From positions 1,674,001 to 1,738,000 of the forward strand of contig OZ037765.1 of NCBI GenBank assembly GCA_964035545.1: a stretch of DNA of 64,000 nt, written 5' to 3'. Below the pieces are notes generated by a model. The model did no database searches and had not been told where the DNA came from. It worked only from the letters and a program-made list of their open reading frames with translations. Below are positions 1 through 64,000 of this stretch, one piece after another (the stretch's first letter is position 1; each line of letters begins with the position of its first letter). The stretch comes from Bugula neritina (Eukaryota > Animalia > Bryozoa). The translations under genes and the position numbers were made by a program.

Positions 1-1667
1 TGTGAAGCATTATATATCATATATAAAAAATTAAACCCTCTTTGAAGTTATTTTTTTCATGTAAAATAACTGAAAGCATCAATACGTCAATATTTGATTT
101 AATTGTTAAAAAATTATAGCATTTATAGTATTTTTACTATTAGTCAATAATATTTTTAATTGATTATTTAATTAAAATTACTATATTTTAGTGTGGGTGT
201 TACTTTGAAGGTGGAAATATTGCTGGAGATGATGCATAATATTTATAACAACTGATAATAACCCCTGTAACAGTCATAAGTCATAACACCTGATCCAACC
301 TGTAGGAAAACTCCAAGTAATAAGAAACAAATAATGCAGTAAAATAAACTGTATTGATTTTAGTTTCAAAGCCAACTTATAATTTGTTGGATTCCCATTC
401 TATTTTCTGAAGAATGGTTTTGGCTAACGACTCAGGTGCTACATCACTATGTTTGGGGAAGTGTTAGTAACTGTAACTAACATTATCAGTATAACTATAA
501 TTTATAGGGCATACAGATAATTAATGGACAAACATCCACATTTCCAAGTTGTTATCACAATATATGGTGCTGTAAATACCCTTCAGTGTACACAAGTAAA
601 AATTTACCCATCAATACTAATGAAGTGTGGTGGAAGGGAAGCATAACTACAAACAGACAAAAATCTCTGCACGCTTGTCATACCTGAAGTTGACATTGTT
701 TTTGTATATTTTGTAAATATATTTTGTTTAAGGTCTTTAGATTAGGAACTAAAGTACTGCTAATTCTCTAAATTGACATTTTAATATCAAATATTATTTT
801 TAAATTATATGGTGAAGTCAATTGCGATATTTAAGAAAATTTCATAGAATATTCCATATACGCTGTACTTTATATTTTCTTGAAAAAGCCAAAATCAAGA
901 TTCTGCGCTTTACAGCCTCTTTTACATCATGTCAAGGTTAGGCGCACTTACTGTGTTGAGCTAATAAAATGTTTATAGCACCTGAAGGTATGCCCAGTTG
1001 GTTTTGACGATTGTTTAGGCATGTCTTAAGTTCACTGCAGATTGAACTGGCAGGATTATGAGCTTTTCCAAGAATGTAAGCTGAGGCTGTCTGTTGTTTA
1101 AACAATTTGGTTTTGTTGTTCCTTAATTACATTACAAGCAACTCAACTTACTGTCTTTTATATCCAGGAAATATCCAGGAACTTTGTTGAATTTATACAG
1201 TTAAATAGTAATAACAGTAACAGCAGTAATAGCAGTATCAATAGTTATGGTTATACTCACAATTATAGCTATATAGATATATAGATATAAAAATTGTTAT
1301 AGCAATAAAATTTGAATTTGTACAGTAGGCTATGTTTAATGTTATTTAGCAACCAATATATATTTAATTTTTGGACTATTATAGTTTTGCGTTGGTTTAA
1401 TAAATTGCCTTTATAGTAGAAAAAACATCTTTTAGACATATTTGTGTGAAAAATGATTTAATTCAATTAATTTAATTGTACATCCATAAAGGATCAATGC
1501 TCATTTAAATTTAATCAAAGATTGAATTAATTTTTTCTCCAATTCGCAAAATTTAAAATCTTGAATTTTAATTTTAACAGTTTTGACAATTTACGACTGC
1601 TTGCTAATAGGAGTTGTCTCATGATAGCTGGCGAGTTTGCAGGCTGACCTTGAACTCTGTGTTTTAG

Positions 1668-1826
1668 CTGCTGCACCTGAAGAGCAACAAGTATCTCACA
1701 GTGAACAAGAGACTGCCAGCTCAGTTAGAGAAGAATGCTATGAAAGTAACTCTGGACATGGCGGGAGATGAGGGCTCCTGGTTCTACATCCTCCCCTTCT
1801 ACAAGCTCAGAGTGACTGGTGACAAG
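1668..1826 (+). CDS. ITPR: ITPR exon 1 of window (suppressor domain)
   Basis: ttttag|[21 protein letters not shown]|gtgggt. Confidence 0.95.
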
Positions 1827-4800
1827 GTGGGTCAGAACTTAGTCTATGCTTTATAGTGATACTAGGGCTAGGGCCATTTACATATGAATGTAATTTATTA
1901 GAATTACATGAAAATTTGTCCATTATAAATACAGTTATTATTACAGTTAAAAATGAGTGTAATTTATTACATTTACATAATAATTTACTCAATTACAATT
2001 ACAATTTTATTTATCAATTACAAACTACATTCAATTACCTTAAAAAGATTAAATTATTACAACCAATACAAATTACAACTACATCAAACCTAAGTGCCTT
2101 TTATCAGATACTTCATATAACAGACTGGAAATTTTAAAACCATTTAACTGTATGTTCCAAAATACAGAATATATAAGTGACAGCCTTTGTGGTACTTGAA
2201 TTAAAACTTTGTAAGGAGTTACATGCCCTTGGCTGTGACTGCAGGTGGTGGTAGGTGACAAAGTGACCTTAAACCCTGTGAATGCGGGCCAACCTCTGCA
2301 CGCTAGTAACTATGAGTTGGTGGACAACCCGGGATGTAAGGAGGTGAATGCTGTCAACTGTAACACCAGTTGGAAGATTGTTCTCTTCATGGACTACAAG
2401 GTAGGGCTGTGTAGGGGGAATACTCTGTATGTACAATATGAATCGGACTAACCTATCAACTGAGGCTGTAATGTGACCAGCTTTATAGTTGACATGGATT
2501 CTAGTAAACAAGTTCTTGCAGATGCTATGAAATCATTTAGAAAGGGCAAAAATCGTTTGAAACTTTTATATGCGAAAAAGATTTAATTTTAGATAGTCAT
2601 TTACACTGTTTTTACAACATAAGAACTGCTAAAAGTAGCCCAGTATATTTCCTTTACAATTCTAAGCTGAATTTTTAAATTGGTAAAGCATCAAATGAAA
2701 GGTGGAAATGGACTTATATTTTTTTTCTTAAAATATTGATTTCTCAACATATGATAGACAGAGCTTGAGTGTGGCAGGCGTGAGCAATTGAGAACATATT
2801 TTATTCATAAGATGTCGTATTGAGTCAAGTAGTGTAACCATTCTGTAGGTAAATACATTTATGATCTTTCTAGTCTCCTAACTGAATAATATAATACCCA
2901 GTCTACTACGCGTGACTCTTGCAGACGTTCACTCCGTCTACAAGCATGACATGGTCTTGAATCACTGCACAGTTCATTGCTCTTGACTATCCATTGCGGA
3001 GAAATCTTTGTCTTACCCCACTAGTGACTGGTCATTTAAAGTTGCATTAAAATAAACCACCAACACGTGATCAACAGGAGTTGATTAGAGCAGCCGTAGC
3101 CATGTAGCCATTCAATCGAGACTGGCGCCTGTGACAGCTGCAGTAATTAATTGGCTGGCTGGGAGTTCCCCGATTATGTAACTTCCTTTGTAAAGACAGC
3201 AGATATCAATAATGGTGGACATGACCGCAATTCCTGCTTCAAAGCTTGATTTGAACCGAAGTTGTTTAAAACCTAAATTGGCATCGGTGTTTGGAATTAG
3301 GAGTTTTCCTTTCATTATCACAAAATCTTGATATTCTGCAGCAAAAGCTTATTTCTGATAAATTCAGAACATAGCTGATCTAGTTCCAATAATAGCCTGT
3401 ACTTTTAATCATTATAAGTCATAATTGCTATTAGGCTGAAATGTTGTTTATAGTAAAAGATAAAAACTACCTGCAGAAGAAATTCTATTTATATTTAATT
3501 TATGATATTTGTAGCGGTTTGAGCTAATCAGGTAGAGGACAACTCCAAGTTTTTGTTTCATTTTCTTTTAAATTTTTGATTGAATACAGTCCATGAGTAT
3601 TTTTTACCTACCCTATTTTATTGTTTAGTTTTACTTATGAAAACCCGTTGGTTTGTTTATTTGTACTAAGTTGAACTAACAATTTTTGTTTTACCAGTCA
3701 GTTTTGGTCAAAAACCTAAATAGTTGTTTGTCTACTAGCAATTTGTAGCAATGTTTGAAACTTAGCCTAAGTATTTCATTATTCAGGAAAATCAGGATGA
3801 TATCCTGAAAGGTGGGGACGTGGTGCGCCTGTTTCATGCAGAACAGGAGAAGTTCCTAACATGTGAGGAGTACAGGAAGAAGCAGTATTTGTTTCTCAGG
3901 ACCACAGGCCGGTCTTCTGCAACTTCTGCAACCAGTAGCCATGCATTGTGGGAAGTCGAGGTTTGTTGTTTCCTGTGCCGTCATTGGACCAGTTGTGTTG
4001 TTACTTCATAAGTGTGTTGCTATAATACTGTATATTGTATTACAGTATTATTGTATATTGTATTACAGTATTATTGTATATTGTATTACAGTATTATTGT
4101 ATATTGTATTACAGTATTATTGTATATTGTATTACAGTAATATTGTATATTGTATTACAGTAATATTGTATATTGTATTACAGTAATATTGTATATTGTA
4201 TTACAGTATTATTGTAATACTGAAAGGCTACATTTGAATATTGCAGAATGAGCTTTGATTTAAGCAAATGTATGCTTTCAGCTGGTAAATCTATACATTT
4301 TTTCAACCTCTTAGTTTTTATTTTTAGTTTGAAAACGTTTATTTAGGTTTATCTTCTCTTTAGATGTGTTGAAACACCAAAATAAATTATTTTATATCCT
4401 TGTTCTACGATGCTAGCTTAAAACCTTTATTAAAGTTTAGTCAACCACATAGAGTTGTACAATAAAGTTAGTAAATTTGGAGCCAAAAATGCCATCGTTT
4501 TAGCTAGTGCAAACTTTTTGAAATTGGAAAATCATAGATTATCAGATTTATGTAGCATTGAATTCATCAAGGACTAATTAGGATCTAGTATTCTTCATTT
4601 TAAGTCTAGAAACTTGATTTGCTTTTATTGAAATATATTTGGAACATCAAAAAGTATATTTGTAGTTATTATTTCTATCCCAGGAGTTGTCTTCTACTAT
4701 GTATTTTACCTTCTGTAGGTAGTTCAACATGACCCTTGTAGACAAGGCTCCGCCCACTGGAATAGTCTTCTCAGGTTTAAGCATTTGGCAACTGGCCAAT

Positions 4801-7800
4801 ACTTAGCAGCAGAGATTGACAATGACACTAGACCAGATTCTATGAGGGACAAACTGCGGGGCCCTGCTAATACCCCCGTCTACACACTTGTGCCAGTAAA
4901 TTTCTCATAGTCTTACTTAGTCTAGTAAAAATTCTTGCATGGTTTTATATTTTTAACAAAGTTGTTATGTTATAAACTATAGAGGTATAGTTATTATAAC
5001 ATGCAGTTCACTTTATCTAACATGTTAGTTAATTTTGTTGCAAAACTATTGATGCTTTTAAATGTTTTATTGGAAAAATAATTCGTAGGTGACTTTATTG
5101 GCAGGTTCCACATGGCCATGACATAGCCTCAATATTTGAGTTAGACCCGACTACGATGACTCGGGGCGATAGTCTGGTGCCCCGATCTTCCTACGTGAGA
5201 CTCCGTCACCTCTGCACCAACACTTGGGTTCATTCCACGTCCTTAGCCATAGACGTTGATGACGAGAAGCCAATCATGAATAAGGTAGCTGTTTGCTACT
5301 TGTTTACATGTATATATCTGTTTGTTTACCTGTTTACTTGTTTTCCTGTTTATCACGCTGAGCGCTTGATTACCAGAAATAAGTCTTTGTTATTTCATGG
5401 TGACTTGGAATGTAATTTTGCTCATATTCAAGTCAAACTGAAAAATTGCTTGCACCAGCTATTTGAAAGGTCGTTTCTAACACTTGGAATTTTTCGTTTC
5501 CTCGAAAAGCTTGAAATTTCTACTCAAAGTTTAGTGCGAAAGTAATAAACATTCTACAATATAAGTGAGATGAATTTATTGAGCTCTATCCTACATTGTA
5601 GACTGTATTTGTGTGATTCACACACTATTATGTTATATACATATAAATTCAATAAATTGTCAATAGGTATTCGTGTTCATCCTCAGAAAACCCCTAAGTA
5701 TCGGAACATGATTTTGTGAGATGTCGACAGGTTGCCAAAATATAAGTTCTTACTTTGCTTAGTGCTTTCCTGTCAGCCATAACTCTTTCTATACGACATC
5801 AACTGTTGCACAGGTCGGCTGCGCTTCTATCAAGGAAGACAAGGAGGCATTTGCTATTGTCCCCGTCTCTCCACAGGAAGTGAGAGATCTAGACTTTGCT
5901 AACGACGCCAGCAAGAAACTCGGGGATATCGCCGGCAAATTAGAGCAAGGCTCTATTTCTCCGAATGAAAAGAGGTTAGTTTGGTTGAACAGAATAAGTC
6001 GCTGTGTCTTTCTGAATGTCCCGGGAATTGTTTAATAGAAGTTGACATGACAAGAAAGCATCAACTATAAAGATATGTTCCTAATCAACTCCCGCGTCTC
6101 TTTTTAAGAGGATTTTTGCCCCTCGTTTTCAACCTGCTGTACCAGAGACCCCCTCTCTCCAGTAAAGCAGCTCTTAACAAATTGTTGTTTGTTTTGTTGT
6201 TATCAGACCCTACCCAGGTGCTGCCACAAGATTTGAAAGGTCAGCAGCATGAATTTGGACCGTTTTTGTGTTTTTCAATGAAGCTTCCAACCATGCTTGT
6301 TAACATAAGAGAACTGTGGTGTCTATTTTGATGTGTGTGAGAAATGCATGAAACTAAAATCCTTGTTTGCGAGATAAGTTGTTGAACTATACATGTATTT
6401 GAGTGAACTGCAGCTTTACATCTTTACGTGTGCTGCCATCTGCTCAGTGTTTCTCATGAGAAGCACTGAGCAGATTGAACATGTTGCTTTCTCATAAATA
6501 ACCTAAAATTAAAAGGTTTAACTAGCGTGGCACACATGCTTTTATAAAATGTATAAAAAAATACATTGTACGTTTTTTTTCTTATTTCCTGGTGCAATGC
6601 ATGTTGTTTTATCAGATAAAACGAACAAATTTTGTCCATTTTGTCTCTAGAATTTGCACTTGTTTGCTGGAACCAGTCTCCTGGAACTATATTATTATTA
6701 TACACAAATCATAGTTGATTTTATCTCTCTGACACCATTATTTTATACACTCTAGTTTTGCTCAATTTACACGGTACAGTACTCTTGCCACTATAGTGTA
6801 TTATTGTGCCTCTATATGTTACTATTATTTGGTTCTTCTACTAACACCTGCCTGTCATAATATAACGTCTCGTTGTGAATAAACTCTAACTAATACTCTG
6901 CACTCAAGTTCTGCTCTATTCTTACTCAGTAGCTGCTGTGCTCTTTTATATTTGACAGCAATTTGAAGAGGTAGGTGCAGTAATGGAGAATGGGAGATAG
7001 GCCTGTGTTCTAAATTAGAAATGCAGCAAAAGAAGTTAGGTTCTCTTGAAACGTGAAACCAAAATTTAATAAAAAAAAGAACTTGGGTTATTAAAATTTC
7101 TCCGCTATTGCACCTACATGACTTTTACTCAAGTTTATTCCCCTCTTGTTTGCTTGATGATGAGTTACGAGTATGAATGTGAGGTGAGGTAAGCTGAGTG
7201 ATTGAAGATCAGCGAGTCAGTGTCAGTGAGTAAATGTGTAAGATGCACTGAATCAACTTAATTTGAAGATGTTTAATCATCTGCAAAGGAAACAGTATTC
7301 TAACTGAGTGCACCATTCGATGTCAAATTATATAGTTTTTTAGACATGTTTGTCTACCTAGATTGTAACATCAATATTTACAGTAAACAAAATAATATCT
7401 TGGTTAAAGCCTGTTGATTTGCTAGCTTTTCAACAGCATAACAAATGTTTTCACAGTTTTAGTATATTTTATATTGAATTAATTTCTTTTGGCTTGGTGT
7501 GTCTGTGTGTGTGAAAGAAAAACACAACGGACAGCTCATAAAAACTGTCAAAAGTGTACAACTCCAATATTATACATGCCCTCCCAATGTTTTAGAATTT
7601 AGAGTTTTTAACTCTACCAGTCCTAATTGCTGTAATAGTTGAGTTTCAGCTGCTGGGCATAAGTAGACAACTTCTTATTCTTTCGCACACAGGCTAATTA
7701 TGATTAGTATATTTGTTGTAGTATTATTATTTGCTATTAGTTCAGCCCATAGTAAAAAATCTGTCAGTTCTGTAAACTCCAGTGCAGTTATTAACCAGCC

Positions 7801-10800
7801 TTCAAGTATAAAATATTTATAATTTCATCTGTGTGTTTATAAGCTAACCCAGTTGCAGTGATTATTCTGTGACCTATATACAAACTGTAATCTTACTGTT
7901 GTAAAGATACATTGTGAGGTGTGCTGCATGTTTGAATGCATTACGTACATCCTAACCAATTGTTAACTACCTTTCCATGATGAAATTTTAATGTAGGCAT
8001 TTTCTTCTCCCACTGAGCAAAGTTCTGCTCTAAAGATAGCAATGTAATTGGGAGTTTTTCTATCTTTGTATATGTGCAATATTCTGGAGTAGATAACTCC
8101 CATTCAACATGCTAGCTTGATGTGAAAAGGTTTATCAAATTTAGTGTTATTTTTTACAAGAGTTTACTCATAACTTTATATTACTCATGTCATATATTAC
8201 TTATAGCCATATATTACTCATAGTCATATATTAAACTCATAGTCATATATTACTCCTAGTCATATATTAAACTCATAGTCATATATTACTCCTAGTCATA
8301 TATTAAACTCACAATTATGTAATTCCCTGCGCAGGTTTGTTACACAACTACTAAAGAAGATTATATTCTTTGTTGGAGATGACCAGTACAATGGGGAGGG
8401 TAAGCACGGCGACCCTCTGGAAATGGACTTTGTTATTAAGGATCGGGAGAGGCAGAAACTTCTCAGAGAGCAGCATATCCTCAAACAGGTTGTTTATTTA
8501 TAACCTCAAACCAAAAAAGCGCTTTTAAGTTTATGAATTATTATTTAGTAGCAAATTTTTCAAATTTTTTTTGTAAAGTTCCTTAACTTGTGTCTTTAAA
8601 CAAAAATTCAAAGTTTTGTTCAATCTTTACCTTGTACATGTTTAGGTAAATTTCCCATAACATGTTTATTGAGTTTGATGGCATCTATTATTTTAACTTG
8701 ACTTTTGTGTTGATTGACTGAAAATGAACCTTTTCACTGCAAATAAATATTTATTTAAATATTTAATTTCATTTAAACCTTTTGACTGCAAATTTACTCA
8801 GCTTGCCATAATTATGAGTTCTGGACTTGAATTCCTTTCTCTGCATTTTTATTTTTCTCACTAATGAATGACAATTTAATTACATCATACATAATAATAC
8901 CTATTCATGTTACCTATGAATACAACGAGTATCTGTGTCCATAGATATTCAAGATACTACAAGCACCGTTCCAGGACCATGGTGAGGGTTCCATGTTGAG
9001 TATGGAGGATCTGGCAGACCAGAGACACCGACCCTTTAGACACATCTGCCAACTCTGTTACAGAGTGCTCAAGCTATCCCAGGTAACCATGGTAACCTTG
9101 GAAAACAAATCAACTGTGTTTGAAAAAAAAATCTTTTATGAAAGACTTCAGTTTATGCATTTTTATCATTCAAATTATTTTTATTTTTTAAATATTTTTT
9201 TTAGTTTTACTATTTTAGTATTTTTATAAATGTGTGTTATGAGTTGTAAAGTGCTGCTCTATAGGCCTTAGTGAGACATCATTTACAAAAAGTAGTCCAA
9301 GCGAGTGATCACAACATACTTGCTCACTACCTCGGCTGCGTGAAGAGTATTTTTAGTTGATCAGTTGGTTTGTGACGTCAGGTATTCCAAACTCAATTAA
9401 CCTACTAGTTCAGCTAGGCAAGAATAGTTCACATTCTGGCTGTATACAAGTCAACAAATAGTGTGTATAAGACTAATTAAAATGAAATGCTAGTAGTTTA
9501 TTGCTTGATAACAAAATTGGAATAAGTTATCTATAGGTTTTATAATTAGCTTGTGGAATAGTCCTTTCAGAAGTGGTTGCTGATTGGCTGATTTAATGAT
9601 GTCGTCTGTAACTCAGGAGACAGCGTGGGTGGCTGCCAACAAACACAGTGTCTGCCAACACTGATAAATTTACTGTATATATCGTAAGGCTTTGGTTGTG
9701 TCATCAAAATTTCAGATTTTCAGAGTATTATTGAAATCATCTGGTCACCATTTCGGCTCATTTTTCTTTTCAGTAGTTTAATTAGAGTTTGTATTTTATA
9801 TTTTTATTCAACTGCTTTTTACTAGTGAATTTTTTACACATGTTACTCGTTTATTAACAAATCTCTTTCCATGTCTAAATAAATGTGTTCTTATGGTCAT
9901 TGTATTTAGACATCTTCACCATTACATTATATTTTGCAACTAGATTATGCTATTCATAACCGTGTTACGCTAGATATCGAATAATAAATATGTTGGACAA
10001 CATAATGCACTATATTTGATATATTTTATTATTCGTAATAAATCATACTGTATTAAATTATATGTATTATATTTCACTATAATTATTATATTATATCTTA
10101 TATATGCTATATTTTATTATATTGTATAATAATATATTGTTTGTAATGTTAGGTTGGATACCGGAAAAACCAAGAGACAATAGCCAAGTGGTTTCCATTC
10201 ATGCAGAAGCAGATCGGTTACGACGTTCTGGCAGAAGACACCATCACGGCGCTACTCCATGATAACAGGAAGTTGCTGGAGAAACACATCACAGCTTCGG
10301 AAATTGAAACCTTTGTAAATCTGGTCAGGAAAAACAGAGAATGCCGGTGAGATGAAAATTTTATCACAATTTCACAATATTTTTTGTATTTCAATAATAC
10401 ACAGTTACTGCTGTCATGTTACCTCACAGAGGTGGGGTTACTTTACTCTACCATAATTTCGTATTGTAATCATACACAGTGGTCCACATTACTTCTAGAG
10501 AAATACTTTAGAGATAATCTATTTCTGTAATACTTCTGTAATCTACGACAATGTCTAGGAATGCTCTATGATCTCTAAAGTGTTTCTATAATCTACAGCG
10601 CTGTCTAGGAATAATTTGTCTATAAAGTATTTCTACTATCTATGATACTGTCTAGAAATTCTCTACAATCTACTGAAATACAGCACTTCATGTGACACAG
10701 TAGAACTATTCTATCACATATTCTCTAATTCTGCAGATTCCTGGAGTACCTCTCGGATCTGTGTGTCTCCAACAACCAGGCTATTCCCATCACCCAGGAG

Positions 10801-13800
10801 CTGATCTGTAAATCTGTGCTCAGTGACAAGAATGCAGACATTCTCATAGTAACCAGGTGAGTGCCAACTCTCTCTTTCCTTCTCTCTGTTTCCATAGTAA
10901 CCGCTCTCTCTCTTTCCTTCTCTCTGTTTCCATAGTAACCACTCTCTCTATCCTTCTGTCTGTTTCTATAGTAACCACTCTCTCTTTCCTTCTCTCTGTT
11001 TCCATAGTAACCACTCTCTCTCTATCCTTCTCTCTGTTTCCATAGTAACCACTCTCTCTCTCTCTATCCTTCTGTCTGTCTCCATAGTAACCACTCTCTC
11101 TCTCCTTCTCTCTGTTTCCATACTAACCACTCTCTCTCTATCCTTCTGTCTGTTTCCATAGTAACCACTCTCTCTCTCTATCCTTCTGTCTGTTTCCATA
11201 GTAACCACTCTCTCTCTCTATCCTTCTGTCTGTTTCCATAGTAACCACTCTCTCTCTCTATCCTCCTGTCTGTTTCCATAGTAACCACTCTCTCTCTATC
11301 CTTCTCTCTGTTTCCATAGTAACCACTCTCTCTATCCTTCTCTCTGTTTCCATAGTAACCACTCTCTCTCTCCTTCTGTCTGTTTCCATAGTAACCACTC
11401 TCTCTCTCTATCCTTCTGTCTGTCTCCATAGTAACCACTCTCTCTCTTTCCTTCTGTCTGTTTCCATAGTAACCGCTCTCTCTCTCCTTCTGTCTATTTC
11501 CATAGTAACCAAGTGAGCGCCGACTCTATTCCTTCTGTCTGTTTTCATAGTAACCACTCTCTCTATCCTTCTGTCTGTTTCTATAGTAACCTAGTAGAGC
11601 GCCAATGGCAAGTAACCTGTATAGTAACTCTGTGTGAGATGCTAAAAGATGATTCTGGAAGTGTCAAGATAGCTTCTCTCAGGAGTTGCCCTCTATTGAC
11701 TTATTTATGTATATTACAATTCTGTAACGTTATGCAGATTGATTGTACTTGTATGTTAGCAGCAATATAGTAACGCAGTAATGTAGCACTGCATTACCAC
11801 TGTACTGCAGTAATACAATGATGCAGTGATATAGTAATTTATGTAATGGAATAATGCAGTAATGCAGTAATGCAGTAATGTAATGGTGCATCACTGCATT
11901 ATTGTAATAATATAGTAATGTATTAATGCAGTAATGTAGTAATTTAGTAATGCAGTAATGTAGTAAGGTAATAATGTAAGTTGGTTACTGTAGACTAGTA
12001 AAGACAGAGGTTGAGGTGGAGATGGAGATAGAAGGGGTGGAGGAAGGAGAACCCCCTCGCATGGTGTTGACGACTGAAGAAGAGGAAGAAGTTGTCCTCT
12101 TCTGGCAGTGTGAGGAGAGAAGTAAACCAATCAGAGACTTGGCTATCGGCTACCAGGAGGGCCACCAGCAGGACAAGTCCATTCTAGATTACTACAGGTT
12201 AGTTTATAGATTACTACAGGTTAGTTTATAGATTACTATAGGTTAGTTTATAGATTACTACAGGTTAGTTTATATATTACTATAGGTTAGTTTATAGATG
12301 ATTGAATATACTATGGTCCCTATACATGTATTCATATGTACATACAGGTACCAGCTTGACCTCTTCTCTCACATGTGTCTGGACAGACAATACCTGGCCA
12401 TCAACTCTCTCTCCTCCCAGCTCAGTATTGACCTCATACTAAGGTGTATGTCTGACGATGTCCTACCCTGGGATCTGAGGGCAGCCTTCTGCAGGTACGG
12501 GTGGGCTCCTGGGCTCTTCTTGAACTATGTTGAAATTGTTAACTGTGTTGGCCTCTCCTGTTATTATAGAGCAGAGTGTTTCTGTTATCTTAATTTAATT
12601 TGTTTAAATTTAAGAAAATTCATTCAAGTAGTTACAAGAATTGCAATAGCATCGTTTCTTCGCTGACCTTTATTGAGAGAGCCCCAGGTGAATTGTTTTT
12701 TCCTTGTTGTTTTTAAGTAACTTATTGTGCATGAAGTTATAGGTCTATCATATGTAAAATAATTCTTTCACAGTATGCTACATCTATACTCTTGCTAAAC
12801 ATATATATACTATCCTCATAAATTATATGTTATACCCACAGATACTATACTATACCCATGTGCATATAATATAATGTATACTAACAAGTTGCATAAAACA
12901 GATGCTTTTGGTTGTCAAATATTGGATTTTAACGTATAATTCCTGTGTCTAGGTTGATGCTGCACATGCACGTAGACAGAGATCCTCAAGAGAATGTAAC
13001 TCCAGTCAAGTACGCGAGGTTGTGGAGTGAGATACCCTCCCACATCTCTATAAAGGAGTAAGTCTTTAGCTCGGCAACTATTATTTTCAATTCTTTGTGA
13101 TTACAAATTTTGATATATCTACTGTTGGTTTTGTTTCTATTTCATCGTCTTCAATGTTTGACTTTAGGTTCCGCGGCCTAGGGTAGGATAGTCGTACTCT
13201 GTTTTGTGCTAGTCGTTGCTATTTTGGCACCAGAGTTCTGTTTATTATTTTGTTTTTGTGGTATGTGATGTTTTAGCATTGTGCCTGTATTTTGACCAGG
13301 ATTGTGCTAAGTTTTATATTGTGACACTACATTACACAGCTGTTCACTTTTAGGTCAGATAACTGTTCTACTAGTAGGATTTTAAGTCAAATATTTGTTA
13401 AACAAAACCGAAATAATATCTCTCATTGGCTAGTATAGTTTTTCATTCATTTTTCTTCAAAATTTATATTTATTAGTTTAAGGAAAATTACATAGCGTCG
13501 ATTTTATTTATTTTACTTAATCACCCACTCACTCACTCACTCACTCACTCACTCACTCACTCACTCACTCACTCACTCACTCACTCACTCACTCACTCAC
13601 TCACTCCTTCACTCTTTCACTCTTTCACTCTTTCACTCAATTAAAATATATTTTTCTAATCTTTCTGTTATCCGTTGTATTACTCAACCATCTACATAAC
13701 TGTTGATCATTTTACAATTTACACCTTTACCTTCTTTGCATTGTATTTAGTCTATAATTAGTAGGCATTTGCAATGTTGCATGTCAATATGAGTTGAATA

Positions 13801-16800
13801 GTTTATTTGTCAATTGATCACTGACTCAGAATGCTGCTGGTTCGCCGGTCATCAGTTATCTGACTGACACCTTTGTAACTGTTTAGGAAAATCTTGTTGT
13901 ATCACCAGCCAACTCACAAAATGTGAAATACTCAACATTTCAAACTACTTTTTTGCCCTCTCCTGGTGACAAGCACATTTTCCTACAATTGAGTTTGTAT
14001 ATCAAACTGCTGCTATTTGCTGGTTATTTCACAGTGCCAAGCAGAAAGAGCAACTTGTAGGAGTATGCTGAGTCAAAGTTGTGGCATGTGTTAGTTTATA
14101 ATGTGGGTCAGCTATAACTGACATATACTGACATGCTCTGAACTGCATGACATGTCTTGACATTACACTGACACATGGTGACACTTGCTGATGGCATGAT
14201 GACGCATAGTAGCACTTGCTAACACATGCTGACATTTGACGACACTTGCTGACATATGGTGGCATTTGCTGATGACATCATCCTGACACTTAGTGACACT
14301 TGCTAACACTTGGTGACTCATGCTGACACTTTCTGAAACATGTTGACACTTGATGACACTTGCTAACACATACTCACACATGGTGACATCTGCGAGCACT
14401 TGCTAACACATGTTGACTGATGTTCTCTCTCTGTAGTTACGAAGCTACTTGCAACAGAGACCCGGTGAAGGACGAGGTGAAGCAGAAGTTTGCTACAACT
14501 CTGCAGTTTGTGGAGGAATATCTGAGCAACGTGGTGAACAGGTCGTGGTCTTTTGCTGACAAGGAACAGAACAAGCTGACTTACGAAGTATGACATCACG
14601 CAGCACATCAGTCTGTGAAAAAAAATTGATTAGGGAGTTCTGAATACGTTTGTCTTGAGAGGTTGATGCTAATGATTGAAATCTTTAGTTTTTGTACGAC
14701 AGTTTAGTATTGTGATCTATTTTGGAATTATCAACTCTCGTTGAAATAGTTGCATATATTCGTACTTGTGGTACATTTTCCATCATCGTATGAAGGTTCC
14801 ATCTGTAAAGTGTAAGAGTGAATAAAATTTATGAAGTTATTTGTGCACTTCATTCTGTTAATTATAGTTTGCAGCTTCTTGTATACTTTCTACACAGTTG
14901 TGTTTGATGTGCTAGATACAAGTAGTATATGATACTATATACAGGTTGTATATTATACTAAATACAGGTAGTGCAGCTGTGCAGGTATCTGATATACTTT
15001 GGATTTTATGGATTCAGTGATTTGTTGCGACTCACCAAAACTCTGCTTGCCATCCTAGACTGTGTACCCGAGCAGAGTTTACAGGATAAGCTAGGCTCAG
15101 AGGTGGTGAAGATTAACACTGCAGGTACACATTCTAAGTAGTTACTCAAGTGTGAAATATACTGGAAATTCCTTTCTATCATTCTTGCATTCAATTTTAA
15201 ATACCAACTTTCCAATTTGTTTTGTTTTTTTCAAAAGAAGTTAATTTGCCTTTAATTACATACTAAAGAGGTATTTCGTTGACTCGAAAATAAAATAATT
15301 TTGTGGTATTTTACTGTCGTTGTTACTGGTTTACACAGTTTACTGAAAGCAATGCTTTTCTACTGTCTAGTTATTCTAGTTAATAATTCCTTTCTTTCGC
15401 TCCCATGTTTCTCTTTTATTCCTATTTCTTGATTCCTATCTCCTGCTCTTTCGTTGCAAATAACTTCCAGAGCTTTGCTACAAAAACTACTCCTTCAGCT
15501 CTAAATCAGCCCCAAATACTTACAAAGTGGAGTAATTTGGTTATATTGTGAGAAAATCCAGCATTATATCATCGCTGTACCAGTTCTACAGCTACACTTG
15601 CTCATCAAAATAATAAAATATTAATATGGTAATAATTTCTTTGAGCAATTAACAAGTATAAATTATGATATTTGCTTTGGACTGGAAATCCCTGGTTGTA
15701 GTTGAAACTAACTGATTCTACATGCAGCAAAACAAAGTAAATAAATTCCTAAAGGAGCAGATTTGAAAGGTCAATTTATTGAAACCTTTAAAACATCATT
15801 TTGTGGTGAAGTTCATTATTTAACGAAAATAAAGATAGCAATTTAAATAGACCTTAGCAAGCCTCTGGAAACAGTATTATATTTGAATGGGATATTGACA
15901 TTGAAGCTGTTTTTTAATTTTAAGATTTTAATTCCCACAATCCACTGGTTGTTTAATATTACTGCTTTTTTGACATGCCACGTAGCGTAAGGTGTTTGTT
16001 ATACTGCATGGAGACAAGTGCTATAAAGTAATCTGCTTTGACGTTATCCAGTGATCCAGTGTGTTTGGCTTGTCAAAAGGTTCAGGATGTTGTTTAGAAT
16101 CACTTGCGTTGCATGTCATGGTGACTCAGCCTGACTTGAAATTGTCACTCTTGGTGTTGTGTTAGCTGTCACAATGTCATGATGGGTGTCACACAGTGTC
16201 ACAATGTTATGCTGGGTGTCACATGATGTCACAATCTCATGCCAGGTGTCACAAAGTGTCACAATGCCATGTTGGGTGTGTCACATGGTTTCACATTATC
16301 ATGCTGGGTGTCACAAGGCGTGCTGCTGCATGCTTTATGTGTATGAGTGATGGCTTTCTTCCTTCAGGTAAAAGCTCGGTGCTGAAATCCCTTGGCGGTG
16401 TGTCTACTGTGCTCACTAATATTATCTTAGCCACCTCTCCTCATTCTCCAGGCACTCCAGGTACGGAGGCGTCCCGTAAGCTCTCCAATAAAGAAGATGC
16501 TATTGTCATGGACACGAAGCTAAAAATCATACAGATCTTGCAGGTATATGTGCACACCTGGTAGCATTATCACCTACAGTACAGTTTCTCTTTTCATATA
16601 ATTATATGGTGTGCATTGTACAGATTTTTCCAGTAGATAGGAAATTTAATTTATATTGTTTTAGTTGTTCTACTGATTACAATAGTATTATAAAATGCTT
16701 TGCCTTTTTACAAAACATTGAAATTTGAGCTCAAAGTTGCTTTATGCCTGAATAAGTCGAGTGTTAATAAACGCTATTTGAATCTACAAAACTTAGCTGG

Positions 16801-19800
16801 CCAAGTTGATACTTGTTGTCTATGAGTTGGTATATCAAACTGCTGTTATTTGTTGGTCACCTTACAGTGTGGAATGATCTTCATGTTGTTTAGGAATAAA
16901 CGTGTTTCATCTGTGAATATCAATAGTTATACATTTTATTAGCAGCTGACTGTATGAATTATTGTAGAAAATATTTTATTACTATTTCCTACTTTAAGCA
17001 CCGAAGTTGAATAAATTGTTCAAATTATAGATGTTTTTCTATTATATATTATTTTATATTCCGTTTTCTACTGTTTGCTCTACTCTTTGTTATTTAACCC
17101 AAAAAGGACTATGTGCTTGTTCTTAGCCTCAGTTCTATTTCATGAAACATGCTGCGTTACAGTTTATTCTGGACGTCAGGCTCGACTATCGAATATCCTG
17201 CTTGCTCTCAATTTTCAAAAGAGAGTTTGGCGAGACTGTAACTCAGAGTGATCCATCTGGTAAAATGTTGTCACGTTAGTGTTTGGGACACCCGTGTACT
17301 CACCCCTAACCCAGCTATACCCCCTTCACCCTCTCAGGCTATTCCTATCTTGAAACAAATTATATTAATATCTATTTCTCAAAATACAGTTTGAAAGATA
17401 TATAATCTGTTTCGAGACTGTTTAAAAGCTTGTTTCAATCATCAGTTAGTGTAGATGGATTTGGAGCTTTTCACTTTCAACGCTGTAGTCTTTAGTTGAA
17501 TATTCTTTCTGGTACTCAGGCTATAGCTTTGATGACTGATTAGTTGCTAAGCAACAGAATTATTTGCATTCATGATGTCACAATGTTCATTTGTGACATC
17601 ACAAAATCCATTAGTGACTTCACCACGTTTCTTTGTGATGTCACAGCATCAGTTGGTGACATCACCTCAATGAAACATTACTTACTCATAGCTCTACGCA
17701 GTCATCAAAAGCAGGGATTAGTCTGTGCTGCTATTGTGAGCTTCACTTCACACGTAACCTTTCACCTAACAGCTCCCAGTCTAACAGCTTAGTAGCTAGT
17801 TGCTTCTGTTTGTGTTTTAGTTCATTTGTGATGCGCGACAAGATTACTATATCGTAAATGTGCTAGTAAGCTATAAGAACCAGGTAGTAGATCTAGATTC
17901 AAACCCAACCGTCGACAGTAAAGGCAACAATTCTGGGACTATCAGTATGTTACCCAACAGCATGCACTGTTACCTTAAACTGCTAGTTTTTTCTGCGAGC
18001 CATATGCATGCTATGATTACAGCAATTGCAAAAGTTTGCTGCTATTACTTGATTTCTTGTTTATCTAGACTTAATTAGTAATTGTAACTGTTGAATGGTG
18101 CCGAGAAAGCATCTACAATGGTGATTTTATATTGTTTTGAAAATCAACTCTTCAACTGGTAGCACTGGTTGTTAGCTTTGCTGCCATTGGCTGGTTTATG
18201 TTGGGTTGGTAAACCTGCTTGTCTAATTTTATGCATTTTTCCCCCAAAGAAATAAATATCTATATGGATAAATGCTCTGATGCCTGGTAGAAATATATAC
18301 CAGGATACAGTCTACTTTTCAGCACCGCAGATTAATGTTTACCACCAGCTTTTGCATGAGCTAGTTCCACTTTGCTTCCTTCCTTTAGTTTTCTAACAAT
18401 CACTGTACTAAACATCTTGCATAGATATTATTGAATTTAGAATTGAACTAAAATGCGCTATATTCAGCTTGGCAACCATTTTCTATCATGTTCCAGATGC
18501 TTAAGTTGTGTTCTTTAACAAAGAGAAGATAATTCTTATATTGCTCCAACTATATTTGCTTTACTTGGAAAGACAACTTTGATTTAGCTGAAATACTAGT
18601 TAATGGAATAATGTGTTGTAGGGCTGGACCTGAATAACATCCAATCACAAGCCGAGGATATTTTTGAAGGAAGGTGAGATTTGTAAGGTTGTTTTATAGC
18701 CTTTTATACAGTGAAGATTTCTTCTGTAGAGAAAGTTTGGGTCGCATCCTGAGCTGCACTGCTATATAATTCAAGTTTGAGCTAGCTCCATAACTATACC
18801 ATTTGTGGACTCACATTTCCACTAGTAATAGTATCAATATTCACACTGCTACTATTTGTATTTGGAATTGTCTCACCCCTTAGTGAAGGGCATAATATAT
18901 CATATATTGAAGTTATCTTTCTTGGAAGTGACACTTTACTGTTTGCAATTGGGACTTGCTTCACTTTCCAATATCACTTTCACTAGCGAGCTGCAGAATG
19001 ACTTAGACTTAGACGGGCAAGGTGGCCGCATGTTCTTGCGGGTGCTTCTCAATCTCGTGATGCACAACTACCCTTCCTTAGTTTCCGGAGCTCTGAAGCT
19101 ACTCTTCAGACATTTTAGTCAGCGCCAAGAAGTTCTCAACGCCTTCAAGCAGGTATAAAATAAGTTCACAACGTCTTGTCTGATTCTTGCTGTTTAAATA
19201 GGCTCTAGTTTTTAGTAGATATCGAGTGTCCGTCTTCTTGTCACTGATTGCCTACTCAACTAGTAGAACAACTTCTATTGGTTGTTTCTAAGCTGATTTT
19301 GGCAATGTTATTAATATTGCTGTGATAGAATACTTTCAGTTTTGATAATATAGTTAAAACACTAACAATGCATATGATTGGCTGTTTGCAGGTTCAGCTG
19401 CTGATATCGGCCAATGACGTTGAGAATTACAAGCAGATAAAAGCTGACCTTGATGACCTGCGGAATATCGTGGAGAAGTCTGAGCTGTGGGTCTACAAGG
19501 AGAGGGCGGAGGACGATAGCTCCGAGCTGGAGAAAAAGGTTGTGAAATTTTCTGGGTTTTCTTGCATGCAGTCTGTTACTGGTTGTTATTATATGCACTG
19601 GTTTTAATACATGTTTCGGGAGTTTAGTAAACCCATTTGCAATAATGTTAACATAACTCCTGGTTTTGTCAAGCTTTTTATGGTAGTAGAATATCCTGAG
19701 AAATCTGCTTACATCAATTTCTCTTCTGGTAATATTTTGCATTGGCCCTAGTTCTAAGACTGCCACCTAGCACTAGGTTTTATCATTAAAAAGCTGAAGA

Positions 19801-22800
19801 CTCGCTGTTTCTAACCAATTCGCGGTGTATTCATATGAGAGTTGTGCCCTCCTGTATGCTGGAATTTATTTGATACGCAAGTCTTTCTGCTGAATATACT
19901 CAGCAAATCTCAAGCCTTTTAATGATATAAACTGTGCTGAGTGGCTGAAGACATCTAGCTACTAGTTAGCTGCTGTGCTGTAACACCAGTCAGCCAGTAC
20001 CTTTCTTGGCGAGACAGCCAGTTGTTAGTCTCGCCTCACATGTTTCCCTCTATTTGAGGATGAAAAGAAGGACAAATCCAAGGACACGCGCCGGCATCCA
20101 CATCTCATGAGGCATAATAGTTCGGCCATTGACCTTGACATTGGCCCTCGTATTGAAATGAATTCCAATAGGAATTATAAGACTATAAAGGTAAGAGGAG
20201 ATAACTCTACAGTGTAGTCCATTGATACTAATATTCTAACATATGTACTTTTCTTCTGCAGATTGCTACTACGAACTGTATGAAGGTAGTGGTTATATGT
20301 AGATATTTTATACATAGTTTGGGAATTTACTTGTTGGTGTAGGTCTTGCATCATGCAGTTTTAGTGGACACGGTTATTTTCACCCGCAGTCTTATTTGTA
20401 GCAAGGCTACGACGTGTGCCGACACCATTTCCTGTTAGCATGCTATAGAAATTTGCCCTTTGAACGTTTATTCACAAATATTATGTTGCCATTTTATTCT
20501 ACCGGAATGTTCCTTGGAGTTAAAGTACAAGAGTATTTGAATGTTTTATTAAAAATCAATTTGAATTTCATCAAAACATTTTACTTGTATAATTTGGTTC
20601 TACTATGATTTGAAAATCTTGATGGTTTTATTAGCATGTAACTGGTCGTCTGATTGGCTAAAACTGGCCACTCAGTAGTCTGAAACCTCATATACCATTG
20701 GCTAGTAGTCTGCAGTCACTTATCTTGTATCAATGGGCCATTTTCACTAAGCGTAGTTACTCTGCATTTATATTTTATGAGCTGGACTATAGTTGAGATA
20801 TGATTTTGAGATAGCCTTAACTACACACTTAGTTCCTTTTGGCATGTACTCTGACAATCATATCACTAAAGACTCAACGTCTATATTTTATGCAAGTTTA
20901 GTGCTGCAACAATTACTTTGTGAACTTATTTTCTAGGTAGTGCTGCAACGATTACTCATAAACTTGTATTTTCTACATATGTAGGTAGTGCTGCAACGAC
21001 TCACCAATCTTTGCGCTACCAAAGCTGCTAAAGGGCAGGTGGTGAGACCCAAGAAGCACGAGCAGCGGTTGCTAAGGAACATGGGGGCTCATCTCATTGT
21101 CCTTGAACTTCTACAAATACCCTATGAAAAGGTCGTCTTATGCTGTTTTATTTTTCGATTTTTTAATAAACCAACAGTTGAAAGTCACTCAGAAGTTACG
21201 AAGAATTTTTGACAGAGTTTTTTCATCATATATTTTTACTTGTATCTACTCGTACATGTTTCAACTTGATTTTTACTGGAAATTTCATAACTTTTAAACT
21301 TTTAGAAGAAAGATATTCGGATGCACGAGTTGATGAAGCTGGCCCACGAGTTCCTTCAGTGCTTCTGTTTGGGTAACAAAAACAACCAAAGCCTTCTCCA
21401 CAAGAGTTTGGAGCTCTTTCTCACCCCCTCAGTAAGCCAACAGATTAGTATCTTCAGAACTTAGGCTTTAATGGCTGTGCTTTCTTCTCTAGAAACTTCC
21501 ATTGAAACCTTCATATGATCTTGCAAGCTGTGCCTGAAATTGCTATTCTCTGTCATATTACTCTTTATGCTAAAAGGGTTTCTTCTCTAAAAGTGGCACC
21601 GGGAAATGTTGTCTGAATCTAATTATATTTCAGGCTTTCAGCGGGTTGTTGGATGTACAGGGTGATTGTTGATATTGTGAATATCACATGTTTATAGCTT
21701 AGCCTTAGCGGCCATACTTGTGTTCTATCTGCTCATAGACACTGTAATATATTCTATAGCAGCACTGCTCAGCTTTTATTATTATTAGCCTGTGATCTCC
21801 TTGCCTCTACTCTACTACTACTGAATCCTGGATGCACAGGTTAAAGGGAAATTCCAGCTATTATATTGCTTCAGTGTTTAGTTTTCAAAAATTGTACAAA
21901 TATGTGTGTTGAATAAAAATACAGAAATATTTTATGCAGCAATCATTTCAAGAAAGTTTCTCCAATTCTCCATTGAGCTAGCTTTTCTGTTGTAATTTTT
22001 GAAGGTCTAAATATAATTTTTGCTTGTTGAAGCTTTGGTATTCAGTTCTTAGCATTGAGCTATCTGTATGATGCAATCTGCTAATTTTTTATTTAAGTTG
22101 AGATGTGAGGTGTAAACAGTAAGCAGTGCAAATATGATATAATAGTATCAATTTTTATTTTATTCAATGTGCTTTTTATGTTGTTAATGCTTGATAGTGA
22201 CCTAGTTTTCTTGTTGTATGGTAGGCATTATCCAATCAGTCGGTAAGTTTCTACATTTCTAATTCTTTCTCTCCACCACTATCCCAAATTATGACACCTT
22301 TTATAGCTGTAACTGTAAGGCACGTGTCATTAAGTGTCACTCAGGGGTATGTGTCCCTGTGTGTCACTCAGAGGTATGTGCTCCTGAGTGACACTTAGGG
22401 GTATAAGTAGCCTATGGTGTTATTAGGCTTAGTTTGTGTCACTCAGCTGATTTATACTTTAGACCAAGTGTCATTTGACACTAGGTGGCAGGTCGCTTCT
22501 GACACCTGTGCAGGTGGTTACTGACACTTGTGCAGGTGGTTACTGACACTTGTGCAGATGGCTAAAGAATTTCAATTTAGATCACAATTATCTAGACAAT
22601 TAGAAGGCAGTATGTTCTGCTAACTTAAAAAAAATTTTCCAGTAGAAACATTTAATATTGCATTTGACTTCTGAGATTCTTGCAGCTTGTAGTGATTTGC
22701 CCATTCCTTATTACAATGATAACAGTAATAGTTTGCAAAGCATTTGGAATGTATTTACAGCATTACGCTGTTTGTTCAAAGCTGATACCTAGCCATCACA

Positions 22801-25800
22801 ACTGAGTAAGGTGTCAGCTTTAGAATTCAGTTAATCAATTGCGCATGACTAACCGCTAGCAATGAATAGAAGGAGGAGTGCTTTAGCTTGAATCTTATGA
22901 TTTTTCAATAGTTCTCAAACTTTTTCAAAGGCTAGGGTAGGTCTAAAAAATCTCAATAAATTGACTGATTGCAATAAAACTTGTTCTTCACTCAAGTTAC
23001 ACCATTAGTTGTAATTAATTACCACTTAAAACTAACACAAATTTAGTTATAATGGGAAGAGCTGTTCCTGTCAGTCATACTATGTTGATTTCCAATATAT
23101 CCTGTTGAACTACTGTCAGTATGTCATGCTCTTTATCATTTCTTGCTGTAATAATGGACCACTCAGTCACTATATTCATACTGATTAGATGATTGAAAAC
23201 TCTCTCTATAACCTACAGTGACTTTCTCCATTAGTCACTGTACTTAAATTTCATTGACTGCTTAGTTATACCTAAAGATTAAACATATTTGCCAGTGATG
23301 CATATCTTATTACATAAAAAGTAATTATTTTTTCTATAATTATTTTCAAAATGTTTCAAAACTATTAGTTTCATTAGCAAAAATTCCAGCCAGCTGTGTA
23401 TTTCATGCCTGGCCATTGGTTTTTTGCACAAAACAACCTTGTAGATGGTTGTGTCTAAGAACTGCGATACAATTACCAAGTGCCACTTGTTTGAGTTGCA
23501 CAACTCCAGTTTATAATATATTACTTCAACAAGCTGGTCTCATCTTATGATCTCTGACTAAATAGACTTTAATTTGACTTTAATTGTATGGTGGCCATGC
23601 TAGCTGAATTCAACATGTTATGATCTTAAAACATCCTGCATTTATATTTGAGTGCCGACATATTATTTATTTTACTGGTATAAGTTGCTCATTCAGTTAC
23701 TAGAGTTATCAGTTGAATATACGTGAGCTCTGCTTGAGTAAACCTACTGCACATTTTGTCTACACACATCTGCAACTACCTTGGCTTGATCCAGTTATCT
23801 GTAGCTTTACTATGCTGATTTGCTCTCTACTGGCCTATTTAGAAGAAAGCTTTTGATTGGCTATTCCCTTGACCTATAAGAGGCTGCTGCTGTTGATTTG
23901 CTACTCCCATGACCCATATTGAGTGTTAACAATCTGCTGTAACTGACTTTTGACCTGTTGGTGACCTTTGTAGTTGTGGGACGCACAGACAGCTCGAGCT
24001 ATTTTTCTCGACAATCAGGCATTGTGTAACGAAGTAACTGATTCGGTGGTGCAGCATTTCGTGCGGATGATAGAGACTCACGGCAGATACGTGGAATATC
24101 TGCAGTTCCTTCAAACTATTGTCAAGTCTGAGGACAACTTCATTAGAAAGACACAAGACATGGTCATGAACGAAGTGAGTTGTCTTCTCTATGCTGGGTT
24201 ATTTTATATGTATTATATACAGCATATATATAAAATATTCAGTTTGTTGACTGTTGATGCAAGAATGTTGCTTTTGTGATAGGCTGGGTTTTAAATAACC
24301 TTTTTTATTTGTTGCTCACAATTTTTTCTCCTAGTTTAGCTTTGTGTCTTTTTCATAACTGCTTAGCATTGTGGGATTGAACATAATTATGAACACCTTT
24401 CTATCATTCTTCCGTTTGCAAGTTTCTGCAATTGAAATTTATTTATTCAACACCTGTTAAACAGGTGCCTCAAAGTGGTGTAGAGTGTGTTAGTAGGGTA
24501 CACGTGAAACAGGTGCCTTCGGGTGGTGTAGAGTATGATGGTTTATACTTGCAGCTGGTGAATGTTGGGGAAGACGTTCTGCTGTTCTACAATGACAAGC
24601 AGTCTTTCCAGATGCTTATACGCATGATGAAGGACAGCGAGTTTCACACTGATGCTAACAGCGCACTCAACTACCACATAACTCTTGTTCAGCTGTTAGC
24701 CAATTGTACGGAGGGAAAGAACGTTACCACGGAGATGAAATGCATTTCCTTGCTTACTTTGGATGATATAGTGCGGGTGGTCACTCATCCTGACTGCACT
24801 GCTAAGGTGCTACTGCACTTTGGTCTTTGGTTAAAATAAAATAATTTCACTCTGTGAATTTCAATTTGATACTAAAATAAATTCTCTTAGATTGTAGTGA
24901 CATCACTCTTGTATAACTCACACTGTTTTATCTACAAGTTTGTCCGTTTTAGAAGTTATTTTTTTAATTCATAAAATCATTCTATACAGTAGCTTTTAGC
25001 CATCCCAGCAATCTTGACTGGAGAAGACATAATGTAATCTCACAACTCTTGCAGGTGAAGTCAGCTTATATAGACTTCCTCAACCACTGTTACATTGATA
25101 CTGAGGTGGAGATGAAGGAGATATACACCAGTAACCATATGTGGGTGCTCTTTGAGAACTTCCTGGTTGACATGGTTACTGTTTCCACATGTACTCTGGA
25201 CAGAGTGAACGCAGACCCTGTAAGTGACTGTCTTGGCTGAGTATGTAGTAACTAGTACTGAGTATATAGTAGTACTGAGTATATAGTAGTACTGAGTATA
25301 TAGTAGTACTGAGTATATAGTAGTACTGAGTATATAGTAGTACTGAGTATATAGTAGTACTGAGTATACAGTAGTACTGAGTATACGTGATGGTGGTACA
25401 CTGGAAGCTCGTGTACCAACAGAGCCACTGGCGGTACAATATTCAAACTCCTGGCAAGTAGTTATAGCATGTAATCAGGGCATGGATAGCTGTAGCTTAT
25501 TCAGACTGCCATCACCAATAGTGACGATGTTATACTGTAAAGTTATACACTGTTGACTGTGTTGTATGTTTAAGCTGTAGTAACAGCAGAGATGATAATG
25601 CCTGTACCTTTGTGTCTCGTGATAGAGTTATCTATTGACTGTTCAACAGAGAAAATGTTCGGCACAGTTTTAACCCTATTCCTAATAGTTTATATCCACT
25701 TCTAACAACTTTGCACTTCTAAACCTCTGTGGTGATTGTAATGCATATTCATTGTGATATTTCAGACTCTAGAAGATTACGTCAGCCATATTGTAATGTC

Positions 25801-28800
25801 GGTGATTGCGTCATTCTTCAACTCTCGTTTCTCCGAGCAGACAACTACTATTCAGGCCCGTCAGCCGGTGTTTGTGAAGCTGCTGCAAGGAGCATTTTCT
25901 CTTTCTTGTTCTTGTTCTTGGCTGTCCGGGATACAGACCTTCCACGTGGAAACTTGTATCCGTACTCTCTCTAATATCGGTGTGTGTATGGCTTGCTTAT
26001 ATCATGGGTGTAAAACCTCGTTTATTTTATATTAAAATTTGAAAAAAAAACCTAAAAGGCTGACTTCAGATAAAATGAAATATACTTTATAATAATGACG
26101 TGTTCCAATCAAGACATCCTATAGTTTTAGTTATCACATATTTAACTTGTTTTGTGTTTTGTATTCACACTGTATGCAGAAATTCATAGTATCAATTTCT
26201 TAGAATTATAATAACATCTTGTATGATGCAGTAACATTATTTTGGCTAGAAGATAGTTATTAGTAGCTGATGTCACCTAATTTCTTGACAAATAATTATT
26301 ATATTAGCTACATTCACTTCTAATGGGGTTATTGCACTTTGCAAGAGGTTTTTGTTGAAATGTTTTACAAGTTGTCTTCATTCAACCCACTAATCTTACA
26401 GCCAAGAACAGGGGCATAGCCATACCAGTGGATTTAGACACTCAGGTTAATTCTCTGTTCAACAAGTCTAAAATTGTCCAAAAGTCTACCAGCAAGTGGA
26501 TGAATATGGGCAAACTGAAGAAGGAGTCCAGTCAGTTCCTCTCTCGGGACTACAAGAGTATTATTGAGGGACTGCAGGTCAGTCACTCACTCACTCAGTC
26601 ACACAATTACTGACTCACTCACTCACTCACTAACTCACTCACCCACTCACTCACTCACACACACTCACTCAAGTAACTCACTCACTCACCCACTCATTCA
26701 CTCACTCACCCACTCATTCATTCACTCAGTCACACACTCACTCACTCACACACTCAAGTAACTCACTCACTCACTCTCTCACTCACCTTTTCCTTCACTC
26801 AATTACTAACTCACTCACTCAGTCATTTATTCAGTCACTTATTCAGCCAGCCAGTTTGATTATTTGTTTATCATGGTAATATTCAATTTAAAAAGTGATT
26901 GAATTTGAAATCACTTGAAATTTTAATGCTCTTAATCTTTTTCATTTATACAGACAACAGCTCCCATTATTGTCAATCTGTATTTAATATAAAACCAGCT
27001 CTGTAGCTCTTTATTCTCCAGGATATCGTGGCTCTGTTAGAGGAGCAGCTGAGACCTCTAGTGCAGGCAGAGATGTCTGTGCTAGTAGACGTACTGCATC
27101 GACCACAAATCCTGTTCCCCATCAACACCGAGGCTAGGAGAGACTGCGAAAAGGGAGGCTTTATATCAAAGTGAGTTTAACAGCTACTGGTTCATCTTGA
27201 CTCTATTCCCAACTCAATTGGTATCAGAATTTAATTATCTAGTTTAGCAGTTGATCTTCAACCAGTCAAAGTTGTTGAGAATATTGGCTTACAAAATATG
27301 TAGTGCTTTACATTCACTGAGTTGGCATACTTTACAGGCAGATTTAAAAAACCGTGTCTTGTAATCTTGTACAATTTAATAATAATTTGCTGAAATATTC
27401 ACATGTAAGTTAGACTTTAGCAGCTCAACTTTATGTGTTGACTCATCATAAATTGCAGCTTCGGTTTATTGCTGAGGGTTTCTATTTGTAGGCTGATCAA
27501 GCACTGCGAAAAGTTGCTGCGGGATCGAGATGTGAAACTCTGCGTCAAAGTGTTGCAGACGTTAAAGGAAATGATGTCAGTAGATTGTGATTTCGGAGAA
27601 AAGGTAAGAAAACGCAACCTGATTCCTTTTATATAAAGTAGAATTGCCACCCCATAGAAGTAACGCCATTCCATCTTCAATTGTATAGAGAGGAAACAAC
27701 TGCATAATTTAAAATTTGATATCCTCAGTAATTTGAAAATAGTTTACTGTATTGTGTTTTTTTTTATAGTAATCTTACCTAATTTCTAATTAACCCATTT
27801 ATATGTTCAATGTCTTCCAGAACTGTCAGGGTATATACTGTCTACATTTGCCCAATTCTTTTCATTAGATTTCTGTTGAACAATCTCCTTCATATTATAA
27901 CAACAATGTATGATTATATACTGGATAAATGTGACTTGAACATTTTGTTGATTATATGATTTATATTTGAGTAAAATCTAAACAAAATAAATTTGTGTTT
28001 TTTTTGCTAAAATAGATGAAATGAAGATGTTTTTATTTGTATAATGTGTTGTTCTATCAGCTGGCAAAGCGAACCGGGAAAAAGGCGTTACCTGAAAGAG
28101 TAAGCAGCCAATCAGCAACTGTTTTGCTCACGTGTTTACGTTTTCATCACTGCAGCACAGTTTAATATGAGTAGTTTGGTGCGGTTGTTTGTTGTGCTCT
28201 TATAAATTGTTAGAATGTAGTTTCCTTATTTGATATTTTGTTCCCGCAAGAAGTGGTTGTGGTCTTTTCTTGTTTATATGATTGTAAAAATATGCCTATT
28301 TACTTATTGTTTTACATAACAGGCTAAGTGTTTAAATTATACGCTTTTAGATGTTTAATTAAAATTCTTGAAATTGATTTTCTGCTGTACATATCTTCAA
28401 GTTGTGTAGATTCAATGAGTTTTAAGTTTATACAAAAATAAACAAAAAATTGTCAAATGTTAAAACGATAATATAACCGTGAAATGTAATGTTGCTGTGA
28501 AAATGAGTTGATGTCAGACCGTTTCCTGTATGGAACTGGTGTTGTGTAACTTTCAATCCTATGTTGACCAATCATATGCATGCTGGCTAGTTGTGGGGAC
28601 CATAGATGCTTGAGATGGTTGTTGGACGTTCGTTGTACATGTATACATGTTTCGTGTTGGTAATTGACCAATAATATGACGAGCCAACTTAGTTTCTTTC
28701 TAATTTCAGGAAACTCGTCTATTAAAAGATTTATGCAAATAATAGATTGTGAAGTTGGCCCTAGAATTGTGTTCAACAAGACTCTCTTGTTGAACACTAG

Positions 28801-31800
28801 AAAATAAATGTTATTGTGGCCTTAGGTTATGTATTGCTGGGATTGGTTATAAAATCTGCGTTTACAATTTTTGTACTTGGCAAATGTTACCTTGATACAA
28901 GAAAACAATAATAACCCATTTTTCTGTTTTTTTTATTTCTCATAACAAATATAATTCTTCACTTACTGATAGTCCTTTACTATTAGCATTCTTGTTTTTA
29001 TATAATGGCGGTGTATTTTTCACTCTATCCTTTATTGTGACATGACGTATTTCTTGTGACATGACGTATTTCTTGTGACATGACGTATTTCCTGTGACAT
29101 GACGTATTGTACAACTATCTGCAGGGAGAAAAGTTAAGAGTGAACCTTCTAGAAAGATACTACGGCAAACAGAAGAAAGACTCCAAGAAGGATGCGAGGC
29201 CAAAGTTTAACGTAGCGTCTATCCACGCCACCCCGACACATGGACCCGGCTCGCAGATGCTGAAACGAGCCGCCACCACCTTAGCTCAAGTTCAGGTGAC
29301 ATAACTCTCTCAGTTTGTTGTTGGAGACTTTAGCATTAAAGTTTAACTTATTTTGTCAAGACTTCATCACAACTATAATTGTGTAGTGTAGAGGTCATTG
29401 TTACCTGGTAGGAGTCTGCAATCACTTCAGTTATGCGATACTTCAACAGGTCATGCATTTTCCTATTGATTTAGTATAGTCTTTACTTTTGTGTTGTGCA
29501 GCCATCTTTTACTATACATAGTATTTGCGAACCCGCATTTTACATTTTTTAACTGAAGTGTTTGTACGTTTTTAAACATGCTTGTTAGCTTCATGTTTTG
29601 CAAGCTTCTTGTACACATACAGCAGCTGGTCAACTTGTGACAGGGGTATATCTAGGCTATAACACTCCTTACGTGAGACTCTGTATATCTAGATGATGAT
29701 TTTTACCTTGTAGTGTCACCTTGACGGTCACGGAGCCTCCAACCTGGTGGTCGACCTTATAATGACTAACGCTAATCATGATGTCTTTCTGGAGACTGTT
29801 GAACTGGGTATTGCTCTTCTAGAGGGAGGCAACAGTGTGACACAGGTGAGTGACAGTGTGTGACATAGGTGAGTGACAGTGTGTGACACAGGTAAATTGT
29901 AGTGTGACACATGTGAGTGGTAGTGTGACACAGGTGTGTGACAGTGTGTGACAGGTGAATGGCAGTGTGACACAGGTGAGTGACAGTGTGTGACAGGTGA
30001 GTGGTATATTATAGTTATTTAAATTGTCTTGTTAGTATCTAGAAACTCTCATTCATAGTTGTGGTAAAAAATAATTCAATTCAATTAGTTTAATTCAATA
30101 AACTTTTCAGACACGTCGGGTTCTTTGTTTAAACCTTAGGAGTCTCTTTCATATTATAGGTCACATATTATAGGTCATATATTATAGGTCACATATTATA
30201 GGTCACATATTATAGGTCACATTTTATAGGTCATATATTATAGGTCATAGAATATAGGCCATAGAATATAGGTCATATAATATATGTCATGTATTATATA
30301 TCTTCTGTCTAACTTGTAGAAATCCCTATTTGTGCGGCTGACAACAGATCGAAGCTCTGAGAAGTTTTTCAAAGTGTTTTATGACCGAATGACTAACGCC
30401 CAGAATGAGATAAAGTCCACAGTTATTCCAAACACAGGCGACGTGATGAGCAGGTCTACCTGGGCTAAGAATGGTCCTAAACAGCTTGAGTCACATGGTA
30501 CGTCACGAACCTTTAGCTTGAGTCACATAGGAGATCTTTACCTTCTCATTATAATACATGTGTTCTTCTGGTGTACATATCTTTAGGGTAAATAGATTTA
30601 GTCCCAAACTTTCTAATGGCAAGAAAGTTTAGGATGGTAAAACTTATACAACAATAAGGCCTGCTGCTAATAATTATGGATTGAATCAAAGTTATTATGT
30701 TGTGCTACCTTTTTTAAAATGAGTTGTATTCAATTTCTAGCTAAAATACATTCACCATCTGATTGGGCTTCAGCATTCTTATTCTAAGCTAATTTGTTTA
30801 AAATAAATAGTTGTGAAACTTGAGACAACAGATGTATAATCTGTTAGCCCAGGTGGTAGCATACAAGTGTTGAGTGATTTCATAGTCTGAGTTGCAACTT
30901 GCAGGTGTGAATGGCCACGTACACTCTCACGTCAGCGAAGATATCAAAGAGGAGCTGAACGCCGCAGCCAATGAAACTAAGAAGGTATGTAAGCGTATCG
31001 TATAGTATATATAATATCTCATATTATATTATATATACTATCTCATATTATATACAAATGATGCTGTATCTAGGACTAGTATTACAACATGTCTACTTAC
31101 CACCAGGTCATGCAGGATCTCCAAATCTCTTCAGCGCAGACCGAGAAAGGCGCCGAGCCCCCGGTCCAGGTGGTGGCTAGCCCAGAAGTCGGACGGCACA
31201 GAGGCAAGCCCGATGAGGTGGAGATGCCTCCCGTAGTGTCCATTATGGAACCCATACTAAGGTTCTTGCAGCTCCTCTGTGAAAACCACAACCGCGAGCT
31301 TCAGGTAGAAACCTGTCTCTGTCGTTATCTCATTATTAGTTTGTTCTTCTGGATTACATGGATTATTGTTTTTTTTTGGAAATTTCTATCTAGGCTCTAT
31401 TATGCCTTCAGACTTTAGTCTCCACTTTCGAACTTTCTAGTATATGATTGGCTGAAACTGCCCAGTGTTTTTCTTTCCCTGACACAATTGTTACACACTT
31501 GTCAGCCATATTGGAAATGGGTTTTTATAACCGTCTGTAGAATTATCTGAGATGCCAGAACAACAAGACCAACTACAACCTGGTGTGTGAGACGTTGCGC
31601 TTTCTAGACTGTATTTGTGGCAGTACAACGGGGGGACTCGGCCTTCTTGGCTTATACATCAATGAGCAGAATGTTGGGCTGATAAATCAGACTTTACAAA
31701 CACTGACTGAGTACTGCCAGGGGCCCTGTCAGGCTAATCAGGTGTGTGTCTTTATATCACGGAGTTATCTTTCCTTGGAGGGTGCACAGGCACTATTTAG

Positions 31801-34800
31801 CTAGTGTTAATACTGTTGAATTTACTCCTATTTACAGTGTACTTTAGTTATTGACTGTATATAATTTCTGAATTGTTTTATGTATTTTCTACTGCCTCTT
31901 GAGTGACCGTAAAAAGTTATATAAATATCTCTCACTGATTCTGAATGTGTTGATACAAAATATGTTGACATCCTTTATATTACAAGTTTTGAGTAAAATC
32001 TCCTTTGTTGTAGAATGCGATAGCAATACATGAGAGTAATGGAATTGACATCATCATAGCCCTTGTTCTGAATAACATCAACCCGCTGGGTGAACACAGA
32101 ATGGATCTGGTTCTGGAACTGAAGGTAGGCTGTCTGTCGTGCAGAATCTTAGTGTGTAATGTCTTTACAGCCTGGAATTTGAAATCAAAGTGTCTGATGG
32201 AAGCACTTGCTAGCTCACTCTCTTGTTTACTATGTTTTGTTTCTGTTTTGTTGTAATATATGATGTAAAATGTTGTATAGTTTTACTTCTAACAGCTTTG
32301 TCTTAATTTTAAAATCTGGGATATTTGTTAACTATATTTTATTGTATATTTATAATTACAAACTTTATAAAGCTTTGTTTTGTCATAGTTGATTCCTCTG
32401 TTGGCTTTACTAAATAATAGCTGACTTCTTTTTTACCAATTTTAGAACAATGCATCAAAACTGCTGCTTGCTATAATGGAAAGTCGTCACGACAGCGAGA
32501 ACGCTGAGAGAATACTTGACATTATGAGCCCCAAACTGCTGGTCAGTTTACCTCACAGCTCTTTTAATAGCGTTTCTGTTTAATGGAATATTTTTCATAT
32601 TTAATTGATTAATTCTAGAGCTCTTTGTTTCTATATATGTGACTTATTTTACATTTTCTTTGATCGATTTTTAATTTATTTGTTCAGTCACCAAGTACAC
32701 ATTATTTAGTCAACTTGGACAGTTGTCTGTGTTATTGCAGGTTGAGGTGACGAAGAACGCCTATCACCAGGGTAACCTCCTAGACGGTGGTGACACGCAG
32801 AGAGATGCAGAGAACTCATCTAAAGAAGTCGGCCACAACATCTATATTCTCGCTCACCAGTTGGCGCAGCACAACCTGGAGCTGGCTGAGCTCTTGCGCT
32901 CAAAACAGAACACCGATGAAGCTCTTATATACTATGCTAAACATACAGCACAAATAGAGGTGAGCTGGTCTTGTGTTTATATACTATGCTAAACTTACCG
33001 CAGAGATAGAGGTGAGACGGTCTTATGTTTATATACTATGCTAAGCATACAGCAGAGATAGAGGTGAGACGGTGATATTAAGGGTATTACAAAAGGAGTT
33101 GGAATAGTTAAAAACTACGTTATATTGGGTAGGGAATATATCTGGTGATAGTAACCATTCTTATGTGTTACTTGACTGTGTGGTGCATGGAAATATTAGA
33201 AGTGTCTGTGCTGGTCACTACAATGTGCCTAGCAACTTTGCATATTATTAGCAAAGTATAGTATTTGTTAATATTATACAGTCTCAGTTTAATCAGCGAG
33301 GAGGTATTATATAGCAAACTGCAGAAAGTTTTCGTCACATGACCTGCTGGTTGTTTCTCTGCAGATTGTTAGAGGGGATCGTACTCTGGAGCCAATAGTT
33401 TTCCCGATCCCCGAGATCTGCGAGTACCTGACGCCAGGAACTAAGGCCAAGGTCTACGCCACGGCTGAGCGGGACGAGCAAGGCAGCAAAGTCGCTGACT
33501 TCTTCGACAGATACGAGGACATGTTTGCGGAGATGAGCTGGCAGAAGAAACTGCGGACAACTCCGTACTTGTGTAAAGCTGCCCAGCACATGGGACTGTG
33601 GAGCACAATCTCGTTCAACTTTGCCGTTCTCATCAACATCTTAGTCGCAGTTCTTTACCCTTTCAGCGAGGAGAGGGAGGAATGTAAGCCCTCCCCTACC
33701 AAGTTGTTATACATACATAAATATGCTGTCAATACTCTAAAACCTTCTAGACTTGACTCGTGTCCCCTATTTTTGCACAAAATTACTTTATGAAAGAAAC
33801 AAAGCCTCTAAGCATGTTCTTTGTTTACATAACGCTCAAAAATGATGAATTAATCACATATCCTGTGCCAACTTTACAGTTTTGAAGCGCAAGTCACGTA
33901 TTTTGTATTTACAGTACAGGAATGGTCGCTGGTGTCGTGGGTTACTCTGTTGCTATCGGCAACCGGTCTCTTCGTTTCAAAGATGTCTCCATTTCTTATA
34001 AAGTTTCTATTTGTGTCTCTGGTAGTGAAGCTCCTTATTCTCATTGGGACTCATCAAACTCTTATATTACTAGGCGCTATGATGGTATGTCTTATATTAC
34101 TAGGCACTATGATGGTATGTCTTATATTACTAGGCACTATGATGGTATGTCTTATATTACTAGGCACTATGATGGTATGTCTTATATTACTAGGCACTAT
34201 GATGGTGTTACACAGTGTTATACAGTATATATTACTCATCAGATTCTTATATTACTCATTAGACTCTGATATCACGCTATGATGGCATATGTGTAAATTA
34301 GTGAGTTACTCTTGTATTTTGAAGGTACTAAACAAGGTCATCTTCATAGCCAGTTTGATGGGTAACAACGGGACGTTTACTAAACCCGTCAGGGTGATAG
34401 TAAATGACGTGGAAACTCTATACCACTTCCTGTTGTTGGGGATTTGTCTTGCGGGGCTCTGTGTACACCCCTTCTTCTACAGTCTGCTGGTAAGTGGTGG
34501 ATACAGAAAGTATAATCTTCATTCATCACAGTCGCTGTCACTTGAATAGGTTTCAGATTTCTAGCATGCACGGTCATTATTACTCATAGTAGCAGTTGCT
34601 GATAGTCATGATCAGTCATAGTATCAGTCACTCATTGTTGTTAGTCATAGTCAAAGTACTAGCAGCTACTCATTGTATTTATAATATTCTTTAACATTTA
34701 GTACTTTTGCCATTTGTCAGTTCCATTGCCATTTGCCAGTTGTATTGCCAGTTGCATTGCTATATGCCATTTGCATTGTCAGTTCCATTGCCATTTGCTT

Positions 34801-37800
34801 GTTGATCTCTTCAGTTGCTGGATGTGATATACTACGAAGAGACCATATTCAACGTCATCCGCTCGGTAACCAAGAACATCCGCTCCATTATCCTCACCAC
34901 CATGCTGGCCGTCATTCTCATCTACCTCTTCTCCATAGTCGGCTTTCTCTTCTTCAGAGACGACTTCCGACTGGAGGTGGATAGCGCCCCCGAGTCTCTC
35001 GCTCTCCCCGAAGAAGGTCCGTAGCTAATCTACTCCGGCTGTTGGCTGGCTGATTATATAACTTCTGGTGTTTGCTCTGATTTAAAAATTAACTACTTAA
35101 ATATCTCTGTTTTATTGAAACTCAGATGTCCAACAGTTTTTGTGTCATCAGAAATCAGATGATGCTTTCAATCTTTTCAACATAAACTTTATTGTGGTAC
35201 TGTTCAAAAAAGGTTTTATATCACAGTACAATTGTCAAATGAAAACCGTATAATGTAGTGAAGTGTGACACAATATGACATGTTGTGACAAAGTGTGACA
35301 CAGTTTGACACAGTATGTCGTATTATGACTTGGTATGGCACATTATGACACATTATGACATAGCTTGACACATTATGACACATGGGGACACAGTGTGACA
35401 TAAACTCTCATCATATTAAATAGTTGTTATGAAGTATATTTTATATTGAAAGACTGCATTACAATCATTTCCTTTATACTTTAATTAAAGGTTTTCTTTG
35501 TAATTCAGAAAGCTGCGCTACTGGGACTAAAGGCGAAGGGCCCGCAGTTCTTTCTTTACCAGGTAAGCAGGAGCTCAGTCTATTCATACAGTAAGATTTT
35601 AGGCTTAGTTCAGACTGTTCTGACTGGCTTGTAAGTTAGTGTATATTAAATGTTCTAAACAGTATTAATGTTGGCATGGTGGTTTTATCTCACATTTAAC
35701 TTACACTATGCATTAATATGTATGTGTGGAAGTTTGAGTTATATTCTGACAGGAAAAAATCACAGGCTTTAAAAATTTAAAACTTCTGTAACTCCAACTG
35801 AAATTTAAACTCAAAGACATTTTGACACTTATTTTGGCATTTTTTGAGACTTGCTGAGTCGAAGGACAAGAATATTGGTTGGATAAATAAACTTTAGAGT
35901 CTAGTTGGGTGAATGTTTCTTATAAATACATGGTTTGAATTTGAATGATGTTATTTTTGAGTCAATCAAATCTTGTTGTATTGTATATTATATTTATAGA
36001 GTTTACCAAACATGATGTATGTTTGGTTCAAATTATATATGTGAACATTAGCTAGAATGTCTGTTAGCCTACTTTACTTACTCTACTATACTTACTCACT
36101 TACTTACTTACTTATCTTCACAGCCAATCCTGTAGAAGAGTCTGAAGGCGGTGAGAAGTACGAGAGGTCATGTGACCGTCTCATCATGTGTATCATCACG
36201 ACCTTGAACCAGGGACTGAGAAATGGAGGCGGTATCGGCGACGTGCTGCGTAAACCGAGTAGTGATGTGAGTGGGACCTCGTCAGTTCTAACTAGCATCC
36301 AATTCTACACTTTACACCTTTATTCATGTTAATCTATGTATTAGTATAGTTTCTAGTAGATTGAAGATGACTTCTTATTACAACTGCGACATTGTTGTAA
36401 TGTTTATTTACATACAACAAATAAGTGTATCATTAAATCTGTTACAGATACTTTTATTCTAACCATGTTTATTTTGTTTCCATTTTGTAGGAGCCGCTGT
36501 TTATGGCTAGGTTTGTCTATGATCTCTTATTCTTCTTCATTGTCATCATCATTGTACTCAACCTCATCTTTGGTGTCATCATTGACACGTTTGCTGACCT
36601 CAGAAGTGAGAAAACACAGAAAGAAGAGATTCTCAAGAACACCTGCTTTATTTGCGGTAAGTCGCTGCCTTGAACTGAGCTGCCAGTTGGTCATGTGACT
36701 ACTCTGTTCTCACAACTTGCTAGTTTCGGCAATAGCTGTAATAATTAGATGTAGTGTGGGAAACCTTATAATAATACAAAGTGTTCTATTTCTTCTCTAT
36801 TTATACTCTATATCCCCTCTATATCCCCTCTATATATATTCTACATCTACTCCATATTTACTCTACAGGGTTGCAGAGGTCCTGTTTCGACAACAAAAGT
36901 ACGAGTTTCGAGGAGCACATCAAAGGCCAACACAACATGTGGCACTACCTCTACTTCATAGTTCTCATCAATGTCAAGGACCCCACCGAGTTTACCGGAC
37001 CCGAGAGCTACGTCTACCAGCTAGTGAAGGTGAGTCACTATGTGTACCAGCTAGTGAAGGTGAGTCACTCTGTCTACCAGCTAGTGAAGGTGAGTCACTA
37101 TGTGTACCAGCTAGTGAAGGTGAGTCACTCTGTGTACCAGCTAGTGGAGGTGAGTCACTCTGTGTACCAGCTAGTGAAGGTGAGTAACTTCTGTCTACCA
37201 GCTACTGAAGGTGAGTAACTTCTGTGTACCACCTAGTGAAGGTAGTTTGTTTGCTGAGGTGCATTACATTGTACAGTAATAATGGGAATGTTTTAATGGT
37301 TCTCAATTAGTTGTTAGAGCAATGTCATGCATTTTTAGGTATGAAGCTATTGAAATAAACATTCTGTCTTATTTGAAGAGTTTTTTCATTTGCCAAATCT
37401 AGTTTATATGTTGATGACGGATTCGTTGAATTGTTCCAATTTTTCAGAATATTAATGTTTCTACTAGCACCACACCCCAGTTACCCATACGGCTGTATGT
37501 TTCAGGATCGTCAGCTGGACTGGTTTCCTAGAATGAGAGCTATGTCCTTGACCCATGACGATGCTGACGGCGAGCAGAACGACATTCGAGTTCTTCAAGG
37601 TCAACTTGAAACCACCAACAGAATAGTCAAGGAGTTGTCTCTACAGCTCTCTGAACTCAAGGATCAGGTAATTCCTGTATTATTAGCAAGTTGGAGATTT
37701 GATGATCTAAATAAAAAAATATATTATATTACAAAAATCTAATCAAACTCATTATGTGTTCGTAGGGCACTTTCGTTCTCCTTTTTCATGCAATTTATTT

Positions 37801-38099
37801 TCTGATTCATACAGCCCTATGCTAGATAGAGCAAAATAAACTTTATAATAATACTAAAAAGTGTTGGCAGAAAACTCGTGATCTGTAGTATTGAGTTCAT
37901 AAATGTAGACTATGTTATATCATTATTGTGTTACCACTGTTGATAGGCTAAGCTGTTTCCATGTTTCTCATTGGCTGTTCTGTTGTCATGGTAACCAAAT
38001 ATTTTGTAGATGACTGAGCAAAGGAAACAGAGGCAGAGAATGGGACTTCTGACTACTTCTGCGTCCATGTATCCAAACGGCTGGCATTCTGTGGCCTAA
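1668..38099 (+). CDS. ITPR: Inositol 1,4,5-trisphosphate receptor, spliced gene of 49 exons, 5'-partial
   Basis: 49 GT-AG exons with consistent phases join to 7707 nt (2568 aa + TAA). Recognisable IP3R motifs: [39 protein letters not shown] (IP3 ligands), LLCENHN and LTEYCQGPC (Ca2+ site), GGLGLLG, six TM helices, GGGIGD filter, CFIC..H..H zinc finger, RMRAMS. About 120 N-terminal codons lie before the window. Confidence 0.98.
2245..2400 (+). CDS. ITPR: ITPR exon 2
   Basis: [29 protein letters not shown] flanks. Confidence 0.95.
3787..3960 (+). CDS. ITPR: ITPR exon 3 (IP3-binding core, MIR)
   Basis: [34 protein letters not shown]. Confidence 0.95.
4022..4220. repeat. 22-nt minisatellite (tattgtatattgtattacagta)n
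   Basis: About 8 near-identical units visible. Confidence 0.9.
4719..4895 (+). CDS. ITPR: ITPR exon 4
   Basis: [27 protein letters not shown]. Confidence 0.93.
5105..5284 (+). CDS. ITPR: ITPR exon 5
   Basis: [31 protein letters not shown]. Confidence 0.95.
5814..5974 (+). CDS. ITPR: ITPR exon 6
   Basis: [27 protein letters not shown]. Confidence 0.95.
8175..8312. repeat. 17-18-nt minisatellite (catatattactcatagt)n just upstream of an acceptor
   Basis: Visible tandem units. Confidence 0.85.
8335..8488 (+). CDS. ITPR: ITPR exon 7
   Basis: [21 protein letters not shown]. Confidence 0.95.
8945..9082 (+). CDS. ITPR: ITPR exon 8
   Basis: [19 protein letters not shown]. Confidence 0.95.
10153..10346 (+). 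CDS. ITPR: ITPR exon 9
   Basis: [25 protein letters not shown]. Confidence 0.95.
10737..10856 (+). CDS. ITPR: ITPR exon 10
   Basis: [18 protein letters not shown]. Confidence 0.95.
10845..11591. repeat. ~36-40-nt minisatellite derived from the 3' end of exon 10
   Basis: About 20 copies of catagtaacc(ctct)n-tccttctgtctgtttc; the first copy is the exon end. Confidence 0.92.
11770..11975. repeat. Degenerate (gcagtaat)n repeat
   Basis: Visible 8-mer periodicity. Confidence 0.7.
11994..12197 (+). CDS. ITPR: ITPR exon 11
   Basis: [20 protein letters not shown]. Confidence 0.92.
12187..12297 (+). repeat. 22-nt x5 duplication of the exon 11 donor junction
   Basis: gattactacag|gttagtttata; donors after 12197, 12219, 12241, 12263, 12285. 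Confidence 0.93.
12348..12494 (+). CDS. ITPR: ITPR exon 12
   Basis: [26 protein letters not shown]. Confidence 0.95.
12953..13057 (+). CDS. ITPR: ITPR exon 13
   Basis: [22 protein letters not shown]. Confidence 0.95.
13521..13638. repeat. (TCAC)n microsatellite
   Basis: Direct. Confidence 0.95.
14118..14418. repeat. Degenerate ~10-nt TGACAC-core repeat
   Basis: gacacttgctgacacatg-like units. Confidence 0.8.
14437..14587 (+). CDS. ITPR: ITPR exon 14
   Basis: [23 protein letters not shown]. Confidence 0.93.
14968..15124 (+). CDS. ITPR: ITPR exon 15
   Basis: [28 protein letters not shown]. Confidence 0.93.
16142..16316. repeat. Degenerate GTGTCACA-core repeat
   Basis: gtgtcacaatgtcatgctgg-like units. 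Confidence 0.75.
16368..16543 (+). CDS. ITPR: ITPR exon 16
   Basis: [23 protein letters not shown]. Confidence 0.93.
17163..17259 (+). CDS. ITPR: ITPR exon 17
   Basis: [22 protein letters not shown]. Confidence 0.93.
18622..18673 (+). CDS. ITPR: ITPR exon 18
   Basis: [16 protein letters not shown]; phases 1 and 2 match the neighbouring exons. Confidence 0.9.
18987..19152 (+). CDS. ITPR: ITPR exon 19
   Basis: [27 protein letters not shown]. Confidence 0.94.
19392..19538 (+). CDS. ITPR: ITPR exon 20
   Basis: [23 protein letters not shown]. Confidence 0.94.
19760..19946. mobile_element. Possible decayed MITE or fold-back element
   Basis: Imperfect ~45-bp inverted repeats (gccacctagcactaggttttatcattaaaagctgaagactcgctg vs cagcaaatctcaagccttttaatgatataaactgtgctgagtggc); no clear target-site duplication. 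Confidence 0.35.
20059..20190 (+). CDS. ITPR: ITPR exon 21 (acceptor uncertain: GAG ending at 20058 or AAG ending at 20067)
   Basis: DEKKDK..IDLDIGP..NYKTIK|gtaaga. Confidence 0.82.
20985..21131 (+). CDS. ITPR: ITPR exon 22
   Basis: [27 protein letters not shown]. Confidence 0.94.
21306..21431 (+). CDS. ITPR: ITPR exon 23
   Basis: [21 protein letters not shown]; tandem TAG/AAG acceptor. Confidence 0.93.
22325..22560. repeat. Short GTGTCACT repeats and a 22-nt unit x3
   Basis: gtggttactgacacttgtgcag repeated. Confidence 0.7.
23974..24174 (+). CDS. ITPR: ITPR exon 24
   Basis: [24 protein letters not shown]. Confidence 0.94.
24555..24806 (+). CDS. ITPR: ITPR exon 25
   Basis: [21 protein letters not shown]. 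Confidence 0.94.
25055..25219 (+). CDS. ITPR: ITPR exon 26
   Basis: [24 protein letters not shown]. Confidence 0.94.
25237..25386. repeat. 17-nt minisatellite (tagtactgagtatatag)n
   Basis: About 8 near-perfect units beginning just after the exon 26 donor. Confidence 0.93.
25766..25979 (+). CDS. ITPR: ITPR exon 27
   Basis: [22 protein letters not shown]. Confidence 0.93.
26402..26577 (+). CDS. ITPR: ITPR exon 28
   Basis: [23 protein letters not shown]. Confidence 0.94.
26579..26848. repeat. (TCAC)n compound microsatellite starting at the exon 28 donor
   Basis: Direct. Confidence 0.92.
27022..27170 (+). CDS. ITPR: ITPR exon 29
   Basis: [28 protein letters not shown]. Confidence 0.95.
27492..27603 (+). 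CDS. ITPR: ITPR exon 30
   Basis: [27 protein letters not shown]. Confidence 0.95.
28061..28099 (+). CDS. ITPR: Candidate 39-nt ITPR cassette exon ([13 protein letters not shown]) at the SII-equivalent site
   Basis: gttctatcag|..GAAAGA|gtaagc; phase 0-0, no stop, GC-richer than its flanks. Confidence 0.6.
29037..29108. repeat. 19-nt x4 (gtgacatgacgtatttctt) before the exon 31 acceptor
   Basis: Direct. Confidence 0.9.
29125..29295 (+). CDS. ITPR: ITPR exon 31
   Basis: [20 protein letters not shown]. Confidence 0.93.
29714..29845 (+). CDS. ITPR: ITPR exon 32
   Basis: [24 protein letters not shown]. Confidence 0.95.
29834..30003 (+). repeat. 21-23-nt x8 duplication of the exon 32 donor junction
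   Basis: agtgtgacacag|gtgagtgac units. Confidence 0.9.
30151..30290. repeat. 14-nt minisatellite (atattataggtcac)n
   Basis: Direct. Confidence 0.88.
30320..30497 (+). CDS. ITPR: ITPR exon 33
   Basis: [19 protein letters not shown]. Confidence 0.92.
30905..30984 (+). CDS. ITPR: ITPR exon 34
   Basis: [26 protein letters not shown]; phases 1 and 0 fit. Confidence 0.85.
31107..31304 (+). CDS. ITPR: ITPR exon 35
   Basis: [24 protein letters not shown]. Confidence 0.9.
31541..31741 (+). CDS. ITPR: ITPR exon 36
   Basis: [31 protein letters not shown]. Confidence 0.96.
32014..32124 (+). CDS. ITPR: ITPR exon 37
   Basis: [22 protein letters not shown]. Confidence 0.95.
32446..32541 (+). CDS. ITPR: ITPR exon 38
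   Basis: [24 protein letters not shown]. Confidence 0.95.
32741..32959 (+). CDS. ITPR: ITPR exon 39
   Basis: [27 protein letters not shown]. Confidence 0.95.
32926..33073 (+). repeat. 52-nt x3 duplication of the exon 39 donor junction
   Basis: tatatactatgctaa..atagag|gtgag; donors after 32959, 33011, 33063. Confidence 0.92.
33365..33683 (+). CDS. ITPR: ITPR exon 40 (includes TM1)
   Basis: [41 protein letters not shown]. Confidence 0.95.
33915..34084 (+). CDS. ITPR: ITPR exon 41 (TM region)
   Basis: [23 protein letters not shown]. Confidence 0.88.
34060..34206 (+). repeat. 30-nt x5 in-frame duplication of the exon 41 donor junction
   Basis: cttatattactaggcactatgatg|gtatgt. Confidence 0.95.
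34325..34489 (+). CDS. ITPR: ITPR exon 42 (TM region)
   Basis: [21 protein letters not shown]. Confidence 0.93.
34815..35016 (+). CDS. ITPR: ITPR exon 43 (S4-S5 linker, TM5)
   Basis: [36 protein letters not shown]. Confidence 0.95.
35262..35401. repeat. Degenerate 10-nt TGACAC repeat
   Basis: Direct. Confidence 0.75.
35509..35562 (+). CDS. ITPR: ITPR exon 44 (luminal loop, symmetric 54 nt)
   Basis: taattcag|..[17 protein letters not shown]..|gtaagc; phase 1-1. Confidence 0.75.
36124..36266 (+). CDS. ITPR: ITPR exon 45 (pore helix, selectivity filter)
   Basis: [33 protein letters not shown]. Confidence 0.96.
36491..36656 (+). CDS. ITPR: ITPR exon 46 (TM6)
   Basis: [31 protein letters not shown]. 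Confidence 0.97.
36869..37029 (+). CDS. ITPR: ITPR exon 47
   Basis: [28 protein letters not shown]. Confidence 0.96.
37012..37243 (+). repeat. 30-31-nt x8 duplication of the exon 47 donor junction
   Basis: gtgtaccagctagtgaag|gtgagtcact. Confidence 0.95.
37506..37667 (+). CDS. ITPR: ITPR exon 48
   Basis: [25 protein letters not shown]. Confidence 0.96.
38010..38099 (+). CDS. ITPR: ITPR terminal exon 49
   Basis: [21 protein letters not shown]. Confidence 0.93.
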   Translation: MTEQRKQRQRMGLLTTSASMYPNGWHSVA

Positions 38100-38255
38100 C
38101 TGGGCGTGTCCTGTAACAGTTATGTAGACTAACTGGGCGTGTCCTCTGTTAGTTCTTTAGGCTAACTGGACGTGTCCTCTACTAGTTCTGTAGGCTAACT
38201 GGGCGTGTCCTCTACTAGTTCTGTAGGCTAACTGGGCGTGTCCTCCACTAGTTCT
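38096..38255 (+). repeat. 33-nt x5 repeat beginning at the ITPR stop codon
   Basis: ctaactgggcgtgtcctctactagttctgtagg; TAA at 38097, 38130, 38163, 38196, 38229. Confidence 0.93.
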
Positions 38256-39205
38256 GCTGCATGGAAAGCTACTGGAGAACTAGACACCTACATATACTAT
38301 TGTTTGTTCTATAAAGTGCAAGTTCTGGCATTGCGTGGGGATACCACTGAACACTCTATTGGCACCATTTATTTATAGATTATGGTCAACGCTGCCCTCT
38401 GCCTTACTTGCCTTTGATTCTTCACTTTTTATACCAAACATTCTATACTCTACTTTATGAAATGTTCTATTCTATACGTTTATTACTTGTTCTATGTTTA
38501 TATTATAATGCACTTGAATTGTTAGCTTTTTGTTTCTAGGTTTGTTATATTTGTGTTACTATTTATAGACAGTTACACTGTTTTACTCTTTCTATAATAT
38601 ATTACGACAGCTTAGGGCGAGTGATGCCAATCTAGTCACTAACATAAACATGTGCTTTAGAGGTGCTTGTGATTAACGCTACCATTATATAACATTGTGT
38701 TATTATGTTATTACTATGAGTATCTGCAACTATATATTAATTAGAGCAGAATTAAATAACTGTTTACTTATATATTGGCCATTAGTTTGGGTTTTAAGCT
38801 ATTACTTGATAGAAATACTACCATTGGGCATCAGTGTCATAATACAGGTATTGTTGGACATAGATCAGAGGCTATTTGTTATTTTATACTGCAGCAAACA
38901 TCTGATATTTCTACTCCTACTTCAGATTATTTTGTCAGTCAAGTAAATTATGTGCCTGATTGGTCAACTATTTTATTAGCCAGAAAACAAATTATTCAAT
39001 ATTTTATTGCAAGTAGTCACATGGAAATTGTTATTATACAAATTTCATGTAGCTGCTGATATTGAGAGTTAAACCCTTGTGAACTGATGTAAGAGTCCTA
39101 CACAGTACCACTGGTTCTATGAGCATAGCAACTTTAGATTTAAAAGTTATTGTAATAATAATTAGTAAACAGTTTTATATTATTCAGTATAATATAAAAA
39201 TTGTA

Positions 39206-41779
39206 CTACTTTACTATAGACATTCTTACTGATAACTGCATCAGTTTTGGTTTTAGTTCAGTGCTAAGATCAAGCACTTTACACAAATACTTCTGCACGT
39301 CATACCTTTGCTCTTGGTGAGCAGCTGCAACTGCTGTAAGCTTGTAAATATCCCTTGACAGTATCAACCTTCGCCGTTGATGATGACGTGTGAAATGTTC
39401 CAAGAGAAGCCATGCTATATTCGGAGTAGCAGCGTAATGCAGGGCCGTTCTTAAATTCAAATCACGAGCCAAAATCATTTCAAAATCGTCTTTGTGCTGG
39501 TTGCATAGAAATTTTATAAGCAGTGCGTGTCCAGCGATGGCTGCTGTGTGCAAAGGGGTCCTGCCTAGTCGGTCCACAAAATAGTTTCTTCTAGTTGGCA
39601 GTTTGTTAGAAAAAGAAACTAGAGGACGAATAGCATCGACTTCTCCTTCCACCATTAGTGACTCATAGAAAACTTTGACCACATCCAGGTTATTGTCTTC
39701 AGCTGCTGAGTGCAATGCTGTTTGTCCATCTAGATCTCGTATCAGCAACAGATCTTTCAGTCTACTAGGCTCCACAGAACTGCATAATGGCACGGCTGTT
39801 TGTCTGCTTAAGGCGTAGTGAAATGCTGTCTTACCAGAACTGTCTGTTTGCATCAACAGTTCAGGATACTGATCACACAAATACCTTAGCAAGTTGTTTC
39901 TACTTTCTTGTGTAGCTAAATGTAACACAGTTTGAGAATATTCATCTACAGAAAATACCAATTCTCTCGGTTCAGAAGATTTCAAGAATGCCACCATTTT
40001 CTCAGCAACGGCTCCATTCAATGCATAGTGAAATGCTGTGCAACCTATAATGTTTTTCTGCAACAAGTTACCTTCATATTTCATAATAATAGTGCTGAGA
40101 TAGTCAACCACATCAACAGCACCATAAAATGCTGCACTATGTAATGGGTTGTTATACTCGACATCAATATCAAAGAGAAAGTCTCTCTGTTTATCAGGTC
40201 TGATGGACTCTAGAAGAAGTTGCGCAATCGGTTTATGTCTTGCGTAGTGTAAAGCTGTTTGCTCATCCACATTCTTCTTTTGTAAGAGCTCATTGACATA
40301 TGGCTGACTGGTACACAGGTAGGCTACGACTCCCGTGAAACCTCTACCGACAGCAGCGTGCAACGCAGTGCACATTTCTTCACCGTCAGCACTCAAAATG
40401 AATTTTCTTTGATTCTCTTCAGCTACTGACTTGATAAGAAGTTCTGCTACCTCCCAGCTGTGAGCATAGTGTAGAGCTGTGTAGCCATGTTGATCTAGTT
40501 TCAAGAAGAACTCGCTATCTGAGGGAAACTGCCTGCAGAGGTATTCAACAATGTCAACTTTGTTTTCGTTAGCAGCAATGTGTAGAACAGTGCACGATTG
40601 ATTGTCAATAGTAAATACAACATATTCTTTTTTTCTATTCAGGTCTACAGCCTCTAGGATATGTCTAGCTATCATTTGGTTCTGTGCAAAGTGTAGCGCG
40701 GTTCTACCATTTATTTCTCTAACAGAAAGGAAATCCCAGTTTCCACAAGCGTATGTTTTGCACAGCAATTCGACTATGCCTGACTTAGCTAAATGAGCTG
40801 CAGCGTGCAATGCTGTACAACCATGGTTATCCCTCGTCATTAGATATTCAAACTGCCGGTAATCTGGAACTGATTCCAGGAGAATTAAAGCTGTTTTATA
40901 GTCAAAGGCGAGGTGAAGAGGAGTTCTTCCTCGGTTGTCTTTCTGCCACACAATATCAGAACTGATTGAAATGTTGCAGATGTAAGCAACAACATCATTT
41001 CTGCCTTCATAGCAAGCTAGATGCAATGCTGTACAGCAATATTTGTCTACAATAAATATAAATCTTGGCTCCAAGTCTAGTAAAAGCTTAGCCACTTGGC
41101 TATCCTTAGCATAGTGTAAAGCAGTTTTACCTTGATCATCAGCAAGTAACATTTCCTTCTGTGAAATCAGTCCACACAGATACGAGATTACCTCACACCG
41201 TCCATTGTGTGCTGCCGAATGTAACACAGTACGCTGCCTGTTGTTTCTCTTTAATACATATTGCCTTTTCTCAGACAAATTTTCTAAGGATTCAACTATT
41301 CTTTGTGCTATTTGCTTGTCGGGTGCATAATGAAGAGGTGTGCAACCATTTTCATCTTTAGAGTAGATTAAGCATGCAGCTGAAGTTGTATCACAGAAAT
41401 AGTCTACTACATCAAAATAGCTGCTTATAGTGGCAGTGTGAAACGCTGTCTTTCCCTCATTATCAGTAGCTAACAAAAGTAAGTCTGAGAGTGGTAGCAG
41501 TTTCACTATCTCCACGCTAGACACATAATGCAGAGCAGTTCTTCCCAAGATGTCCTTACATAAAGCTAGTGCATCAATGACATGGCGAATGCTACAGAAA
41601 TACTCCACTACTTCAATTTTGTTTTCTATCACAGCCACGTGCAGTGCTGTTTGACCGTTAGCATCTGAAGTCAGGAGATATTCGGCTCGTTTGAATGGTG
41701 GCACTGACTCAAGCAGCTGCTTTGCTGTCTGTTTGTCTTTAGCAGTATGTAAAGTATCACCATGGTTACTAACTACCAT
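39206..41779 (-). CDS. Ankyrin-repeat protein (~857 aa, ~23 repeats), single coding exon
   Basis: 2.6-kb stop-free ORF with repeated G-x-T-A/P-L-H-x-A motifs. A minus-strand acceptor (ttttattttgatag) opens the exon at 41795; first ATG at 41779. A probable upstream exon donor is at 42729. Confidence 0.92.
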   Translation of the reverse strand: MVVSNHGDTLHTAKDKQTAKQLLESVPPFKRAEYLLTSDANGQTALHVAVIENKIEVVEYFCSIRHVIDALALCKDILGRTALHYVSSVEIVKLLPLSDLLLLATDNEGKTAFHTATISSYFDVVDYFCDTTSAACLIYSKDENGCTPLHYAPDKQIAQRIVESLENLSEKRQYVLKRNNRQRTVLHSAAHNGRCEVISYLCGLISQKEMLLADDQGKTALHYAKDSQVAKLLLDLEPRFIFIVDKYCCTALHLACYEGRNDVVAYICNISISSDIVWQKDNRGRTPLHLAFDYKTALILLESVPDYRQFEYLMTRDNHGCTALHAAAHLAKSGIVELLCKTYACGNWDFLSVREINGRTALHFAQNQMIARHILEAVDLNRKKEYVVFTIDNQSCTVLHIAANENKVDIVEYLCRQFPSDSEFFLKLDQHGYTALHYAHSWEVAELLIKSVAEENQRKFILSADGEEMCTALHAAVGRGFTGVVAYLCTSQPYVNELLQKKNVDEQTALHYARHKPIAQLLLESIRPDKQRDFLFDIDVEYNNPLHSAAFYGAVDVVDYLSTIIMKYEGNLLQKNIIGCTAFHYALNGAVAEKMVAFLKSSEPRELVFSVDEYSQTVLHLATQESRNNLLRYLCDQYPELLMQTDSSGKTAFHYALSRQTAVPLCSSVEPSRLKDLLLIRDLDGQTALHSAAEDNNLDVVKVFYESLMVEGEVDAIRPLVSFSNKLPTRRNYFVDRLGRTPLHTAAIAGHALLIKFLCNQHKDDFEMILARDLNLRTALHYAATPNIAWLLLEHFTRHHQRRRLILSRDIYKLTAVAAAHQEQRYDVQKYLCKVLDLSTELKPKLMQLSVRMSIVK

Positions 41780-44559
41780 AGTTTCCTTTTGTAGCCTATC
41801 AAAATAAAACACAAATATTTCCCTTTAGAGCATAATTTGGCCAGTGTGAAGCTTACACATATATTAGTGACATTAAATTTGTATGAAACTATGAATTTGG
41901 AAAAATATAATATTTGATAAATAATTAATTAGCTTGCTTAACCAAAACATGGCACCCACTGAGTGAAATGCAGTAAATGATGTTTTTGCAAGCTGTCTGT
42001 CATGTTTTGAGAATAATATTGCCAACTTTGTTTTAATTTGATAGACATGATACGACTAACAGAGCCATCTTACAAGTTCACTAATTTACCATGATTGTGA
42101 TATAATGACATGGCATTAAATAGTAAAGTGAAATCATTGTACTTTGGAATTTGTATTTAATTGCAATCAGGCTTACTGCTTTAGTACAAGTCAGTAAAAG
42201 GAAATTTTGGCTAGCAACACTCAAACCCCTATTTCTCTCTATTAACAACGCATGCATACATATTATTCAAGAAATTTTAGTTGAATGAGTTTTTCTATTA
42301 CGAGTACCATGATGTATAAAAGCCTACTGCCGAATAACTTTCTAAAATTTGAACAGTGTCTTCCAGAAAACCTCTTTCCGGTTTAAATATCAAATTTACC
42401 AAGTATTGTCTACACTTAAAGATAAATTAACATTTGAACCATCCATTTGGCACGTGATGAAAGAAATGTAGAGCACATCACAATAATTTATATCTTCCAG
42501 AAGTTCATCAGTGTTTTCTAAGTAAACTTTTTATTAGTATTTACTGCATTTACTACATGGAGAAAGGTTGTTGAATGGCAGAAGTTCCAAAAAAGCTTTG
42601 TAGCACAGAAAGTTGACTACACCTAACCAAAACTTAGCTATATTTCAATGATTGATTGTCTATGAGATAAAGCATAATTTGCTTTCCAAAGTCAGGCGCC
42701 AAACCAAAACACAATCCTTTGCACTTACCAGATTGAAGGAAGCTGATGATGGTATTTTCTCTATCTCTGTAAGAATTGTGTATTAAGGAAGCTAAAGCAC
42801 TGTAAAGACTAGCTGTGTATCACAGAAACTGTGAACTGTATAGCAACAAGGAAACTACAGCTCTGACTTGCTTACTGTACAATATTTCACTTCCCTGTCA
42901 AATACTTCCAAATTGCGCAAGAAGCAGTCGCCCATAGAGCTCAAGTTTCTGATTGATTTACCATGCGCTCGACCTTAAATACAAAACATTGTGATTTTGC
43001 CTTGGATACTGCCCTTCAAGTTGTCATTTCCTTTCATTCTAACTCTTGCCACAATTAATCATAACCAAGACACACACTCTGTTAGGTACAATATGTAAGA
43101 TGTTAGTTTACCTTAGAATTTGTAGATTCTGGTTTAATGCTTAGGCTTAAAAAATGATTGCTTTCTTTTACGGCCAGACAACTTCCCACCCAGTCTGTTA
43201 AAACTTGGTAAACAACTATAATGTTGTACCCTGCGTTCACATGTTGCACTAAACAATATACATGCAGGCTTTGAGCTTATAATTTGTATAGCCTGCAAGT
43301 CATATCCTAGGTCATGCAGCTGCATTCTGTGCTACACTCTCTGCCCACATTCTAGTCTTGCACAAGCAGATTACAGAAGGTGCGAGCTAGATTTTTGTTC
43401 TATTAGCTGATATGAGGTTAACAAGATGTGTGTTATAACATCTTTCACATCGAGCCCTCTATTAGAAAATAGCTTTTGCTTGTGATTCAGAGTTATCTGC
43501 TCTACCCAGAGCTATTGATAGCCATAGCCTCTAGACCTTGGTAATTCAATTCATATTCACAATCACTTGCTTAAATGCAGTAAAATATATCCAGTTAGCA
43601 CTGTTCGCCATATCACCTAAAGTCCAACAGGAAATAGCTTTTGTTATGACATCCAGTAAAGAAGGTTTCGAAAATTTTTAAAGTATGAAATGTGAAATTA
43701 CAAAAGCATAAAGAAATATTGGAATGCTACAAAAATGCAGTTTTACAATGAAAGCTAGTGAAAACTAAATATGTATTTAAAATAGCTTAAAGTGATTAGA
43801 GCAAAACAACAATCCTGAGAATAGCTCAAACTTCTTTTTACTTTGGAATAAAAATTTAGCAGGCAGCTGAATATAAGAATTTTGTGAAAGTCTTATACTA
43901 GCTGTTACTCACCGTTATGTGAAAGAACCTATTTTTTGAATAAAACATTCTGGTGCCACAAAATGCTTCCTACTATTAACAAGGCTATACTGCAGGCTCG
44001 GGTATTGTGGGGGCTGTGGGAGCCAGTAGTTGTGACTTTGCACTATATATTCTTGCTTGTAAGGGAAGCCATCTCTTTTTAAGACTTGACTAGTACTAAC
44101 TAAATGTAAATTAATAGTATTGAGTATTCTTTTACTTTAGTTTAGACTGTAAAGGTAAATTCCTGTCTATTAGTTATAATTGTATCAACTATAATAATGG
44201 GGTAGTGCTAAGTCTGGTGAAAAAGCATTCTCACTTACCTTGCTTTCAACACACTATTACAAAATGAATTTAGATGGAAATCGTTTTTTGAATGCATTAT
44301 ATAGGAGAAAAATCGCTGTATGAACATGATCCTATTTATATCCGCCTTTTCTTTTTATTGTTATATGACCTGTGTAGTAGTGTGTTTTACCAAGCTTTTA
44401 GCCAATTGCATTGAATTGAGTGTTAGCTGCAGCCAATCAGTGACTTTTATTGATTTTTAGTCAATCAGGTGAGAAGTGACTGACCAATCAAAGTTAAGCA
44501 TTTCCATTACCTTTTCATAAACAATACATCATAATGTTCTGTTTATGAAGTAAATTTTC

Positions 44560-47441
44560 ATTATAAGGCTGAGAAACTAAATCTAAAATTAAATAGATAA
44601 TTTTTGCATTCACACAAGGTTTGTTGATTATATTTGTGTTTTATTGAATGTTCCTAAATTTATTTGTAGTGATTTTATTAAACCATGCAAAAGTCTGTCA
44701 GTTTAACTTCAGATATGTATTTATTTAGTCAGCTTTTATTAGTCACTTTTTATAATATATTTTAAAATTAAAGCAGCTAGTTTGCCATTTTCTATGACAA
44801 TAAACTGCAAGAAATAAATCTAAAAAAATTTAGAATTAGCAAAAGTTTGAAACCTTGTTTGTATTTGATGTTTTTTTTAAAAAACTTAAACGATACTATT
44901 TTGTAAAGCTAACTTTCTGGTAACAAAATTTCAGTTTTTCAAAACTAAAATTGGACATTCAGTTATATAATCTTACGATGAAAAGTTATCGGTGGATAAT
45001 ACATCTCTGCATGTATTCTATAATCTGCTAAGTCAAATAACTGCAAGCATAAAAGAATATTTTGACAATTTTTGATGCACAAATAAAAAAAAGTAATAAC
45101 TTTAAGTTTTAGTTTTAATTTCTATAGGAAATTTGTTATGTATTACTTACAAACTTTTGAATTTTACCTTAATTTAGTTACTCTTATTTGTCTAATGCGT
45201 TATTATCATATATTATAGTCTAACAAACTGTTGCTTCTTGAGCTTATGAAAGTAGTTTTATCTCAGGAGCAACTCCAATTATTTTTAATTGCTGAGGAGT
45301 ACAAAATATTGCAACTGTTCTAAATAATGCTATTTTTAGCAGACATTTGCAAAATAACCTTGCTCAAAAAACAAAAAAAAAATTAAAAATTATTTAAATG
45401 GTAAAGAAAATCAAAACTCTCACTTTTGCATATAACAGTAAAATCATTCTTTGTGTTTATTCATTTACTCTGATTATACAGAGTTTTGTGACTATGCCCC
45501 CATCATCCTCATCACACAGAAAGACAAAAAGAGAGGTGAGAGCTCAATCAGACCAAATTACTGATCTACAAGAAACTCTATCTAAATTACAGGAGGAAGT
45601 GAAAACTTTAAGAAGCCAAATGGAAATCTGGTTTAATGCCATGTTACAAAGTGTAAGTTTGATTCGGAACATAAATAATAACACTAACTTGAAATACTTG
45701 ATGCTTGGAAACTGTTTTTTGAGAATAGTGAATGAGCATTCAAAATTAGATTTACAAACTTATATCAATAATTTTTTAACAATTTATTGACTAACCTTTA
45801 AATCATAGCTAAAAATTGATTTAAGGGTCATAACATGTGGCGTAAAAGTGATTTGTATCTATATAATGGGTTTTCTAACATGGGCTTATTTCAATAGTGT
45901 AGCTATGTTAAATATGTAGGCATGTATATAGAGCAACATTACCATCTTTAAGGGAGATATGTGCAATGCTGGCTGTTTGAGAGCATGTAACCTGTTCCAA
46001 CACTCATTGTGGCTTCAAATTAGTCTAGTCAACTGAATAGCTTAAGCCAGCAAGCATAAATGGAATGCAAGAAATAAACAATTTACAAAAAAAATACTTT
46101 CAAAGTACCAATAGGCAGTGGCACATAAATGTTTTCTGTCTGACTTGCAGCTGTTGGAAGACCCTCCAGTAAGGAGCATAAAGGAGACAGGAGCTGACCA
46201 CATTGAAGCCATGATTAGAAGTCTTAAGACATCTGGTATGAGGTTTTCTATATTATGATATTAGATGTAAAAAATATTCCCATAAGTTTATAATCACTAT
46301 CCCTGTCAGAACCCCTAATGGAAAGGGGCTGTTTTAGAATGAGGCACAGTAGCAATTATGACTGAATGCTCTTCCTAATATTACTGCAGGTGTTTCACAT
46401 GAACCACTAACCTTGTAATTACTGGGCCAGCACTCTAACGGCAGTTCCCTTATGCCTTCCTAGATGCAGTCATCTTTTTAAAGAAACATTCCAAGACAAA
46501 CATTAGTATACAGAACCAAACAGTTCTGTCAGTCAAATACAAAGTATATTGCGCAATTATTCAAGGTGTCTAATTTCCAAGGAGATGCACTAGACTAAGT
46601 ATTATCGTTACATAAGATAACATCTCACCACAGAATAAAAGATATGGAAGGTTCCAATAGATGGCATCAACTCTTTCAATAACATACAATATTTCCTTAC
46701 AATAAAGGTATTTCTCTATCATATAGCCTACGCAAATATGCAACTGAGATATACCTAAACATTTACAATAAATACTAGTTGATTCCATGAGATCTTATTG
46801 ATTTATTAATGTGACTTCAATAAGTTTTAGTAAAGCTATAATTTTTTCAGAAATGGTATAACCACACCATAACAATAACCAGCTGAGTTAAGGACGGAAC
46901 ATCTTAGCTAACATGAAGATTCTTGCTCTGAGCCTAGTCTGAGCTGTCCCTTAATTGTGATATTTATACTTGACCCAGAATTATAATCAAATAAACAAAC
47001 AAACACACCAATCACTTTTATCTTTTCATTTAAGCTATAATGTAGGGCTTACTTTTTTGTTTTAAATTAATGCTTTGAAACATTATTTAAAAGTTTCAAA
47101 GCACTACAGAATCAAAACCAAGACATATATTTCTAGGTCAGCATGTTTAGTGGTTGTTTTTAAAGGTTTATGGCGCCAGCCTTAAGTATTATGTTTTAAT
47201 GGACGACATGCAAATATTGTTGTTACAATGTATTCTAGGAGTGAGAAGAGCTACGAGGAGAAGTGGAGAACCTGGTAAAGATGGAGTACCTGGCAAAGTT
47301 GGAGAACCTGGTAAGGATGGAAGAGATGGAAAACCGGGTAAAAGTGGTACAGATGTAGGACTTGGAGAAACTGCAAATGATTCACCTGATGATGAAAAGG
47401 CAACTAATTGTTCCAGCAGTTTGCTAATCCACCCTGATTAA
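44560..47441 (+). pseudogene. Paralog A: decayed coiled-coil + short collagen gene
   Basis: Exons at ~45482-45652, 46151-46235 and 47239-47441 are homologous to paralog B. The start exon near 44565 has ATG>AAG and no GT donor, the exon 2 acceptor is lost (tttag>ttcat), and the first Gly-X-Y triplets carry Gly>Arg. A residual ORF runs from ATG 45494. Confidence 0.65.
46284..46450 (-). mobile_element. tRNA-derived SINE, older copy
   Basis: Reverse complement matches the SINE core (taggaagagcattcagtcataattgct..gtgcctc) and 3' end (cagggatagtgattataaactt) of the copies at 57155 and 58683. Confidence 0.8.
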
Positions 47442-47848
47442 AGCAAATTACAACACAACAGCCATATTACTACATTTTTACAACTTATTTATATTAACAC
47501 ACCTTTTATTAAGTATCTTTACAGGAAGTAACAAACTTAATTTGTGCACTGAAGTATGTATATTAAATGAATTAAGGTGTTTTCTTGATTCATGAAACCA
47601 GAGAGCTTCACTAAATATAAGAACCATCTTGTTAAAGCAATTGCTACACTGATTTAATTTATTATTGTGACAAAATTTCTTTCTCTGTAATCTTTGTAAG
47701 AACTAGCTATGTATTAAGGAAATCACAGCACTGTAAAAGCCTATAAGTTTTTGAATAAAACATTCTGGTACTACAAAAAGTTTTTGCTATTCGTAAGGCT
47801 ATACAGGTTCGGCGTGTTGGAGTAGCTGTGGGAGCCAATAGTTGTAAC

Positions 47849-48290
47849 AGTTTCATCCTAGCTAGACGCTATAGGCCAAATTTCCCACTTGGACACTATT
47901 TATTTGTTTTAGTACAATATATATTTTACGTACAATTTATTTGAATATTATTGAAATATTTGTATATTTAAATAAACTTGGATCAATTGCTGCTTGTTAT
48001 CTAACATATAAATAAATTCCTGTGATTTGCATTAACTTATTAATTTTGCATATTCTATACTTCTTGTTGTTTGAAAAAATAGTTCGTTAATAAGTATATT
48101 CATTAAAAATAATGTCTATTATTAATGTATTACTGTTACTGACTATTATTCAAGATACTTTATATTAGCTGTTAGCTATTTAGCAACAAACACAGCAGTT
48201 GCATAAGCAGCATAGCTATATACATTATCATGATACCAAAATAAAATTTAAGGTCTAACTGGGAAGCGCCTATATAAGTGGGATGACACC
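47849..48290. mobile_element. MITE family 1 (GG..CC ends, 8-bp TSD; Merlin-like by end pattern)
   Basis: Ends agtttcatcc / ggatgacacc; TSD gttgtaac at 47841-47848 and 48291-48298; empty site in the paralogous segment near 44029. Confidence 0.85.
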
Positions 48291-48863
48291 GTTGTAACTT
48301 CGCAACGTATATTCTTGCATGAAAGGGCTGGTTGTAGTAAAAGTAAGTTATATTACATTATACATTAGCTCATATTATTATATGAGCTATTTTACATTAT
48401 AATAGCAATGCATCAATATGGTTTCAACTAACTTTAGTGATAAACTATAAAAGAGTGCTCATTCAAGTTAAATTAACTGAAACTCCTTTCTTTTCTCCCA
48501 AAAAGGCATCAGCACACTTTGAAGCTTGTGTAAAAAATGTAGATACAAATGCTTTCATTGAGAATTTTTTATTAGAAAAGTATTTTCACATTCAGTACAT
48601 TATTATAAAAGAAATTTAGAAGGAATTTATTTTTTGAATAAAAAATTATAATAAAAGCAGCTGTATAGAAATGATTTCTATTTATATCACCATTTTATAT
48701 TATGTCAAGCTTTTATCTAGTTGGATAGAGTGTTAAATACAGCCAATTGAATTTGAATCAATCAGCTGAAAGTAGCGAAACATGGTATGCCAACATAAAG
48801 GATATATAACACTAGTTGATGCTCTGCTAGTAAGACTATACTGTACATGAAGGGAGTTTCAAC

Positions 48864-51800
48864 ATGGCTGGAAAACTAAACCTCGCAGGTAAATAGATAA
48901 CTTTTGCATCCATATACAGTTTATTCATTAGATTTATGCTTCATTGAAAGCTTCTAAATGTTTACGGCTATAGCTTTAGTTAAGCTGCCAAATTGACTTC
49001 AAATATACATATTTTCAGTCAGAGTTTAACCATAGATTTCTAAAATTAAAGCAGGTTATAATTTGGCTCAGCTAAAATATAAAGGTTGGTTTGCTATGGA
49101 ACAAAATTAAATATTACAGTGAAATAATGCTAAAGAATAACAAAACCGATAACCTAAGACCTATATAGATTTTTTACATTTTGTGTCTTTCTTCTAAAAA
49201 ATACAACATTTATTTAGTAAAAAACACTTTCTGTTGGTTATTTTTTAAAAAGTTCCAAAATTTCAAACTCAAAATAGGACATCCAGTTATGTAGTCTTAC
49301 AATGGAAAGTTGAAGGTGAATAGTACAGGACTTGACATTTCTGTTTTCTATAATTTGCTAATTTAAATAGCTGTAACCATGAAAGAATATTTTGACATTT
49401 CTTGATATATAAATTGAAAAAAAGCAATAATCACTCGATCCAGAATTGCTTTTGATTAGTATAGGATGTTGCTTATGCAGCCATTACAGTAGTCATATAA
49501 ATTTGTCAAATATTCCGTGCGGTTTTAATCCCCTTTATGTTAATGTAGCTACTCTGCTTTGTTTAATGCAGTATTATGTGTTATAGTTTAATATATGGAA
49601 AATTGCTAGTTCATAAGCTTATGTCTTATGAAAGTAATTTCATTCCAAAAATGACTCTAGTTATTGTTAAAACTTAATTAAACATAGTCAAAAAGTGTCA
49701 TATTTTTATATGGTAGTAAAGTTTGTCACTTTTTTTATCATAACAGTAAAATTAGTCTTTGTGCTTATTTAGCTACTCTGATTATAATGTATTTGATGAT
49801 CACACCATCATCATCACATTTTTTCAATGACGGCAAAAAGGCAAGAAAAGCTGTGAAAGAGCAAGCAGGCAACATTGAAGATCTACGAGCGAAGAATTTA
49901 AGATTAGAAGAGAAAGTAAACCAAATGAAAAATTTGCTTGATGGAAACCTAAAAACACAGATTTCAAGACTAGAAGAGAAAGTAAACACTCAATCTGACC
50001 AAATTACTGATCTAAAAAAAACAGTTTCCGGATTAGAGGAGGAAGTGAAAACTTTAAAAAGCCAAATGGAAACTTGGCTTAGTGCCACGTTACAAAGTGT
50101 AAGCTTGATCTTGAGCATGAATAATAATCCTTGCTTAAGATACTTGATATAGTAAGGCTTGCAAAGTATTGTCTGAAAATGGTGAATGAGCCTGTAAAAT
50201 TTGATTTAAAAACTGAAATTAACGAATGTTTGATATTTCATTAAGACACCCTCAAACCCTGACTATAAAATTATGATTTGAGTATTTTAATATGTGGCAT
50301 AGGAGTGATTTGGATCTCTTAGGCTTGATTCAACAGTGGGGCTATGTCAAATATATACGTATATAGAGTAAAATTTCCATCTTTAGGAGAGATATGTGCA
50401 TAATGTAGGCAGTTTCAGAACGTGTAGCCTATTTTTACACTGGTTGTGGTTTCGGCAATAGTCAGCTGGTGGCTTGAGCAGGAAAACATAAATTGAATAC
50501 TTACAATATGGAAAAATTAAGCTAGAAATATTGATTTACCTAGTAGAGTATGTAAATGTTCTCTGTTTGACTTGCAGCTGCTGGAAGACCCTCCTGTAAA
50601 GATCAATGCAGGCAAGAAAGAGGCTGAACACATTGAAGCCATGATTAACAGTCTTAAGACATCCGGTATGAGACCTTCTAAGTTATAATACTACTAAATA
50701 GTTACTGCAAGCTGCTACAATGTATCTTGCAGATATAGTAAAATACTGTTTGAGAAAATCTCAATTTTTTACTGCAGTTCAAATAAAACATTTAAATTAG
50801 GTAGTTTATTTACCATATAGTTGCTTTTATTCTAGATAATTACGAGACATTCAAAATCTTAACTGCTTTTTGTAAGCTATAATGGTATTACCATACAAAG
50901 AATTATATAATCATGTCTACTTTTAAAATTGTAAATAACCATAAGCTTTTACTTTTATGCGTCATACAATATTTCAATATGTAATTAGTTTGTTCCTTTT
51001 CTAAAATAAGGACAAATGAGCTAAATCGCGACTTTTTAGAGTGGCCATAGCTCTGAAGGACTTGATAAAAGTGTTCCTGGTTAACATAATGAAAATGTCC
51101 ACAATTGTTGTTAGATGGCATTAAATTCACATTTTTTTTAGTATTGGCATACGCTCTTGACACTCACCCCGTTTAAATAAAAGCCATGCGTTTTAGAATC
51201 GACTGTTAGTCTGCACAGAGTTTCTTTCTTCCAGAAAAGACAAGTCCAAATTATTCAGTTTTTTTTGCATGCCATAAAAGCAATTGGTGGCCCCAGTATT
51301 TTACTCCACCTACCCCACTCCACCTTTGCTCTAATAACCTAATTTATTGCACCCAAAAACTCAATTTTCATTATGTTTGATAAAGAACAAAAGAATTACA
51401 TATTAATTCATTTTATGATGCATAAATATAAAAGCCTTATAGTTATTAGCAATTTAAAAATAAAAATAATTGTAATTCTTTGTAATGCGATAGCTTATGC
51501 AAAATCTGTGTAATTATCTAGAACAAACACAGTTAGGATAAATCTGTTTTATTTGAACTGAACTTTTGACTTTTGAACTTTTGTAGCTTATAAGAAAAAT
51601 TAACATTATTTTTAATATCATGGCCTATGATTGAATGACTCACTTCTATTTGTGAAAAACTCAAATACCAACTTCCGTGGAACAAACTATTTGAACTTTG
51701 TTTTATGACACGGTTCCCACTGCCCAAATCTGTCCACACAATCCAAAGTTAGGAAACATGAGTCATAAGCAATAAAATATTACATTCACAGGCACAACAG

Positions 51801-53171
51801 CTTTTTGTTTGTTAATCATATTATAAATAATTTTGATTTGCAATGAATTGGAAAATACTGCTCGATGACTAAAGGTAGATCTAGTTTCTAAGGTTATTTG
51901 CGTATAAGCATAAAATAAGATCTAGCTACGTTTATAGGACAAAGGGATGGAAGTTTCCAATAAGTATTAGTTTCTCCAATAATGCCGACCCAAAGATACT
52001 TCAGCATTTTGAATATTTCCTTGATGCATAGGACACCCAGTTGGACAATGTCACACCAGATTTACTAACTTTAAAGATTAATCTTAATAATCCATTTCCA
52101 AATAAAAGTGCTTTTCACTCAAAAATCAATTCCAACGCAATGCTTACAATTATTATTAAAAATAACTGTAGCACCATAACATACTTTTTATAAATGAACA
52201 ACAGGGATACAGAAACATAGTTTCCTTGCTAATATACTTATATATTACTTTCAAACAAGCAGTCAGGAGTACAGTGTCCTAAGACTAATAAGTCTAACAA
52301 AAAAAACAATTTTTCATTTTTAGCTTATGGTATTTAATAATAGTTTGCTTTGACAATTTAAGGATATCATTTATTTTCAAAATCAAGTTTCTTGTAACAA
52401 ACTAAAAAAGTGTTGATGAGTTTTGTTTTGTAATTGCTATTGCATTGCTACAGACAAAAACCTTAATAGTGGCAGTTAGCGAAAATTAGGTAGGTCATAT
52501 ATTGCAATTAGAGAGTGAGTCTAAGTGAGATTATGGAATTAGAAGTTGAATTAACTGAAACTCATCAAAACTTTTGTTCTGAAACACATTTTAAGAGCAA
52601 CCAGCTGAGTCAAGGGCAGAGCACTTTGGCTAACATGCAGATTATTGCCCTGGGTTTAGCCTGAGTCTGTCTCTGAATCACTTGACCCAGAATTATAATC
52701 CAATGAACAAACACATCAATCACCTTATTTTTTTCGTATAGCTGAAAATTTCTGTAAGAAGCTTAACACTTTGTTCATGAACTATAATGTACCTTTTTTG
52801 TCCTGAATTAACTTTGAAACACTTTGTAAATTCATCAAAGCACCATAAAAATAAAACTGTGCACGTATATTTTTAAGTGTCCTTGTTGTTTGGTTTTGAA
52901 GCTTTGTGACAAATTAACTTGTCATTTTTATCGTCAATAATGAGCTAAAAACATTATAGGAGTGAGAGGAGCCACAGGAAGAGATGGAAAGCCTGGTAAA
53001 GATGGCAAAGATGGAGAACGGGGTAGAGATGGAAAAGATGGAATTCATGGTAAAGATGGAAAAGATGGAGTTCATGGTAAAGATGGAGTTCATGGTAAAG
53101 ATGGAAAAGATAGAGAACCTTGTATTGTTGAAAGATGTATTTCCTGGTTAATAAAACCAGTTTTTCGCTAA
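48864..53171 (+). CDS. Paralog B: secreted coiled-coil + 17 Gly-X-Y protein (216 aa) with no C-terminal domain
   Basis: Exons 48864-48888, 49773-50098, 50578-50665, 52960-53171, all GT-AG and in phase: MAGKLNLAATLIIMYLMITPSSS (signal-like), heptad region, LLEDPP exon, GVRGATGRDGKPGKD.. then stop. Confidence 0.8.
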
Positions 53172-54892
53172 TCTAGTCCAATGAGAAACACATATAATAT
53201 TACTTTTTTTATAATAAAGTATGTAGAATAGATTATTAAAACTGTTAATTCTTGGCTGATGTGAAATCAGAGCAGAGTAGAATTATTTTGCTAGAAAAAC
53301 TGCATACACTGATTTAAATAACATACTATTATGACAAAATTTAAACTTTTTAAACTAAGATTAAAGTTCAAAGACTTTCAATTTTTTATACAAATTTTGT
53401 TCATTGTCATAACAGGTAAATAAAACAAACATAACAATATCATAAAACAAACATTTTTAAAGTTTAAAGTTATTTTATGAGTCAATTTTCTCTTTTTAAA
53501 TAAGCTTATCTTTCATCCGATTTAAACATTCTTGCAGCTTCGTCCTGATTACATGTTGACAATAGTTCCAACTGCTCTTCAAACCCTTTAAAAAAGTAAT
53601 TCATCTACATGTGGGAAAGCTTATGGAGAACTACTATTATTAAGTTTTGACGCAATAACATCCCACTGTAGAATTCATTGACATAAATTTCTCTTTTTGC
53701 CAATTTCTTGTGCAGCACTGAAATATTCTGCATTCATGTATTTGATCAAACTATTTAAACAATATTTACAATATGTAACTACAATGCAGTACATTTACCA
53801 TGCGTGCAAAATGAAGCACTAATACAAAGAATTTAGGGACTCATAAAAAAAAGGTGACTCTGCTTACATTTTGAGTGTAAAAACTGTAAAAACTTTGGAT
53901 TTATTTTCGGTAGATCAATGTCGGCTTTATAACTTCTTTGGCACCTCCATGAAATTGAAGAGGTACTGTTTTTAGCTATTCTTCTAAAATAATCTCTCAG
54001 CTTTTGTAATTTTTATTCCTGTTTTAACTGCAAAAACAATGTTAATTGTGATAAATTTATGATTTTAAAAGATTTATTATTGTCAAATCATGATTTATTA
54101 CTTATAGGAATTTTAATATAGCTGAGACAAATTACATCACCATTTGTAAAGTAAGAATAATTAATAATAAATGCTAACAAAATTATTCACTGGAGACTTG
54201 TTTGCTACTTTAACTAATCCTTATGCTTTAGCTTATACATGTAAGAACATCTGAACCTTGAAAGCTCCAAATATTTGACCTACTTCCTGCTTTGGCTATC
54301 AGACTAACAATCTGATTTGCAGTTCCTTTTGTTCCAGTCATAATGATAGTTTCAAGTTGAAATAAATGGTACTTAATGTTTGCTGGTATAGAAGACGTAG
54401 TAGCTGAAATCAATCTAAGTTGGGTGTAGCAGCTTTTAATGAAAAACGTCTTTGAAGATGAAATACTTTATAGTCATGCAAACAACATCATGTGTCAATT
54501 TGAAACATTAACTTTGAGTTATCACTAGGATGATTTTGATGAGTGAGTTTTACAACTAAATAAAACCAGGTGAGATTTTGAACTCTACCAAATTGAAGTT
54601 CTGACTGAAAACCATGCATAAACACACCTTAACAATATGAAGGGTGATGTCGCAGACCTCTGGCTTGGGCAACCTACAACACTGCACCCAAAGTACAGAT
54701 TCTTGTACCCAGCAGCAGTTAGAGCATATAGACCTGGTGCATCAGCATATTTTACAAGTATAATACTAATTAAATGTATTAATATTATTAAAGGCAGTAA
54801 TATTACTAGGTATTTAATTTTAATCTCATTCGAGCTTAATAAAAGGTAGTTACAACTCAATAAATACATAATTCAACTATTTGTTATCAAAG

Positions 54893-55080
54893 TTATATAC
54901 CTGAGGTAAGCATTGTATATACCTGAGGTAAGCATTGTGTATGCCTGAGGTAAGCATTGTATATGCCTGAGGTAAGCATTGTATATGCCTGAGGTAAGCA
55001 TTGTATATGCCTGAGGTAAGCATTGTATATGCCTGAGGTAAGCAATGTATATGCCTGAGGTAAGCATTGTATATGCCTGA
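54893..55080. repeat. 22-nt x8 minisatellite (atatgcctgaggtaagcattgt)
   Basis: Direct; each unit contains GAG|GTAAG. Confidence 0.93.
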
Positions 55081-55520
55081 TGCTTCTATAAACTACTAGG
55101 TGATCATATTAAGATGACAAACCTGAGGCTCAATAAACATAATATTCCTTTTTCTCAAAATTCTGTAGTTATATGCTAATCTTTTTACATTGGCTTTAGT
55201 AGTATACCGTAACTACTTTTATTATAGTTGCCTCAGTTAGTTGTGGCTGGTTTTTACTGAAACGTTTCCAAATAGTCAAGCTATTGTCACTTGAACAACT
55301 TTGAATAAGTATATTCTATTTAAGCAGACAATACTATAAAGTGTAAAACATGTAATGATCTTCAACACTAATTTTACGGTACAAATAATCCTCACAAAGC
55401 CCACTACTTGAGTCAAGGAACACAGGCTATGGCTATAGTCTAGAGGCTATGAATAACATGGGAACATCCTTGTGTGATGAAATCACACGACTGCTTGTTA
55501 GAAATCTGATGACTTTTTAT

Positions 55521-58500
55521 ATGAATTGGAAGTTAACATTTTCAGGTAAGTTAGTAGAATTTGTAATTTGTTAGATTTATATGCTTTAAGATAATTTTTG
55601 AAGCTAAAATTAGTTTTGAAAATTTGATGTAAGGAACTCAATTAAACTTTGTAGAAAAAGTTAGCTGTTGAGTTGAATCTGAAAAATCTTTCAAAATATC
55701 TTATAAGCTGGAGTCTATAATAAATATCCGTTTAAGTGATCTATTTTATAAATAACTTAAATAATGAGTGTCATAGTGTAGTAATATATCTCTACAGAAT
55801 GTAAAAGAAAGTCAAAGATTGTTTTAGTATAACTACTTTTACCATTTTTGAATTTTGTGAATTCAGATAACTGCAACCATAAATAAAAGTCTAGGATTCA
55901 AATAGTGATATGACTTTCCAATTTATTACACTGCTATTGTAGTATACTCACATATACATTTTATATTTAGTATGGTTTTTGTTTTATGTATGCGAACTTA
56001 TTAGTTTACACAACCTGTTGATACTTATGTATATTTAGTTGCCCTGACTGCGCTCTTCGTGATGCAATCATTGTTACATCTCAGTTTAAAGAATGCCATA
56101 GAAGTTCAAACAGCCAGAATTTCTGAGCTGGAGAGAAGTAATTTAGAGCTGGAGGAAAGGCTATCCACTCAAAAGCTTCAGGCAGAAACCTGGCTCCATG
56201 CCATTCTATACAGTGTAAGTTTACATGTTCCTGGAGTGTTTACAAGATGTCTATACTAGGTTTTAAAGAATCCCTGACACATTTTATTTGTACAGTAATA
56301 AAATATTCATATATATCCTTGCTATTATCTACAAACTTTTTGGAGATTGTGTGCTCAATAAGTTATAATAAGTTTTGTGCAAACATGTCTTGAATTAATT
56401 TAGGATTTCTGATGGTATGCTGATGCCGTTTCTAGTCTACTCTGAAGCCCATGGTATACTATAGAATTAATAGTTATTATAGCTAACTTCCATTGCATGC
56501 TATTCTTTGCTGCTACAACACACAACTTGTTCACTGAGCTCGCTTGAATGTGTAAAGCTTTAAAAGCCAGCTCATTTATGTAGCTGTCTGCTGCTTGATA
56601 AAGTGTGTCAGAGATTATTTAAGAAGCTATTTTTGTCAACAGTAAATTTTTTTCAAGAAACCTGGTGGCCAAAAGTTTAAAACTTGAATCATGTTGATTT
56701 GAGAGGCTTTGAAGTAAAGCTCCACATGTTTCCTGTGGTGGTGACTGGTACATAGGCTAGGTCTTCTCTGCTTGTAGCTGTTGGAGGACCCCATCGTATC
56801 CAAAGTACACGAGACAGAGGATGGGCACCTCGAATATATGATTGACATCCTTCGAGTATTTGGTATGTTGCCTTCTAACTAATGTAATACAAGTTATACA
56901 ACTAATAAAGTATGTGTATCTAGCCAGATCATGTAGCAAATTTAGTTTGTAAAAACCGGATTCTTTGTCAGTAGCATGCAGCTGCATTAGAACAGCTGGT
57001 CAAACAGCAAAGTGATGGCCGATGCGCTAGACTTTTGGACAAGATGTACGACAGTACACACTTTCGTGGCCTAACAAAAAAAGGTGAAAAATGAATGTGA
57101 ATTTCTTATGGTTAATAAATCACAGAACTTAGGTTATATATATCTGATTATTATTGATCTAGGGGGTAAAGCATTTGCCTAGTAAGCACGGAGGTCATGG
57201 GTTCAAGCCCGGACAAAGGTCATTGGTGATGTTAGGAAGAGCATCCAGTCATAATTGCTCCTGTGCCTCATTCAAATAAGTCCTTAGCCCGCTTTGACAA
57301 AAACCCCTTCCATCAGGGGTTTCTCACAGGGATAGTGACTATAAACTTCCGTGAGTGAGTTTTTATTGTTTTTACATTCAGAAACAAGATGGATTAAAAT
57401 TGGGTCATGTTGGCTGGTTCAACATTATTTGAATGGAATCATAAGAAAAGTTTGCGGGTCATACCAATTATTTTACCGGACAGCTGATTTTTAGATTAAA
57501 ATTGTAAATTGTATATCAATGTTAATATAGAAGTGAGGTTTTTTAATGGTGGTCACTGTTTAAATGAAAATAGCTGTGACTCGAGTTATAAGTAATAATT
57601 TTGATACTCAATAGATTAAATTTGGGAAAATTTTCTATGATGAGGCTTTGCTATGGGTATATCCAAGTAAAAATACTGCGTAATAACTCAAACTGTCTAA
57701 TTCCAAAGCAGATGTGCTCAGTATTACTAAAGAGTATCAGATAACATAAGTTCTTATAACAATACAAAATATTTTTGACACAATGTTAAAGCGATCTGTC
57801 TCTATCATGGCATATACCAGCGTGCCATTGTAGTTATAACATGTACCTAGCCATGTAGAATATCCTTATTCAAATTGCTTAATAGATAGATAGATTAGAT
57901 TACATGTATTATAAAACATACCTTTCATTACTTAAAAGATTGGACAAGTATATAACCTATATTTTTTCAACTAGCAGTCAAAGGCATTCCAGTTGGATGC
58001 TATTTATTTATTTTGGTACAATATATATTCTATGTGCAATTTATTTGAATATTATTGAAATATATGTTTATTTAAATAAACTTGGATTAATTGCTTGTTA
58101 TTTAGCACATATAAATAAATTCCTTTGACCTGCATTAACTTCTTAATTGCATTTTCTATACTTCTTGTTGTTTGAAAAAATATTTTGTTAATCAGTATTT
58201 ATTAATGACCATATCTATTATTAATTTGTTACTGCTTTTTTCCATACACATTTTCATGAAAATGGGAATACTATCCCAGATAATTTGTATTAGCTGTTAT
58301 TATAGCTATTATAAGCTATAGGTATTTAGTAATCAATGCAACATTTATATAGGTATGTTACTATATGTAATTGCACTAAAATAAATAAATAGCGTCTAAC
58401 TGGGAAATGTCTAACTGGGATGAAACCTAGCAGTCAAAGGCATCTTTGAAAAAGCAAGTTGAATGGCACAGCACAAAATATACTAGAAAGTAGAAAGTGT

Positions 58501-61500
58501 ATCAGCATTTTGCATTTATTTCAGGCCAAATGTTAGTCTGAGTTAATTGAGTTTAGTCATTGAACTGCATGTGATGGGAAATTAGCAGTCATGTTACCAA
58601 TATTTTCAATAATTTACAATAATTGGTATTTGCATGACAATAACTCGCATCAGTGAAATCATAATTTGTATTGGTAGGGTAGGAGCAGCCGTGGTCTAGG
58701 GGTTAAAGCGTTTGCTTTGTGAACACGAAGTCATGGGTTCGAACCCCGACAAAGGCCATTGGTGATGTTAGGAAGAGCATCCAGTCATAATTGCTCCTGT
58801 GCCTCTTTTGAACAAGTCCTTAGCCCGTTCTAATAAAAACTCTTTCCAACAGGGGATTCTCACAGCAACTATAAACTTGCGTGAGTATTGGTAGGGTAGT
58901 ATTTGGTATTTGTATGGAAATATATAAGGGGTATTAGTATTGGTATTAGATGAAACCTAAGTTACAAGGATGCTGTGACATGATACCTACTATTTCATAG
59001 CTAGGTCATCACGAGATTTTTCTAGAAACATGCTTTTAGAAATGAACAAGTGATATGAATTTCTTGGCTGACGTGCTCATTCACTGCTTTAAGATAGGCT
59101 TTCAGCGTCGACTAGAATTGATGAATTAACAGGCAGTGTTTTACTGTTTCAGAAGACTGAACTATATATATATACTTAGTTGATAGTAGACTGTTTCTTT
59201 GGTTCTTTTAAGATCTTTAGCCAACACATGAGGAAGAAATTCACATGTTGATGAAGAGTAGTCAGTTTTAGTATTCACACTATCATAATTATTTAATACT
59301 TTGCTTAGTAATTATCAACAAGTTATCATTTTCATTAGCAGACAACATTGTAGCGCGCAGTCTTTTTCTACTTCTCAGATCAATCTGGCGTCTTTCCATG
59401 GTCTTATTGACATGAGATCGATTTGAGTTCGAGCTCCACAGACCGACCAGCTCAAATTGACGGAGATCGATCTTTGGCGTCTTTCCATCGATCGATCTCA
59501 CTGAGATCGATCCATGGAAAGCCGGTGAATTGCTCCTGTGCCTCATCCAAATTAAAAGTCCTTAGCCCGCTTTAACAAAAACCTCTTCCATCAGGGGTTT
59601 CTCACAGGGATAGTGACTATAAACTTCCGTGAGTGAGTTTTTATTGTTTTTGCATTCAGACACAAGATGGATTAAAATTGGGTCATGTTGGCTGGTTCAA
59701 CATTATTTGAATGAAATCATAAAAAAAGTTTCCCCGGTCATACCAATTATTTTACCTGACAGCTGATTTTTAGATTAAATTGTAAATCGTATATCAATGT
59801 TAATATAGAAGCGAGGTTTTTTAATGGTGATCACTGTTTAAATGAAAATAGCTGTGACTCGAGTTATAAGTAATAATTTTGATACTCAATAGATTAAATT
59901 TGGGAAAATTTTCTATGATGAGGCTTTGCTATGGGTATATCCAAGTAAAAATACTGTGTAATAACTTAAACTGTCTAATTCCAAAGCAGATGTCTACTCA
60001 GCATTACTAAAGAGTATCAGATAACATGAGTTCTTATAACAATACAAAATATTTTTTACACAATGCTAAAGCGAATCTGTTTTCATCATGGCCTATACAA
60101 GCGTGCCATTGTATTTCTAACATGTATCTAGCCATGTAGAATAATGTATACTTATTCAAATTGCTTAATAGATAGATTAGATTACGTGTAATATAAAACA
60201 TACCTTTCACTACTTAGAAGATGGGACAAGTATACAACTTATATTTTAAACTAGCAGTCGGTGTCATCCGAGATAGACGCTTCCCAGTTAGAAGCTATTT
60301 ATATATTTTGGTACAATATATATTCTATGTGCAATTTATTTGAATGTTATTGAAATATATGTGTATTTAAATAAAATTGAATCAATTGCTTGTTATTTAG
60401 CACATATAAATAAATTCCTTTGATCTGCATCAACTTCTTAATTTTGCATTTACTATACTTCTTGTTGTTTGAAAGAATATTTTGTTGATAAGTATTCATT
60501 AAAGATAATATCTATTAATAATGTACTACTACTTTTTTCCATACACATTTCCATGAAAATGGGAATACTATCCCAGATAATTTGTATGAGCTATTATAGC
60601 TATTATAAGCTATAGCTATTTAGTAATCAATGCAACATTTATATAGGTATGTTACTATATGTAATTGCACCAAAATAAAAATAGCGTCTAACTGGGAAGC
60701 GTCCATCTGGGATGAAACCTAGCAGTCAAAGGCATCTTTGAAAAAGCAAGTGTGCCAGTTTACTTCATTTAGTACACACCCGCAAATTATGACCTAACAT
60801 TAAAGTTTGCTCAAAATCCATTGAAATTTACTATACATGGTATTTTTATGTGCTGGTTTTAACTACGCATAACAGAAAAGGCTGGGAGGGAATTCCCCAA
60901 CATTAAATCACAGGTCATTGTCATATGCATTTAATATTCTATATGTTCGACCGTAACCAAAACTAGCTGAATAATTAAGGAAAAACATGGGAAATGAAGC
61001 AAAATTAAAAAGAACTTTGATTATTTAGGTGTATTTATTGGTGTTTTGCTAGTTTTGGCCAAAAAAACTATGTTCATTACCAGCTAAATTGTGAAAAATA
61101 GCCAAAAACTGAAGATTTCGAGTGTGTACTAAATTGAGTAAAATGACCCAAGTTGAATGGCACAGCACAAAATATACTAGAAAGTAGAAAGTGTATCAGC
61201 ATTTTGCATTTATTTCAGGCCAATTGTTCGTCTGAGTTAATTGAGTTTAGTTATTGAACTGCATGTGATGGGAAATTAGCAGTCATGTTACCAATATTTT
61301 CAATAATTTACAATAATTTGTATTTGCATGACAATAACTCGCATCAGTGAAATAATAATTTTTATTGGTAGGGTAGTAATTGGTATTTGTATGGAAATAT
61401 ATAAGGAGTATTAGTATTGGTATTAGATGAAACCGAAGTTACAAGAATGCTGTGACATGATACCTACTATTTCATAGCTAGCTCATCACGAGATTTTTCT

Positions 61501-63365
61501 AGAAACATGCTTTTAGAAACGAACAAGGGATAGGAATTTCTTGGCTGACATGCTTATTCACTGCTTTTAGATAGGCTTTCAGCGCTAACTAGAATTGATG
61601 AATTAATAGGCAATGTTTTGCTATTTCAGAAGACTGAACTATATATATATACTTAGTTGATAGCAGACTGTTTCTCTGGTTCTTTTAAGATCTTTAGCCA
61701 ACGCACGAGGAAGAAATTCACCGACTAGTGCTAAAAGTAATGCCTTATTCACACTACAGCTCAAAGTAATGCCCTGTTCACACAACAGAACTTACCCAGA
61801 ATTCATATGCTAAGATTATAGTCGGCTTAACATCATTTCTTCATGCTACTCTGAGACAGCTGCTGCACAGATTAAGTTGATGAAGAGTAGTAAATGTTAG
61901 TATTAACACTAACCATGTGTAGCATGGGCTAATAAGCTAACAAACTGGATTACTGGGAGAGCATAGGATTAGTGACTCAATAGCAGTCTAACACTGCACT
62001 ACATATATTACAGGAGTAAGAGGAACTAAAGGGGAGCCGGGTAAAGATGGAAACCCTGGTAAAGATGGAGAGCTCGGTAAAGATGGACTCCCTGGTAAAG
62101 ATGGAGAGCCTGGCAAAGATGGAAGCCCTGGCAAAGATGGAAGCCTTGGTAGAGATGAAAAAGTTAACCTCCATGGTAAGTTATCATGGTGGTTAGTTAA
62201 TTAGATTATTACAACTTAATCTGTGCAGCAGCTGTCTCAGAGTAGCATGAAGAAATGATGTTAAGCCGACTATAATCTTAGCATATGAATTCTGGGTAAG
62301 TTCTGTTGTGTGAACAGGGCATTACTTTGAGCTGTAGTGTGAATAAGGCATTACTTTTAGCACTAGTCGGTATAATACTTCGGGCTACACCATTTGCACA
62401 TGAATATCAGAAGATTCAAACCAAATTTGTTTTTTTCTAAGGTCAAGGTCAAGATGAAATCTCTAGGAAGGGAAAATCTACTGATGGAACTCCAAATTCT
62501 TCAACTTCGAGATTGTTCAGTTTTAAGAAAAGTAAAGGAGATTCAGGAGTGGATGAAAGTGTTGGCCCCCCTGTACCAGTTGGAAAAATTAGTGCCAAAC
62601 CGAGAAAGATTCCCAAAAAGCTGAAAGGTGCTGTTGAATCAGTTGCTAGTGTAGGGAATACTGAAAGTGGTTCTGTATTCACAAGATGGGGTAGTAGTGA
62701 CTGTGGAGAGGAGTCAGATAGAATATATGAAGGCAAGCTACATAAAACTAGCTATATTTAACAACTACATGAAATGACATATCAAATGTAAAAAATGTCA
62801 AATACTTTCATAATCTTTTGAGAATGTTGTTAAAAGATTTTTTTAGGCTTTGTAGGCGGGTCTTGCAATGAGGGAGGTACAGGGGGCGGGACAAACTTTC
62901 AGTGTCTGCCTCTGATTGGTCCACAGTATTATCCAGAAAGTATAGAGAATGAGTTGTGGTACGGTTCCTGGATAAATGGACCTGAATACCAGAGTTATGA
63001 CTCACAGCTTTATTCTGACATGCCGTGTGCTAGATGTTACACCAAGACGCGGTCGGCTTTCTTGATGATTCCAGCTAAGAGAGATTGTCTTTCTGGGTGG
63101 ACAAAGGAGTACGAAGGTAAAAACCTAAGGCTAAATAGCTGAAATGGTAATAGAGTTGTTGTGTATCTATAGACTGTAGGTGTGGAATTTGAGACTTGTG
63201 TTCTAGTGCATGGTATAGGCCACTATTGATACTTTTATATTTTAAGCAATTATTTTCACTAGCGCTCGGGCGCGAGCACACAGCCACACACACACGCACA
63301 CGCACATGCACACGCACACGCACACGCACACGCACACGCACACACACACGCACACACACACACAA

Positions 63366-63396
<31 letters not shown>

Positions 63397-63824
63397 TGAA
63401 CGCACGCACAAACATGCTCACGCATGCACAAACATGCACACGCACACACACACACACACACACACCACACAAATGTGCACACACACATGCACACACACAC
63501 ACATGCACACACAAACATGCACATGCACACACCACACACACACACACCCGCACACACACACACACTCGCACACACGCACACACACACACACACCTTATTG
63601 ATGGAGAATTTTGTATACTTATAGGGTACTTAATGACCCCTCAAATAGACCACCCCCACCCTGGCACGTACGAATGTGTGGACGCCCACACTAAATATGA
63701 ACGAGGACGAGAAACAGATTTCTTTCACTTTGTTAGAGCTTCATGCGACGAAGATGGATACACGGAGAGTGGTCTTCTTTATTCCCCCAATAAGAATCTA
63801 GCCTGTGTAGTCTGTACAAAGTAG
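55521..63824 (+). CDS. Paralog C: short-chain collagen C4 (spongin)-like secreted protein, 402 aa, 7 exons
   Basis: Exons 55521-55545, 56039-56214, 56778-56862, 62014-62175, 62442-62732, 62847-63116, 63625-63824 total 1209 nt. Hydrophobic N-terminus, coiled coil, 16 Gly-X-Y, then FTRWG..C..YEGFVGG..GGG..CLP..EY..PCARC..LMIPAKRDCLSGWTKEYEGYLM..YECVD..LACVVCTK, which I recognise as the short-chain collagen C4 C-terminal domain. Confidence 0.88.
57155..57360 (+). mobile_element. tRNA-derived SINE
   Basis: A-box-like tgatctagggg, B-box ggttcaagccc, shared core, gagt tail. Confidence 0.85.
57988..58427. mobile_element. MITE family 1, left end damaged
   Basis: Same body as 60260-60719; right TIR ..gggatgaaacc intact. 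Confidence 0.8.
58683..58884 (+). mobile_element. Full-length tRNA-derived SINE with 15-bp TSD
   Basis: A box tggtctagggg, B box ggttcgaaccc; TSD gtattggtagggtag at 58668-58682 and 58885-58899; empty site at ~61363 in duplication copy 2. Confidence 0.93.
59529..59637 (+). mobile_element. SINE 3' half at the duplication junction
   Basis: Matches 57252-57360. Confidence 0.8.
60260..60719. mobile_element. MITE family 1, complete copy
   Basis: ~40-bp imperfect TIRs (ggtgtcatccgagatagacgcttcccagttag / ctaactgggaagcgtccatctgggatgaaacc); TSD tagcagtc at 60252-60259 and 60720-60727. Confidence 0.9.
60752..61149. mobile_element. MITE family 2 (398 bp, ~31-bp TIR, 4-bp TSD aagt)
   Basis: gtgccagtttacttcatttagtacacac..gtgtgtactaaattgagtaaaatgaccc; absent from duplication copy 1 (caagttgaatgg near 58456). 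Confidence 0.85.
61720..62371. repeat. Perfect 160-bp inverted repeat (61720-61879 / 62212-62371) enclosing the collagen exon
   Basis: Checked base by base, 160 of 160 complementary. Confidence 0.97.
63276..63592. repeat. (CA)n compound microsatellite
   Basis: Direct. Confidence 0.97.
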
Positions 63825-64000
63825 TTGTGTTGGAGCGTATAGAGTTTTTATTATATTATTAGGTTTTTAATTTATTGTGTTTTTAAAATTGCAGTATTAT
63901 AATAATTTTTACAACTTTTATTGTTTTGGTGTTAGACTTGGTCTGTTTTAAACATATGCTTCACTTTTATTTCTCTAAAACCTTCTCATGCTTTAGAAAC

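What the first reader, a model, noticed from the sequence alone, without database searches (positions are those of the whole stretch)
61720..62371. Recent perfect 160-bp inverted repeat loops out exactly the collagen exon: a candidate exon-skipping or circRNA switch
Seen: arms 61720-61879 and 62212-62371 are perfectly complementary. The 332-nt loop holds exon 62014-62175 with both its splice sites. That exon is 162 nt, phase 1-1, and encodes the whole intact Gly-X-Y run. The sister copy of this intron segment (59237-59262, aaattcac-at-gttgatgaagag) lacks the left arm, so the left arm is a later insertion of an inverted copy of the downstream intron, with short microhomologies (ac, gttg) at its ends. 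Established: intronic inverted repeats flanking an exon promote skipping and back-splicing and are ADAR substrates. Inference: a template-switch event created an RNA stem that could give a collagen-less in-frame isoform, or a 162-nt circle whose collagen frame has no stop codon.
Basis: partly seen in the sequence, partly recalled or inferred. Interest (0 to 1): 0.8.

Follow-up and report, generated by a model that had tools for sequence, protein, structure and literature searches.

The report
Young inverted duplication flanking collagen exon
In one lineage of the bryozoan Bugula neritina, 154 letters of intron were recently copied backwards into the intron on the other side of a small collagen-coding exon, so the exon now sits in the loop of a perfect 160-base hairpin; the DNA event is well supported, but whether it changes splicing could not be tested.

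Summary
Arms 61720-61879 and 62212-62371 are 100% complementary. They are the only two copies in the 216-Mb genome. They enclose a 332-nt loop holding the 162-nt, phase 1-1 collagen exon 62014-62175 with both splice sites.

The left arm is missing at exactly the same point in three places: the paralogous intron copy in the window, and the orthologous locus in two assemblies of a sibling B. neritina lineage. The right arm is ancestral, unbroken and conserved there. The junctions carry 2-nt and 4-nt microhomologies. There is no target-site duplication, no ribozyme and no repeat family. This is a one-step templated inverted insertion by template switch or snap-back. It is younger than a lineage-specific 2.28-kb intron duplication.

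An assembly artefact is unlikely. The assembly is HiFi at 132-fold, and the contig graph of the best-holding run breaks exactly at the arm edge with about 2.5-fold arm depth. That run is probably the assembly's own source, so it is not independent.

The splicing claim (exon skipping, circular RNA, editing) is untested, because no RNA run from a carrier was available. The skip is in frame. The circle's collagen frame has no stop, but also no AUG.

This is a neat natural example of a known mutational class, not a demonstrated switch.

The parts
61720..61879 (.). Left arm of the inverted repeat. The derived, inserted part is 61722-61875 (154 nt); the terminal AC (61720-21) and GTTG (61876-79) are shared with the pre-insertion sequence.
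   Evidence: 100% reverse complement of 62212-62371. Absent from sister copy A and from orthologues L003 and L004.
62212..62371 (.). Right arm: the ancestral source sequence, in the 266-nt intron downstream of the collagen exon.
   Evidence: Present, contiguous with its flanks and 94-96% identical in the sibling lineage. Single unbroken contigs cross it in other samples.
61880..62211 (+). The 332-nt loop. It holds 134 nt of upstream intron with the acceptor, the exon, and 36 nt of downstream intron with the donor.
62014..62175 (+). Collagen exon: 162 nt, phase 1-1, 16 Gly-X-Y triplets built on an 18-nt period.
   Evidence: family D1; Pfam Collagen 1.7e-9.
56778..56862 (+). Upstream exon (85 nt, ends in phase 1, donor GTATGT). 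It is the donor for both the inclusion and the skip joins.
   Evidence: Open frame and splice signals. 98/104 identical with conserved splice sites in L003.
56041..56214 (+). Hydrophobic and coiled-coil exon of the same gene. Its 5' boundary is uncertain.
   Evidence: weak ANG-1-like coiled-coil match; pN/pS 0.20 against L003.
62442..62732 (+). Downstream exon: a linker plus the start of the C-terminal non-collagenous domain. It is followed by a GC donor at 62733.
   Evidence: A contig of the probable RNA run X8 stops aligning at 62733.
62847..63116 (+). C-terminal domain exon, which looks like the type IV collagen NC1 (C4) domain.
   Evidence: 91-93% to B. neritina proteins; Atlas neighbours carry PF01413; pN/pS 0.23.
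63625..63824 (+). Last coding exon, with the stop codon.
   Evidence: pN/pS 0.24.
59237..59258 (+). Empty site in sister copy A of the duplicated intron segment.
57253..59282 (+). Copy A of the 2.28-kb tandem intron duplication.
   Evidence: 91-97% to copy B. A single copy in L003 and L004.
59528..61911 (+). Copy B of the tandem intron duplication. It carries a ~400-nt repeat insertion (60751-61149) and the left arm.
   Evidence: very high contig depth over 60760-61159.
62296..62367 (+). A 72-nt element inside the right arm, perfectly conserved between lineages. It starts with a donor-like GTAAGT and holds two 29-nt tandem units. The new left arm is antisense to it.
   Evidence: (family D2).

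Best explanation
This is a real and very young structural mutation in the Bugula neritina lineage that was assembled here. During replication or break repair, a growing DNA strand left its template at the point now numbered 61721/61722. It paired through a few bases of microhomology with sequence about 490 nt away in the next intron and copied 154 nt of it in reverse orientation. This was either a snap-back on itself or a switch to the opposite strand. It then returned to its template through a second short microhomology, replacing two bases.

The result is a perfect 160-bp inverted repeat whose 332-nt spacer holds the whole collagen exon of a short-chain-collagen-like gene.

Shown: the repeat, its uniqueness, the empty ancestral site in a paralogue and in an orthologue, the microhomologies, and the intact reading frames.

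Inferred: the pre-mRNA will fold into a 160-bp duplex within a few hundred nucleotides of transcription, bringing the exon's own acceptor and donor together. The most likely outcomes are some back-splicing to a 162-nt circle, a matching amount of in-frame exon skipping, and editing or dicing of the duplex. I take it to be a neutral or mildly harmful new allele, not an evolved regulatory device.
For: - **Repeat:** perfect and unique.
- **Rarity:** no comparable repeat in 264 kb sampled.
- **Empty site:** found at the same nucleotide in sister copy A and in two assemblies of a sibling lineage, L003 and L004.
- **Polarity:** the right arm is orthologous, contiguous and 94-96% identical in that lineage. 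The left arm carries every window-specific substitution of the right arm.
- **Other samples:** Logan contigs L005 and L006 of two further runs, and contigs of X4 and X6, cross the right arm unbroken. A 31-mer graph would not allow that if an inverted copy existed there.
- **Junctions:** they share AC and GTTG and show no target-site duplication.
- **Not a ribozyme element:** no Rfam family, including hammerheads, matches.
- **Assembly quality:** HiFi at about 132-fold, hifiasm, QV 53.7. The genome is identified by its 216.00-Mb span and 35.64-Mb longest scaffold.
- **Contig graph:** in the best-holding run X1, one contig starts at 62342. That is exactly 29 nt inside the outer arm edge, as a k=31 branch there requires. 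Arm depth is 122.7-182, against 48.8-48.9 for the flanks.
- **Gene is functional:** the frames are intact, with pN/pS of 0.20-0.24 in the coiled-coil and C-terminal exons against the sibling lineage.
- **Predicted stem:** -391 kcal/mol, z = -27.
- **Deaminase genes:** genes with an ADAR-type deaminase domain exist in the genome.
- **Literature:** repeats of 30-40 nt flanking an exon suffice for circularisation in cells (PMC4201285). Template switching is a documented source of perfect hairpins (PMC5453318, PMC8794818).
Against: - No raw long reads could be inspected.
- X1 is probably the data set the assembly came from, so it is not independent. No second individual with the left arm was found.
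- The zygosity of the allele is unknown.
- No RNA from a carrier exists among the runs offered, so every statement about the transcript is a prediction.
- Perfect arm identity could in principle be kept up by gene conversion rather than youth.
- The insert (154 nt) and the switch distance (about 490 nt) are larger than typical short template-switch events or yeast foldback insertions. The latter are mostly 5-34 bp (PMC11724301).
Confidence: 0.78

Rival explanations
1. One reading: the repeat acts as a splicing switch. It diverts a large share of transcripts (say a fifth or more) to a collagen-less in-frame isoform or to an abundant 162-nt circular RNA, with consequences for the protein.
For: Both splice sites lie in the loop, and the stem is far longer than the 30-40 nt shown to suffice (PMC4201285). 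The acceptor has a weak pyrimidine tract. The 5.15-kb upstream intron gives time for the stem to form. The skip is in frame. The exon is the least conserved part of the gene (80-85%), and in the sibling lineage it is out of register with its neighbours. That suggests it is dispensable or already alternative. The left arm is antisense to a 72-nt conserved intron element and would mask it.
Against: There are no RNA data. Stronger hairpins sometimes inhibit circularisation, and not all repeats work (PMC4201285). The stem does not bring the distant upstream donor (56862) near the downstream acceptor, so skipping is not directly favoured by geometry. The circle's open collagen frame has no AUG. Nothing indicates regulation, which 'switch' implies.
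Confidence: 0.22
2. Assembly artefact: the left arm was created by a chimeric or palindromic read, or by the assembler, and does not exist in the animal.
For: No independent individual with the left arm was seen. X4, X6 and X8 have no contig on 61160-61959. X1 shows a few letters unlike the assembly at 61407, 61410 and 61676.
Against: HiFi at 132-fold coverage with QV 53.7. The insert is internal, 154 nt, bounded by microhomology and sits in unique sequence, unlike missed-adapter palindromes. The X1 contig graph branches exactly at the arm edge and gives about 2.5-fold depth on the arm. X4, X6 and X8 are a 5-8% divergent lineage, so their lack of the arm says nothing about the assembled animal.
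Confidence: 0.04
3. A mobile element: two copies of a transposon end inserted head to head. This genome has such cases (Penelope-like stubs with hammerheads), and a MITE or foldback element is another possibility.
For: Earlier notes of this scan describe perfect inverted repeats of 87-147 bp in introns of this genome that are Penelope-like stubs. The big intron is full of high-copy repeats (depths of 1e5-1e6 in several bins).
Against: The genome holds only two copies. No Rfam hit, hammerheads included. No target-site duplication. The right arm is an ancestral, conserved part of a short intron in the sibling lineage, with no insertion boundary.
Confidence: 0.02
4. An old inverted repeat that was precisely deleted in sister copy A and in the sibling lineage. 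The two arms would be kept identical by gene conversion.
For: Gene conversion between palindrome arms is known. Long inverted repeats are deletion-prone.
Against: It needs two independent deletions with identical end points that leave a clean AT or AC dinucleotide. The 2.28-kb duplication itself is absent from the sibling lineage, so copy A and the orthologue are independent witnesses of the empty state.
Confidence: 0.04

Closest known systems
Template-switch mutations that create perfect hairpins (four-point model; PMC5453318, PMC8794818, PMC10710096)
   Same: The inserted sequence is the reverse complement of nearby sequence. It replaces a few bases, arises in one step, and yields a perfect stem. 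The ancestral state is recoverable from relatives.
   Different: At 154 nt copied from about 490 nt away, this event is far larger and more distant than the short events those papers describe. The stem encloses an exon rather than forming a small RNA hairpin.
Microhomology-mediated replication-based rearrangement (FoSTeS/MMBIR; PMC2621351) and foldback templated inverted insertions at breaks (PMC11724301)
   Same: 2-4 nt microhomology at both junctions, a templated insertion in inverted orientation, and no recombination signal or transposon hallmark.
   Different: Those models were built on kb-to-Mb copy-number changes, or on 5-34-bp insertions in yeast. This event lies between the two scales. 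Which polymerase or pathway acted cannot be told from sequence.
Intronic complementary sequences that drive exon circularisation (Alu pairs, mouse Sry repeats, engineered vectors with an inverted copy of one intron placed in the other; PMC4201285)
   Same: Complementary sequences sit in the two introns immediately flanking one exon, with both splice sites in the loop. The architecture is essentially that of a laboratory circRNA expression construct.
   Different: No back-splice product has been observed. The repeat is unique sequence rather than a transposon pair. The exon (162 nt) is short. This is a bryozoan, with no circRNA data found here.
Head-to-head Penelope-like retroelement stubs in introns of this same genome
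   Same: A perfect inverted repeat of about 150 bp inside an intron.
   Different: There is no hammerhead, no repeat family and no insertion boundary on the right arm. One arm is ancestral host intron.
Spongin short-chain collagens / 'short-chain collagen C4-like' proteins of invertebrates (recalled from memory; the NC1/C4 relationship is supported only by Atlas neighbours)
   Same: A short Gly-X-Y run followed by a cysteine-rich C-terminal domain. The nearest Atlas clusters of that domain carry PF01413.
   Different: Pfam itself gave no C4 hit on the single exons. The joined protein was not searched, so membership is open.

Membership tests
Templated inverted insertion / template-switch mutation | The new sequence is the exact reverse complement of nearby pre-existing sequence. 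| tested here: met
   160/160 complementary to 62212-62371, 332 nt away.
Templated inverted insertion / template-switch mutation | An ancestral state without the insertion can be demonstrated. | tested here: met
   Empty site in paralogous copy A and in orthologues L003 and L004.
Templated inverted insertion / template-switch mutation | Microhomology at the switch points, and no target-site duplication. | tested here: met
   AC (2 nt) and GTTG (4 nt) are shared between the insert ends and the empty site. The AT dinucleotide is replaced.
Templated inverted insertion / template-switch mutation | The source copy is the older one. | tested here: met
   The right arm is contiguous and conserved at 94-96% in the sibling lineage.
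Exon-flanking complementary sequences that produce a circular RNA | Complementary sequences lie in the two introns bordering the exon, with both splice sites between them. | tested here: met
   Arms lie 134 nt upstream of the acceptor and 36 nt downstream of the donor.
Exon-flanking complementary sequences that produce a circular RNA | A back-splice junction (62175 joined to 62014) is seen in RNA and is resistant to RNase R. | not testable with these tools
   No RNA run from a carrier. The single read-laying run returned contigs only.
Structure-induced exon skipping | A skip junction (56862 to 62442) is present and more frequent in carriers. | not testable with these tools
   Same limits as above. 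Only the in-frame nature of the skip was verified.
ADAR substrate | A long perfect intramolecular dsRNA, and an ADAR-type deaminase in the genome. | tested here: met
   160-bp stem. A_deamin (PF02137) exons above the cut-off at four or more loci. ADAR and ADAT were not told apart.
ADAR substrate | Clustered A-to-G differences between RNA and DNA of the same animal in the arms. | not testable with these tools
   No carrier RNA.
Transposon-derived inverted repeat (MITE, foldback, head-to-head Penelope-like stubs) | A multi-copy family with terminal repeats, target duplication, or a hammerhead. | tested here: not met
   Two copies only. No Rfam match. No target duplication.
Collagen (Pfam PF01391) | The Gly-X-Y repeat matches the family model above its cut-off. 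| tested here: met
   1.7e-9, 37.7 bits against a cut-off of 27.2. 16 uninterrupted triplets.
Type IV collagen NC1 (C4, PF01413) / spongin short-chain collagen family | The C-terminal domain matches the C4 model. | tested here: inconclusive
   No Pfam hit on the single exons at E <= 1. Atlas neighbours of exon 62849-63115 carry PF01413 (score 0.96). The joined domain was not searched.

The most novel reading that the evidence does not exclude
The left arm is a segregating allele in European B. neritina. In a single mutational step it turned an ordinary collagen exon into one that is partly circularised and partly skipped. Carriers and non-carriers in the same harbour would then differ in a collagen-less isoform of a matrix protein. 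That would be a natural before-and-after experiment on how a circRNA locus is born.
Probability: 0.18. Interest if true: 0.65.

Novelty: new member of a known kind. Interest (0 to 1): 0.4.

Why it matters
Most exon-flanking inverted repeats known to drive circular RNAs are old transposon pairs, and their origin and effect cannot be separated. Here the mutation is fully polarised: source, target, junctions and empty sites are all known. It is perfect, unique, and probably only a few per cent of the age of the species split. It also mimics a laboratory circRNA construct.

If colonies with and without the left arm can be found, one RT-PCR would show what a de novo 160-bp intronic duplex does to splicing, editing and small-RNA production in a non-model animal. 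It also documents a template-switch event an order of magnitude larger than the short events usually catalogued.

If it proves silent in RNA, it remains an ordinary young structural variant.

Tried and rejected
1. **RNA evidence.** The one run search listed no RNA run of the assembled lineage. The one read-laying run returned Logan contigs only, with most joints and pieces not shown. Inclusion, skip and back-splice junctions could therefore not be read. The probable RNA run X8 belongs to the divergent lineage. It only shows contigs on the three exon bins, none on the intron with the right arm, and one contig stopping at the 62732/62733 exon end.

2. **Transcript-derived proteins spanning exon joins.** Word searches with exons 62849-63115, 62444-62731 and 62016-62174 found only three genomic ORFs (P0001-P0003) and nothing for the collagen exon.

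3. **Search of JGI metagenome contigs for the left junction.** This came back blank. The control pattern for the empty site, which L004 from a JGI metagenome does contain, was also not found. The blank is therefore uninformative.

4. **Transposon or ribozyme reading.** Rejected.

5. **An older RNA bridge around the exon.** The two conserved intron elements (61932-61990 and 62296-67) pair no better than shuffles do.

6. **Pfam on the three C-terminal exons.** No family found.

7. **Zygosity from contig depth.** Depths of unique contigs range from 49 to 99, so no conclusion is possible.

Full report
**What is there**

Reading 61500-62600 and the repeat finder show two arms, 61720-61879 and 62212-62371. 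A script confirmed them as exact reverse complements over 160 nt, with the match ending on both sides. The spacer is 332 nt.

It holds 134 nt of intron ending in an AG acceptor, then a 162-nt exon (62014-62175), then a GTAAGT donor and 35 more intron bases. Folded as RNA, 61690-62400 forms the full stem at -391.4 kcal/mol, against -181 +/- 7.7 for shuffles.

The arm occurs only at these two places in the whole 216-Mb genome. No other perfect inverted repeat of 50 nt or more lies in the window. None of 50 nt or more within 3 kb lies in 200 kb of neighbouring chromosome.

**The gene**

On the + strand the open frames and splice signals give these exons:

| Exon | Content |
|---|---|
| 56041-56214 | hydrophobic stretch plus coiled coil |
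| 56778-56862 | short exon ending in phase 1 |
| 62014-62175 | collagen exon |
| 62442-62732 | linker, followed by a GC donor |
| 62847-63116 | C-terminal domain |
| about 63625-63824 | last exon, with the stop codon |

- The collagen exon reads 16 uninterrupted Gly-X-Y triplets on an 18-nt period. It matches Pfam Collagen above its cut-off.
- It starts and ends in phase 1. Both the included and the skipped join keep the frame.
- The C-terminal exons have no Pfam hit singly. The nearest Atlas clusters of exon 62849-63115 carry the type IV collagen C4 domain. That fits my recollection of invertebrate 'short-chain collagen C4-like' proteins, but membership stays open.
- Other Gly-X-Y exons at 47265-47354 and 52959-53111 belong to upstream paralogues.
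- All searches were made exon by exon, by reference. No joined model went to a search tool. Exons were joined only in a local script for the frame check.

**The organism**

Exon 62849-63115 is 91-93% identical to two Bugula neritina proteins. The genome's span (216,009,554 bases in 321 records) and its longest record (35,640,107) match the Darwin Tree of Life assembly tzBugNeri2.1. That assembly was made with hifiasm from about 132-fold HiFi reads, at QV 53.7 (PMC11480708). This identification is an inference.

**Polarity of the event**

A self-comparison shows that the 5.15-kb upstream intron contains a tandem duplication of about 2.28 kb. Copy A is 57253-59282 and copy B is 59528-61911, at 91-97% identity. 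At the point where copy B carries the left arm, copy A reads AAATTCAC-AT-GTTGATGAAGAG.

The contig encoding P0001 comes from the 2020 draft genome of Virginia colonies (L003, GCA_010799875.2). A JGI metagenome contig (L004) is 99.9% identical to it. Together they give the orthologous locus of a sibling lineage, 78-95% identical to the window depending on the feature. Three things hold there:

- The 2.28-kb unit is single.
- The site reads GGAATTCAC-AC-GTTGGTAG, with no insert.
- The right-arm sequence is present once, continuous with its flanks, and 96% identical to both window arms.

Two Logan contigs from further runs of that lineage (L005, L006) run from inside the collagen exon through the whole right arm and on for about 1.2 kb. 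So do contigs of runs X4 and X6. A 31-mer graph would break such contigs if an inverted copy existed in those genomes.

Hence the right arm is ancestral. The left arm is a 154-nt insertion (61722-61875) replacing two bases, with AC and GTTG shared at the junctions. It is younger than the duplication, which is itself younger than the lineage split. Zero differences in 160 nt put the arm divergence below about 1.9% at 95% (my arithmetic), unless gene conversion keeps the arms alike. For comparison, copies A and B differ by 3-9%, and introns differ by 11-22% between lineages.

**Mechanism of origin**

The event is an inverted copy of unique nearby sequence, bounded by 2- and 4-nt microhomologies. 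It has no target duplication, no terminal repeats and no ribozyme. This is the signature of a template switch. Two routes fit:

- A nascent minus strand that had just copied the right arm and the exon folds back, primes on itself through CAAC/GTTG, copies 154 nt, and returns through GT/AC.
- Equivalently, the strand switches to the opposite strand at a fork or during break repair.

This belongs with the template-switch and MMBIR/foldback literature (PMC5453318, PMC8794818, PMC2621351, PMC11724301). It is larger and more distant than the short events usually described there.

The transposon rival was worth testing, because earlier notes of this scan found Penelope-like head-to-head stubs forming perfect repeats in this genome. 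It fails on copy number, the missing hammerhead, and the ancestry of the right arm.

**Is it an artefact?**

I could not see raw reads. The best-holding run X1 lays contigs with no differences on every bin of 56760-62740. One contig begins at 62342, exactly 29 nt inside the outer edge of the right arm, as a k=31 branch at that edge requires. The arm has depth 122.7-182, against 48.8-48.9 for the flanking contigs.

X1 is probably the assembly's own source, so this is consistency, not independent proof. Taken with the HiFi depth and the microhomology-bounded internal position, I put the artefact reading at about 4%.

**What it does**

Nothing could be measured:

- No RNA run of the carrier lineage was listed.
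- The contig tables do not expose the relevant joints.
- Protein word searches found no transcript-derived ORF across exon joins.

What can be said from structure is this. The stem will be complete 360 nt after the acceptor emerges. It encloses both splice sites without pairing them. That is the arrangement shown to suffice for back-splicing with repeats of only 30-40 nt, although stronger hairpins sometimes inhibit and some repeats fail (PMC4201285).

The stem does not bring the upstream donor, 4.9 kb away, closer to the downstream acceptor. Skipping would therefore arise mainly as the linear by-product of circle formation, or from masking of intron signals.

The circle's collagen frame is open all round but has no AUG. 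The AUG-rich frame stops once per lap. Genes with an ADAR-type deaminase domain exist, so editing is possible.

**Context that bears on dispensability**

Between the lineages the collagen exon is the least conserved coding part (80-85%). The other exons are 91-95% identical, with pN/pS of 0.20-0.24 in the coiled-coil and C-terminal exons.

In the sibling lineage the exon is 163 nt in both assemblies, so it is out of register with its phase-1 neighbours. It stays in frame only from an AG 7 nt downstream, and its Gly-X-Y run is interrupted.

By contrast, the flanking introns hold the longest perfectly conserved runs of the comparison. One is 61932-61990, just upstream of the acceptor. The other is 62296-62367, inside the right arm, beginning with a donor-like GTAAGT. 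Conserved flanks around a fast-evolving small exon are what regulated cassette exons look like in other animals (from memory). The new left arm is antisense to one of these elements. This raises the chance of some effect on splicing, but it is inference.

**Verdict**

The genomic interpretation is supported and sharpened. The functional interpretation is plausible but untested. This is a new, well-polarised member of a known mutational class, and an attractive natural test case rather than a demonstrated switch.

Noticed in passing
L003:9069-9231 (orthologue of window 62014-62175); the same sequence in L004:9189-9351: In the sibling B. neritina lineage the collagen exon is 163 nt, one more than here. 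From the shared acceptor it runs into a stop. It is in frame with its phase-1 neighbours only from an AG 7 nt downstream, and its Gly-X-Y run is interrupted. The other exons are intact and under purifying selection.
   Followed up: partly
window 62296-62367 and 61932-61990: Two intron stretches flanking the collagen exon are perfectly conserved between the lineages (72 and 59 nt), while synonymous sites differ by 11-20%. The downstream one starts with a donor-like GTAAGT, holds two 29-nt tandem units, and folds modestly on the + strand (z = -2.8). There is no Rfam match and no mutual complementarity.
   Followed up: partly
window 57253-59282 and 59528-61911: A tandem duplication of about 2.28 kb inside the 5.15-kb intron, at 91-97% identity, is absent from both sibling-lineage assemblies. 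Copy B carries an extra ~400-nt high-copy repeat at 60751-61149.
   Followed up: partly
window 62733-62734: The intron after exon 62442-62732 starts with GC (AAG|GCAAG) in this genome but with GT in the sibling lineage. This is a T-to-C change at a splice donor that leaves a usable GC-AG intron.
   Followed up: no
window 60260-60323 / 60657-60719: A second, imperfect inverted pair (65 nt, 86%, 333 nt apart) looks like the ends of a small MITE-like element. A related element lies at 57989-58234 and 47885-48135.
   Followed up: no
window 57160-57359, 58560-58959, 59360-59759, 60760-61159: Summed contig depth in four runs reaches 1e5-1e6 in these bins, so the big intron is largely made of very high-copy repeats. 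Many contig joints there come from other copies.
   Followed up: no
window 63276-63593: A long imperfect CA/CACG microsatellite fills most of the last intron of the gene.
   Followed up: no
window 46151-47354 and 49925-53111: Paralogous exons (coiled-coil-like, 85-nt-exon-like and Gly-X-Y) lie upstream. This is a tandem family of short collagen-like genes. No copy of the C-terminal domain exons was found for them in the window.
   Followed up: partly
runs X4, X6, X8 laid on window 56760-62740: X4 carries the same organism label and study as the best holder. Even so, it holds only a 5-7% divergent version of the locus, with many bins empty, like the 2016 symbiont-metagenome runs. More than one cryptic lineage therefore sits under the species name in public data.
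   Followed up: no
Metagenome-contig collection: An exact pattern that L004 (a JGI metagenome contig) contains was not returned by the collection scan. Blanks from that scan for this organism carry no weight.
   Followed up: yes
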